Source of the DNA: a virus
Length of the DNA: 37,592 nt
IMG/VR virus record: IMGVR_UViG_3300045988_073962
Location: 1 to 37,592 of that record
Strand: one strand, 5' to 3'
Part shown: positions 1 through 37,592 of the stretch, in pieces
Position numbering within the stretch: the first letter of the stretch is position 1
How the letters are laid out: the number at the start of each line of letters is the position of its first letter
Made by a program: the position numbers and the translations under genes
The notes under the pieces: generated by a model
Databases searched by the model: none
What the model saw: the letters and a program-made list of their open reading frames with translations, nothing else
What the model was told of the DNA's origin: nothing

Positions 1-119
1 CCTTTTTTGTCGCCCTGATACACCACGACACACAGGAAGGAAGGTGAAGAATCGTGGCACGACTGACGAAGAAGAACGAAGTCTTCTGTGAAGAATATCT
101 GATCGACCTGAACGCGACC
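1..119. repeat. Left copy of a 119-bp terminal direct repeat (identical to 37474-37592)
   Basis: The string ccttttttgtcgccctgatacaccacg...gatcgacctgaacgcgacc is present at 1-119 and again at 37474-37592 with no mismatch. The repeat cuts through the terS coding region, as expected for a circular-assembly overlap. Confidence 0.95.
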
Positions 120-554
120 CAGGCCGCGATCCGCGCCGGATATTCCGTGGAATCTGCGGGGAGTATCGGAAGTGAATTGCTGAAAAAACCTGAAATCCGC
201 GCGCGCATAGACCGCGCTATGGCCGAAAGGTCGAAGCGAACCGGGATCAACGCCGACCGGGTCCTGTTGGAACTGGGGAAAATCGCCTTCGTGAACGCGA
301 TCGACGTGATCAACATGACCGACGCGACAGTCCTGACTGACGCTTCTCGCGACGACACGGCCGCGATCGCTTCCGTGAAGGTGAAAGTGATCCCCGGAGA
401 AGACGGCGACGGCGTGGAACGGGAAGTCCGCCTGGCGGACAAGTTGAAGGCCCTGGAACTGTGCGGAAAGCACCTGGGAATGTTCAAGGACAGCCCGGAC
501 AGCACCGCCCCCGTGACGGTGGTGATCAATTATGACTACGGCCCAGACAGTTGA
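54..554 (+). CDS. terS: Terminase small subunit
   Basis: GTG start preceded by GGAAGGAAGGTG. The N-terminus KKNEVFCEEYLIDLNATQAAIRAGYS is the typical HTH signature of P27/Terminase_2-type small terminases. It overlaps the large terminase gene. Confidence 0.85.
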   Translation: MARLTKKNEVFCEEYLIDLNATQAAIRAGYSVESAGSIGSELLKKPEIRARIDRAMAERSKRTGINADRVLLELGKIAFVNAIDVINMTDATVLTDASRDDTAAIASVKVKVIPGEDGDGVEREVRLADKLKALELCGKHLGMFKDSPDSTAPVTVVINYDYGPDS

Positions 555-1803
555 GTTCAGGGCGTCGGCCCAGTTTAACCCGGTCTTCCGCCCTGTCAAC
601 GAATGGCGCGGCCGCTACCGCATTTTGAAGGGGTCCGCCGGTTCCGGGAAGTCTGTGAATATCGCCCAGGACTACATAGCGAAACTGTCCGATCCGGCAT
701 ACCAGGGCGCGAACCTGGTCGTCGTCCGGAAGATTGAAGAAACGAACCGCGACAGCACCTTCGCAGAGTTGCAGGCGGCGATCTATCGAATGTTCGGCCC
801 TTACGCCGACCGCTTCTGGAAGGTCAACCTGAATCCCCTTGCCCTGGAATGTAAGATCACCGGGAACCGGATTATCTTCCGGGGCGTCAAGGACCAGCGC
901 CAGCGTGAGAAGATCAAGTCCATCACATTCAAGAACGGGAAACTGGTCTGGATATGGTGCGAGGAAGCGACGGAACTTCTTCCGGAAGACGTCGACATTC
1001 TGGACGACCGTCTTCGTGGCAACCTGGACGACCTGAACCCGAATCTGTATTATCAGATCACAATGACCTTCAACCCGGTCAGCGCGACGCACTGGATCAA
1101 GGCCCGCTACTTCGATAAGTCCGATCCGGACGTTCTGACCCACCATTCGACATACAGGACAAACCGGTTCATAGACCCGGCCTATTCCCGCCGCATGGAG
1201 CGACGTAAGGAAGAAGACCCGGACGGCTACCGCGTGTACGGCCTGGGAGAATGGGGCGAACTGGGCGGCCTGATCCTGACGAACTTTGAAGTCCACAACT
1301 TCCCTACCGGGCGCGACTACTTCGACGGCTTTTATTACGGACAGGACTTCGGCTTCAACCATGCCGACGCGATCCTGGGTGTCGGCTGGAAGGACGGCGA
1401 AATCTACGTCACTTCGGAAATATACGTCTTCGAGAAGGACACCGAAGAAATTATCAGCCTGGCCCGTCAGGCAAAGATTGACCCGCGCGTTGAAATGTTC
1501 TGCGATTCTGCGGAGCCAGACCGGATCAGGACATGGCAGAAGGCCGGCTTCCGCGCCTATCCCGTGAAAAAGGAGCCTGGAAGCGTGAAGGCCCAGATCG
1601 ACTTCCTGAAAGGCCGAAAGATACACATACACCCTTCCTGTGTGAATGTTCTGAAAGAAGTTCAACAGTGGAAGTGGAAAAAGGACCCGACCACGGGCCT
1701 TTATATCGACGAACCTGTCGAGTTCATGGACGACGCTATGGCGGCCCTTCGCTATGGCGTGGAGCGTCCGCGACGCGGTTCGTCTATCGAAGTTTTGAAG
1801 TGA
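532..1803 (+). CDS. terL: Terminase large subunit (PBSX/XtmB-like)
   Basis: 423 aa with Walker A-like GSAGSGKS near the N-terminus. Size, position after terS (23-nt overlap) and position before the portal all fit. Confidence 0.9.
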   Translation: MTTAQTVEFRASAQFNPVFRPVNEWRGRYRILKGSAGSGKSVNIAQDYIAKLSDPAYQGANLVVVRKIEETNRDSTFAELQAAIYRMFGPYADRFWKVNLNPLALECKITGNRIIFRGVKDQRQREKIKSITFKNGKLVWIWCEEATELLPEDVDILDDRLRGNLDDLNPNLYYQITMTFNPVSATHWIKARYFDKSDPDVLTHHSTYRTNRFIDPAYSRRMERRKEEDPDGYRVYGLGEWGELGGLILTNFEVHNFPTGRDYFDGFYYGQDFGFNHADAILGVGWKDGEIYVTSEIYVFEKDTEEIISLARQAKIDPRVEMFCDSAEPDRIRTWQKAGFRAYPVKKEPGSVKAQIDFLKGRKIHIHPSCVNVLKEVQQWKWKKDPTTGLYIDEPVEFMDDAMAALRYGVERPRRGSSIEVLK

Positions 1804-1813
1804 GGTGGAGGAA

Positions 1814-3322
1814 ATGGAACTGTCTGTCATGGACCGGATCAACCTGATCCTGTCCGACCCTGAAAAAGCGACTATGACCCTGGCCCAGATCGTCAGTGAG
1901 GAAATCCGGGAGTTCAAGAAGTCCGAACAATATCAAATCATACTGGAAGCCGAATCGTATTACAGGAACAGGTCTTCCGTTCAGAAGAAGACGGTCGACG
2001 TTGTCAACCGATCGAACGCGAAGATCGAACGGCCTATCCTGAAAAAACTGGTGGACCAGAAGGCGAACTACCTTCTGTCGAAGCCCTGGACCGTGGACAC
2101 CGAAAACGGAGAATATGGCGAAGCCCTGAACAAAGTCTTCGACCAGACCTTCCGCCGGAAGATCAAGAGCCTGGGGAAAGGCGCGGTCAAGTCCGGGATC
2201 GCCTGGATTCAGCCCTACTTCGACGACGCCGGCGAACTGGCCTTCATGCGTGTACCGTCGACCGAAGTCGTTCCCCTGTGGCGCGACTCCGAACGAACGA
2301 AACTGGACGCCTTCATTCGCTTCTATGACCAGATCATTTATGTCGGGACCAGGAAGCACACGATCACACACGCCGAATTTTGGTGGACCGGCGGCGTTCG
2401 CTACTTCAAGACGGACGCCTTCGGCGGGACCGGGGCCGGCGACTTCTACGTCGACAAGGAACACGGGACCGAGGAAAACGACTGGACTGAACCACACTTC
2501 ACCGTCGCCGGGAAGCCCTACAACTGGGAAGAAGTTCCGATCGCCTGGTTGAAGTACAACGAAGAAGAACTTCCCCTGTGCTACTTCATAAAGGACCTGA
2601 TCGACGACATCAACTGGCAAAACAGCGTGACGGCCGACGTCCTTCGTGACGTGGCGAAGTTCATTTATATCCTGAAAAACTACGGCGGAACCGATCTGGC
2701 GGAGTTCTTGAAGGACTTGAAGGAACACATGGCGATCAAGGTCACTTCCGACGGCGGCGTGGATAAGTTACAGGCAGACCTGAACATTGACGCTGTCATG
2801 GCCTTCCTGGACAATGAGCGCCGGGACATTTACGACTTCGCGGCCGGCGTGGACACGAAGGACCCAGAACTGGGGAACGCCAGCGGATCGGCGATCAACT
2901 TCCGATATATGGACCTGGACGCCGACTGTGATTCCCTGGGAACCGAGCTGAAAGACACCTTCCACCGCCTGAAACTGTTCATTGACGTCTACTTCCAGAT
3001 CACCGGCCAGGGCGACTTCACGAACGAGGACTTCGACATAGTCTTCAACATGGACCTTCCGGTCAATGAAACGGACATCATCAACAACGCCCGAACCAGT
3101 GACGGCCTGATCTCCAAACGGACGATCCTTCAAAATCACCCCTGGGTGACGGACGTCGACGAAGAACTGGCCCAACTGGATAGCGAAAAGAAGGCCGCTA
3201 TGGCGGAGTTCGGGGAAGGTCTGTTCGACGACACCCTGGGAGCCGGAAACGTCCCACAGACGGCCCAGAAGGGCGAGGAAGGGGCCGCTGGAAAGGCTGG
3301 TGGCCTGAATGATACGGAATAA
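1814..3322 (+). CDS. Portal protein (SPP1 gp6-like)
   Basis: About 500 aa, immediately after terL, with an acidic C-terminal tail. ATG 1814 follows GAGGTGGAGGA; the ORF track starts it at GTG 1805. Confidence 0.85.
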   Translation: MELSVMDRINLILSDPEKATMTLAQIVSEEIREFKKSEQYQIILEAESYYRNRSSVQKKTVDVVNRSNAKIERPILKKLVDQKANYLLSKPWTVDTENGEYGEALNKVFDQTFRRKIKSLGKGAVKSGIAWIQPYFDDAGELAFMRVPSTEVVPLWRDSERTKLDAFIRFYDQIIYVGTRKHTITHAEFWWTGGVRYFKTDAFGGTGAGDFYVDKEHGTEENDWTEPHFTVAGKPYNWEEVPIAWLKYNEEELPLCYFIKDLIDDINWQNSVTADVLRDVAKFIYILKNYGGTDLAEFLKDLKEHMAIKVTSDGGVDKLQADLNIDAVMAFLDNERRDIYDFAAGVDTKDPELGNASGSAINFRYMDLDADCDSLGTELKDTFHRLKLFIDVYFQITGQGDFTNEDFDIVFNMDLPVNETDIINNARTSDGLISKRTILQNHPWVTDVDEELAQLDSEKKAAMAEFGEGLFDDTLGAGNVPQTAQKGEEGAAGKAGGLNDTE

Positions 3323-4877
3323 GGAATACTGGATCGCCCGCGCCCTTCAACGTGAGAACGAAGCCTATCTTCGCGGCGTCGGGCTAACGGCGAAAATGTT
3401 CCAGGAATACGACCGGGCCGCGAAAGCGATCCGGCGCGACATAGGCGACTTCTATTTGAAGTACGCCGGGAAGTATGGCCTGACATACGATCAGGCCGTC
3501 CGCCTTCTGACCAGGAAGGAGTTCCAGGAATGGAAGGCGACCCTGGGCGAATATATCACCAGGATCGCGGCGGAGCCTGACCCCCGCGTCAAGGCCCTTC
3601 TGACGGCCCAACTGGACGCCCTGTCCACGAACAGCCGTATTTCCCGCCTGGAAGCCCTTCTGGGACAAATCGACCTGAAACTTAATGAACTGTGGGAAAC
3701 CGGCGTGTCCCAGATGAAGGCGGAGTTCGGCGAAACCTTCCGGGAAGGCTACTACAAGAAGGTCTATGACATTCAGTCCCGCGCCGGCTTTATCCATGAG
3801 TTCGCCAAACTGGACGAAAGCGTCGTTGAAAACGTTCTGTCCTATCCCTGGTCCGGGGCTATGTTCTCCGATCGCCTGTGGAGGAACAAACAGGCGCTTC
3901 TGTTCCATGTCCGGGAAACCATCACGCAAGGCGTCATGCAAGGAAAGAGCGTGGCGACCATGTCGAAGGAACTGTCCGCTAAAATGGGCCAGTCCTACAA
4001 GGCCGCCGAACGGCTGATCCGGACCGAAACAACGCATTTCCACAGCGAAGCGGACAAGGCGGCCTATAATGCCGCCGGCGTGGATCAGTACGAATATATC
4101 GCCACCCATGACGCGCTGACCTGTGAAACGTGCGCGGCCCTGGACGGGAAACACTTCAAGTTGAAGGACGCCCAGGCCGGCGTGAACTACCCACCTATGC
4201 ACCCGAACGACCGTTGTACCACAGTCGAATATGACCCGGACGACGCCCTGGACTGGTACAATTCCGGCCAGCCTATGCCGGAAAATATGACATACGAAGA
4301 CTGGTACAGACAGCAAGTCGACGCCCACGGCCCCGGCTATGTTGAAAAGGAGCGCCAGAAGTCGTATAATCAGGGCAAGGACGCGGAGCAGTTCGGCCGG
4401 TATTCCGAACGCCTGGGCGCTGACGCACCGGCCGACCTTGACGCCTTCCAGGAAATGAAATACACAGACCCGGACGCCTGGTCCGATCTGAAATCCTTCT
4501 ATTCCTACAAGGGGCGCGTCCCGGAAGCCACCAGGGCGGACTTCGATCTGTATAAGAAAATCAAGGGAACCGGCATTTTCGGAACAATCAGAGTTCCGCC
4601 GGAGCCTATCGACGCGGCGTCGCTGTGGCTGAACGCCGGCCACGTCGCGGATCACGGCCACAGTGCAACCGAAGCGGAAGCGCGATCGTTCATCGAAAAC
4701 GCTATCTTCTCCCTGAAACGGAAGCACTGGACCGGCGCAGTCTTTACGAACTATTATTCCACAGAAGGCGCGGCCTATGTGCTGAACGCCGACAATGAAA
4801 TCAGAACGGCCTTCAAGCGGGACCAATTCAAGGGAGCCGTGAAGGACGTAATGGAGGTGATCGAGAATGGAAAATAA
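3309..4877 (+). CDS. Head morphogenesis protein (Mu F / SPP1 gp7 family) with a ~190-aa C-terminal extension
   Basis: The central motif YEYIATHDALTCETCAALDGKHF...NYPPMHPNDRCTTV is the conserved MuF/gp7 core. The protein continues about 190 aa beyond it. Confidence 0.85.
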   Translation: MIRNKEYWIARALQRENEAYLRGVGLTAKMFQEYDRAAKAIRRDIGDFYLKYAGKYGLTYDQAVRLLTRKEFQEWKATLGEYITRIAAEPDPRVKALLTAQLDALSTNSRISRLEALLGQIDLKLNELWETGVSQMKAEFGETFREGYYKKVYDIQSRAGFIHEFAKLDESVVENVLSYPWSGAMFSDRLWRNKQALLFHVRETITQGVMQGKSVATMSKELSAKMGQSYKAAERLIRTETTHFHSEADKAAYNAAGVDQYEYIATHDALTCETCAALDGKHFKLKDAQAGVNYPPMHPNDRCTTVEYDPDDALDWYNSGQPMPENMTYEDWYRQQVDAHGPGYVEKERQKSYNQGKDAEQFGRYSERLGADAPADLDAFQEMKYTDPDAWSDLKSFYSYKGRVPEATRADFDLYKKIKGTGIFGTIRVPPEPIDAASLWLNAGHVADHGHSATEAEARSFIENAIFSLKRKHWTGAVFTNYYSTEGAAYVLNADNEIRTAFKRDQFKGAVKDVMEVIENGK

Positions 4878-5043
4878 GAAGTGCTACTGTCCTATCGTGG
4901 ACAGGGAAATCGACGCTATGGACTGTTTCGACGCCGCCCTGGTCTTCGAAGAAATGTCCCCCCTGTCCGAACTTCCTGACTACATGAAGTTCACTGACAG
5001 GAACCAGGAAACCTGTTTGAAGTGCCAGTACCACCCACAATAA
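4867..5043 (+). CDS. Small Cys-rich hypothetical protein (58 aa; CxC ... C ... CxxC)
   Basis: Hand-translated open frame MENKKCYCPIVDREIDAMDCFDAALVFEEMSPLSELPDYMKFTDRNQETCLKCQYHPQ. It is under the 60-aa cutoff of the ORF track, overlaps the MuF stop by 11 nt, and is followed by tandem terminators. Confidence 0.5.
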   Translation: MENKKCYCPIVDREIDAMDCFDAALVFEEMSPLSELPDYMKFTDRNQETCLKCQYHPQ

Positions 5044-5047
5044 AGGA

Positions 5048-5074
5048 ACGTCGCCACAAGGCGGCGTTTTTTTA
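5048..5074 (+). terminator. Rho-independent terminator (first of a tandem pair)
   Basis: acgtcgcc-acaa-ggcggcgt stem-loop (one G-U pair) followed by T7. Confidence 0.75.
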
Positions 5075-5087
5075 TGCCTGTTGATCA

Positions 5088-5118
5088 AGGCGTTCCCCTT
5101 CGCGGGGAGCGCCTTTTT
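5088..5118 (+). terminator. Rho-independent terminator (second of a tandem pair)
   Basis: aggcgttcccc-ttcgc-ggggagcgcct stem (one mismatch) followed by TTTTT. Confidence 0.65.
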
Positions 5119-5210
5119 CATACCCAAAACAGCCGCACCCGCCCGGCGACCAGGCGGGACCGCAAAGCGTGTGGAAGTCACGGTAAAGACAGCGGAGAAA
5201 GGAGCAAACC

Positions 5211-5804
5211 ATGATCACAGAGAGCGTCAAAACCATTCTGGGGGCTGACCTGTCGAACCAGGTCGAAGCGGCCTTGAAGGGCAAGGGCAAGGACGGAAAG
5301 GACGTGGACCTGGTCGTCGGAAACGACGGTTCCTTCGTCCCGGCCGAGAAGTTCAACGGCGCGAACAGCGGCAAGACCAGCGCGGAAAACGCCCTGAAAG
5401 CCGCCGCCGAAGCCTTGAAGGCGATCGGAGGGTCCGGCGATCCCGCGAAGATCGCGGAAGACGTCAAGACCGCCCAGACCACGATCGACACCCTTCGGAC
5501 CGACCACCAGAAGGAAATCGCCAGAATCCAGAAGAACACGGCCCTTCGCCTGGCCCTGGCCGACAAGGTCCACGATCCGGCCGACATCATTTCCCTTCTG
5601 GACCTGGACAAGATCGACGTCGACGACGCCGGCGGCCTGAAAACAGACCTGGAAGGTCTTCTGAAACCCTTGAAGGAATCGAAGCCCTACCTGTTCAAGA
5701 CCCAGGAGCCGTCGAAGGAACCCGACATCAAGGGCGCGAAGCCCGCTGACCCTGGCGCACGTCAGGAGCCGGCCGCAAAGGTCGACGGTCCTGTCGTGAT
5801 CTAA
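5211..5804 (+). CDS. Scaffolding protein
   Basis: 197 aa, rich in Ala/Lys/Glu/Asp and predicted coiled coil. It lies immediately upstream of the capsid gene, with RBS GAAAGGAG. Confidence 0.75.
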   Translation: MITESVKTILGADLSNQVEAALKGKGKDGKDVDLVVGNDGSFVPAEKFNGANSGKTSAENALKAAAEALKAIGGSGDPAKIAEDVKTAQTTIDTLRTDHQKEIARIQKNTALRLALADKVHDPADIISLLDLDKIDVDDAGGLKTDLEGLLKPLKESKPYLFKTQEPSKEPDIKGAKPADPGARQEPAAKVDGPVVI

Positions 5805-5843
5805 CCCACCAACCCACCAACAAACGAAAGGAATGATTTTATT

Positions 5844-6695
5844 ATGGCAAGAACCAAAGCGATCAGCCTGATCCAGAACGGGGCGACGAAGGTCGAACTG
5901 GCCGAACTGTCCGGTCTGGTGATCCAGAACATTCAGAAGGACACCCTGGCGTCCGGTCTGAAATCCCAGTCCTACACCGGCAACCCCGCCAGCGGGTCCG
6001 TCGAGTATCGCCGCTTCAAGAACAGCGTGTCCCAGGACTACGGGACCGCCAGAGCCGCCGGCAAGGGAACCGCGCTGACCGTTCCCCCGACCACCGTGAA
6101 CCTGAACACCCACAAGGAGATCGTGGAGGAAGCCGCGAAGTTCGACCTGGACACCTTCGGCGTCGGAAACATCATGGCCCGGCGCGCTGACAACCACGTC
6201 GACACCGTGGCGGCAGAGTTCGACACGGCCTTCTTCCAGGCGGCCTTCGGCGAAGGGACCGCCTTCACCGCCCCCGCCAGCGCGACCGATCCTGGGAAGA
6301 TCGTCGAAGCCCTGATCCAGACCCTGGAAACCGTGAAGAACGACTATGTCAGGGGCGTTCCCCGCAACATCATGCGCCTGGTCCTGTCCCCCGCCTTCTA
6401 TGGCGATATGCGCGACTATCTGGACAAGACCGTCCACAACGCGAACGTGGACACCGCCGCCGAAGACTTCACCACCTTCCACGGCGTCCGCGTCTATTCC
6501 AGCGTCTTCCTTCCCGCAAACGCGAAGGCGGTCATTATGATCGACGGCGCGATCGCACAGCCGGCGGTCATTTACCCCTACAAGGACCCGGAGAAGATCC
6601 CCCTGTCCAACGACTACGGCGTGTCCATGTTCTACGACTTCGGAACGAAGGTCCTGACCCCTGACCTGGTCTTCACCTATTCCGACAACGCATAA
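5844..6695 (+). CDS. Major capsid protein
   Basis: 283 aa, placed between the scaffold and head-tail connector genes as in PBSX-like phages. The call rests on synteny and composition only. Confidence 0.7.
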   Translation: MARTKAISLIQNGATKVELAELSGLVIQNIQKDTLASGLKSQSYTGNPASGSVEYRRFKNSVSQDYGTARAAGKGTALTVPPTTVNLNTHKEIVEEAAKFDLDTFGVGNIMARRADNHVDTVAAEFDTAFFQAAFGEGTAFTAPASATDPGKIVEALIQTLETVKNDYVRGVPRNIMRLVLSPAFYGDMRDYLDKTVHNANVDTAAEDFTTFHGVRVYSSVFLPANAKAVIMIDGAIAQPAVIYPYKDPEKIPLSNDYGVSMFYDFGTKVLTPDLVFTYSDNA

Positions 6696-6708
6696 AGGAG
6701 GAACCGAC

Positions 6709-6963
6709 ATGAAGTTCAAGAATAAGCAGACCGGCGCGATCCTGGAGCCGAAGAACGACATGGTCCTGGAACAGCTTCGCAAGAGCGAAGACTATACCCC
6801 CTACGACGGCAAGGACGCCGGCCAGGGCGGACAGAAGCCCCTGTCCAAGATGAACAAGGACGAACTTCTGGCGGCCGCCCAGGCGGCCGGGATCGACGTC
6901 CCTGACGGCGCCACGAAGGACGCTATCATCGAACTGATCCAGGCGAACAGCGGCAACCAGTAA
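6709..6963 (+). CDS. Small head-module protein with a C-terminal HeH/Rho-N-like motif
   Basis: Strong RBS AAAGGAGGA. The C-terminus KDELLAAAQAAGIDVPDGATKDAIIELI resembles the helix-extended-helix (Rho_N/SAP-like) motif. Confidence 0.6.
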   Translation: MKFKNKQTGAILEPKNDMVLEQLRKSEDYTPYDGKDAGQGGQKPLSKMNKDELLAAAQAAGIDVPDGATKDAIIELIQANSGNQ

Positions 6964-6992
6964 AACGGGGCCGCCGGAAAGGTGGTGGAAAC

Positions 6993-7442
6993 GTGCTTGA
7001 TCAGATTCTTTCTTCCCTGGACGGCCTGACCGACCTTGAACGCGCGGAAGTCCTTCGTGTCCTTATGTCGAAGGACGACCGTCTGGCGAAGGTCAAGGCC
7101 CTTCTGGGGATCACCGGGACGGACAAGGACGACCTGATCGCCTTCGTGATCGAAACGGTCGAAGACCTGGTCCTGTCCTACATCAACCAGGACACGCTTC
7201 CGGCCCCGCTGGAAAAGCCCCTGATCGTCATGTGTGTCAGCTACTACAAGGCCGCCGGCCTGGGGACCACCCAGGCGGCCGCCGGTCCGGTCGCGTCTGT
7301 GAAGCGCGGGGACGTCCAGACGTCCTTCGCGAACGCTTCCGGCGCTTCCGGATCGGCGTCGACCTTTAACCTGGGCGCGGACGGAAGCGACTTCTTCGGC
7401 TGGCGGACCGTCCTGAACGAATACCGAAAATTAAGGTGGTGA
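6993..7442 (+). CDS. Head-tail connector / DNA-packaging (gp6-like) protein
   Basis: GTG start after AAAGGTGGTGG. The segment LLGITGTDKDDLIAFVIETVEDLVLSYIN is typical of phage head-tail connector (Phage_connect_1-like) proteins, and the position fits. Confidence 0.65.
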   Translation: MLDQILSSLDGLTDLERAEVLRVLMSKDDRLAKVKALLGITGTDKDDLIAFVIETVEDLVLSYINQDTLPAPLEKPLIVMCVSYYKAAGLGTTQAAAGPVASVKRGDVQTSFANASGASGSASTFNLGADGSDFFGWRTVLNEYRKLRW

Positions 7443-7447
7443 TCTGT

Positions 7448-7834
7448 ATGTTCGGAAACCCTGGCGCAGAGCGCGCCGCGATCGAACTGACCTATGAAGA
7501 CACCGCCACGATCACCAGAACGACCCAACAGACGGGGGCGAACAAGATCACGAAGTCCGTCCCCGGCGTGATTTACAGTGAAATCATTTGCGCGCTGTCG
7601 TATTCAGGAAGCGACAAGAGCGAACAGACGAAGGCACAGAACGAAGTCGACTATGACGCCGTAATCTTCGCCGCGCCTGACCTTCTGGTCCTTCCTGGCG
7701 ACAGTGTGACCTTGAAACGGTTCGGGCGCGACAACCCTTCCAGTCAGATTCTTCTGTCCTTCCAGGTCGTCGGCCGTCCTTCCCTGTATGCAACACACCA
7801 GGAAATCAAGGTGAAGGAAGGTGATCTGGCGTGA
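7448..7834 (+). CDS. Head closure / head-tail adaptor protein
   Basis: ATG 7448 lies 8 nt after AAGGTGG. Assigned by synteny between the connector and tail genes. Confidence 0.55.
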   Translation: MFGNPGAERAAIELTYEDTATITRTTQQTGANKITKSVPGVIYSEIICALSYSGSDKSEQTKAQNEVDYDAVIFAAPDLLVLPGDSVTLKRFGRDNPSSQILLSFQVVGRPSLYATHQEIKVKEGDLA

Positions 7835-8268
7835 CGTTGAATCAATTTCTGGAAGCGGTCGCCGCGAAGCTGACCGGAATCTGGCCGGACCGGAAGGTCC
7901 ATGTCGACGAAATACCGAAGGATTCCGACGGCCAGTTCTTCGTCGGGATCATTGAATCGTCCCAGGAAAAGCACCTGGACCGGCGCCGGAAACGGTCGAT
8001 CCAGTTTGAAGTCCTGTACTTCCTTCGATCGAAGGACACGATGGACTTCAACGCCTGGGCCGAAGAAATGTATGACAACTTTGAAGAACTGACGGTCCAG
8101 GAAGCCCCCGGCAAAACAAGGACGATCCGTCTGACCGGCCAGAAGGCCAGGCCGGACGGGAACAGCCGCGTCTTCCAGTTCCTTTTCGACGCGGACTTCT
8201 TCTTCGTCCTGACACCGCCGGAAATCCCGTTCATGGAAGACCTGGAACATACGGAGGTTATGAAGTAA
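7831..8268 (+). CDS. Neck / tail-completion protein (XkdH-J-like position)
   Basis: GTG start overlaps the upstream stop. 145 aa, assigned by synteny only. Confidence 0.5.
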   Translation: MTLNQFLEAVAAKLTGIWPDRKVHVDEIPKDSDGQFFVGIIESSQEKHLDRRRKRSIQFEVLYFLRSKDTMDFNAWAEEMYDNFEELTVQEAPGKTRTIRLTGQKARPDGNSRVFQFLFDADFFFVLTPPEIPFMEDLEHTEVMK

Positions 8269-8462
8269 TGGCGAAAACGACCAAAAAGGCCGCCGGCACA
8301 GACCAGGCGCCGGCCCCGGCCTTCACAAAGGATCAACTGGTCAAAAGTAAAACCCTGGGCCTTCCCGTGGACGCCGTCATGGCCGTCCTGGAAGACGGGA
8401 AGACCTACACGAAGGATCAGGCCGTCGGCCTGGTCAACGATTTTCTGGAAAGGAAGGTGTGA
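8268..8462 (+). CDS. Small hypothetical structural-module protein
   Basis: TAATG overlap with the upstream gene, RBS ACGGAGG, 64 aa. Confidence 0.5.
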   Translation: MAKTTKKAAGTDQAPAPAFTKDQLVKSKTLGLPVDAVMAVLEDGKTYTKDQAVGLVNDFLERKV

Positions 8463-8465
8463 GTT

Positions 8466-9800
8466 ATGCCTATCGGTGGCGGAACTTTTACCGTTCAAAA
8501 CAAGATTCTTCCCGGCGCATACATCAACTTTGTGAGCCTGGGAAGCGTCGTGAAAATGGGGACGCGCGGGATCGCGGCCCTTCCCCTGGAACTGAACTGG
8601 GGGCCTGAAAACAAGGTCTTTTCCATGTATGCGGAAGACTTCAACAAAAGCGCCCTGAACGTGTTCGGCTATGACCCGACGGACCCCGCCGTCCTTCTGG
8701 TCCGCGAAGCCCTGAAACGCGCCAGGGCCGTTCTGATCTACCGTGTCAATTCCGGCGGCGACAAGGCCACGGCCACGGTCGGCGGAATGACCGTCACGGC
8801 CGCCTGGGGCGGAACGCGCGGAAACGACGTCGCTGTCGCCGTCCTGGCGAACGCTGACGACGCGACGAAGGTCGACGTCGTGACCTACCTTGACGGAATG
8901 GTCGTGGACACCCAGACCGTCGTCAAGGCCGAAGGGTCGGCCGGTCTGAAAGCGAATGACTTCGTGACCTTCGGGTCCGCTTCCGCCCTGGAAGTGGCCG
9001 TCGCGACGAAGCTGACCGGCGGCACGAACGGAACCGTCAACGGCGCCGCCCACACGGCCGCCCTGAACGGCTTCGAGGTCGAAACTTTCAGCGTGATCGG
9101 CTATCCCGGAACCGACAACACGATCAAGGTCCTGTATGCGGCCTTCGTGAAGCGCCTTCGTGACGACGAAGGGAAGAAGATCGTCGGCGTCCTGTACCAG
9201 TACGCCGGGGACAACATCGGCCTGATCAACGTCAAGAACGGCGTCGTCCTGTCCGACGGGACCACCGTGACCGGCGACAAGGCGGTCGCCTGGGTGGCCG
9301 GCGCTTCCGCTGGGGCGGAGATCAACGAAAGCCTGACGAATGACACCTACGACGACGCCGTGGACGTGGACATCAAATATACGAAGTCCCAGTTTGAAGC
9401 GGCGATCCAGGCCGGCGAGTTCGTCTTCTATGCGGACAACGGCGCGGCCCGTGTCCTGACCGACATCAACAGCCTGACCACCTTCGGGGGCGGCGTCACG
9501 GAAGACTGGACGTCGAACCGCGTGATCCGCGTCCTGGACGGCTGGGCGAACGACGTCGCCCGTATCTTCGGCGATTCCTACATCGGCCGCGTGACCAACA
9601 GCGACACCGGCCGTCAGCTTTTCAAGGCCGACCTTGTGTCCCTGGCCTTGCAGTATCAGGGGATCGACGCGATCAGCGACTTCAAGTCCGAAGACATCAT
9701 CATTCAGCAGGGCAACGGGAAACGCGACGTCGCCGTCGATTCCGCCCTGAAACCGAACGACAGTATGGAAAAGCTGTATATGACGACTGTCGTCAACTAA
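8466..9800 (+). CDS. Contractile tail sheath protein (XkdK-like)
   Basis: 444 aa. The N-terminus GGGTFTVQNKILPGAYINF matches the conserved sheath start (GTWTxQNKxRPGxYINF type). The tube gene follows. Confidence 0.9.
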   Translation: MPIGGGTFTVQNKILPGAYINFVSLGSVVKMGTRGIAALPLELNWGPENKVFSMYAEDFNKSALNVFGYDPTDPAVLLVREALKRARAVLIYRVNSGGDKATATVGGMTVTAAWGGTRGNDVAVAVLANADDATKVDVVTYLDGMVVDTQTVVKAEGSAGLKANDFVTFGSASALEVAVATKLTGGTNGTVNGAAHTAALNGFEVETFSVIGYPGTDNTIKVLYAAFVKRLRDDEGKKIVGVLYQYAGDNIGLINVKNGVVLSDGTTVTGDKAVAWVAGASAGAEINESLTNDTYDDAVDVDIKYTKSQFEAAIQAGEFVFYADNGAARVLTDINSLTTFGGGVTEDWTSNRVIRVLDGWANDVARIFGDSYIGRVTNSDTGRQLFKADLVSLALQYQGIDAISDFKSEDIIIQQGNGKRDVAVDSALKPNDSMEKLYMTTVVN

Positions 9801-9818
9801 CGGAAGGAGTGAACCAGA

Positions 9819-10277
9819 ATGAGAACCCTGAACGCGCCGGACACCATTTCCGGCAAGGAAGGCCGCGCCTATGCGAAGATCAACGGGAACAACGAAGACC
9901 TTTTCATGGCGAAGAACGTCGAATCCACCGTCGAGAAGGCGAAGTCCGAAGTCAAGGCGATCGGAAAGCGCATGACCGGCCACAAGACCACCGGGGGCAA
10001 CGGAACCGGGTCCATGACCCTTTACTACCTGACGCCCCTGTTCCGCGATATGATCAAACAGTGGAAGGAAACCGGCGTCGACATCTACTTCGACATGGTC
10101 GTCGAGAACGACGACCCCGAATCTTCCGCCGGGAAACAGTCGGTCCTTCTGATCGGGTGTAACCTGGATTCCACGATCCTGGCGAAGCTGGACGGCGACA
10201 GCGACGACCCCCTGGACGAAGACGTCGACTTCACCTTTGAGGACTTCGACATCTTGACCCCCTTCACCAAGTTCTAA
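9819..10277 (+). CDS. Tail tube protein (XkdM-like)
   Basis: 152 aa, directly after the sheath gene. The pattern ISGKEGRAY...GHKTTGGNGTGSMTLYY is typical of XkdM-type tube proteins. Confidence 0.85.
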   Translation: MRTLNAPDTISGKEGRAYAKINGNNEDLFMAKNVESTVEKAKSEVKAIGKRMTGHKTTGGNGTGSMTLYYLTPLFRDMIKQWKETGVDIYFDMVVENDDPESSAGKQSVLLIGCNLDSTILAKLDGDSDDPLDEDVDFTFEDFDILTPFTKF

Positions 10278-10298
10278 ACAGAAAGCGAGGAAACCAAA

Positions 10299-10706
10299 AT
10301 GGGAAAACTGCAAGATTTTTTTATGGAACAGGACGTCGCGGCCCAGGCCCAGGTCGAAGTCACGATCGCGCCCTTTCCCTTCCCCTTCGTGGTGAAGTCT
10401 ATCACCGAAGCGGAGAATAAGGCAATCCGGAAGACCTGTCAGAAGATCAGCTTCGACAAGAAGACCCGCCAGAAGCAGATCGAAACCGACACCGACCTTT
10501 ACAACAGCCGCCTTGTGGTGGCCTGTTGCGCCGAACCCAACTTCAAGGACGCCGCCCTTCAGGAGAAATACGGCGTCCGTGGAGCCGAAGACCTGATCGA
10601 CCGCCTTTTGAAGCCCGGCCAGTACACCGACCTTCTGATCGCGGTCCAGGAGATCAACGGCTTCGCCGACGACGTGAACGATCTGAGGGACGAAGCAAAA
10701 AACTAA
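10299..10706 (+). CDS. Tail assembly chaperone (XkdN-like, short form)
   Basis: 135 aa between the tube and tape measure genes. It ends at a slippery heptamer. Confidence 0.8.
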   Translation: MGKLQDFFMEQDVAAQAQVEVTIAPFPFPFVVKSITEAENKAIRKTCQKISFDKKTRQKQIETDTDLYNSRLVVACCAEPNFKDAALQEKYGVRGAEDLIDRLLKPGQYTDLLIAVQEINGFADDVNDLRDEAKN

Positions 10707-10915
10707 TCACGGGGGGCGGAAATGACGCGGACGCCGACGGCGAATCGGTCTACGCCCATTACGCCCTCCATCGGCTGAAAATCCTTCCGGGACAACTTCT
10801 GGCCCTTCCCAGACGGGAAAGGGCCTTCATTTATGCTTCCATTGACCTTCAAATAGAGAAGGAGAAAAAGGAAGCGAAGAAGGCCGGCCGCCGGAAGGGT
10901 AAGAAAGGCAGGTGA
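10299..10915 (+). CDS. Tail assembly chaperone, -1 frameshift-extended form (gpGT analogue)
   Basis: The -1 frame is open from the slippery site to 10915 (..KKLITGGGNDADADGESVYAHYALHRL...), ending 4 nt before the tape measure start. This is the conserved arrangement in tailed phages. Confidence 0.7.
10697..10703 (+). promoter_or_regulatory. Programmed -1 ribosomal frameshift slippery heptamer A_AAA_AAC
   Basis: In the zero frame the sequence reads gcA AAA AAC taa, a canonical X_XXY_YYZ site immediately before the stop of the chaperone ORF. Confidence 0.7.
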
Positions 10916-10919
10916 TAAC

Positions 10920-12833
10920 GTGGCCGGAGTAAATACACAATTCACGATCCAGGACCGCATGACGTCCCGCCTGAACACCATGATCAACGCTTCGGAGCGC
11001 CTGAACCGGTCCCTGGACGCCACGGACGCCCTGACCGAAACCGTCGATCCGGGGGCGCCCTTTGAGAGAAGCGCGGCCCCGATCGCGGCGGCCGGCCGTC
11101 AGGTCGACAACTTCAACGAACGCCAGGAACGCGCCGAACAGGGCGCGAACCGGGTGAAAAGTGTCTGGTCCAAAATGGGCGGCCTGATCCGAACCGCTAT
11201 GGCGGCGTTCAGCGCGAAGAAGATCGTGGAACTTGCGGACAGCATGACCACCACCCGCGCCCGTCTGGACCTGATGAACGACGGCCTTCAAACGACGGCC
11301 GAACTTCAAGATATGATCATGGCGTCCGCGAACCGGTCGCGCGCTTCCTACCAGGCCACGGCCGACGCCGTTTCCAAAATGGGAATTATGGCGAAGGACG
11401 CCTTCAACAGCAACGAAGAACTGATCGCCTTTTCCGAATTGATCAACAAACAGTTCACGATCGCCGGCACGTCGGCCGCCGGAATCGACGCGGCCATGTT
11501 GCAACTGACACAGGCCATGTCGTCCGGCGTCCTTCGTGGTGAGGAATTGAACAGCGTCTTTGAACAGGCGCCGACCATTATCCAGACGATCGCCGACTAC
11601 CTGGGGGTCCCTATCGGGAAAATCCGTGAAATGGCCGCCGAAGGCCAGATCACGTCGACGATCGTGAAAAATGCCATGCTGGCGTCGGCGGACGAAATCA
11701 ACGCGAAGTTTGAACAAATGCCCATGACCTTTTCCCAGGTCTGGACGATCGCGAAGAACGTGATTCTGGAAGCCTTCACCCCTGTCCTGACCATGATCGG
11801 CCAGGGCGCACAGTGGATTTACGACAACTGGTCCACGATCGCCCCGATCTTCTGGGGCCTGGCGGCCGCTGTCCTGGGCTATGCCCTGGCCCTGGGAATC
11901 CAGACGGCCGCGACATGGATCGCGACCGGCGCCGCCCAGGCGTTCTTCACGACGCTTCTGACGAACCCCCTGTTCTGGATCGCCCTGGCGATCGGCGTCG
12001 TCGTGGCCGCTATTTACAAATGGGTCCAGTCCGTCGGCGGGATTAAAGTCGCCTGGCTGATTGCCTGTAACGCGATCCTGACGGCCTGGTCCTGGGTGAA
12101 AACCGGTTTTATGACTGGTGTTTACTGGGTGATGAACCTATTCAACCGGTTACAACTGACTTTCGCCACGGTCAGCATGAATATTCAGAACTTTTGTGGC
12201 GACATGAAGGCCGGCGTCCTGATGATCCTGCAAAACATGGTCAACGGGGCAATCGACATTATAAACGGCTTCATTGGCGCCCTGAACAAAATCCCCGGCG
12301 TGAACATCGGCCTGATCGAACAGGTCACTTTCGGGACTACGGCACAGCTTGAAAACGAAGCCGCAAAACAGGCCAGAGCCGCCGACCTTGCGGCCTATCA
12401 GGAACAGATCAATCAGCAGATCGCAGACCGGGACGCGGCCCTGGATTCCATGAAGGCCCAGGCGCGCGCGGAAACGGCACAGCGGGAAGCAGAGATCGCC
12501 GCCGCCAGGGCCGAATCGGCCGCCGCCGGGAGCCAAAGCACCGAACCGGACTGGGCGGCCTATGCTACCGGCGCCCCCGGCGACATTGGAAACGTGGACC
12601 ACGTCGGTTCCGTCGGTTCCGTGGACGAAGACGTCAACATAGCCGAAGAAGACTTGAAGTTCCTTCGGGACGTCGCCGAAATGCGCTATGTCCAGAACTT
12701 CGTGACCCTGACCCCGACCGTGGCCGTGGACGCGAAGATCAGTGAGAAGGTGGACGTCGACGAAGTCGTCGGCCGGATCGAAGCGAAACTTGAAGATGAA
12801 TTTGCCGCGGCCGCCGAGGGGGTGTACGCATGA
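10920..12833 (+). CDS. Tail tape measure protein
   Basis: 637 aa. It carries the TP901-type core LQLTQAMSSGVLRGEELNSVFEQAPTIIQTIADYLGV, hydrophobic central helices, and the expected position. Confidence 0.9.
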   Translation: MAGVNTQFTIQDRMTSRLNTMINASERLNRSLDATDALTETVDPGAPFERSAAPIAAAGRQVDNFNERQERAEQGANRVKSVWSKMGGLIRTAMAAFSAKKIVELADSMTTTRARLDLMNDGLQTTAELQDMIMASANRSRASYQATADAVSKMGIMAKDAFNSNEELIAFSELINKQFTIAGTSAAGIDAAMLQLTQAMSSGVLRGEELNSVFEQAPTIIQTIADYLGVPIGKIREMAAEGQITSTIVKNAMLASADEINAKFEQMPMTFSQVWTIAKNVILEAFTPVLTMIGQGAQWIYDNWSTIAPIFWGLAAAVLGYALALGIQTAATWIATGAAQAFFTTLLTNPLFWIALAIGVVVAAIYKWVQSVGGIKVAWLIACNAILTAWSWVKTGFMTGVYWVMNLFNRLQLTFATVSMNIQNFCGDMKAGVLMILQNMVNGAIDIINGFIGALNKIPGVNIGLIEQVTFGTTAQLENEAAKQARAADLAAYQEQINQQIADRDAALDSMKAQARAETAQREAEIAAARAESAAAGSQSTEPDWAAYATGAPGDIGNVDHVGSVGSVDEDVNIAEEDLKFLRDVAEMRYVQNFVTLTPTVAVDAKISEKVDVDEVVGRIEAKLEDEFAAAAEGVYA

Positions 12834-13489
12834 CGAACTATGGAATGGCCTTGATCATAGAGGGACGGGAAGTCAGTCTTCCCGTCCTTCCCGCTAAATT
12901 GAAGGTAACGTCGCCCGGCAAGAACGAAACAACGACCGTTCTTGAACTGGGCGAAATCCTTCGCCTTCGGAAGAAGGGACTTCGGACTGTGGCCTGGGAC
13001 TGTTTCTTCCCGGTCCATGACGCCCCCTATGTGACGGGGCAGATCAGGGACCCGGTCGAGATCGTCCAGGCCATTCAGGCCGCGCGGGACACCCTGACAC
13101 CGATCCGCCTTCTGATCACAGGAACGGACCTGGACATCAACGTCCGAATGGGGATCGAAACCTTCGACTATGAAGAACGGTCCGGCGAACTGGGCGACCT
13201 TTACTATTCGATCAAGCTGTCGGAATGGAAGGACTATTCCCCCCGGAAGATCGTCCTTCCGCCGGAGCCGAAGAAGCCGGCAAAGGCGAAGGAACCTGAA
13301 CGGACCGGGAAGCCGAAGGCCGCCGCGAAGAAGACCTACACTGTGAAGCCTGGGGACTGTCTGTGGAATATCGCGAAGAAGTTCTATGGCAAGGGAAGCG
13401 ACTACACAAAAATCTATAACGCGAATAAGGGGACGATCGGGTCGAACCCGAATCTGATCTACGCGGGACAGGTTTTGACGATCCCATGA
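12830..13489 (+). CDS. LysM-domain tail protein (XkdP-like)
   Basis: C-terminal LysM motif YTVKPGDCLWNIAKKFYGKGSDYTKIYNANKGTIGSNPNLIYAGQVLTIP. ATGA overlap with the tape measure gene. Confidence 0.85.
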   Translation: MTNYGMALIIEGREVSLPVLPAKLKVTSPGKNETTTVLELGEILRLRKKGLRTVAWDCFFPVHDAPYVTGQIRDPVEIVQAIQAARDTLTPIRLLITGTDLDINVRMGIETFDYEERSGELGDLYYSIKLSEWKDYSPRKIVLPPEPKKPAKAKEPERTGKPKAAAKKTYTVKPGDCLWNIAKKFYGKGSDYTKIYNANKGTIGSNPNLIYAGQVLTIP

Positions 13490-14442
13490 GCATTTCTATT
13501 TTGTACCAGAACAACGAAAGCGGCGCCGCCTTCGACGTGACCACGTTGACGTCCGCCGCGAAGTGGTCGACGAAACGGTCCGGTTCCCCCGCTTCCCTGG
13601 AACTGACCGTCGTCGCCGACGATTCCGTGGTATGGACCCACGGCGGGATCGTCGCCCTGAAAAATGGGTCCACCGGCCTTTTCTATGGCTACGTCGTGAA
13701 GATCAGCTATGACGAAAAGGACCAGGTCAAGGTCACGGCCTACGACCAGACCTGGCATTTGAAGAAGAACAAGGAAACCTATGTTTTCAACGGCAAGCGC
13801 GCCGACCAGATTCTAACCCAGATCGCCGCCGACTTCGGTCTGAAATGCGGCGCCCTGGAAAATACCGGCTACGCGATCCCGTCCATGATCGAGGACGGCC
13901 AGACCCTTTTCGACATCGTATTGAAGGCCCTTGACCACACCCTGATCAACACAGGGAAAATGTTCGTTCTGTGGGACGACTTCGGGTCCCTTCGGATCAC
14001 CGACGTCGCAAAGTCGAAGCTGGACCTGTTCGTCGGCGATTCCAGCCTGGCGACGGGCTACACCTACGAATCGGACATCGACGCCGAAGCCTACAACAAA
14101 ATCAAACTGGTGAAGGACAACAAGTCCACCGGGAAACGGGACGTCTACATCTTCCAGGATTCAAAGAATATGAAGCTGTGGGGCGTCCTTCAAGACTATG
14201 AAGTCGTCGACGAAAGCATGAACGAAGCCCAGATCAAGGAACGCGGCGGTCAAATGCTGGCCCTTTATAACCGGCCGAAGAAGTCGTTTGAAGTGAAGGC
14301 GATCATGGACCTGTCGGTCCGCGCCGGCCGCGCCCTGTATATCGGGATCAAGAAAATCGGCGTCAGCGCCTTCTTCATCGTCGAGGAATCCAGCGTTGAT
14401 TTGTTGAAGGAAACTATGACCCTAAAGTTAAAGGTGGTGTGA
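13486..14442 (+). CDS. Baseplate hub / late-control-D-like tail protein (XkdQ-like)
   Basis: 318 aa, in the syntenic position after the LysM protein in PBSX-like tail modules. Confidence 0.7.
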   Translation: MSISILYQNNESGAAFDVTTLTSAAKWSTKRSGSPASLELTVVADDSVVWTHGGIVALKNGSTGLFYGYVVKISYDEKDQVKVTAYDQTWHLKKNKETYVFNGKRADQILTQIAADFGLKCGALENTGYAIPSMIEDGQTLFDIVLKALDHTLINTGKMFVLWDDFGSLRITDVAKSKLDLFVGDSSLATGYTYESDIDAEAYNKIKLVKDNKSTGKRDVYIFQDSKNMKLWGVLQDYEVVDESMNEAQIKERGGQMLALYNRPKKSFEVKAIMDLSVRAGRALYIGIKKIGVSAFFIVEESSVDLLKETMTLKLKVV

Positions 14443-14443
14443 T

Positions 14444-14848
14444 ATGAGCCTATTGGACACTATGAAACAGGTCGCCGGGCAGACGCAGAACGCGAACGCC
14501 CCGGCGGCCTTTATGTTTGGCACAGTGACGAAGAAGTCGCCGCTGACGATCCGCGTCGACAACCGGTTCGACATTTCCGGGGACGCGATCGTCCTGATGA
14601 AAGAGTTCAAGGCCGGCGCCTATCCGACCCACACCCACACGATCGACCCCCATGACCACGTCGTCCCTTCCCATTCGACCCAGGCCGCCGGCGAAGGGCC
14701 GCACACCCACGGCGTCAGCGCGTTCAATACGCAGACGACCGGCCTGACGACGAACCCGGAAGTTTACTTCGGTTTGGCAGAGGGCGACCGGGTGGTCCTT
14801 CTTCGGAATCAGGGCGGACAGTCGTTCCTTGTGCTGGGAAGGGTGTGA
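14444..14848 (+). CDS. Baseplate spike/assembly protein (XkdR-like, DUF2577-type)
   Basis: 134 aa. The segment FGTVTKKSPLTIRVDNRFDISGDAIVL plus a His-rich HTHTIDPHDH stretch resembles XkdR-family proteins. Confidence 0.65.
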   Translation: MSLLDTMKQVAGQTQNANAPAAFMFGTVTKKSPLTIRVDNRFDISGDAIVLMKEFKAGAYPTHTHTIDPHDHVVPSHSTQAAGEGPHTHGVSAFNTQTTGLTTNPEVYFGLAEGDRVVLLRNQGGQSFLVLGRV

Positions 14849-14852
14849 TCTT

Positions 14853-15281
14853 ATGGCCTTGATACCGACACAGGACACGGTCACGATCGGCCAGGACGTC
14901 GAGATCGTCCAGCCGGCCGACCAGACCACAAGAACCTACAAACTGGACATCGAAGCCGGCCGCGTGGCCGGCTTTGTTGACGAAACGGAAGCCATGAAAC
15001 AGGCGATCCTGAAAATCCTTCTGACGGAGCGGTTCGACTACCTGATCTATTCCTGGAACTATGGAATCGAACTGAACGACATCGTCGGGAAAAGTTTTCA
15101 AGTGCTATCAAGTGAAATCAAACGTTTGATCCGCGAAGCCCTTCTGGCGGACAGCCGGATCACGGACGTCACCGACTTCACCGTGGAGCAGATCGACAAA
15201 AGGACCGTTCACGTCAGCTTCACCGCCGAAACGATCTTCGGCGAAATCCCTGTTGAAAGGACGGTGACAACTGGTGTTTGA
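14853..15281 (+). CDS. Baseplate wedge protein (XkdS / gp25-like, DUF2634-type)
   Basis: ATG 14853 follows GGGAAGGGTG. The motif TYKLD...VDETEAMKQAILKILLTERFDYLIYSWNYG is typical of the family. Confidence 0.7.
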   Translation: MALIPTQDTVTIGQDVEIVQPADQTTRTYKLDIEAGRVAGFVDETEAMKQAILKILLTERFDYLIYSWNYGIELNDIVGKSFQVLSSEIKRLIREALLADSRITDVTDFTVEQIDKRTVHVSFTAETIFGEIPVERTVTTGV

Positions 15282-16353
15282 AAATATGACCTTTGAAAAC
15301 ATTATGGACCGCTGTCTGGCCCGTGTGTCTTCTTCCGTGGATAAACGGGAAGGGTCGATCGTCTATGACGCGATCGCCCCGGCGGCGGCCGAACTGGCAA
15401 TCCTTTACATTGAACTTGCCTATCTTATGGATCGGGCCTTCCCTGACACCGAAACCGGCGAAGACCTGACGAAGAAGTGTCAGGAACGAAGCGTCTTCCG
15501 GAACGGCGCGAAGTCCGCGATCCGGAAGGGCTACTTCGAGAAGGAAGACGGGTCCGCCTGTGAAGTGGAGATCGGGACCCGCTTTTCCGGCGGCGACATC
15601 AACTTCACCGTGATCGAGCGGGTGGCCGCCGGCCAGTACAGACTGACGTCCGAAACAGCCGGCGCCGTCGGGAACGAATATGTCGGGGGCCTTTTCCCGA
15701 TCGACTACGTTCCGGACCTGGCGGCGGCGCGCCTGGCCGACATCTTGATCCCAGGCGAAGACGAAGAAAGCGACGACAGCCTTCGGGCGCGCTATTTTGC
15801 GTCCCTTATGTCCCAGGCGTTCGGCGGGAATATCGCCGACTATAAGGACAAGGTCGAACAGCTTCAAGGCGTCGGCGCCGTGAAGGTGTCCCCTGTCTGG
15901 AATGGCGGCGGGACCGTAAAGGTCGTGGTCGTGGACAGCGAATGGGGCGTCCCTTCGCCCGACCTGGTCCAGAGCGTCCAGGAAGCGGTCGACCCTGTCG
16001 GGACCCAGGGGACCGGCGTCGGCCTGGCCCCGATCGGCCACGTCGTCACCGTCGCCGGCGTCCAGGGGACGACGATCAACGTGTCTTTCAGTCTGACCTT
16101 CGACACCGGCGCGTCCTGGGCCAGCGTTCAGACCGCCGTGAAGGCGGCGATCCAGTCCTACTTCGACGAACTGATCCACACCTGGGCCGACACGGACAGT
16201 CTGATCGTCCGCGTCAGTCAGATCGAAACGAAGGTCCTGAACGTGGCCGGCGTCATTGACATCACCGGAACGAAGATCAACGGGCAGACCGCGAATATTT
16301 CCCTGGACGCTGACGCGATCCCGGTCCTGGGGGTGGTCACGAATGGAGCTTAA
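15274..16353 (+). CDS. Baseplate J-like protein (XkdT-like)
   Basis: 359 aa. The N-terminal region EGSIVYDAIAPAAAELAILYIELAYLMDRAFPDT is typical of baseplate J family proteins. Confidence 0.85.
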   Translation: MFENMTFENIMDRCLARVSSSVDKREGSIVYDAIAPAAAELAILYIELAYLMDRAFPDTETGEDLTKKCQERSVFRNGAKSAIRKGYFEKEDGSACEVEIGTRFSGGDINFTVIERVAAGQYRLTSETAGAVGNEYVGGLFPIDYVPDLAAARLADILIPGEDEESDDSLRARYFASLMSQAFGGNIADYKDKVEQLQGVGAVKVSPVWNGGGTVKVVVVDSEWGVPSPDLVQSVQEAVDPVGTQGTGVGLAPIGHVVTVAGVQGTTINVSFSLTFDTGASWASVQTAVKAAIQSYFDELIHTWADTDSLIVRVSQIETKVLNVAGVIDITGTKINGQTANISLDADAIPVLGVVTNGA

Positions 16354-16891
16354 AGCATACTGGCCGCGATTCCTTCAAGACGTGGTCGAGTTCGACCAGA
16401 TCGCCGGAGCCGAACAACCGGAGTTCCAGAAGGCCGCCCAGGACGTCAGGAACGCCGCTGACGACTTTTTCCTGGTGAGCCTGTCCGAATATGGGTGTTC
16501 CCGCTGGGAAGCCATTCTGGGCCTTTCTGTGGCCCCTGGGGACACCCTGGACGAACGGCGCGAAAGAATCCGGATCAAATACCTTGACCGGCTTCCCTAC
16601 ACATACAGGGCGCTTCTGAACTATCTGGCGACCGTCAGCAAAGACTTCACGGTCCGCCTGGATAACGACGCCTATGAACTTTTTGTCCGAATCACTTTGA
16701 GCGGCTACACACAGCGCGACGCGCTGATCGCCGTCCTGAAACAGATGATTCCGGCGAACCTGGTCCTTCTGACCCAAACCGCGATCCCCCAGGACGTCGC
16801 CCGGCCGGCTTGCGTCGCGGGCGCGGCGGCGGTCAGCCTGGTCAGGCATGAACACCAACCAGAAGGAGGAAACCCGAATGGCACGATTTAA
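16343..16891 (+). CDS. Tail protein (XkdU / DUF2313-like)
   Basis: ATG 16343 overlaps the end of the baseplate J gene. Assigned by synteny and the motif YGCSRWEAILGL...DTLDERRERI. Confidence 0.7.
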   Translation: MELKAYWPRFLQDVVEFDQIAGAEQPEFQKAAQDVRNAADDFFLVSLSEYGCSRWEAILGLSVAPGDTLDERRERIRIKYLDRLPYTYRALLNYLATVSKDFTVRLDNDAYELFVRITLSGYTQRDALIAVLKQMIPANLVLLTQTAIPQDVARPACVAGAAAVSLVRHEHQPEGGNPNGTI

Positions 16892-17642
16892 GTCAACGAT
16901 CACCGACAGGGGCGCCGAAGTGCTGACCCGCTTCCTGGCGCAAGGCCGCCAGATCACCCTGATCCGCGCCGCCGTGGGCGACGGCGTGGCGGAAGTCAGC
17001 CCGAACACCCTGTCCGACCTGGTGAACCCCGTCCCGCTGGACGCCCAGATCGGCGAAAAGACCTTCATCGAAGGCGACGTGTCCTATATGAAAATCCCCG
17101 TCCAGGTGACGAACGCCGGCCTGGAAGTGGCCCAGTACGTCCGCGAGGTCGCGACGTATGCCCTGGACGAAAACGGCGCGGCCTTCATGTTCACCTATTC
17201 CTGGATCGACGGCCCGGACAGCGACAACATTCTTCCGGCCTGTTCCTTCCTGGACACCCCGTCAATGGCGGACGAAGGCGACACCGTCCACGTCCACGAC
17301 GTCGCCGTGGTGGTTACGAATCAGGAAAACAGCGCCGTCGCGGTCCAGGTGACGGCGGGGTCCTATGTGACCCGCGCGCAAATGACCGCCTACGCGGCGC
17401 CGCTTCTCCACACACACGCCGCTTCGGACGTGAACGAGAGCAACGGCGACAGCGTCGAAACAGTCCAGCGCCGCCAGGACTACGATATTTCCGCGATCAA
17501 GGAACAACTGGACACCGGCTTCACGGGGACCACCGTGACCCACACCTTCGCGCCGGCGCAACTGGACCAGTGGAAAGGATACAACGGTACTGGACTTCCC
17601 GAAGGGATTCTGGACCCCGCCGCGAACCGGCTTTATTTATGA
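16878..17642 (+). CDS. Tail fibre protein (P2 gpH-like N-terminal domain)
   Basis: ATG 16878 follows GAAGGAGGAAA. The N-terminus ITDRGAEVLTRFLAQGRQITLIRAAVGDG matches the conserved tail-fibre N-terminal (DUF3751-type) pattern. Confidence 0.75.
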   Translation: MARFKSTITDRGAEVLTRFLAQGRQITLIRAAVGDGVAEVSPNTLSDLVNPVPLDAQIGEKTFIEGDVSYMKIPVQVTNAGLEVAQYVREVATYALDENGAAFMFTYSWIDGPDSDNILPACSFLDTPSMADEGDTVHVHDVAVVVTNQENSAVAVQVTAGSYVTRAQMTAYAAPLLHTHAASDVNESNGDSVETVQRRQDYDISAIKEQLDTGFTGTTVTHTFAPAQLDQWKGYNGTGLPEGILDPAANRLYL

Positions 17643-17902
17643 TCCCGTTCGCCTGTACGCCGTCGGAAACGTCGTGCCTGTTATCTAACCTATTCACCGA
17701 ACTTCGGCCCGTGTGCGGCCGCTGTGAGGGCGACAGCGTCGTTCTGTGCGGCCTGACCTATGAAGGGGAGGAACAGACCGTCGTCCTTCGGGACTACGGC
17801 TTCGACTATTCCGGCCGGCGCGAAACCGTTGACCTGATCAGAAAGCGAAGGTGTATCTATGGGAACAAGGCGCAATTTCCAGCGCAAAACGAACGGGACT
17901 GA
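17639..17902 (+). CDS. Hypothetical small Cys-containing protein (possible fibre-associated ORF)
   Basis: ATGA overlap with the tail fibre stop. It overlaps the avd start by 44 nt and has no recognisable motif. Confidence 0.3.
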   Translation: MIPFACTPSETSCLLSNLFTELRPVCGRCEGDSVVLCGLTYEGEEQTVVLRDYGFDYSGRRETVDLIRKRRCIYGNKAQFPAQNERD

Positions 17903-18335
17903 AAGTCCGCTTCACGTCCTTCCTGTGGCGTCGAAGCTGATCGACTACACCCTGGAACTGACCGACAACACGAAGCACTTCCCGAAGAAGGTCCGCTTCT
18001 CTATCGTGAACAGGATTCAGGACCGTGTTCTGGCGATCCGCGACGACCTGGTGGACGCGAACGAAATCTTCCCGATCCTGGACGAACAGGACAAGATCGA
18101 CCGGCTGAAACTTCAACGCCGCGCGCTGACAGGGTGCAAGAAACTTTTGTATCTGATCGAACTGTCGAAGAAGCGCGGCTACATCGACACGGGGACCTTC
18201 GACTATTGGACGAAGCTGACCCTGGACGTCAAGTTTATGACCGCCGCCTGGTATAAGGCCGAAACGGAGCCGAAGGAGCCGACCGAAAAGGCCGACGCCG
18301 AAGCCCCGGAGCCGGCCGCGCCGGCGGAAGGTTAA
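17859..18335 (+). CDS. avd: DGR accessory variability determinant (Avd, four-helix-bundle protein)
   Basis: 158 aa, basic and helical. The pattern ASKLIDYTLELTDNTKHFPKKVRFSIVNRIQDRVLAIRDDLVDAN resembles Avd/23S-IVS-family proteins. It lies immediately upstream of the TR and RT. Confidence 0.85.
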   Translation: MGTRRNFQRKTNGTESPLHVLPVASKLIDYTLELTDNTKHFPKKVRFSIVNRIQDRVLAIRDDLVDANEIFPILDEQDKIDRLKLQRRALTGCKKLLYLIELSKKRGYIDTGTFDYWTKLTLDVKFMTAAWYKAETEPKEPTEKADAEAPEPAAPAEG

Positions 18336-18359
18336 TTGAATATTAGGGTACGGCCTGAC

Positions 18360-18463
18360 CCCCGAACGCCGGCAACGCGAACAACGCGCGGAATGTCAAC
18401 ACCGACGGCAGTCTGAACAACAACAACGCCTGGAATGGCAACAACGGCGTCCGGCCGGATTTG
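18360..18463 (+). repeat. DGR template repeat (TR)
   Basis: A non-coding 104-bp segment between avd and the RT. It aligns without gaps to 20343-20446 and 32944-33046. Its 30 adenines sit mostly in AAC/AAT triplets, and the differences to both copies fall almost only on those adenines. Confidence 0.92.
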
Positions 18464-18627
18464 GTGGAAAACGTGACCGAGTAGGGCGACGAACCTGAAA
18501 GCAGAGGACCCCAACAAAGGAGGCCGTATCCTTCCCGACGCCGGAAAGGCCAGGGTAAACACATGACCGTCGACGCGAGGGCTTCGGCTACGACGCCCAG
18601 ACTATAAGCGACGGGGAGGTTTTTATT

Positions 18628-19758
18628 ATGAAAAGCGAAGTCACACAGACACCGCCTTCCGACTTCGCTGTCATGTCCGACTTCAACAACCTGTATCAGT
18701 CCTACCTGGACGCCCGGAAAGGGAAACGCTGGAAAATGGCGGTCGTCCGCTACGAAGTGAACGCGCTGGAAAACACCATGTTCCTTCACTATATGCTGAC
18801 ATCGAAGAAATACCGCCCTTCTCCATACAACACGTTTCTGATCCATGAACCGAAGGAAAGGGTGATCATGTATAACGGATTCAAGGACAAGATCGTCCAG
18901 CATAGCCTGTGCGACTATGTCCTGGGACCCGCGCTGTCGAAGTCGTTCATATATGACAATTACGCCAGTCAGGAAGGCAAAGGAACACACTTCGGCCTTG
19001 ACCGCCTGAAATATTTCATGCAGAAGTATTACAGGCAGAACGGGCCGGCCGGCTGGGTATTGAAATGCGATATAACAAAGTATTTCTACCGTATCAATCA
19101 CGACGTTTTGAAGTCACAGCTTCGTCGGCTGATCCACGATCCCGACGTCCTGTGGCTTCTTGATTTGATCATAGATTCCACCGAAGGAACGGGAATCCCG
19201 ATCGGAAATCACACTTCACAGTGGTTCGCGGTCCTGTACCTGTCCGGAATGGACCACATGATCAAAGAACGCCTGGGAATCAAGTTCTATGGCCGCTACA
19301 TGGACGACTTCTATTTGATTCACCAGGACAAGGACTATTTGATCTATTGCCTGGAAGAAATCAAGAAGTATCTGGTCCCCCTGGGCCTGGAACTAAATCA
19401 CAAAACCGCGATCTTCCCGCTGTCCCAGGGGATCGACTTCCTGGGATTCAGGACGTACATGACGGACAGTGGGAAGGTCGTCCGAAAAATACGCCGCGAC
19501 AGCAAGAACCGGATCAGGCGGAAATTGAAGAAGTTCCGTCACCTTTTGGACGAAGGCCGGATCACCTTCGACACGGTGGTCCAGTCCTATTCGTCATGGA
19601 CCGGTCACGCCGGCCACGGCAACAGTCACCACCTGATCAGGCAGATGGACGAACTGTTCTTCGACCTGTTCAAAAAAGAATTGGAGGAATACCATGTCAA
19701 AACGAATGTCGACGTTACCCGTTGGCGCGATCGTGAAGTCGGTCAATACGAAGTATAA
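18628..19758 (+). CDS. DGR reverse transcriptase
   Basis: 376 aa. It has the YMDD catalytic box (FYGRYMDDFYLIH) and the DGR-type motif 4 (IPIGNHTSQWFAVLYL). It sits next to Avd and the TR, with RBS GGGGAGG. Confidence 0.92.
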   Translation: MKSEVTQTPPSDFAVMSDFNNLYQSYLDARKGKRWKMAVVRYEVNALENTMFLHYMLTSKKYRPSPYNTFLIHEPKERVIMYNGFKDKIVQHSLCDYVLGPALSKSFIYDNYASQEGKGTHFGLDRLKYFMQKYYRQNGPAGWVLKCDITKYFYRINHDVLKSQLRRLIHDPDVLWLLDLIIDSTEGTGIPIGNHTSQWFAVLYLSGMDHMIKERLGIKFYGRYMDDFYLIHQDKDYLIYCLEEIKKYLVPLGLELNHKTAIFPLSQGIDFLGFRTYMTDSGKVVRKIRRDSKNRIRRKLKKFRHLLDEGRITFDTVVQSYSSWTGHAGHGNSHHLIRQMDELFFDLFKKELEEYHVKTNVDVTRWRDREVGQYEV

Positions 19759-21400
19759 CGGCGCTGTGATCCGCTTCGTTATTGGCCGCCAGGCTTCCGA
19801 TCGTGTCGGTCTGGTGACGGAAAAGATCATCACCCTGAAAGCCTTCGACGCGAAGGAGCCTTCCAACAGCAACAGCGACCGGAAGAATTACGGCAACAAC
19901 CGCGCCAGCGTGTCGAACATTCTTCTGTGGCTGAACAGCGCGGCGGCCGCCGGCGGCTGGTACACGGCCCAGCACAGCGCCGACGCCCCGCCCACGAACG
20001 CGAATGTCTGGTCCAACTATAACGAGTACGACCAGGAAGCCGGCTTCCTTTCCTTCTTTGAAGCGGACTTCCGGAACGCCCTTCTGGACGACACGATCAC
20101 CGTCGCGAAAAATACCGTCACCGACGGCGGCGGTTCAGAGCAGATCACGCGGAAGGTCCGCCTTCTGACCGAAACGGAAGTCGGCCTGGGCAACGAAAAC
20201 GGGATCGTCGAGGGGACCCAGTGGCCCCTGTTTACCGACGCAAACAGCCGGAAAGCATACCCGACGGCCGAAGCGGTCAGCAAGTCCGAATATACCAGTT
20301 CGAGCCTGAACGCTTCGTCCCCCTGGTGGTGGTGGCTTCTGACCCCGAACGCCGGCAACGCGTACAACGCGCGGCATGTCAACCTCGGCGGCAGTCTGAG
20401 CAACGACGGCGCCTGGGATGGCAACGGCGGCGTCCGGCCGGCTTTGTTTTTGGCCCCTGATACTCTGGTATCTGATACAACAGACACAGACGGGGCCTAT
20501 ATCATTCAGTGGAATCAACCGCCGACCACCCCTTCGAGTATTTCCCACGCGACCCCCCAGGCGGGAAAATCCCTGACGATCACGACCGGCGGGTCCACCG
20601 ATCCGGAAGGAAACGCGATCCAGTACGTCTGGGAACGCCGGGTCGATTCCGGAAACTATATCCAGATCGGGATCACAACGGCGAAGACGATCACCGACAC
20701 CGTCCCGACGTCCGGGACGAACTACCAGGTCCGCGTGAAAGCCGTTGACGCAAACGGCGCGGAATCGGCGTACAAAACCGGAACGGCCACGGCCATTTCC
20801 TACAACACCGCCCCCGTGATCAGTGGAAGCAATCAGAACGTCGGAGCGAAGACGGCCCCGCTGACCTATAACTACACGGTCACAGACGCCGAAGCGTCGT
20901 CCCAGACCTTGACCGTCACGGAAACCGTGACCAACGGGTCCGAAACAATCACCCTTCGCCAGTACACGGCCACAAGCGGCGCCCAGAACACGGCGGACCT
21001 GACGTCTGTGTGGCTTCGCCTTCTGGCCGGGACCCATGTCCTGAAAATCGTCGCTTCCGACGGCGTGGGCGGGACGGCCACACGACAGATCACATTCAGC
21101 CGGACCGTGAACAGGATCGCCGCGTCCCGCGCGATCAGTACCGACGCTATGGTGACGAAGGTCTTCCTGTCCCTGTACCCGGCGGACATTCCGGCCGACG
21201 CGGTCCTTCACTGTGAGGTCACGAACAACCCGTTCGACACGACCCCCGTCTGGGAAGATATTTCTTCCAAAGTCGGCCGCTTCGTCCACATTTTCCAGAA
21301 CACCACCGCCGCGAGGGGCTACGGCCTGGCCTACCGCTTCACGATCACGAAGGGGAATCAAACGGCCGAGGTCGTCCAGGCGACGGTCCGGTTCGCGTAA
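19694..21400 (+). CDS. DGR target protein 1 (N-terminal lectin-like variable domain, C-terminal FN3/Ig-like domains)
   Basis: 568 aa, with RBS GGAGGA 5 nt before ATG 19694. It contains VR1 (aa ~217-251, WWWWLLTPNAGNAYNARHVNLGGSLSNDGAWDGNGGVRPALFL), followed by FN3-like sequence (..YQVRVKAVDANGAESAY..). Confidence 0.88.
   Translation: MSKRMSTLPVGAIVKSVNTKYNGAVIRFVIGRQASDRVGLVTEKIITLKAFDAKEPSNSNSDRKNYGNNRASVSNILLWLNSAAAAGGWYTAQHSADAPPTNANVWSNYNEYDQEAGFLSFFEADFRNALLDDTITVAKNTVTDGGGSEQITRKVRLLTETEVGLGNENGIVEGTQWPLFTDANSRKAYPTAEAVSKSEYTSSSLNASSPWWWWLLTPNAGNAYNARHVNLGGSLSNDGAWDGNGGVRPALFLAPDTLVSDTTDTDGAYIIQWNQPPTTPSSISHATPQAGKSLTITTGGSTDPEGNAIQYVWERRVDSGNYIQIGITTAKTITDTVPTSGTNYQVRVKAVDANGAESAYKTGTATAISYNTAPVISGSNQNVGAKTAPLTYNYTVTDAEASSQTLTVTETVTNGSETITLRQYTATSGAQNTADLTSVWLRLLAGTHVLKIVASDGVGGTATRQITFSRTVNRIAASRAISTDAMVTKVFLSLYPADIPADAVLHCEVTNNPFDTTPVWEDISSKVGRFVHIFQNTTAARGYGLAYRFTITKGNQTAEVVQATVRFA
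20343..20446 (+). repeat. DGR variable repeat 1 (VR1)
   Basis: Gap-free alignment to the TR (offset 1983) gives 13 differences. Twelve are at TR adenines and one is at TR C18402. Confidence 0.92.
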
Positions 21401-21414
21401 AGGAGGGATTCACC

Positions 21415-21882
21415 ATGTTCAACCCTGAAACCTGTGACCACGTCAGCATGAAGGACGCCCAGGAGAAGGAGCGCCAGAACCCGGCGGCCCAGGCCGCCAG
21501 GGCCGCGTCGATCGCCTTCGTGTCCCTGGCCGAATCCGGCCAGATCGACGACGTCACGGCCACGGAAAACGTCAGTCAGTTCAGCCCGTGGGCCTACCCT
21601 GTCGCCTACAAGGCCGGGAATATCCGGGAGTTCGGCGGCGAACTGTTCCGCTGTGTCCAGGATCACACGTCACAAGCGGACTGGACCCCGACGGCGGCCG
21701 CGTCCCTGTGGACGAAGATCGGGGACCCCGGCGAGGAATGGCCGGCCTGGTCACAGCCTGTCGGCGCACACGACGCCTACAACGCCGGCGACAAAGTGTC
21801 CCACAACGGGAAACACTGGTCTTCGGACCTGGACGCGAACGTCTGGGAACCCGGCGTCTACGGCTGGACCGAACAGAACTAA
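21415..21882 (+). CDS. Carbohydrate-binding (CBM5/12-like) protein
   Basis: Two repeats of the aromatic pattern [31 protein letters not shown] and [31 protein letters not shown], typical of chitin-binding type-3 / CBM5_12 modules. Confidence 0.65.
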
Positions 21883-21887
21883 ATCAC

Positions 21888-21918
21888 GAAGGGCGGGGAG
21901 AAGTCCCCGCCCTTCTTT
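21888..21918 (+). terminator. Rho-independent terminator
   Basis: Perfect 12-bp stem gaagggcgggga-gaag-tccccgcccttc followed by TTT. Confidence 0.8.
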
Positions 21919-21941
21919 ATGCACAGGAAGGAGAAAAGACC

Positions 21942-23306
21942 ATGAACGAACAACAGCTTCGCCAGAAGGTCGTCGAGATTGCGAAGGGCTATGTCGGCGT
22001 CAAAGAAGGAACCGCCGCCCACCGGAAGATCGTCGACCTATACAACAGTCACAAGCCCCTGGCGCGTGGCTATCCCTTGAAGTACACTGACGCCTGGTGT
22101 TCCGGCTTCGCGTCCGCTGTGGCGATCCAGGCCGACCTGACGGACATCATTCCGACGGAAGTCGGGTGTGGAAAACATATCGCCCTATTCCAGAAGATCG
22201 GGCGCTGGGTCGAAAATGACGCCTACGTCCCGGAGCCTGGCGACTATATCTTCTACGACTGGGACGACGGGTCCAACTATAAGACCACCGACAACACGGC
22301 CGCCCCGGATCACGTCGGGATCGTGTGTGAGGTCAGCGGCGGGAAGATCACCGTCGTCGAAGGAAACAAGAACAATGCCGTCGGCTTCCGGACCCTGGAC
22401 GTGAACGGCCGCTATATTCGCGGCTTCGGCGTCCCTGACTACGCCGCAAAGGCGGACAAGGCCGCCGTGACGGCCACAAAAGGGACCGCCGCCCAGAAGT
22501 CCTTCATCAACAAGATCGGCCCCCTGGCGGCCGCCGACATGAAGAAGAATGGGATTCTGGCGTCCCTGACGATCGCCCAGGCGATCCTTGAATCCGGCTG
22601 GGGGAAGTCCGGTCTGACCACGGCCGCGAATAACCTGTTCGGGATCAAGGGGACCTATAACGGCCAGGGCTACACCTGCAAGACCCAGGAATGGGACGGG
22701 TCGAAGTATGTGACCGTGGACGCCACGTTCCGGAAATATCCGTCCTGGGCGGAATCCCTGGCGGATCATTCCGCCCTGTTCAACCGCCTGGACCGTTACA
22801 AAAACCTTCGCGGTCTGACCGACTATAAACTGGCCTGTCGGTATGTCCGCGAAGACGGCTACGCCACGGACCCGAACTATACGGCGAAGCTGGTCAGCCT
22901 GATCGAAACCTATGACCTGACGATCTGGGACGGAACCGGCGCGGCCGCCGGCGGGAAGCCCCAGGGGGACGGACAGGCGTTCGGCGGAAAGGTCTACACC
23001 GTCAAGGCCGGCGACACCCTGTCCGGGATCGCGGCGAAGTACGGGACCACCTACCAGGCAATCGCCGCCTATAACGGGATCAAGAACCCGAACCTGATCT
23101 TCGTCGGCCAGAAAATCAAGATTCCGGCCGGCAACGCCGGCGCCCAGACGGCGCCGAAAATCTACACGGTGAAAAAGGGGGACAGTCTGTGGGCGATCGC
23201 GGCTTCACAGCTTGGAAGCGGTTCGCGCTGGCCGGAAATCCAAAAGCTGAACGGCCTGACGTCCACGACTATCTACGCGGGGCAAAAATTAAAGATTCCG
23301 GACTGA
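21942..23306 (+). CDS. Endolysin: CHAP/NlpC-P60-like + glucosaminidase + 2x LysM
   Basis: ATG 21942 follows GGAAGGAGAA. It has an N-terminal Cys/His pair (DAWCSGFAS ... PDHVGIV), a central [15 protein letters not shown]...NNLFGIK...YATDPNY glucosaminidase signature, and two C-terminal LysM repeats ([13 protein letters not shown].., [13 protein letters not shown]..). The upstream part of ORF 21588-23306 is an artefact. Confidence 0.9.
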
Positions 23307-23329
23307 TCCGGAAGGAAAGAAGGTTTAGT

Positions 23330-23827
23330 ATGGATCATATAAACACTTTGAAGGCGGCCGTTGTTGCGTTCTTCGGAACGCTGACGGCGGCCTTCGGCTG
23401 GTTCGGCTGGCTGGTAATCATGTTCTTTTTGTGTATGGCGATCGACTACCTGACCGGGACGGCGGCTGCTATGCAGAAAGGCGAATGGTCTTCGGCGGTC
23501 GCCAGGGCCGGCCTGTGGCATAAATGCGGATCGCTGATCGCGGTCATTGTGTCCGGCCTGGCCGACATCGTCGTCGGCCTGGTGGTCAACAATATTCCGG
23601 CGATCACCCTTCCCTTCGACTATACGGTCTTAATTTGCCCGATCGTGGTCGTGTGGTACATTCTGACGGAACTGGGAAGCATTACGGAGAACGCCGGCGA
23701 ACTGGGCGCCCCTATCCCGAAGTTCCTGAAACAGATGATTGAAGTGTTGAAGGACGTCACCGACGCCACGGGCGACAAGCTGTCCAACGACGGCCGCGAC
23801 GACCATGAAAACACCGGCCAGGAATAA
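23330..23827 (+). CDS. Holin (phage_holin_4 / LL-H-like)
   Basis: 165 aa starting at ATG 23330. It has several TM helices and the motif CMAIDYLTGTAAA ... YILTELGSITENAGELG typical of this holin family, and it is adjacent to the endolysin. Confidence 0.85.
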   Translation: MDHINTLKAAVVAFFGTLTAAFGWFGWLVIMFFLCMAIDYLTGTAAAMQKGEWSSAVARAGLWHKCGSLIAVIVSGLADIVVGLVVNNIPAITLPFDYTVLICPIVVVWYILTELGSITENAGELGAPIPKFLKQMIEVLKDVTDATGDKLSNDGRDDHENTGQE

Positions 23828-23846
23828 ACCCCAGAAACAGCGCAAA

Positions 23847-23868
23847 GGGGGCGGGGCAACCCGCCCCC
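23847..23868. other. GC-rich hairpin (9-bp stem, GCAA loop) after the holin gene, with no T-tract
   Basis: gggggcggg-gcaa-cccgccccc. It lacks a U-run, so its terminator function is uncertain. Confidence 0.4.
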
Positions 23869-23895
23869 AGTCCTACCGGAAAGGGGTGACGAACT

Positions 23896-24381
23896 ATGGC
23901 GGTTCACAAAAAGGACCTGGCCCTGTTCACGGCCCAACTGCAAGCCCTGAAAGATGATATTCCGGAAATCATGGACACGATCGCCGTCGGCGAAGGCGTC
24001 TACGCCGTAAAACAGGCCCGGCTGATCTGCAAGAACGATTCCCCGGACATCGTCAACACCGGCGACTATCGGCGGAACTGGAAAAGCGACAGGCGGGCGC
24101 GTCGGAGCGGGAAGAAGTACATTATCCGGTTTTATAATCCGCTGGACTATGCCGGCCACCTGGAACACGGATTCCGAAGTCACTTCGTCCCTGGTCACTG
24201 GGAAGGCTTCACCTTCGTATATAGCCGGGACGATCCGGAAGGCGGAATGTTCGTCGGCCCGAAGGGCGGCTATGTGCGCGGCCATTTCACCATGAAACGG
24301 GCCGTCAAGCGGACCCTGGACACCCAACAGGCCAGAGTGACCCGGAAGATCGACAGGGCCATAAACAACCGCATGAAATGA
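23896..24381 (+). CDS. HK97 gp10-family tail-completion/neck protein (displaced from the structural module)
   Basis: 161 aa. The motifs IVNTGDYRRNW ... YNPLDYAGHLEHGF match the gp10-family TG-L/Y...YA..vE.G pattern. Confidence 0.6.
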   Translation: MAVHKKDLALFTAQLQALKDDIPEIMDTIAVGEGVYAVKQARLICKNDSPDIVNTGDYRRNWKSDRRARRSGKKYIIRFYNPLDYAGHLEHGFRSHFVPGHWEGFTFVYSRDDPEGGMFVGPKGGYVRGHFTMKRAVKRTLDTQQARVTRKIDRAINNRMK

Positions 24382-24383
24382 AG

Positions 24384-24416
24384 AAGGCGGACGGGAAACC
24401 CCGTCCGCCTTTTTTC
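24384..24416. terminator. Terminator hairpin between convergent genes
   Basis: aaggcggacggg-aaac-cccgtccgcctt (12-bp stem) followed by TTTTCT on the + strand. It sits between the + strand gp10-like gene and the minus-strand gene. Confidence 0.8.
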
Positions 24417-25072
24417 TATTTTCTGACGACCATGTCAAGGGCCTTCGCGAAGTGACCCTGGCGTTCCACGGTCAGGCGATAGGTCTTCGCCCCGGCCTGG
24501 ATCATAAGCCGATCGCCTTCCGGCGTAATCGCCGAAATGGCGTCCAGTTTACAGTCGAAGCCGTTCTGTTTCGCCAGGAAAACGACCCGCCTGTTTGTCA
24601 GGATCACCTGTCCGACGAAGGAATCCGTGACGTCATTGTAGACCGTCTGACTGGCCCCGCCGCCGGTCCGGAGCGACACGCCCTTCGCCACGCGGACGCT
24701 GACGCCGCCGCCCGAGCCGGTCCGGCCGACCGCCTTCGTCTTCGTGATATAGCGCCGCGCCGGCCCGAAGAAGTGGGCGACTTCGCCTTCACCCAGGACA
24801 ACCGGAACGCCAGGCAGAACCGGAAGAACGCCGGCCTGAATCTGTTCAAGTTCCTGATCGGTCATAAATACCTGTTGCGTGGCGGCGCGCTTCGCCTTCT
24901 TCCTGGCGCCGGCCTTCGCGCCGCGCCAGAAGCACAGAACCGCCAGAAGGACAAAGATCAGGGTGATCACCCATTCGATCCCCGTCTTATATTCGGCCGC
25001 CGTGGTCAGCGTGATCAGCGCGGCCAGGACGGCCAGGATCGCAGAAAGGACCCCGCCTATTTTCCACACCAT
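24416..25072 (-). CDS. Membrane-anchored protein with a C-terminal bacterial PH-like (YokE/bPH-type) domain
   Basis: This is the only convincing minus-strand gene. It has two N-terminal TM helices (IGGVLSAILAVLAALITL, WVITLIFVLLAVLCFW), a Lys/Ala linker, and a beta-rich C-terminus with GQVILTNRRVVFLAK...LMIQAGAKTYRL. A terminator lies at its 3' end. Confidence 0.7.
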   Translation of the reverse strand: MVWKIGGVLSAILAVLAALITLTTAAEYKTGIEWVITLIFVLLAVLCFWRGAKAGARKKAKRAATQQVFMTDQELEQIQAGVLPVLPGVPVVLGEGEVAHFFGPARRYITKTKAVGRTGSGGGVSVRVAKGVSLRTGGGASQTVYNDVTDSFVGQVILTNRRVVFLAKQNGFDCKLDAISAITPEGDRLMIQAGAKTYRLTVERQGHFAKALDMVVRK

Positions 25073-25171
25073 GTATTAACCCCCTATCTGAATTATTTTG
25101 AAGTTATGGTTCATATCCATGATTATAATTCGCCTTTCATGGTAATGTCAAGTAAACTACTGAATATACCC

Positions 25172-25438
25172 ATGAAAGAAGGCGAAAAAGTGAAGAAGCT
25201 GGAATACCTGGGCCGGCGGAATATCTGTGGGGAGCGTGTCAGGAAGGAGCGCGTCACCCGGCGCTTATCACAGGAACGCCTGGCGGCAAAAATGCAAATG
25301 CGCGGCGTCGAGATTGAACAGGACGCGATCAGCCGCGTCGAAGCTGGGGAACGTCTGGTCACAGACTACGAACTTCGCGCCTTCGCGGCGATCTTTGAAG
25401 TCCCCGTCGAAAGTCTTATGGACCCGGAACCCTTTTGA
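25172..25438 (+). CDS. XRE-family HTH transcriptional regulator (repressor-like)
   Basis: The segment GERVRKERVTRRLSQERLAAKMQMRGVEIEQDAISRVEAGERLVTDYELRAFAAIFEVPVESL is a classic HTH_3 domain. The start is uncertain (ATG 25139 or 25172, or GTG 25190). The long ORF 24452-25438 upstream is antisense noise. Confidence 0.8.
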   Translation: MKEGEKVKKLEYLGRRNICGERVRKERVTRRLSQERLAAKMQMRGVEIEQDAISRVEAGERLVTDYELRAFAAIFEVPVESLMDPEPF

Positions 25439-25472
25439 TCCCACGGACAGGAAAGTTCGTGGGATTTTTTTC
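25438..25472 (+). terminator. Rho-independent terminator
   Basis: atcccacg-(12-nt loop)-cgtgggat followed by T7. Confidence 0.75.
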
Positions 25473-25483
25473 ATTTTCCCCCC

Positions 25484-25512
25484 TTGACATTACGCCCCAG
25501 AAGGCGTAATAT
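25484..25512 (+). promoter_or_regulatory. Sigma-A/70-type promoter TTGACA-17-TAATAT with an embedded 8-6-8 palindromic operator
   Basis: The -35 TTGACA is at 25484-25489 and the -10 TAATAT at 25507-25512. The inverted repeat attacgcc-ccagaa-ggcgtaat (25489-25510) fills the spacer. Confidence 0.7.
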
Positions 25513-25543
25513 AAGAACAGAAAACAGGAAGGCGGCGATCACC

Positions 25544-25756
25544 ATGAAATCAGGAAGCACGAAGAACACGACCAAAGTCGCGCGTTTGCGTTGCGAAAGG
25601 GGGCTGACGCAAGCCGCCCTTGCGAAAGGAACCGGCGTCAATATCCGGACGATCCAGAAGTTTGAGAACGGCGAACGCGGGATCGAAACCGCGTCCCTGG
25701 CCGTGGCCCTTCGGATAGCCGACTTCCTGGGCGTTCACCCGCGTGAACTGATCTGA
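25544..25756 (+). CDS. XRE-family HTH regulator (Cro-like, 70 aa)
   Basis: ATG 25544 follows CAGGAAGG. The segment RLRCERGLTQAALAKGTGVNIRTIQKFENGERGIETASLAVALRIADFLGVHPRELI is an HTH_3 domain. Confidence 0.8.
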   Translation: MKSGSTKNTTKVARLRCERGLTQAALAKGTGVNIRTIQKFENGERGIETASLAVALRIADFLGVHPRELI

Positions 25757-25768
25757 CAACGCGACGAA

Positions 25769-25809
25769 GCCCCCGTCCCTTGCCAAAAGGCAAAGGCGGG
25801 GGCCTTTTT
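25769..25809 (+). terminator. Long imperfect hairpin plus T-tract (terminator; also a near-palindrome upstream of the transposase gene)
   Basis: gcccccgtcccttgcc-aaaa-ggcaaaggcgggggc followed by CTTTTTC. Confidence 0.7.
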
Positions 25810-25831
25810 CTGTTCTATGGGAGGAATTACA

Positions 25832-26878
25832 ATGAAACGACGCAGATTCAAACACTTGTCCTGGGACGACCGTCTGAAAATCGAATCCGGCCTGAAACAC
25901 GGCGATCCCGTCCAGAAGATCGCGGACGACATCGGCGTCCACCGGAACACGATCTATAATGAGATCAAGCGCGGCCAGTATGAACACCTTAATTCTGATC
26001 TGACCACCGAAACCCGGTACAGTCCAGAGATAGCCGAAGCCGCGTACAGGGCGAACCTGGCGGCAAAGGGGCCGGACCTGAAAATCGGGTCCGATCGGCG
26101 CCTGGCCGAACACATCGAAAGCCGCATTGTAAACGACGGCTATTCCCCGGCGGCGGTCCTGGGTGAAATCAAGACCCAGGGGATCGAGTTCGACACGACG
26201 ATCTGTGAAGCGACATTGTATTCCTACATCAAGAAAGGCGTCTTCCTAAACCTGGAACAGTGTCACCTTCCCCGCAAGGGGAAGAAGAAGCGGTCCTATA
26301 CCCGCGTTCAGAAGAAGGCGGCCAAGGCGTCAGCGGGGACCAGTATCGAAAAGCGGCCCCCAGAGATCGACGACCGCGCCGAACTGGGCGACTGGGAAAT
26401 GGACTGTGTCGTCGGGAAGAAAAGGACGAAGGAAACCCTTCTGGTCCTGTCGGAGCGGAAAAGCCGGAAAGAAATCATCATCAAGATGAAGGACAAGACC
26501 GCCGACAGCGTCGTCCGCGCCCTGGATCGCCTTGAACGCCGCTATGGGGCTATGTTCAGCAAGGTCTTCCGGACGATCACCGTCGACAACGGGACGGAGT
26601 TTTCCGACGTGGAGGGCCTGGAACGGTCCTGTCTTCGCAAAGGCCAGAGCCGGACGAAGGTCTACTACTGCCACCCCTATTCTTCCTATGAGCGGGGAAC
26701 AAACGAAAATATAAACGGAATGATCCGCCGCTGGTTCCCGAAGGGGACCGACTTCGGGAAGGTCACGGCGAAGGCGATCAAGGCTGTCGAAGACTGGATC
26801 AACACCTATCCGCGCGGAATCCTGGGATTCTTCACAGCGGACGACATCTTCCTTCCCTGGGTCGCTTCCCTGGCCTGA
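25832..26878 (+). CDS. IS30-family DDE transposase
   Basis: It has an N-terminal HTH (LSWDDRLKIESGLKHGDPVQKIADDIGVHRNTIYNEIKRG). The catalytic signature is GDWEMD ... TVDNGTEF ... YERGTNENINGMIRRWFPKG. ATG 25832 follows GGGAGGA. I could not find terminal inverted repeats by eye. Confidence 0.88.
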   Translation: MKRRRFKHLSWDDRLKIESGLKHGDPVQKIADDIGVHRNTIYNEIKRGQYEHLNSDLTTETRYSPEIAEAAYRANLAAKGPDLKIGSDRRLAEHIESRIVNDGYSPAAVLGEIKTQGIEFDTTICEATLYSYIKKGVFLNLEQCHLPRKGKKKRSYTRVQKKAAKASAGTSIEKRPPEIDDRAELGDWEMDCVVGKKRTKETLLVLSERKSRKEIIIKMKDKTADSVVRALDRLERRYGAMFSKVFRTITVDNGTEFSDVEGLERSCLRKGQSRTKVYYCHPYSSYERGTNENINGMIRRWFPKGTDFGKVTAKAIKAVEDWINTYPRGILGFFTADDIFLPWVASLA

Positions 26879-26898
26879 AAACTTTTTTCAGGTTTTTT
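26874..26898 (+). terminator. Rho-independent terminator
   Basis: cctgaaaa-ctt-ttttcagg followed by T6. It overlaps the transposase stop codon. Confidence 0.7.
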
Positions 26899-26909
26899 AC
26901 AATTTAATC

Positions 26910-26938
26910 TTGACTTTTGCGCTCGCGAGATTTATTAT
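26910..26938 (+). promoter_or_regulatory. Sigma-A/70-type promoter TTGACT-17-TATTAT (candidate early rightward promoter)
   Basis: The -35 TTGACT is at 26910-26915 and the -10 TATTAT at 26933-26938. The spacer contains the palindrome CTCGCGAG. Confidence 0.6.
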
Positions 26939-26983
26939 TAGATTGTGCAAAGGTCACAGACCGACGCACAGTCTAATTTTTTT
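26937..26983 (+). promoter_or_regulatory. 12-17-12 inverted repeat followed by T7, immediately downstream of the -10 (operator or leader terminator/attenuator)
   Basis: attagattgtgc (26937-26948) pairs with gcacagtctaat (26966-26977) at 11 of 12 positions, followed by ttttttt (26977-26983). Confidence 0.5.
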
Positions 26984-27009
26984 ATTCGGAGGTCCCCACC
27001 ACGAAGAAA

Positions 27010-27267
27010 ATGACTGTTCGGAAAATGCTTGAAAACATCGTCGTAAAGACCGCCGGCCTGGACGTCAAGAAGTTCTACCTTGTTTCCACGGACGGGGAGG
27101 TCGTCACGGCAGACTTCGCCGTCGATCTGATCTGCAAGGTCGCGGCCTGGAATGTCCTGTGGGAAGTCGAGATCATTTCCACGACACGCCACGACGATTA
27201 TGTCACCGTGATCTACAATCCAGACATTGAGCAGACCAACGGGGACCCCGACAAAAACCTTTGGTGA
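27010..27267 (+). CDS. Hypothetical protein
   Basis: 85-aa ORF, the first gene after the candidate early promoter. No recognisable motif. Confidence 0.5.
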   Translation: MTVRKMLENIVVKTAGLDVKKFYLVSTDGEVVTADFAVDLICKVAAWNVLWEVEIISTTRHDDYVTVIYNPDIEQTNGDPDKNLW

Positions 27268-27300
27268 CGCCGCCGAAGGGAACAGAAAGAAGGTGAATCC

Positions 27301-27579
27301 GTGGGAAAGCAATACAAAGCAATAACTTTTGACGACCGGAAGACGATTGCTTCCATGTATGCGGACGGGGCGGTCGCGGCCGAAATCGCCGAAATGGTCG
27401 GCGTGTCGCGAACGTCAATCTATGCCGAATTGAAGCGCGGCCAGGACGGCGTCACCCTGGACAAGAACTTCCGGCCGGCCTACGACCCGGCCCTGGCCCA
27501 GAAGCGGGTCCAGGAAGGACTTCGCCGCCGGGGGCGAAAGGCCGAAGACATGGAGAAGGAGGAAACCGAAAATGTCTGA
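27301..27579 (+). CDS. Stand-alone IS30-type N-terminal HTH (HTH_38-like) protein; candidate regulator/recombination directionality factor
   Basis: GTG start after GAAGGTGA. ITFDDRKTIASMYADGAVAAEIAEMVGVSRTSIYAELKRGQ...FRPAYDPALAQ parallels the transposase N-terminus LSWDDRLKIESGLKHGDPVQKIADDIGVHRNTIYNEIKRGQ...TRYSPEIAE. Confidence 0.7.
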   Translation: MGKQYKAITFDDRKTIASMYADGAVAAEIAEMVGVSRTSIYAELKRGQDGVTLDKNFRPAYDPALAQKRVQEGLRRRGRKAEDMEKEETENV

Positions 27580-27751
27580 TACCTGTGGACGCTGTGGCCG
27601 TCGTCTGAAAAATCCGGCCTACATAGAAATCGGCTACGGCCGAACGTGCGCCGCGAAGCTGGGGATCGTCATTCCCCGGAAGCGTAAACCGAAGGGGCCG
27701 GCGCCGGACCGTGTCACCACCACGGCCGACCCGCCCACGGAAGGAAGGTGA
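27572..27751 (+). CDS. Small zinc-ribbon-like protein (CxxCGR...GxGxxC, DUF6011-like)
   Basis: Hand-translated 59-aa frame MSDTCGRCGRRLKNPAYIEIGYGRTCAAKLGIV.... It overlaps both neighbours by a few nt and is below the ORF-track cutoff. Confidence 0.55.
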   Translation: MSDTCGRCGRRLKNPAYIEIGYGRTCAAKLGIVIPRKRKPKGPAPDRVTTTADPPTEGR

Positions 27752-28125
27752 TCGCCGTGAAGTGGAAGATCACCACCCAGGAAAGGAACGCCCTGGTCGA
27801 AGCACATCTGGGCTGTATCTGGTGGACGATCAACAAAAACCGCCGCCTGATCAGTGTTGTCGGCCTGGAAGACGACGACGTCTTCCAACAGTTAGCGATC
27901 CGCATGATCCACGCGATCGAGAACTTCGACCCCGACAAGGGAAAGGACCTGGAACAGCACATCTTCGCACAGCTTCAATATGAAGTCCTGAACTGCAAGG
28001 ACGCCGCGAGGGTGTACGGGATCAAGGGCGCCCCGTATGGAGCGCGGGACCTGGTCGTTTCAATGGACGCCCTGATCGAAGACGGGCGTCAGTTCGCGCG
28101 GGGGGGGGGTGGCTTAAATGCCTAA
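27748..28125 (+). CDS. Sigma-70 region-2-like protein (truncated sigma/anti-sigma-like early regulator)
   Basis: ALVEAHLGCIWWTINKNRRL...LEDDDVFQQLAIRMIHAIENFDPDKGKDLEQHIFAQLQYEVLN follows the sigma-70 r2 pattern (..hl.lV...a......eDl.Q.g...L..a...fdp..g..f..y). No region 4 is present. Confidence 0.6.
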   Translation: MIAVKWKITTQERNALVEAHLGCIWWTINKNRRLISVVGLEDDDVFQQLAIRMIHAIENFDPDKGKDLEQHIFAQLQYEVLNCKDAARVYGIKGAPYGARDLVVSMDALIEDGRQFARGGGGLNA

Positions 28126-28414
28126 AATCAAGACCGTGTGCGGCGTGATCGCCTTCGTCTTCTTCTTCCTTATGCTGGGGACCGTCGGAGCCATTGAACA
28201 GGATCAGGTCGCCCTGGGACCCGGAATAATCCGCGCCTTCGTGTTTGAAGCCCTGTGGGCCGTCTTCTGCAAGCTGGCCGGGGCCTTCGATCCCATACCT
28301 ACCCAGGAAAGGAGGAAGCCGCATGAAGTACAAGGCGAAGACGCTGACGCCTGTCCAGGTTGGACAAGTCGTCAAGGCGCTGATCCTTATGGGCGCGCAG
28401 AAAGTCACCGTTGA
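28118..28414 (+). CDS. Small membrane protein (two predicted TM helices)
   Basis: Contains VCGVIAFVFFFLMLGTVGAI and IIRAFVFEALWAVFCKLAGAF. Its 3' end overlaps the next ORF by about 90 nt, so the true end is uncertain. Confidence 0.4.
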   Translation: MPKIKTVCGVIAFVFFFLMLGTVGAIEQDQVALGPGIIRAFVFEALWAVFCKLAGAFDPIPTQERRKPHEVQGEDADACPGWTSRQGADPYGRAESHR

Positions 28415-28481
28415 AGAAGTCGAAAAGGACCGTTTCGTCGTCACCACAACAACCGAAACGGCCCCTTCCAAAAAAGCCTAA
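28323..28481 (+). CDS. Small hypothetical protein (52 aa)
   Basis: ATG 28323 is preceded by AGGAAAGGAGGAAG. Confidence 0.5.
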   Translation: MKYKAKTLTPVQVGQVVKALILMGAQKVTVEEVEKDRFVVTTTTETAPSKKA

Positions 28482-28513
28482 TCGCATTGTAACACAGAAA
28501 GGAGCGTTTTTCA

Positions 28514-28765
28514 ATGCCGAAACTGAACTTTTATGATACCGACGCCGTGAAGGCGTTTGTCCTGAACATTCTGGTCGAAAACGAAGAACTTCGCCAGTCG
28601 AACACCTTCCTGGACCGCCAGTCGAACGCCTGGTTCCAGGACTACCGGACCCAGAAGGAGCGCGCCGACGCCGCCGAAGCGAAGGTCGCTGAACTGGAAA
28701 AGCTGGCCGACAGCCTGGCCGCCGAGCGCGACGCGGCCCTGGCCCAGAAAGGGGGCGCCGAATAA
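28514..28765 (+). CDS. Coiled-coil hypothetical protein
   Basis: 83 aa, RBS GAAAGGAG, with an Ala/Glu-rich helical C-terminus. Confidence 0.55.
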   Translation: MPKLNFYDTDAVKAFVLNILVENEELRQSNTFLDRQSNAWFQDYRTQKERADAAEAKVAELEKLADSLAAERDAALAQKGGAE

Positions 28766-29652
28766 TGCAGATCACGAACACCATGAACCTTCCGGCCCCT
28801 TTTGTCAGTCTGGCCGAAAGTGACGAATACCCGATCGCCCCCAACGAATACCGCGTCACGTCCCTTCTGAAAGGGACCCGCGAAACGATCCTGGAACGCC
28901 GCCACGGGACGGAGATCACGCGCGACGTGTCCGACATGGTCTGGTTACTGTTCGGGACCGCCGTTCACGGAATCCTGGAACACCACCAGGAAACGGGGAC
29001 CCAGATCAAGGAAGAACGGATCAAGGTCCCGTTCGACGGCTATGTCCTGTCCGGCAAGTTCGACCTGTACGACGACGCGACGAAGATCGTCACCGACTAC
29101 AAGACGGCTTCCGTCTGGAAGATCATCTTCGGCGACTTCGCCGACTGGCGCCGCCAGACCTTGATCTATTGCTATATGTTGCGCCAGATTGGCTTCGACG
29201 CCCAGGGCGGCGAGATCGTGGCCTTCCTGAAAGATCACAGCAAGCGCGACGCGAAGATCAAACCCGATTATCCGAAGTTCCCGGTCCATACCGTGAAGTT
29301 CACCTTCACCGGCGCCGACTTCGCCGAATGTGAAGAATGGCTTCACAAACGCTTCGCCGAGATCGCGGCCGCCGAGAAGCTGGACGACGCTGACCTTCCG
29401 GTCTGTACCCCGGACGAACGCTTCAACAGCGGCGACAAGTTCGCCGTTATGAAGAAGGGCCGGAAGACCGCCCTTCGCGTCCTGGACAGCAAGGAAGCCG
29501 CCGAACAGTGGAAAGCGGACAACGGCGGCGACTTCATTGAAACCCGCCTGGGCGAAGACAAGAAATGCGCGGACTACTGTTCCGCCTGTGAGTTCTGTTC
29601 GTATTATCAGGAAAGGAAGGTGGCCCAGAATGGCGACACAGAAACAAAATGA
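28765..29652 (+). CDS. PD-(D/E)XK nuclease (Cas4/RecB-like exonuclease with a C-terminal Cys cluster)
   Basis: Contains GKFDLYDDATKIVTDYKT (D...D/E-x-K core) and the C-terminal cysteines CTPDERF...CADYCSACEFC. It is paired with an annealase gene downstream. Confidence 0.8.
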   Translation: MQITNTMNLPAPFVSLAESDEYPIAPNEYRVTSLLKGTRETILERRHGTEITRDVSDMVWLLFGTAVHGILEHHQETGTQIKEERIKVPFDGYVLSGKFDLYDDATKIVTDYKTASVWKIIFGDFADWRRQTLIYCYMLRQIGFDAQGGEIVAFLKDHSKRDAKIKPDYPKFPVHTVKFTFTGADFAECEEWLHKRFAEIAAAEKLDDADLPVCTPDERFNSGDKFAVMKKGRKTALRVLDSKEAAEQWKADNGGDFIETRLGEDKKCADYCSACEFCSYYQERKVAQNGDTETK

Positions 29653-30475
29653 TCAGGGCGCGGCGCCGGCCGCCCCTCTGGGCTGGGACAACATTCCCCT
29701 TCTGACCGCCGCCGACATCGAATGTCGGGTCCAGAGCGTCAGCCGGGCGCGGTCCGGCCAGGTCGGCGCCGTCCTGTTGCTTTACAAGGACGCGCGGGTC
29801 GATATGCGGATTCTGGATCAGGTCTTCGGCCCCGGCAACTGGGCGCGGACCCATGAAGTGATCAACGGGAATCTGTTCTGCAATATCGACATCTGGGACG
29901 CCCAGAAGGGCGTCTGGGTCCGGAAACAGGACGTCGGCGTCGAGAGCAACACCGAGAAGGAAAAGGGCCAGGCGTCCGACGCCTTCAAACGCGCCGGCTT
30001 TAACGTCGGGATCGGCCGTGAACTTTACACCGGCCCCTTCATCTATGTCGAACTGGCCGACAACGAGTTCTATTCCGAAGGCCAGCAGAACGGCCGGAAG
30101 GAAGTTCTGAAATGCTATTCAAACACCCGGTTCACCGTTGCACACGTCGCCTACAACGAGCGGCGGGAAATCTGTGAACTGGTGATCACTGACCGAACCG
30201 GCGCCGTCCGGTTCGACATGAAGAACAGGGTCCAGGGACCGCCCCAGACGGGCCAGCAAGGCCAGGGAGCGGCCGGAAAGCCCAGGACCCAGGGAAGGAC
30301 CCAGACGGCCGCAAGGGGCCAGCAGAGCGCACAGACGCCGCCCCCTGGACAGGGAACCGCCGGCGGCGACGCGAAGTGTCCGATCTGTGGCGGACCGACC
30401 ACAAGGGCCGAACAGGACTATTCCCTTCGCAAGTACGGACGCGAAGCCTGTCGGACCTGTCAAAAGGCATTGTAA
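29630..30475 (+). CDS. Rad52/Sak-like single-strand annealing protein with a C-terminal zinc ribbon
   Basis: ATG 29630 follows GAAAGGAAGGTGG. The signature EKGQASDAFKRAGFNVGIGRELY is the Rad52/22 family motif, and the C-terminus has CPICGG...CRTC. Confidence 0.8.
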   Translation: MATQKQNDQGAAPAAPLGWDNIPLLTAADIECRVQSVSRARSGQVGAVLLLYKDARVDMRILDQVFGPGNWARTHEVINGNLFCNIDIWDAQKGVWVRKQDVGVESNTEKEKGQASDAFKRAGFNVGIGRELYTGPFIYVELADNEFYSEGQQNGRKEVLKCYSNTRFTVAHVAYNERREICELVITDRTGAVRFDMKNRVQGPPQTGQQGQGAAGKPRTQGRTQTAARGQQSAQTPPPGQGTAGGDAKCPICGGPTTRAEQDYSLRKYGREACRTCQKAL

Positions 30476-30481
30476 AAGGGG

Positions 30482-31258
30482 GTGGCAAATGTGCCAAGCC
30501 GAATTATTAAGGAATCTATCACCACCAGCGAATCGCTGGCCGGCGTCAGCGCAGACGCGGAACGCCTTTTCTGGCGCCTGGTGGTCAAGGCCGACGACTA
30601 CGGCCTGTATTACGGGAACCCGAAGATTCTGTCGTCTATGTGCTTCCCGCTGAACCCCCCGACGGAAAAGAAGATTCAATCCTGGCTGGCCGAACTGGTC
30701 GATCAGGGCATGGTCGGGACCTATACGTCGGAGGAAGACGGGAAGCAATACCTGAAACTTCTGTCGTGGGACAAGCACCAGCAGACCCGCGCGAAGAAAA
30801 GCAAATACCCGCTTCCGGTATCGTTTGATAGCATTTGCAGACAAGCGAATGGAAATCAACTGAAAGCAAAAGTCCCCGTAAACGGAAACGAAAGCGAAAA
30901 CGGAAGCGAGAAACGAGAAACGGGAACGCGCCCAACCGGGGCGAAGGGTGAGCCGTCAGGATTTGATCGTTTTTGGGCCGCATATCCCCGCCGCGTCGGG
31001 AAACAGGACGCCCTGAAAGCCTGGGGCCAGCTTAACCCGGACGACGCCCTGGTGGACCTGATCGTCGCCGGCGTGGAACGCTGGAAGACCTGTGAACAGT
31101 GGACGAAGGACGACGGAAAGTTCATCTGCTACCCGGCGACGTTCCTTCGCGGCCGCCGCTGGGAGGAAGACGACCGCCCGGACGTTCCCCCGTCCCCCGG
31201 AAGACCTTCTGGGCCGAAGAACTACGCCGGCGACGAAGACTTCCTGGAAAGGGGGTGA
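30482..31258 (+). CDS. Replisome organiser / replication initiation protein (DnaD-like)
   Basis: 258 aa. The N-terminus has ERLFWRLVVKADDYG and the C-terminus has FDRFWAAYPRRVGKQDALKAW, a motif common in phage replication proteins. It precedes the DnaC-like loader. Confidence 0.65.
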   Translation: MANVPSRIIKESITTSESLAGVSADAERLFWRLVVKADDYGLYYGNPKILSSMCFPLNPPTEKKIQSWLAELVDQGMVGTYTSEEDGKQYLKLLSWDKHQQTRAKKSKYPLPVSFDSICRQANGNQLKAKVPVNGNESENGSEKRETGTRPTGAKGEPSGFDRFWAAYPRRVGKQDALKAWGQLNPDDALVDLIVAGVERWKTCEQWTKDDGKFICYPATFLRGRRWEEDDRPDVPPSPGRPSGPKNYAGDEDFLERG

Positions 31259-31262
31259 TCCC

Positions 31263-32123
31263 GTGAACCCGATCAGCGAAGTTTTACAGAAAATGGCGAC
31301 ACCGGTTCAAAATCGGGGCGACTTCACCGACGCCGAAGGCTTCCTGTGCTGTGGGGCCTGTGGTGAGCGAAAGGAAATGGACGTCAACGTCCCGACCGAT
31401 CTTCGCCCTTCCGGCGTCATGCGGGTCCGGCGGAATTGCCGCTGTGAGCGGGAACGGTATGAAGCCCAGGAGAAGGCCAGGCGGGAACAGGACTTTCAAA
31501 CCCGCATGGAACACCTTCGCCGTGACGGGATCACGGACCCGGCCTATTTGAAATACACCTTCGGCCAGGACGACCGCCGGAACCCGGAAGTCAGCGACGT
31601 CTGTCTGAAATACGTCCAGAACTGGGACGACATGAAGGCGGACAACATCGGAATCCTGTTCTATGGCGACGTCGGGACCGGGAAGTCCTTCCTGGCCTGT
31701 TGTATCGCGAACGCCCTTCTGGGTCGCCTGGTCAGTGTCAGCGTCACCAACTTCCCGCGAATCCTGAACACGCTTCAAGGGACCTTCGACGACGAACGCC
31801 AGAAGCGGATCGACCGCCTTCAACAGTATTCCCTTCTGGTGATCGACGACCTGGGGGTCGAGCGGGACACGGCGTTTTCCGTCGAACAGGTCTACAACGT
31901 GATCGACACCAGGGCCAGGTCCGGGAAGCCCCTGATCGTCACGACGAACCTGTCCATGAAAGACCTTCAAAACCCGCCTACCCTGGCCCATAGCCGAATC
32001 TATGACCGCGTCCTGGAAATGTGTCCGATCCGGCTGAAACTGACCGGGGAATCCCGGAGAGTAAGCAACGCGAACGACCGGAAGGACAAGGCGCGGCGCC
32101 TTCTGGGCCTGGAAGGGGCGTGA
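31263..32123 (+). CDS. DnaC/IstB-like AAA+ helicase loader
   Basis: Walker A (FYGDVGTGKSFLA) and Walker B (LLVIDDLGVE) are present. GTG 31263 follows GAAAGGGGGTGA. The upstream part of ORF 31092-32123 overlaps the previous gene. Confidence 0.88.
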   Translation: MNPISEVLQKMATPVQNRGDFTDAEGFLCCGACGERKEMDVNVPTDLRPSGVMRVRRNCRCERERYEAQEKARREQDFQTRMEHLRRDGITDPAYLKYTFGQDDRRNPEVSDVCLKYVQNWDDMKADNIGILFYGDVGTGKSFLACCIANALLGRLVSVSVTNFPRILNTLQGTFDDERQKRIDRLQQYSLLVIDDLGVERDTAFSVEQVYNVIDTRARSGKPLIVTTNLSMKDLQNPPTLAHSRIYDRVLEMCPIRLKLTGESRRVSNANDRKDKARRLLGLEGA

Positions 32124-32125
32124 CT

Positions 32126-32536
32126 ATGAGGAAGTACAAACTGACGATCCCTGGGATTCTCCCAGGGCTGAACGAATACATCGACGCGGAACGGTCCTAT
32201 AAGGGCAAATACAAGGCCGCGTCCATGAAGAAGCAAGCCCAGAACGTGATCGGCTACATGGTGAAGACCCAACTTCGGGGGGTCCGCTTCACCCGCCCCG
32301 TGGTGATCCATTACCTGTGGATCGAGCCGAGCCGCCGGCGCGACAAGGACAACGTCGCGTTTGCGAAGAAGTTCATTCAGGACGCCCTGGTGGAAGGCGG
32401 CGTCCTTCGGAATGACGGCTGGGCCGAAATTGAGCATTTCACAGACGACTTCGCCGTGGACCCGAAGAACCCCCGCGTCGAAGTCACGATCGAAGAATAT
32501 GAAGGAGGAAAACACAATGGTAAAAGTAAAAATTAA
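32126..32536 (+). CDS. rusA: RusA-family Holliday junction resolvase
   Basis: 136 aa from ATG 32126. The segment RRRDKDNVAFAKKFIQDALVEGGVLRNDGW matches the RusA D-x-DN ... D-x-L ... DD catalytic pattern. Confidence 0.8.
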   Translation: MRKYKLTIPGILPGLNEYIDAERSYKGKYKAASMKKQAQNVIGYMVKTQLRGVRFTRPVVIHYLWIEPSRRRDKDNVAFAKKFIQDALVEGGVLRNDGWAEIEHFTDDFAVDPKNPRVEVTIEEYEGGKHNGKSKN

Positions 32537-33200
32537 GGACCTGGCGCCCGGCGCCTTCTTCGACATCGGCCCCGTGAAGGTCAAGGTCATGGAACACTTC
32601 GCGGACGGGAAAACCCTTCTGACGGCCACGGAGCCGATCGGGAACCGCCCCTTCACCGTCCGCCCCTTCACCTACAAGCGCCAGGACCCGGAGCCGAATC
32701 CGAACGACTTCCGGTTCAGCACCTTGAAGGACGACCTAAACACCGACTTCCTGGCGGCCGTGGCCGCCGGCGGCGTGATCCCGGTCGACCGGATTCTGGA
32801 CGCGGCCTGGGACCTGACCGCCAGCGACGGCGTGAACCGTTACGGCTATGTGACCTGTAAGGTCGCTATGCTTCCCGAAACACTGGTCCGGAGATACTAC
32901 GACGCCGGCCTGTTGGAGATCGACGACTGGGAATGGACAATCACCCCGAACGCCGGCAACGCGTACTACGCGCGGCATGTATACACCGACGGCAGTCTGA
33001 TCTACTACGGCGCCTGGGGTGGCAACTACGGCGTCCGGCCGGCTTTATTCGTGGATTCTGACATCTGCCTGTCGCTGGAACAGGACGAAGTCGATCTGTC
33101 GAATCAGGCCCTTCTGGGTGAGTTCACGTCAAAGGAACTGGTCACAGAAGTCCTTCGCCGGATCGCCGCCGGCGAGAAGGACCCGGACGAAGACGAATGA
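32517..33200 (+). CDS. DGR target protein 2 (small, non-structural-module protein carrying VR2)
   Basis: ATG 32517 lies 8 nt after GGAGG, giving 227 aa. It contains WEWTITPNAGNAYYARHVYTDGSLIYYGAWGGNYGVRPALFV, in-frame with the TR-homologous DNA. There is no N-terminal hydrophobic segment. Confidence 0.85.
   Translation: MVKVKIKDLAPGAFFDIGPVKVKVMEHFADGKTLLTATEPIGNRPFTVRPFTYKRQDPEPNPNDFRFSTLKDDLNTDFLAAVAAGGVIPVDRILDAAWDLTASDGVNRYGYVTCKVAMLPETLVRRYYDAGLLEIDDWEWTITPNAGNAYYARHVYTDGSLIYYGAWGGNYGVRPALFVDSDICLSLEQDEVDLSNQALLGEFTSKELVTEVLRRIAAGEKDPDEDE
32944..33046 (+). repeat. DGR variable repeat 2 (VR2), remote from the cassette
   Basis: Gap-free alignment to the TR (offset 14584) gives 14 internal differences. 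Thirteen are at TR adenines and one is at TR C18397, a synonymous GTC-to-GTA change. Confidence 0.9.
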
Positions 33201-33475
33201 TCGCGTCCGACGCCTTAAAGGCCAGGGTCGAAGAAGAAGTCGGGACCGACCTGTGTCCCCCCTTCTTCGACCTGGTCGAACAGAGAGCGCGGCGGAAGCT
33301 GGACTGGATCAACGGGCAAGCTGGCCGGGCCTACGGCGAAGACGGCTGCGGCGACGAATACCTGGTGATCCTGGCGGTCGAAGCGGTCCGGGAAATGGCC
33401 TTTTCCTTCTGGTGTGAGATCAAGAGCGCGGAAAACATAGCCGCCAGAGCCGCCGGAAAGGTGGTGGCGGAGTGA
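33197..33475 (+). CDS. Hypothetical protein
   Basis: 92-aa ORF with an ATGA overlap with the upstream gene. Confidence 0.5.
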   Translation: MIASDALKARVEEEVGTDLCPPFFDLVEQRARRKLDWINGQAGRAYGEDGCGDEYLVILAVEAVREMAFSFWCEIKSAENIAARAAGKVVAE

Positions 33476-33909
33476 AAGCAAAAGAAAGCCGGAAGGCGAT
33501 CCGGGACCTGGCCGCGTATGTGTGCGAACGCCTGGCGGGAAAGGTCCTGATCCACCGTTACGACGCCTATTCCACGAACAGCGTATATTTGAAGTTCGAC
33601 TATGGCCTGGGAAACAGTCTTCGCATATCAGACCACCAGGGGAAAAAGCACCTGGCCTATCGGTTCAATATCATCATGGACCTGAAAGAGCCGGAAGACG
33701 ATCATTCCGGCAAATATCCCCGGAACTACTACCCGCCGGACATGGTCGACCAGGTGATCGAAGACATTCTGTCCGGGATCGACGCGAAGCGGTCCCGCTA
33801 TCGGGACTATGACCAGACCATGAAGGAAGCGAAGGCCAGGGTCGAGCATGAACGCGGATTCTGGCAACAGGCGCGCCTGGTAAAGTCGAAGAAAGGTGAA
33901 AGCAAATGA
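33472..33909 (+). CDS. Hypothetical protein
   Basis: 145-aa ORF with a GTG start overlapping the upstream stop. Coding-like composition. Confidence 0.5.
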   Translation: MKAKESRKAIRDLAAYVCERLAGKVLIHRYDAYSTNSVYLKFDYGLGNSLRISDHQGKKHLAYRFNIIMDLKEPEDDHSGKYPRNYYPPDMVDQVIEDILSGIDAKRSRYRDYDQTMKEAKARVEHERGFWQQARLVKSKKGESK

Positions 33910-34331
33910 ACGATATTGAAAACAACCGCGTGAAAGCGGAAGCCGACCTGATCGAACAGATCAAGGCACGGATCGCCTTCCACGCCAACGAACACCGGCA
34001 GACCTACGAAGTCGGAAAGGGCGTCATGGACTACCTGGCGCGGGACCTTCTGGCCGACTTCCGGGCCGCCGGCGGCGCCCTTCTCCCTGTGAAGCCGAAC
34101 GGGACGGTCTATGTGATCCACCGCCGGCGCGTCATGTCGGCGACGGTCATGTTCGTCGGGGTCGGTGCGGACGGCCTGACTTCGTTCAGCGTCCTTCGTG
34201 GGCGACTGGGGACGACGGCCTGGGCGTCCATGCAGTTCACAGAACACGACATCGGACAAACGGTCTTCCTGGACCCCAACGACGCCGCCGAAGCCCTGGC
34301 GGCGCTGAAAGAGGGCGGCGACCATGAATAA
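33906..34331 (+). CDS. Hypothetical protein
   Basis: 141-aa ORF with an ATGA overlap. Confidence 0.5.
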   Translation: MNDIENNRVKAEADLIEQIKARIAFHANEHRQTYEVGKGVMDYLARDLLADFRAAGGALLPVKPNGTVYVIHRRRVMSATVMFVGVGADGLTSFSVLRGRLGTTAWASMQFTEHDIGQTVFLDPNDAAEALAALKEGGDHE

Positions 34332-34566
34332 GGTCGTCACCTGTCGGGACTGTGATCACTTCCGGACCTGTCTGTTCTGTGGCTACGAATCAAGTGACTG
34401 TGAGATTCACGGGTCCCTGGACGTGGACCAGCACGAACGACACCCGGACACGGCCGCCGCGACCTGCCCCGACTTCACGCCGAAGGTGGAACACCCGCCC
34501 AGGAAGCCCTTCGACGCCGTGGTCGCCCGAATCATAAGGAACGGCCGCCGGGGGTATCGCCCATGA
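34324..34566 (+). CDS. Small Cys-rich protein (CxxC...CxxC...C...TCPDF)
   Basis: 80 aa: TCRDCDHFRTCLFCGYESSDCEIHG...ATCPDF. Confidence 0.5.
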   Translation: MNKVVTCRDCDHFRTCLFCGYESSDCEIHGSLDVDQHERHPDTAAATCPDFTPKVEHPPRKPFDAVVARIIRNGRRGYRP

Positions 34567-34751
34567 AGGAAGAAAAGTTCCTTGATACGATCCGCCGGAA
34601 AATGGCAGAGCGGCCGAAAATCTGTGCGACCTGTGGACACCTGGTCCGCCTGGGCGGGACCCTGATCGGCTGTGACGCCTGTGACAAACTGATTCTTCCG
34701 GACTATCCACCGTATCACGGGAACATGACTTGTCCGGACTGGAAGGCATGA
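34563..34751 (+). CDS. Small Cys-rich protein (CxxC...CxxC...TCPDW)
   Basis: 62 aa: ICATCGHLVRLGGTLIGCDACDKL...MTCPDW. Confidence 0.5.
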   Translation: MKEEKFLDTIRRKMAERPKICATCGHLVRLGGTLIGCDACDKLILPDYPPYHGNMTCPDWKA

Positions 34752-34764
34752 AAAAGGAGGAAGC

Positions 34765-35478
34765 ATGAAACCGATTTATGAACCGAAGGGACGCGCCGGC
34801 GAATATGGGGACTTCGCGGTCAACATATATTCCGGCTGTCCACATCGTTGTTACTATTGTTTTGCGCCCCAGGTCCTACACCGTGAGCGCGAACAGTTCC
34901 ATTCGCAAGTCGAGCCGCGCGCCGGGATCGTCGACGCTGTGAAACGCCAGCTTGAAAAGGACGCTATTTCCGGGAAGCTGATTCACCTTTGCTTCACCTG
35001 TGACCCGTACCCGGCCGGGGCGGACACCACGGCGACGCGGGAGATCATCAAGGCCATAAAGGCCGCCGGAAACAATGTCCAGATATTGACGAAGGGCGAC
35101 GGACGGCGCGACTTCGATCTTCTGGGCCGTGGCGACTGGTACGGCGTAACCTATTCTTGCGACGACACAATGGCAAGAACGAAAGAACCTGGCGCCGCCA
35201 GCCCGTCGACCCGGCTTCTGTGCCTGGAAGCGGCAAAAGCCGCCGGGATCAAAACCTGGGTATCTTTTGAACCTGTCCTTGACGCCCAGGCCGTTCTGAC
35301 CTGTATCAGAGATCGCGCCGGAATTATCGACAAGGCCAAAATCGGGAAACTGAACTACTGGCCGTCGGACATCGACTGGCGATCCTTCGGACGCGCCGCC
35401 GAAATGGCCTGTCAGGAAGCCGGCCTGGACTACTACATCAAAGAAGACCTACGAAAGAAAATGGAGGAAGCCACATGA
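34765..35478 (+). CDS. Radical SAM enzyme (CxxxCxxC; SplB/COG1533-like N-terminus)
   Basis: NIYSGCPHRCYYCFAP is a canonical radical-SAM 4Fe-4S binding motif. 237 aa, RBS AAAAGGAGGAAG. Confidence 0.8.
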   Translation: MKPIYEPKGRAGEYGDFAVNIYSGCPHRCYYCFAPQVLHREREQFHSQVEPRAGIVDAVKRQLEKDAISGKLIHLCFTCDPYPAGADTTATREIIKAIKAAGNNVQILTKGDGRRDFDLLGRGDWYGVTYSCDDTMARTKEPGAASPSTRLLCLEAAKAAGIKTWVSFEPVLDAQAVLTCIRDRAGIIDKAKIGKLNYWPSDIDWRSFGRAAEMACQEAGLDYYIKEDLRKKMEEAT

Positions 35479-35891
35479 AGAAAGACCCGTTCGTCGAAGC
35501 CGTGAAAAAGACCGTCGCGGTGTCCTGTATGATACACGCGGCAATCGTGGCCGCCGTGGCCTTCCTGGCGGCCCCTGGGGGCAACGGAACCGGCGTCCTG
35601 GGGAACTGGCCCGTCCTGACCCTTGCGGCCGCCCTGGGCGTCCTGGGGGCCTTCCTGTGGATATTGCCGACCAGAGCGAAGCCGACAGCGACAGGAACCG
35701 CCCTGGACTACCTGGGGGCGACCTACGGCCTGACGCGAAGGATCAGGAAGACCTTCACCCTTCCCTTCGCGACGATCCGCGTCATGGAGAAGGACAAGGA
35801 CTTCCGCCGGCGGATCAAGAGAGCCGCGACGCGGCGTCCCCCGGACGCTGGGGCCTTCTACTTCACTATGGAACGGGAAGCCGGCCTGTGA
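35475..35891 (+). CDS. Membrane protein (two TM helices) with a basic C-terminus
   Basis: Contains VAVSCMIHAAIVAAVAFLAA and WPVLTLAAALGVLGAFLWIL. ATGA overlap with the radical SAM gene. Confidence 0.5.
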   Translation: MKKDPFVEAVKKTVAVSCMIHAAIVAAVAFLAAPGGNGTGVLGNWPVLTLAAALGVLGAFLWILPTRAKPTATGTALDYLGATYGLTRRIRKTFTLPFATIRVMEKDKDFRRRIKRAATRRPPDAGAFYFTMEREAGL

Positions 35892-36361
35892 AGACCTGTT
35901 CCGTGTGCGGCCGCCAGGTGAAGGTGACGGTCGCCTGTCCATATCAGCGAAACGGCCTGGAAACCTGTCCGGACTGTTGCGTGAAGTGCTACCATTCAGA
36001 GCCGTTCCCCTGTCCGGAGTATGAAAAGAGGAACCGCGAAAAGGGTGACACATTGAAGGAAACAAAGACCGGCCAGGCCCACGCCGGCGGCGAAAACGCC
36101 GCGAAGAAATGGGCCGAAGTCCTGGACTTGCCCGAAGACCAGGCGATCCCGTGTGTGGTGGCGTTTGCTTGCCTTCGTTATCATGGGAAATCATTTGTCC
36201 GCAAACTGGCGACCGGTTCCGGAAGGATCACGACATGGCAATCCCTGAAAATCGGGGTGGCCCTGTTCTTCTGGAAGCTGGCCCAGAAGCGGGACCCCTG
36301 GGGCGAACTGTACCGGATCACGAAGTTCGCCCAGAAATGGAAGGAAGGTGATTCACTTTGA
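35888..36361 (+). CDS. Cys-rich hypothetical protein (N-terminal multi-Cys zinc-binding-like region)
   Basis: GTGA overlap start at 35888. The sequence is KTCSVCGRQVKVTVACPYQRNGLETCPDCCVKCYHSEPFPCPEY. The upstream part of ORF 35657-36361 overlaps the preceding gene. Confidence 0.45.
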   Translation: MKTCSVCGRQVKVTVACPYQRNGLETCPDCCVKCYHSEPFPCPEYEKRNREKGDTLKETKTGQAHAGGENAAKKWAEVLDLPEDQAIPCVVAFACLRYHGKSFVRKLATGSGRITTWQSLKIGVALFFWKLAQKRDPWGELYRITKFAQKWKEGDSL

Positions 36362-36768
36362 ACAGTGTGAAGCTGTCCGGGCGCCTGACGCGCGACCCGG
36401 AACTGAAACAGACGCCAGCCGGCGTCCCCGTGGCGTCCTTCGCCCTGGCCGTCGACCGGAAGTTCAACCGGGACGAAGCGGACTTCATACCGATCACCGC
36501 CTGGCGGAAGACGGCGGAGTTCGTGGCGAAGTATTTCCACAAGGGCCAGCGCGTGATCATATCCGAAGGCCGGATCAGGGTGACGCCCTACACGGACCGC
36601 GACGGGAACAAACGGACCCGCTTCGAGGTCGTGGCCGACGAAGTGGAGTTCGGGGAATCCCGCCGCGCCCCGGAAGATCAGGAAGCCGGAAGCGTGGCCG
36701 CCGGATACATGACCAGCGGTCAATTTGAAGAACTGGGAGAGGAAGACGCCGGCGATCTTCCCTTCTGA
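36358..36768 (+). CDS. ssb: Single-stranded DNA-binding protein
   Basis: OB-fold N-terminus MNSVKLSGRLTRDPELKQTPAGVPVASFALAV...FIPITAWRKTAE and an acidic C-terminal tail EEDAGDLPF. TTG start. Confidence 0.9.
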   Translation: MNSVKLSGRLTRDPELKQTPAGVPVASFALAVDRKFNRDEADFIPITAWRKTAEFVAKYFHKGQRVIISEGRIRVTPYTDRDGNKRTRFEVVADEVEFGESRRAPEDQEAGSVAAGYMTSGQFEELGEEDAGDLPF

Positions 36769-36791
36769 CCCAGGAAAGGGGGTGAAACGAC

Positions 36792-37301
36792 ATGGACGCA
36801 AAACAGACCAAGCGGGACAGCGTGGAGAAGACCACCGGCCGCGTTTATGACATCTTGAAGAACCACGACCAGGAAACCCGGACGATCGAAGCCCAGATCG
36901 ACGCAGAGCGCGCCGCCCTGGAAGAAGACCTGGCCGAAATCCGGTCCAGAGCATACCCGCGCGGGGTCCGCTATGACACGCCGCGCGTCCAGTCGTCCCC
37001 TGACCCTGACGGGATTCTTGTGAAGGTCGCCGCCGCGATCGAGCGCCGGACAGACCGGACGAAAAGAGCCGTCGCCGCCCTGGAAGAACGACAGCGCCAG
37101 ATCGAGCGCGTACACGACGCCGTCCTGGACATGGACGCGAAGTCGAAGATCGTCCTTCTGACGCTATACTACCCGCGCCGGACCTATGAACAGGCCGCCG
37201 AAGCCCTGGGCGTCGACGTGTCAACCGTCAGCCGTCAGAGGAAGACCGCCGTCGACCGGCTGACCCGGAAACTGATCCGCCTGTATGGGGAAATCAAATG
37301 A
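36792..37301 (+). CDS. Late-gene transcriptional regulator with a sigma-70 region-4-like HTH (RinA/ArpU-like position)
   Basis: C-terminal KIVLLTLYYPRRTYEQAAEALGVDVSTVSRQRKTAVDRLTRKL follows the sigma r4 / LuxR-type HTH pattern. It is the last gene before terS. Confidence 0.65.
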   Translation: MDAKQTKRDSVEKTTGRVYDILKNHDQETRTIEAQIDAERAALEEDLAEIRSRAYPRGVRYDTPRVQSSPDPDGILVKVAAAIERRTDRTKRAVAALEERQRQIERVHDAVLDMDAKSKIVLLTLYYPRRTYEQAAEALGVDVSTVSRQRKTAVDRLTRKLIRLYGEIK

Positions 37302-37320
37302 AGACCCCCTGGCGGAAATC

Positions 37321-37380
37321 TTTTTGCACATGATTGCACATCTTTGCAAGTGTCTGCATATACTTGCACTTTTACACAAT
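37321..37380 (+). repeat. Five (plus one degenerate) 10-bp-phased TnnTTGCAnn repeats
   Basis: Consecutive 10-mers: tttttgcaca / tgattgcaca / tctttgcaag / tgtctgcata / tacttgcact / tttacacaat. The TGCA core sits at exactly 10-bp intervals (37326, 37336, 37346, 37356, 37366). Confidence 0.85.
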
Positions 37381-37393
37381 GCCCGTATATGAT
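37364..37393 (+). promoter_or_regulatory. Candidate late promoter TTGCAC-18-TATGAT
   Basis: The last TTGCAC repeat (37364-37369) is followed 18 nt later by TATGAT (37388-37393). The match to consensus is weak, so the site would probably depend on an activator. Confidence 0.35.
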
Positions 37394-37451
37394 AAAGTGG
37401 TATATGGGAACCTTGCCCCGGTTCCCCCTCCTTTTTCATAGGGGCGCAAAG

Positions 37452-37481
37452 AAGGAACGTCTTCACCGGCGTTCCTTTTTT
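37452..37481 (+). terminator. Hairpin plus T6 immediately upstream of terS (terminator-like leader structure)
   Basis: aaggaacg-(10-nt loop)-cgttcctt followed by tttt. It is preceded by a second hairpin, gggaacc-ttgcccc-ggttccc, at 37406-37426. Confidence 0.55.
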
Positions 37482-37592
37482 GTCGCCCTGATACACCACG
37501 ACACACAGGAAGGAAGGTGAAGAATCGTGGCACGACTGACGAAGAAGAACGAAGTCTTCTGTGAAGAATATCTGATCGACCTGAACGCGACC
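37474..37592. repeat. Right copy of the 119-bp terminal direct repeat (it re-reads the terS upstream region and first codons)
   Basis: Exact identity to 1-119 by direct reading. Confidence 0.95.

What the first reader, a model, noticed from the sequence alone, without database searches (positions are those of the whole stretch)
17859..21400. Diversity-generating retroelement (avd - TR - RT - target) inside the tail-fibre/lysis junction of the phage
A non-coding 104-bp segment (TR, 18360-18463) lies between an Avd-like four-helix-bundle gene and a reverse transcriptase. The RT carries YMDD and the DGR-type IGNHTSQ motif. The TR is repeated in-frame inside the gene just downstream (VR1, 20343-20446). 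My base-by-base alignment gives 13 differences, 12 of them at TR adenines: AAC to TAC, AGC, GAC or GGC; AAT to CAT or GAT; GAT to GCT. The TR is built of AAC/AAT codons (TR reads PNAGNANNARNVNTDGSLNNNNAWNGNNGVRP), the classic design for adenine-directed mutagenic retrohoming. The cassette order (target downstream of the RT, overlapping it by 65 nt) differs from the canonical target-avd-TR-RT order of Bordetella phage BPP-1.
Basis: partly seen in the sequence, partly recalled or inferred. Interest (0 to 1): 0.9.

Follow-up and report, generated by a model that had tools for sequence, protein, structure and literature searches.

The report
Phage mutagenic retroelement with two targets
This gut-bacterium phage carries a complete diversity-generating retroelement that rewrites the binding loops of two of its own proteins; the call is correct, but this two-target layout has already been published for related gut phages.

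Summary
The cassette runs avd (17859-18335), non-coding TR (18360-18458), a structured spacer (18467-18627), RT (18628-19758) and target 1 (19694-21400, holding VR1 at 20343-20441).

A second, remote target was found at 32517-33200, holding VR2 at 32944-33042. In the 99-nt core, 11 of 12 TR/VR1 mismatches and 12 of 13 TR/VR2 mismatches fall on TR adenines (Fisher p = 3e-6 and 6e-7). It is an IMH/IMH* boundary difference, not mutagenesis.

Across 30 related TR/VR pairs, 421 of 437 mismatches sit at TR adenines. In 118 natural variants of target 2, variation is confined to codons whose TR template contains A. The RT's best solved relative is the Bordetella phage BPP-1 DGR RT (E = 9e-43; next best 9e-11).

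The order avd-TR-RT-target, the N-terminal VR and the small target 12.6 kb away all match phage nd12 ("tentaclin" DGRs, PMC10743442). They also match Faecalibacterium phages Lelie and CP11 (PMC11792537). The host is probably Lawsonibacter asaccharolyticus.

Verdict: a real, recently active DGR and a new member of a known kind.

The parts
17859..18335 (+). avd, the accessory variability determinant (158 aa, with an acidic Pro/Ala/Glu-rich C-terminal tail)
   Evidence: PHROG 3206 'Avd protein of DGR', E = 4.3e-26. NCBIfam NF033474 DivGenRetAVD, E = 3.6e-7, below the curated cut-off. PF05635, E = 0.004. A single-sequence AF2 model shows four helices at pLDDT 68. Its best TM-score matches are the IVP family (2gsc, 2rld) and BPP-1 Avd (4dwl_D, 8ub7_E), with target-normalised TM 0.80-0.83, although all Foldseek E-values exceed 1e-3.
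18360..18458 (+). Template repeat (TR), mutagenic core. It is non-coding here, holds 29 adenines, and ends in the GC-rich 13-mer GGCGTCCGGCCGG (18446-18458).
   Evidence: The TR is nearly invariant among close relatives (variable fraction 0.02, against 0.27 for VR1).
18459..18466 (+). IMH*-like 3' boundary of the TR (ATTTGGTG). The VRs read CTTTGTTT (VR1) or CTTTATTC (VR2) here.
   Evidence: The A/C difference at 18459 is fixed in all 31 VRs of the related loci. Homology between TR and VR ends within a few bases after it.
18467..18627 (+). Spacer (Sp) between TR and RT: a conserved, structured non-coding RNA segment, presumed to be the protein-binding and priming part of the DGR RNA.
   Evidence: Variable fraction 0.03 among close relatives. 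The consensus fold has 37 pairs, 7 of them with compensatory changes. 25 cells changed on both sides, against 6.5 in shuffles (0 of 500 reach it) and at most 3 in the slid controls. There is a sub-threshold, full-length match to Rfam RT-2 RNA (18.7 bits, gathering score 40, E = 0.024). The same match at the same position scores 20 bits in L016, L017 and L020.
18628..19758 (+). DGR reverse transcriptase (376 aa), with the IGNHTSQ and YMDD motifs
   Evidence: Best PDB match is 8ub7_A, labelled 'DGR ribonucleoprotein reverse transcriptase': E = 8.9e-43 over residues 18-344. The next best hits are at 9e-11. RVT_1, E = 2.4e-17. PHROG 1423, E = 3e-135. All retron, group II and DRT models score far below their cut-offs.
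19694..21400 (+). Target 1 (568 aa): a tentaclin-type protein with an N-terminal DUF6273 domain followed by about 310 aa
   Evidence: DUF6273, E = 9.5e-28, residues 40-254. PHROG 10993 'Hoc-like head decoration', E = 3e-202, full length. 44% identity over residues 1-555 to the nd12 tentaclin, E = 7e-147.
20343..20441 (+). VR1 (codons 217-249 of target 1, at the C-terminal edge of DUF6273), followed by the IMH-like sequence CTTTG
   Evidence: It is a local variation hotspot (0.27, against 0.07-0.10 in the flanking coding sequence) among three genomes that are 93-96% identical.
32517..33200 (+). Target 2 (227 aa): a stand-alone DUF6273-type domain with an acidic C-terminal helix. It sits in the replication module, and its start overlaps the end of the RusA-like gene (32126-32536) by 20 nt.
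   Evidence: PHROG 9958, E = 7e-44, full length. DUF6273, E = 6.6e-5, just below the cut-off. 31% identity to nd12_tgt2, E = 5e-18. The same DnaC-like / RusA / tgt2 order occurs in a Lawsonibacter prophage.
32944..33042 (+). VR2 (codons 143-175 of target 2)
   Evidence: In 118 natural variants, mean column entropy is 1.17 bits inside the VR and 0.058 outside. All 13 positions templated by AAY carry 7-14 residue types. Codons without A are invariant or nearly so.

Best explanation
This is a complete diversity-generating retroelement (DGR) in a temperate, contractile-tailed phage of a gut Oscillospiraceae host, probably Lawsonibacter asaccharolyticus.

Inferred mechanism, from what is established for the BPP-1 DGR:
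1. The avd-TR-spacer region is transcribed.
2. The RT, together with Avd, binds the structured spacer RNA.
3. The complex copies the TR into cDNA and misincorporates opposite template adenines.
4. The cDNA replaces the homologous variable repeats, using the GC-rich 13-mer and the short IMH at the 3' end of each VR as the directional boundary.

One TR feeds two targets.
- VR1 lies at the C-terminal edge of the N-terminal DUF6273 (C-type-lectin-like) domain of a 568-aa 'tentaclin'. Its gene lies between the tail-fibre and lysis genes.
- VR2 lies in a 227-aa stand-alone DUF6273 protein encoded 12.6 kb away, among replication genes.

Thirteen AAY codons and three single-A codons allow about 1e17 peptide variants per target with no stop codons.

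Shown here: all components are present and intact, the mismatches are adenine-specific, the TR and spacer are conserved, the spacer shows covariation, and both VRs are hypervariable in natural populations.

Inferred, not shown: the biochemical steps, activity of this particular genome copy, and the ligands of the two targets.
For: TR/VR statistics:
- In the window, 11 of 12 (VR1) and 12 of 13 (VR2) core mismatches are at TR adenines (p = 2.7e-6 and 6.0e-7).
- In 30 distinct TR/VR pairs from related IMG/VR contigs, 421 of 437 mismatches (96%) are at TR adenines. All 29 adenine positions are hit at least once, and all 31 VRs are different.
- Among three genomes 93-96% identical, the variable fraction is 0.02 for TR, 0.03 for Sp, 0.034 for RT and 0.27 for VR1.

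Target 2 in nature: the best 120 of 1250 homologues are 92-96% identical variants of 226-227 aa. In the 118 that are 227 aa long, variation sits on the codons templated by A.

Proteins:
- RT: best PDB relative is 8ub7_A at 8.9e-43, against 9e-11 for group II and 'retron-type' RTs. IGNHTSQ aligns with the matching IGSLTSQ stretch of 8ub7_A.
- Avd: PHROG 3206 at 4e-26, and a four-helix model matching 4dwl and 8ub7 Avd chains at TM about 0.8.

Spacer RNA: 7 covarying pairs, with controls clean.

Layout: it is identical to the published nd12 DGR. There the TR is at 17850, VR1 lies 1987 nt further on and VR2 another 12113 nt beyond that. In the window the offsets are 1983 and 12601.

Host: a prophage 88-96% identical over the replication and packaging modules lies in L. 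asaccharolyticus GCA_003112755.1.
Against: - No data come from this genome's own population, such as mapped reads. Activity is inferred at lineage level only.
- Each VR carries one non-A mismatch: 18402 C to T in VR1, and 18397 C to A (synonymous) in VR2. These are ordinary point changes or TR drift.
- No conserved hairpin follows the VRs. The GGCCCC/GGGGCC stem after VR1 is broken in several relatives. A BPP-1-style cruciform target-recognition element is therefore not supported.
- Avd fails the curated NCBIfam cut-off and has no sequence-level PDB hit.
- The lectin-like fold of the targets was not verified here, because the AF2 model of target 2 failed (pLDDT 39.8).
Confidence: 0.93

Rival explanations
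1. Fossil DGR. The components are present, but this genome copy, or the whole sub-lineage, no longer performs retrohoming. The VR differences would be relics of past activity.
For: No read-level data exist for this genome. One non-A mismatch per VR shows some time has passed since the last homing event, or that the TR has drifted. PMC11792537 reports that related two-target phages (Lelie, CP11) showed no VR read heterogeneity in culture.
Against: The RT, avd, TR and spacer are all intact and under strong conservation (variable fraction 0.02-0.05). Genomes with an identical TR (window and L001) carry different VR1 sequences, and their TR/VR1 mismatches are at adenines but for one each. All 31 VRs in the relatives are unique. 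More than a hundred target 2 variants at 92-96% identity exist in public data.
Confidence: 0.08
2. Ordinary paralogous repeats. The three copies are a duplicated coding motif diverging by normal mutation and selection, and the neighbouring RT is unrelated (retron, group II intron or defence RT).
For: Both targets share a homologous DUF6273 domain, so some sequence similarity would exist without a DGR.
Against: The third copy (TR) is non-coding and lies directly upstream of the RT. Mismatches are 96% at adenines of that copy (p about 1e-6 in the window alone). Outside the repeat the two targets align at only about 32% amino-acid identity with long gaps. Within the repeat the DNA is identical except at TR adenines. 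The RT matches the BPP-1 DGR RT about 32 orders of magnitude better than any retron or group II RT. It fails every retron and DRT cut-off.
Confidence: 0.01
3. Assembly artefact. The repeat copies were created by misassembly of a metagenomic contig.
For: The window comes from an assembly, as the 119-nt terminal overlap shows. One relative, L024, looks rearranged or chimeric.
Against: The copies are not identical, and each is in frame within a different intact gene or in the intergenic TR position. The same arrangement recurs in about 30 independent IMG/VR contigs and in GenBank phage nd12. Target 2 and its neighbouring genes also recur in an isolate genome of Lawsonibacter.
Confidence: 0.01

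Closest known systems
DGR of gut phage nd12 (GenBank OR777946; 'tentaclin' DGRs, Int J Mol Sci 2023, PMC10743442)
   Same: Same order: avd, TR, RT, then target 1 overlapping the RT end. VR1 lies about 1.98 kb downstream of the TR, in the N-terminal DUF6273 domain of a target about 570 aa long. A second, small DUF6273 target with a VR lies about 12 kb further on, in the replication region. TR to VR1 to VR2 spacing is 1987 / 12113 nt in nd12 and 1983 / 12601 nt here. Target 1 is 44% identical over its full length and target 2 is 31% identical. Both are small myovirus-type genomes from the human gut.
   Different: This is a different phage. There is no megablast match to any GenBank phage, and DNA identity to nd12 is only about 67% over part of the cassette. 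The RT/target overlap is 65 nt here and 16 nt in nd12. The window's target 2 is shorter (227 aa against 297 aa) and lacks the N-terminal extension of nd12_tgt2. The spacer RNA of nd12 gives no RT-2 match. No nd12-like prophage or host was known, whereas this lineage has a Lawsonibacter prophage.
Faecalibacterium phages Lelie (Toutatis-like) and CP11 (Microbiol Spectr 2024, PMC11792537)
   Same: One DGR with two variable regions. Both a large and a small target protein contain DUF6273, with the VR at the C-terminal end of that domain. Adenine-specific variation is seen in alignments of cognate genomes.
   Different: Different host genus and a different phage backbone. The sequences were not compared directly here. 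tblastn of target 1 finds Faecalibacterium phages only at about 34-36% identity over part of its length.
Bordetella phage BPP-1 DGR (mtd-avd-TR-brt), the mechanistic prototype
   Same: An RT of the same clade, a four-helix Avd and a TR immediately upstream of the RT with a structured spacer between them. The TR is rich in AAY codons, it ends in a GC-rich element followed by an IMH/IMH* difference, and the target is reported as C-type-lectin-like.
   Different: In BPP-1 the single target lies upstream of avd and carries its VR at the extreme C-terminus (established knowledge). Here target 1 is downstream of the RT with an N-terminal-domain VR, and there is a second, distant target. No conserved hairpin follows the VRs. 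The spacer weakly resembles Rfam RT-2, not RT-10, the motif assigned to BPP-1 (PMC5737381).
Hoc-like DGR targets of Faecalibacterium phages FP_Mushu and FP_Brigit (PHROG 10993)
   Same: The C-terminal about 200 aa of target 1 are 34-36% identical to these proteins. They share a PHROG family annotated 'Hoc-like head decoration'.
   Different: Only partial-length similarity: FP_Mushu matches the C-terminal third and FP_Brigit matches residues 118-554. The 'head decoration' label is an annotation, not a tested location.

Membership tests
Diversity-generating retroelement (DGR) | Reverse transcriptase of the DGR clade, with the DGR-type [I/L/V]GxxxSQ motif and YxDD | tested here: met
   Best PDB hit is 8ub7_A (DGR RNP RT), E = 8.9e-43 over residues 18-344. 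The next best (group II / 'retron-type') are at 9e-11. IGNHTSQ aligns with IGSLTSQ, and YMDD is present. All retron, Drt and group II models score far below their cut-offs. No formal phylogeny was built.
Diversity-generating retroelement (DGR) | A template repeat and one or more variable repeats whose differences are restricted to TR adenines | tested here: met
   11 of 12 and 12 of 13 core mismatches are at A (p = 2.7e-6 and 6.0e-7). 421 of 437 are at A in 30 related TR/VR pairs.
Diversity-generating retroelement (DGR) | The TR lies next to the RT gene, is conserved, and is not itself under diversification | tested here: met
   The TR is intergenic and ends 169 nt upstream of the RT start. 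Its variable fraction among close relatives is 0.02, against 0.27 for VR1.
Diversity-generating retroelement (DGR) | Accessory protein Avd (a small basic four-helix bundle). It is present in most DGRs but not all. | tested here: met
   PHROG 3206 'Avd protein of DGR', E = 4.3e-26. NF033474, E = 3.6e-7, below cut-off. The four-helix AF2 model matches 4dwl_D and 8ub7_E at target-normalised TM 0.80-0.82. Sequence searches of the PDB found nothing.
Diversity-generating retroelement (DGR) | A directional boundary at the VR 3' end: a GC-rich element plus an IMH that differs from IMH* in the TR | tested here: met
   GGCGTCCGGCCGG is shared by TR, VR1 and VR2. It is followed by a fixed A (TR) versus C (all 31 VRs) and then loss of homology. 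Its function was not tested.
Diversity-generating retroelement (DGR) | Hairpin or cruciform downstream of the VR. This is a BPP-1 feature and is not universal. | tested here: not met
   DNA folds are not better than shuffles (z = -1.6 and -0.6). The candidate stem after VR1 is disrupted in L001, L004, L011 and L016.
Diversity-generating retroelement (DGR) | The VR encodes the ligand-binding surface of a C-type-lectin or Ig-fold domain | tested here: inconclusive
   Both VRs map to the C-terminal end of DUF6273. Homologues were modelled as C-lec in PMC10743442. My AF2 model of target 2 was unusable (pLDDT 39.8). A DUF6273 profile hits the N-terminal domain of IgA protease 9qa6_A (E = 1.7e-14), but its fold class was not examined.
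Diversity-generating retroelement (DGR) | Demonstrated mutagenic retrohoming: cDNA synthesis and VR replacement | not testable with these tools
   Only population-level footprints are available.
Tentaclins (PMC10743442) | N-terminal C-lec/DUF6273 domain carrying the VR | tested here: met
   DUF6273, residues 40-254, E = 9.5e-28. VR1 covers codons 217-249 of 568.
Tentaclins (PMC10743442) | [quoted passage not shown] | tested here: inconclusive
   Pfam detects no Ig domain. However, the protein aligns over residues 1-555 with the nd12 tentaclin (44% identity, E = 7e-147). [quoted passage not shown] No structure was predicted, and the consensus residues were not checked.
Rfam RF03077 RT-2 RNA | Score at or above the family's gathering threshold (40 bits) | tested here: not met
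   18.7 bits (E = 0.024) over the full model at 18467-18635. 20 bits at the same position in L016, L017 and L020. No hit in nd12. This is a resemblance, not membership.
Retron, group II intron or defence-associated RT (DRT / Abi) | Score above the curated family cut-off, with the cognate ncRNA, intron domains or effector present | tested here: not met
   TIGR04416 scores 102.6 against a cut-off of 300, retron St85 32 against 235, and Drt2-5 17-56 against 200-550. There are no Rfam group II or retron hits.

The most novel reading that the evidence does not exclude
Target 2 may not be a virion receptor-binding protein. It could be an early or middle-expressed intracellular, DGR-diversified binding module, for example a binder of host defence or superinfection factors.

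Points in favour:
- It is encoded inside the replication operon. Its start overlaps the RusA-like resolvase gene.
- It lies upstream of the sigma-70-r4-like regulator and the terminator-like and promoter-like sites that precede the terminase genes.
- It has no signal peptide by eye and shows no counterpart of target 1's C-terminal region.
- This position is conserved from this phage to nd12, although the proteins share only 31% identity.

A smaller novel point: the TR-RT spacer links the orphan Rfam motif RT-2 to DGRs.
Probability: 0.12. Interest if true: 0.7.

Novelty: new member of a known kind. Interest (0 to 1): 0.3.

Why it matters
This is a clean, complete example of a two-target DGR in a gut phage, and the lineage has a sequenced bacterial lysogen (Lawsonibacter asaccharolyticus GCA_003112755.1). 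nd12-like phages lacked any known prophage or host. That makes the tentaclin-type DGR experimentally approachable. Three open questions could be tested directly:
- where tentaclin and the small target sit in the virion or the cell;
- what they bind;
- whether the spacer RNA primes cDNA synthesis.

Nothing here changes the current picture of DGRs. The architecture, the N-terminal VR and the remote small target have all been described.

Tried and rejected
- AF2 model of target 2. It used a 43-row alignment of near-identical variants plus the target 1 N-terminal domain, and it failed (pLDDT 39.8). The homologue search returned only 92-96% identical variants among its best 120 hits, so no deep alignment could be built. 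No fold comparison was possible for the targets.
- Avd against the PDB by sequence. phmmer and a 7-sequence profile both found no Avd. Only the fold comparison recovered 4dwl and 8ub7, and only with weak E-values.
- BPP-1-like hairpin downstream of the VRs. It is neither significant nor conserved.
- Rfam at gathering thresholds. Nothing was found in the window. The sub-threshold RT-2 hit was followed up, but it stays at half the gathering score and is absent in nd12.
- tRNA scan. None found.
- Megablast of 25 kb of the window against GenBank phages. No match.
- Promoter and terminator scan around the cassette. No more sites than in shuffles, so no separate transcription unit can be claimed.
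- Folding of the whole avd-end-to-RT RNA. It is not more stable than shuffles (z = -1.2). Support for structure comes only from covariation in the spacer.
- L002 VR1. It shows many non-A mismatches in my ungapped register. I put this down to an indel shifting the register rather than to real non-A mutagenesis, and left it out of the pooled count.
- An upstream second VR in L018 and L024. This briefly suggested a different target location. In L024 the VR sits in the same DnaC-like / putative RusA-like / tgt2 context, judged by ORF order and size, on a contig that lacks the head and tail genes. L018 was not examined further.

Full report
**1. Observation**

The repeat finder reports one three-copy direct-repeat family, at 18359-18477, 20342-20460 and 32943-33061. 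MAFFT and an ungapped register comparison show no indels.

VR2 differs at 15 positions, 13 of them at A.

One refinement matters. The A to C change at 18459 is present in every one of the 31 VRs in related contigs. It is a fixed TR/VR boundary difference (IMH* versus IMH), not a product of mutagenesis.

In the 99-nt core (18360-18458; 29 A, 70 non-A) the mismatches are 11 A + 1 non-A for VR1 and 12 A + 1 non-A for VR2. The Fisher p-values are 2.7e-6 and 6.0e-7.

In the VR reading frame the TR reads PPNAGNANNARNVNTDGSLNNNNAWNGNNGVRP. All 29 adenines are at codon positions 1 or 2. Thirteen codons are AAY. No stop codon can arise, and about 1.25e17 peptides are reachable.

**2. Components**

- **avd (17859-18335).** It matches PHROG 3206 'Avd protein of DGR' (E = 4e-26). 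It matches NCBIfam DivGenRetAVD only weakly (E = 4e-7, below cut-off). A single-sequence AF2 model gives four helices at pLDDT 68. Its best TM-score matches are the IVP/Avd family, including BPP-1 Avd 4dwl_D and 8ub7_E (target-normalised TM 0.80-0.82). The Foldseek E-values are weak.
- **RT (18628-19758, 376 aa).** It contains IGNHTSQ and YMDD. Its best solved relative is 8ub7_A, the RT of the DGR ribonucleoprotein (E = 8.9e-43). Group II and 'retron-type' RTs follow at 9e-11 or worse. It fails all curated cut-offs for group II, retron, Drt and Abi families.
- **Target 1 (19694-21400, 568 aa).** It overlaps the RT by 65 nt. It has DUF6273 at residues 40-254 (E = 9.5e-28), and VR1 lies at codons 217-249.
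- **Target 2 (32517-33200, 227 aa).** The third repeat copy lies in this separate gene, a stand-alone DUF6273-type protein (PHROG 9958, E = 7e-44). VR2 lies at codons 143-175.

**3. Context**

The window is a complete phage genome with a 119-nt terminal overlap. The genes identified are:
- TerS, TerL, portal, Mu-F-like head protein, major head protein, sheath, tape measure, baseplate and tail fibre;
- the DGR cassette;
- a CBM5/12 protein, endolysin and holin;
- an IS30-like DDE transposase;
- replication genes including an exonuclease, a DnaC-like loader and a RusA-like resolvase;
- target 2, several small ORFs and a sigma-70-r4-like regulator.

A prophage 88-96% identical over the replication and packaging modules sits in Lawsonibacter asaccharolyticus GCA_003112755.1. 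It has the same DnaC-like / RusA / target 2 order. That species, or a close relative, is the likely host.

**4. Evidence of activity in nature**

Thirty-four IMG/VR contigs encode a related RT at 74-99% identity. Most hold the TR upstream of the RT and a VR about 1.98 kb downstream.

In 30 distinct TR/VR pairs, 421 of 437 mismatches (96%) are at TR adenines (A to G 195, A to T 156, A to C 70). All 29 adenine positions are hit, and every VR is unique.

Among the window and two relatives 93-96% identical to it, the variable fraction is:

| Region | Variable fraction |
|---|---|
| TR | 0.02 |
| Spacer | 0.03 |
| RT | 0.034 |
| VR1 | 0.27 |
| Rest of target 1 | 0.07-0.10 |

For target 2, the protein database returns 1250 homologues, and the best 120 are variants 92-96% identical to the query. 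In the 118 of these that are 227 aa long, mean column entropy is 1.17 bits inside the VR and 0.058 outside. The 13 Asn-templated positions carry 7-14 residue types each, while codons lacking A are essentially invariant.

**5. RNA and target-site features**

The 161-nt spacer between TR and RT is highly conserved. Its consensus fold has 37 pairs, 7 of them with compensatory changes. Twenty-five cells changed on both sides, against 6.5 in shuffles (0 of 500 reach it) and at most 3 in the slid controls.

The spacer gives a full-length but sub-threshold match to Rfam RT-2 RNA (18.7 bits against a gathering score of 40). The same match recurs at 20 bits in three relatives and is absent in nd12. The RT-n motifs were described as RT-associated RNAs. 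RT-10 was assigned to the BPP-1 TR-RT spacer, and others were speculated to serve other DGRs (PMC5737381).

TR and both VRs share GGCGTCCGGCCGG, followed by A in the TR or C in the VRs. Homology then ends. No conserved hairpin follows the VRs.

**6. Comparison with what is known**

Target 1 is 44% identical over its full length (E = 7e-147) to target 1 of phage nd12. Target 2 is 31% identical to nd12_tgt2.

In nd12 the TR is at 17850, VR1 lies 1987 nt further on and VR2 another 12113 nt beyond that. This is essentially the same geometry as here (1983 and 12601 nt).

PMC10743442 describes exactly this arrangement. [quoted passage not shown] It also describes the small DUF6273-only target 2.

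PMC11792537 reports large and small DUF6273 target pairs in Faecalibacterium phages Lelie and CP11.

Wu et al. 2018 classify avd-TR-RT cores with variable target positions as architecture B1. They also note non-adjacent targets within prophages (PMC5758913).

The departure from BPP-1 order is therefore real but already catalogued. The phage itself has no close GenBank phage relative.

**7. Limits**

- I could not verify the lectin-like fold, because the AF2 model of target 2 was unusable.
[quoted passage not shown] Its function is unknown (PMC12402451).
- Activity of this particular genome copy, the ligands, and the virion location of either target remain inferred.

**8. Verdict**

This is a genuine, complete and recently active DGR of the published tentaclin / two-target type, in a Lawsonibacter-type temperate myophage. 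Interest is modest.

The most novel reading still open is that the small target in the replication module is a non-virion diversified binder (probability about 0.12).

Noticed in passing
window 1-119 and 37474-37592: An exact 119-nt direct repeat at the two ends of the window. The contig is a circular or terminally redundant complete genome with a unit length of 37473 bp.
   Followed up: partly
window 25817-26878 (+), junction near 26922: The only integrase candidate is an IS30-like DDE transposase (HTH_38 + rve; PHROG 4646, E = 3e-136). nd12 carries an 'IS30 family transposase' at the equivalent position. In the Lawsonibacter prophage (L036), homology to the window starts at window 26922, just after this gene. 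The phage may therefore integrate with a DDE transposase rather than a tyrosine or serine recombinase.
   Followed up: partly
window 18467-18635 (+); also L016 2083-2255, L017 1198-1370, L020 3554-3726: The TR-RT spacer gives a full-length but sub-threshold match (18.7-20 bits, gathering score 40) to the orphan Rfam motif RT-2 RNA (RF03077). This hints that RT-2 may be a DGR spacer RNA class. No match was found in nd12.
   Followed up: partly
L024 1-15650 (IMGVR_UViG_3300045988_188013): This relative has the target 2 gene (4654-5355) only 3.8 kb upstream of the TR (9176). Head and tail genes and avd are missing, and baseplate-like ORFs (7527-8989) abut the TR. It is either a deletion derivative or a chimeric assembly. 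L018 also has its second VR upstream of the TR in locus coordinates.
   Followed up: partly
profile of window 19694-20473 and 32517-33197 with homologues (alignment A4): The DUF6273 profile matches the N-terminal domain (residues 14-261) of a gut-bacterial IgA protease with a solved structure (PDB 9qa6_A, E = 1.7e-14). The function of that domain is reported as unknown (PMC12402451).
   Followed up: partly
window 21415-21882 (+): A 155-aa protein with two CBM5/12 carbohydrate-binding repeats (E = 5e-16) lies between target 1 and the endolysin. The same gene follows the tentaclin in L024.
   Followed up: no
window 17570-17902 (+), likely start near 17639: A small conserved ORF (PHROG 21058, unknown function, E = 9e-22) lies between the tail-fibre gene and avd and overlaps the avd start by 44 nt.
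   Followed up: no
window 36792-37426 (+): A sigma-70 region-4-like regulator (36792-37301) is followed by two promoter-like sites (37335-37398) and a terminator-like hairpin (37406-37426), just upstream of TerS. This may be the early/late transcription boundary, and target 2 lies on its early side.
   Followed up: no
homologue search with window 32517-33200: The best 120 database hits are nearly all clusters of one to a few sequences, at 92-96% identity to the query. DGR hypervariation appears to inflate the number of separate clusters for this one protein in the clustered database.
   Followed up: partly

What the first reader, a model, noticed from the sequence alone, without database searches (positions are those of the whole stretch)
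32517..33200. Second, remote DGR target: a small protein in the early/replication module carries VR2
The same TR matches 32944-33046 without gaps, 14.6 kb from the cassette. There are 14 internal differences, 13 of them at TR adenines, and the substitution set differs from VR1 (mostly AAC to TAC, giving a Tyr-rich YYARHVYTDGSLIYYGAWGGNYG surface). So one RT/TR apparently diversifies two genes. The host ORF is only 227 aa and has no hydrophobic N-terminus. It sits between RusA and unknown early genes, not among virion genes, whereas known phage DGR targets are receptor-binding tail proteins. A diversified protein expressed with replication genes suggests a different role, such as binding a variable host factor or defence component or acting in superinfection. 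That role is inference. Both targets share the framework W-W-x-x-T-P-N-A-G-N-A ... G-V-R-P-A-L-F and an upstream layout that reminds me of the clostridial WWLRSP...GVRPAL domain family (DUF6273 as I recall it; unverified).
Basis: partly seen in the sequence, partly recalled or inferred. Interest (0 to 1): 0.88.

Follow-up and report, generated by a model that had tools for sequence, protein, structure and literature searches.

The report
Second, remote DGR target in phage
A gut-bacterial phage uses one mutagenic reverse-transcriptase cassette to diversify two genes, and the second is a small lectin-like protein encoded among the replication genes; this second target is real and active, but the same two-target arrangement has already been published for related gut phages.

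Summary
TR (18360-18462) matches 32944-33046 without gaps. There are 14 mismatches, 13 at TR adenines (P about 1e-7). The match lies in a 227-aa ORF (32517-33200) that overlaps the end of rusA.

VR2 is not a fossil. In four related contigs that carry both the cassette and the gene, VR2 differs from its own TR only at adenines (12/12, 18/18, 22/22, 21/21). Non-adenine TR changes are copied into both VRs. In 118 near-identical metagenomic homologues, entropy is 2.2 bits at the TR-adenine codons and 0.06 elsewhere.

The protein is a single DUF6273 (C-type-lectin-like) domain plus a C-terminal helix (model pLDDT 93).

The architecture is published: tentaclin plus small "tgt2" target (Baykov 2023, phages nd4/nd12), Toutatisvirus (Egorov & Atkinson 2024), Lelie/CP11 (Gulyaeva 2024). 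Shimadzu has an analogous distal small target that reads show is diversified (Cornuault 2019). A counter-defence reading was floated in Nature 2025.

What remains open is function. The small target sits in the early/replication block in every lineage I examined, which the papers proposing a receptor-binding role do not discuss. This is a new member of a known kind, of moderate interest.

The parts
17859..18335 (+). Avd accessory variability determinant of the DGR
   Evidence: phrog_3206 'Avd protein of DGR' E 4e-26; weak bAvd/23S_rRNA_IVP Pfam hits
18360..18462 (+). Template repeat (TR). It has 30 adenines, mostly in AAC codons, and is in frame with both VRs. The IMH*-like sequence follows from 18459.
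18628..19758 (+). DGR reverse transcriptase
   Evidence: RVT_1 E 2e-17; phrog_1423 E 3e-135
19694..21400 (+). Target 1, a tentaclin-type protein of 568 aa: N-terminal DUF6273 domain followed by Ig-like domains
   Evidence: DUF6273 E 1e-27; full-length match to phrog_10993 'Hoc-like head decoration' E 3e-202. The architecture is as described in PMC10743442.
20343..20445 (+). VR1, with 13 mismatches to TR, 12 at adenines
   Evidence: P 6e-7
32517..33200 (+). Target 2, a tgt2-type protein of 227 aa: a single DUF6273 / C-type-lectin-like domain plus a C-terminal helix and acidic tail
   Evidence: phrog_9958 E 7e-44, full length. DUF6273 23.4 bits against a cutoff of 23.5. AlphaFold model pLDDT 93.3. 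Foldseek hits to 9qa6 (DUF6273 N-terminal domain, E 3.5e-6) and to phage DUF6273 proteins.
32944..33046 (+). VR2, covering aa 143-177. It has 16 diversified codons on a beta-hairpin (strands 151-155 and 161-165) and its flanking loops.
33028..33075 (+). GC-rich 3' end of VR2 (GGCGTCCGGCCGG) plus an IMH-like flank. VR1 and VR2 share this flank; the TR does not.
   Evidence: The small downstream hairpins are not conserved.
32021..32536 (+). RusA-like resolvase gene. Its 3' end overlaps the T2 start by 20 nt.
   Evidence: synteny in 14 of 14 relatives
33197..33475 (+). Unknown 92-aa gene. Its ATG overlaps the T2 stop (ATGA), and it always follows T2 in relatives.

Best explanation
The window is the complete genome (37,473 bp) of a temperate phage of Lawsonibacter asaccharolyticus. 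It carries one diversity-generating retroelement (Avd, TR, RT). By the established DGR mechanism, TR RNA is reverse-transcribed with adenine-specific errors, and the cDNA replaces homologous variable repeats that end in a GC-rich/IMH sequence. Two genes carry such a repeat. One is the adjacent tentaclin-type protein (VR1). The other is a small protein 14.6 kb away (VR2). Both are being diversified in nature. The small protein is a member of the published 'tgt2' class. It is a single DUF6273 (C-type-lectin-like) domain whose VR-encoded beta-hairpin and flanking loops form a variable, Tyr/Ser/Asn/Asp/Gly-rich ligand-binding surface. Its gene is embedded in, and probably co-translated with, the early recombination/replication operon (Erf, replication initiator, DnaC, RusA, T2), upstream of the late sigma-like regulator. 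My inference (about 50%) is that it is made early and acts as a free binding protein against a variable host or competitor molecule, rather than as a canonical tail receptor-binding protein. The published alternative, a virion-associated Mtd-like adhesin, is nearly as likely.
For: Shown:
- The TR/VR2 match and its adenine bias.
- In four related contigs VR2 differs from its cognate TR only at adenines (12/12, 18/18, 22/22, 21/21). Non-A changes in the TR appear in both VRs, which means ongoing homing to both sites.
- In 118 homologues at 92-96% identity, entropy is 2.22 bits at TR-A codons and 0.058 elsewhere. More than 1,250 database clusters match the protein.
- Against close relatives, differences are concentrated in the VR, at TR-A positions (11 of 12 and 16 of 18).
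- Both VRs share a 3' flank that differs from the TR's.
- Fold: pLDDT 93.3. The best PDB hit is the DUF6273 N-terminal domain of IgA peptidase, with weak C-type lectin and Lcl hits. BFVD hits are phage DUF6273 proteins.
- Family: phrog_9958. Identity to nd4 tgt2 is 33%. Toutatis gp24 matches with hhalign probability 99.9%.
- Host: an identical-length homologue lies in a prophage of L. asaccharolyticus.

Evidence for the early context:
- Module map.
- Start/stop overlaps with both neighbours.
- No promoter- or terminator-like site next to the gene; a strong terminator-like site occurs only at 37406-37426, before TerS.
- The order Erf-RepIni-DnaC-RusA-T2-g33197 holds in 14 of 14 relatives.
- The homologue also sits in the early block in nd4 and nd12. 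In Toutatis it lies between DNA methyltransferases and the replication initiator/antiterminator Q. The analogous Shimadzu orf43 lies between a methyltransferase and Erf.
Against: There is no direct evidence on expression timing or localisation. Gene position is weak evidence here, because an HK97 gp10-like tail-completion gene lies after the lysis cassette. DUF6273 domains also occur in large proteins labelled receptor-binding, tail-collar or tail endopeptidase, and all experimentally characterised phage DGR targets are virion-exposed. The T2 C-terminal helix could be a virion-docking element. The Pfam score is 0.1 bit below the gathering cutoff, so domain membership rests on fold and profile comparisons. 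A surface hairpin is inferred from the secondary structure and from published models of homologues (PMC10743442).
Confidence: 0.9

Rival explanations
1. T2 is a virion-associated accessory adhesin or receptor-binding protein, Mtd-like in function. It would be encoded away from the tail genes and dock on the particle through its C-terminal helix. The DGR would then diversify two external binding surfaces. This is the reading favoured in the published papers.
For: Published hypothesis (PMC10743442; bioRxiv 10.1101/2024.10.15.618418). The DUF6273 fold recurs in proteins labelled RBP, tail-collar or tail endopeptidase. T2 shares the TR-encoded loop library with tentaclin. Structural genes can be displaced in this genome (gp10-like gene at 23896-24381).
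Against: No virion-attachment domain is recognisable. The protein is a single domain with only a short helix. It has no signal peptide. The gene is embedded in and overlaps replication/recombination genes in at least four independent lineages, upstream of the late regulator or antiterminator Q. Baykov et al. themselves note that it lacks the beta-prism and beta-sandwich domains by which Mtd attaches.
Confidence: 0.4
2. VR2 is a relic. It would be a paralogous DUF6273 segment resembling the TR because of shared ancestry with target 1, and no longer subject to mutagenic homing.
For: VR1 and VR2 share 6 identical substitutions relative to the TR in this genome. Both proteins share the domain, so some similarity is expected from homology alone.
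Against: In relatives whose TR has diverged at non-A positions, VR2 carries the same non-A changes, with 0 non-A mismatches in four contigs. Population variation is confined to TR-A codons. Outside the 103-nt repeat, T1 and T2 are barely alignable at the DNA level.
Confidence: 0.02
3. T2 is a soluble lectin released at lysis, or secreted by an unrecognised route. It would bind gut mucus, immunoglobulin or bacterial surfaces as a 'public good', and would be neither part of the virion nor an intracellular effector.
For: The only solved DUF6273 domain is the N-terminal domain of a gut-bacterial IgA peptidase (PMC12402451). Baykov et al. speculate on binding to intestinal or immune cells, but for tentaclins rather than for tgt2. 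The diversified surface is Tyr/Ser-rich and antibody-like.
Against: A released protein is not physically linked to the genome that encodes it, so selection on variants would be weak. There is no signal peptide. The function of the IgA-peptidase N-terminal domain was not established in the passages I read.
Confidence: 0.08

Closest known systems
nd4_tgt2 / nd12_tgt2, the second DGR targets of gut phages nd4 and nd12 (Baykov et al. 2023, Int J Mol Sci, PMC10743442)
   Same: Small protein (234 and 294 aa) made of a single DUF6273/C-lec domain with flanking helices. The VR is at the 3' end and encodes a beta-hairpin. It shares one TR with a tentaclin first target that carries VR1 in its N-terminal domain. 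The cassette order is Avd-TR-RT-tentaclin, and the second target is about 10-12 kb away among early genes. The window protein is 33% and 31% identical to these.
   Different: The phage lineage and host differ (Lawsonibacter versus a Flavonifractor-like host for nd4). Here the gene is coupled to rusA, whereas in nd4 it precedes a gene annotated 'DNA polymerase III alpha subunit'. nd12_tgt2 has an extra N-terminal helical motif (DUF3310-like).
Faecalibacterium phage FP_Toutatis gp24 and the 'small DGR target' of Lelie/CP11 (Egorov & Atkinson 2024 bioRxiv 10.1101/2024.10.15.618418; Gulyaeva et al. 2024, PMC11792537)
   Same: Homologous small DUF6273 protein (hhalign 99.9%, 27% identity). It is a remote VR, reported as 17,480 nt from the TR. 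The first target is annotated Hoc-like. It lies in the early region between DNA methyltransferases and the replication initiator/antiterminator Q. It is reported as a core gene present in 98.8% of the genus.
   Different: The Toutatis DGR lies in a variable hotspot and is absent from about a third of the genus while the target persists. I did not test whether that also holds in the window's lineage.
Roseburia phage Shimadzu orf43 (Cornuault et al. 2019, bioRxiv 10.1101/575076)
   Same: Small protein (209 aa) of unknown function with VR2 at its C-terminus, 13.9 kb from the TR, sitting between a DNA methyltransferase and Erf in the replication module. Reads from virions showed DGR-type mutations at both VRs, which is experimental evidence of activity.
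   Different: The first target is a tail-fibre gene upstream of Avd, not a tentaclin. orf43 shows only partial, weak profile similarity to the T2 family (94.6% probability over 70 columns; no BLASTP similarity).
Bordetella phage BPP-1 Mtd (the archetypal phage DGR target)
   Same: C-type-lectin-fold variable domain with the VR at the C-terminal end of the domain. Adenine-specific diversification from a TR next to Avd/RT, with a GC-rich/IMH element at the 3' end of the VR.
   Different: Mtd is a 381-aa trimeric tail-fibre tip protein with beta-prism and beta-sandwich attachment domains, encoded next to the cassette. T2 is a single domain, remote, in the early block, and has no sequence or Foldseek match to Mtd.

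Membership tests
Diversity-generating retroelement (DGR) target / variable repeat | VR nearly identical to a TR located next to an RT, with differences essentially confined to TR adenines | tested here: met
   13 of 14 mismatches fall at adenines, P 1.3e-7. In four relatives 73 of 73 VR2 mismatches fall at adenines of the cognate TR.
Diversity-generating retroelement (DGR) target / variable repeat | Cassette components present: RT of the DGR clade, accessory Avd, and a TR between them | tested here: met
   phrog_3206 Avd 4e-26; RVT_1 2e-17 and phrog_1423 3e-135; TR at 18360-18462 between the two genes
Diversity-generating retroelement (DGR) target / variable repeat | Ongoing diversification (population heterogeneity at TR-A positions only) | tested here: met
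   Entropy 2.22 versus 0.058 bits in 118 homologues. TR non-A changes are mirrored in VR2. Within-sample read heterogeneity was not testable.
Diversity-generating retroelement (DGR) target / variable repeat | IMH at the 3' end of the VR distinct from IMH* of the TR, plus a downstream hairpin/cruciform as in BPP-1 | tested here: inconclusive
   The GC-rich GGCGTCCGGCCGG is followed by a flank that VR1 and VR2 share (about 20 of 31 nt) and the TR lacks. The candidate 4-5-bp hairpins are not conserved and show no covariation.
Pfam DUF6273 (PF19789) | HMM score at or above the gathering cutoff (23.5 bits) | tested here: inconclusive
   T2 scores 23.4 bits, E 6e-5, matching only the last 43 profile positions. 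Many 92-96% identical homologues are precomputed as PF19789. T1 scores 97.6 bits.
Pfam DUF6273 (PF19789) | Same fold as established DUF6273 domains | tested here: met
   Foldseek against 9qa6 (IgA peptidase, whose N-terminal domain is DUF6273 per PMC12402451): E 3.5e-6, TMq 0.57. The top BFVD hits are 'DUF6273 domain-containing protein', E 5e-9 to 1e-5. The PDB profile search gives 9qa6_A at 2.7e-5.
C-type lectin fold | Significant structural match to solved C-type lectin domains | tested here: inconclusive
tgt2-type small DGR target (Baykov et al. 2023) / phrog_9958 | Small single-domain DUF6273 protein with the VR at the C-terminal end of the domain, paired with a tentaclin first target on one TR | tested here: met
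   phrog_9958 7e-44, full length. tblastn against nd4 and nd12 gives 2e-16 and 4e-11. T1 matches the tentaclin-type phrog_10993 at 3e-202. The same TR/VR1/VR2 layout is found in nd4 and nd12.
Phage receptor-binding / virion protein | Presence in virions, or a recognisable virion-attachment domain, or location in the tail module | tested here: not met
   No match to a structural family; the one 'head and packaging' PHROG hit (phrog_10993) covers only the VR segment shared with T1. The protein is a single domain plus a helix. It lies in the replication block. Physical presence in virions is not testable with these tools.

The most novel reading that the evidence does not exclude
The tgt2-type small DUF6273 targets are not virion proteins at all. 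They would be early-expressed, cytoplasmic 'phage antibodies'. In this reading the DGR diversifies an intracellular binder that neutralises or senses a variable host factor, such as a defence system component or a competing prophage protein. This would explain why the gene sits in the replication/recombination or methyltransferase block in at least four phage lineages that otherwise share little.
Probability: 0.3. Interest if true: 0.75.

Novelty: new member of a known kind. Interest (0 to 1): 0.33.

Why it matters
The finding adds a well-documented example of a DGR that diversifies two different proteins from one template. It comes from a Lawsonibacter phage lineage that is abundant in public gut metagenomes: the protein matched more than 1,250 database clusters, and the 120 best were all 92-96% identical VR variants. 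It shows that both targets track their own TR. The wider point is not new, and it remains unresolved. In every lineage examined, the small second target is encoded among early/replication genes rather than virion genes. If that reflects function, phage DGRs would be diversifying something other than host-receptor recognition. That would broaden the accepted role of DGRs in phages and would suggest a natural scaffold for evolving intracellular binders. Virion proteomics or transcript timing on an inducible lysogen (L. asaccharolyticus, or Faecalibacterium phage Lelie) would settle it.

Tried and rejected
1. The first structure prediction used a shallow alignment (62 sequences from two tight clusters) and failed, with pLDDT 38.7. 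It was replaced by an alignment containing 50%-cluster representatives, which gave pLDDT 93.3.
2. I proposed small hairpins 3' of the VRs (GATAC-tctg-GTATC after VR1, GACA-tctgcc-TGTC after VR2) as BPP-1-like cruciform elements. They are not conserved in relatives and are not recovered by DNA folding, so I dropped them.
I used annotated GenBank records (nd4, nd12, Shimadzu, Toutatis) for context instead.
4. BLASTP between Shimadzu orf43 and T2 found no similarity. Only a partial profile match exists, so I treat it as an analogue, not a demonstrated family member.
5. The promoter/terminator scan gave no informative site near T2. It is negative evidence only.
6. I considered the fossil-VR and paralogy explanation and rejected it.
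7. I looked for a functional clue in the IgA-peptidase DUF6273 domain (PMC12402451). The passages I retrieved did not define its role.
8. Pfam, PHROGs and the PDB sequence search gave no hint of enzymatic or DNA-binding function for T2.

Full report

Yes.
- A repeat search over the whole window returns one three-copy family in register: 18359-18477, 20342-20460 and 32943-33061.
- The first copy is adenine-rich (30 A in its 103-nt core, mostly AAC codons). It lies between an Avd gene (17859-18335; phrog_3206, 4e-26) and a reverse transcriptase (18628-19758; RVT_1, 2e-17; phrog_1423, 3e-135), so it is the template repeat.
- TR 18360-18462 aligns without gaps to 32944-33046 with 14 mismatches, 13 of them at TR adenines. 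The exception is a synonymous GTC>GTA change.
- The chance that at least 13 of 14 random mismatches fall on the 30 adenines is 1.3e-7.
- VR1 (20343-20445) has 13 mismatches, 12 at adenines.
- Both VRs are read in the same frame relative to the TR.
- The host ORF runs from ATG 32517 to TGA 33200 (227 aa) with a GGAGGA 8 nt upstream. It overlaps the end of rusA by 20 nt, and its stop overlaps the next ATG.

**2. Is VR2 active or a fossil?**

It is active. Three results show this.
- IMG/VR holds 14 loci with a homologue of the 227-aa protein (66-93% identity) and 34 loci with the RT. Four contigs carry both. In these, VR2 differs from its own TR at 12, 18, 22 and 21 positions, and every one is a TR adenine.
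- In the more distant contigs the TR has changed at non-adenine positions (for example ACC>TCC, GCG>GTG, CCTGG>CGTAC). The same changes are present in both VR1 and VR2 of that contig. That pattern requires continuing template-to-target transfer at both sites.
- The large protein database returned 1,250 clusters, and the best 120 are all 92-96% identical. In the 118 that are exactly 227 aa, mean column entropy is 2.22 bits at the 17 codons containing a TR adenine and 0.058 bits elsewhere.

Codon 176 (TR GAT, VR GCT) is invariant in all VRs, so it marks the IMH/IMH* boundary rather than a diversified site.

Against the two closest relatives, 11 of 12 and 16 of 18 differences inside the VR lie at TR-adenine positions. 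The difference rate is 3-6 times higher inside the VR than outside.

**3. What is the protein?**

- Pfam gives DUF6273 for target 1 (1e-27). For the 227-aa protein the score is 0.1 bit below the cutoff (6e-5) and covers only the VR-encoded end of the domain.
- PHROGs places the protein full-length in phrog_9958 (unknown function, 7e-44). Target 1 matches phrog_10993 ('Hoc-like head decoration', 3e-202).
- A first AlphaFold run on a shallow alignment failed. A run on an alignment that included 50%-cluster representatives gave pLDDT 93.3 and pTM 0.85.
- The model is one globular alpha/beta domain (residues 1-190) followed by a helix (205-217) and an acidic tail.
- The diversified residues (145-171) fall on a beta-hairpin (strands 151-155 and 161-165) and the loops on either side.
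- The only significant PDB match is the Thomasclavelia ramosa IgA peptidase (9qa6, E 3.5e-6). Its N-terminal domain is annotated DUF6273 (PMC12402451).
- Classical C-type lectins and the Legionella Lcl domain appear only as weak hits.
- In the viral structure library the top hits are phage 'DUF6273 domain-containing proteins'. Some are small, and others are parts of large proteins labelled receptor-binding or tail proteins.

**4. Genomic setting**

- The window is a circularly closed phage genome (119-nt terminal overlap).
- Its modules run in this order: packaging, head and contractile tail (to 17.6 kb); the DGR with tentaclin (17.9-21.4 kb); a CBM5/12 protein, endolysin and holin; an immunity region with a DDE (IS30-like) recombinase. 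The early block follows: exonuclease, Erf, replication initiator, DnaC-like loader, RusA, the 227-aa target, several unknown genes, a radical-SAM protein and a sigma-70 region-4 regulator. A strong terminator-like hairpin sits just before the small terminase gene.
- A homologue of the same length lies in a prophage of Lawsonibacter asaccharolyticus next to ftsZ, which identifies the host.
- The order Erf, RepIni, DnaC, RusA, T2, g33197 is kept in all 14 relatives, and the T2 stop abuts the next start.

**5. Comparison with what is known**

GenBank phages nd4 and nd12 give the only annotated matches. I verified that each has the same TR/VR1/VR2 layout with adenine-specific differences. These two phages are the subject of Baykov et al. 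2023 (PMC10743442).
- That paper describes exactly this architecture. The first target has an N-terminal DUF6273/C-lec domain and Ig-like domains (named tentaclin). The second is a small single-domain DUF6273 target (tgt2) with the VR at its 3' end, forming a surface beta-hairpin.
- The authors propose that tgt2 acts like Mtd.
- Their text contains no mention of 'replication' or 'early'.

Other published cases:
- Egorov and Atkinson (bioRxiv 10.1101/2024.10.15.618418) report the same pair in Toutatisvirus, with the second gene 17,480 nt from the TR and present in 98.8% of the genus. Toutatis gp24 is a clear homologue of the window protein (hhalign 99.9%). It lies between DNA methyltransferases and the replication initiator/antiterminator Q.
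- Gulyaeva et al. (PMC11792537) describe 'large and small' DUF6273 targets in Lelie and CP11, with variation at both VRs of CP11 across cognate genomes; Lelie showed no read-level peaks.
- Cornuault et al. (bioRxiv 10.1101/575076) showed by sequencing reads that both VRs of Roseburia phage Shimadzu are mutated. Its second target, orf43, is a 209-aa protein between a methyltransferase and Erf. It shows only partial similarity to this family.
- A 2025 Nature paper (PMC12629997) notes four gut prophage species with distal second VRs near counter-defence genes and links them to the phage-host arms race.

**6. Mechanism and what remains open**

- Shown: one cassette, two targets, both active in nature, and the fold and family of the second target.
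- Established knowledge of DGRs supplies the rest of the mechanism: adenine-specific error-prone reverse transcription of TR RNA by RT-Avd, and IMH-directed replacement of the VR.
- The cis requirements are only partly visible. A GC-rich end plus a flank shared by the two VRs, but not by the TR, is present. Conserved hairpins are not.
- The site of action of the small protein is inferred. It is consistently placed in the early block in at least four lineages that otherwise share little, it is translationally coupled to rusA, and it lacks any attachment domain or signal peptide. These points favour an early, non-virion binder.
- On the other side, DUF6273 domains occur in tail and RBP proteins, the protein has a C-terminal helix, this genome has a displaced virion gene (gp10-like, 23896-24381), and every characterised phage DGR target is virion-exposed. 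These points keep the virion-adhesin reading nearly as likely.

**7. Verdict**

The finding is correct and well supported. It is not new in kind. It is a new member, in a Lawsonibacter phage, of a published two-target DGR architecture, and the idea of a non-receptor role has been voiced in print. Its residual interest is the unanswered question of what the early-encoded small target binds.

Noticed in passing
window 1-119 and 37474-37592: An exact 119-nt terminal direct repeat. The contig is a circularly closed genome of 37,473 bp (probably an assembler overlap), so the 'ends' of the window are arbitrary.
   Followed up: partly
window 25817-26878; L053 4813-5091: An IS30-like DDE transposase (HTH_38 + rve; phrog_4646, 4e-148) sits where an integrase would be, and I recognised no tyrosine or serine integrase among the ORFs I scanned. 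In the Lawsonibacter asaccharolyticus prophage the first phage gene next to host ftsZ matches window gene 27301-27579 in size (92 aa) and domain (HTH_38). That suggests the junction falls between 26878 and 27301, beside this transposase. Phage nd12 has an IS30-family transposase in a comparable position (after the lysis genes, among the early genes). It may be the phage's integration enzyme.
   Followed up: partly
window 23896-24381: An HK97 gp10-like tail-completion/Neck1 gene (PF04883; phrog_5) lies after the endolysin/holin cassette, outside the main structural block. It shows that gene position is an imperfect guide to virion membership in this phage.
   Followed up: no
window 27748-28125 and 36792-37301: Two separate small proteins carry sigma-70 pieces. 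A region-2-like match lies early in the early block (weak, below cutoff). A region-4 protein is the last gene before the small terminase, followed by a strong terminator-like hairpin at 37406-37426. This may be a late-gene regulator or a split sigma arrangement.
   Followed up: no
window 34765-35478: A radical SAM protein (PF04055, 1.8e-8; CxxxCxxC motif; phrog_13321) lies in the early block downstream of the DGR target. Its function is unknown.
   Followed up: no
window 21415-21882: A 155-aa protein with two CBM_5_12 carbohydrate-binding modules lies immediately downstream of the tentaclin gene and upstream of the endolysin.
   Followed up: no
L054 49048-49200 (Toutatis gp80); L050 19605-19757 (nd4): In public records the DGR template repeat is annotated as a protein-coding gene ('DUF6273 domain-containing protein' in Toutatis, 'hypothetical protein' in nd4). 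This is an annotation artefact caused by the TR resembling the VR-encoding part of the targets.
   Followed up: no
(nd4 tgt2 homologues): Some 90%-identity clusters of the nd4-type small target hold thousands of member sequences (for example 33,878 in one cluster). This points to extreme abundance and variant richness of this protein in public gut metagenomes.
   Followed up: no
window 18380, 18392, 18425-18426, 18434 versus VR1 and VR2: VR1 and VR2 of this genome share five identical adenine substitutions besides the IMH-boundary one. They overlap at 8 mutated positions, against about 4.5 expected by chance. This may reflect common structural constraints (for example Gly at T2 residue 165) or a shared homing history.
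   Followed up: partly
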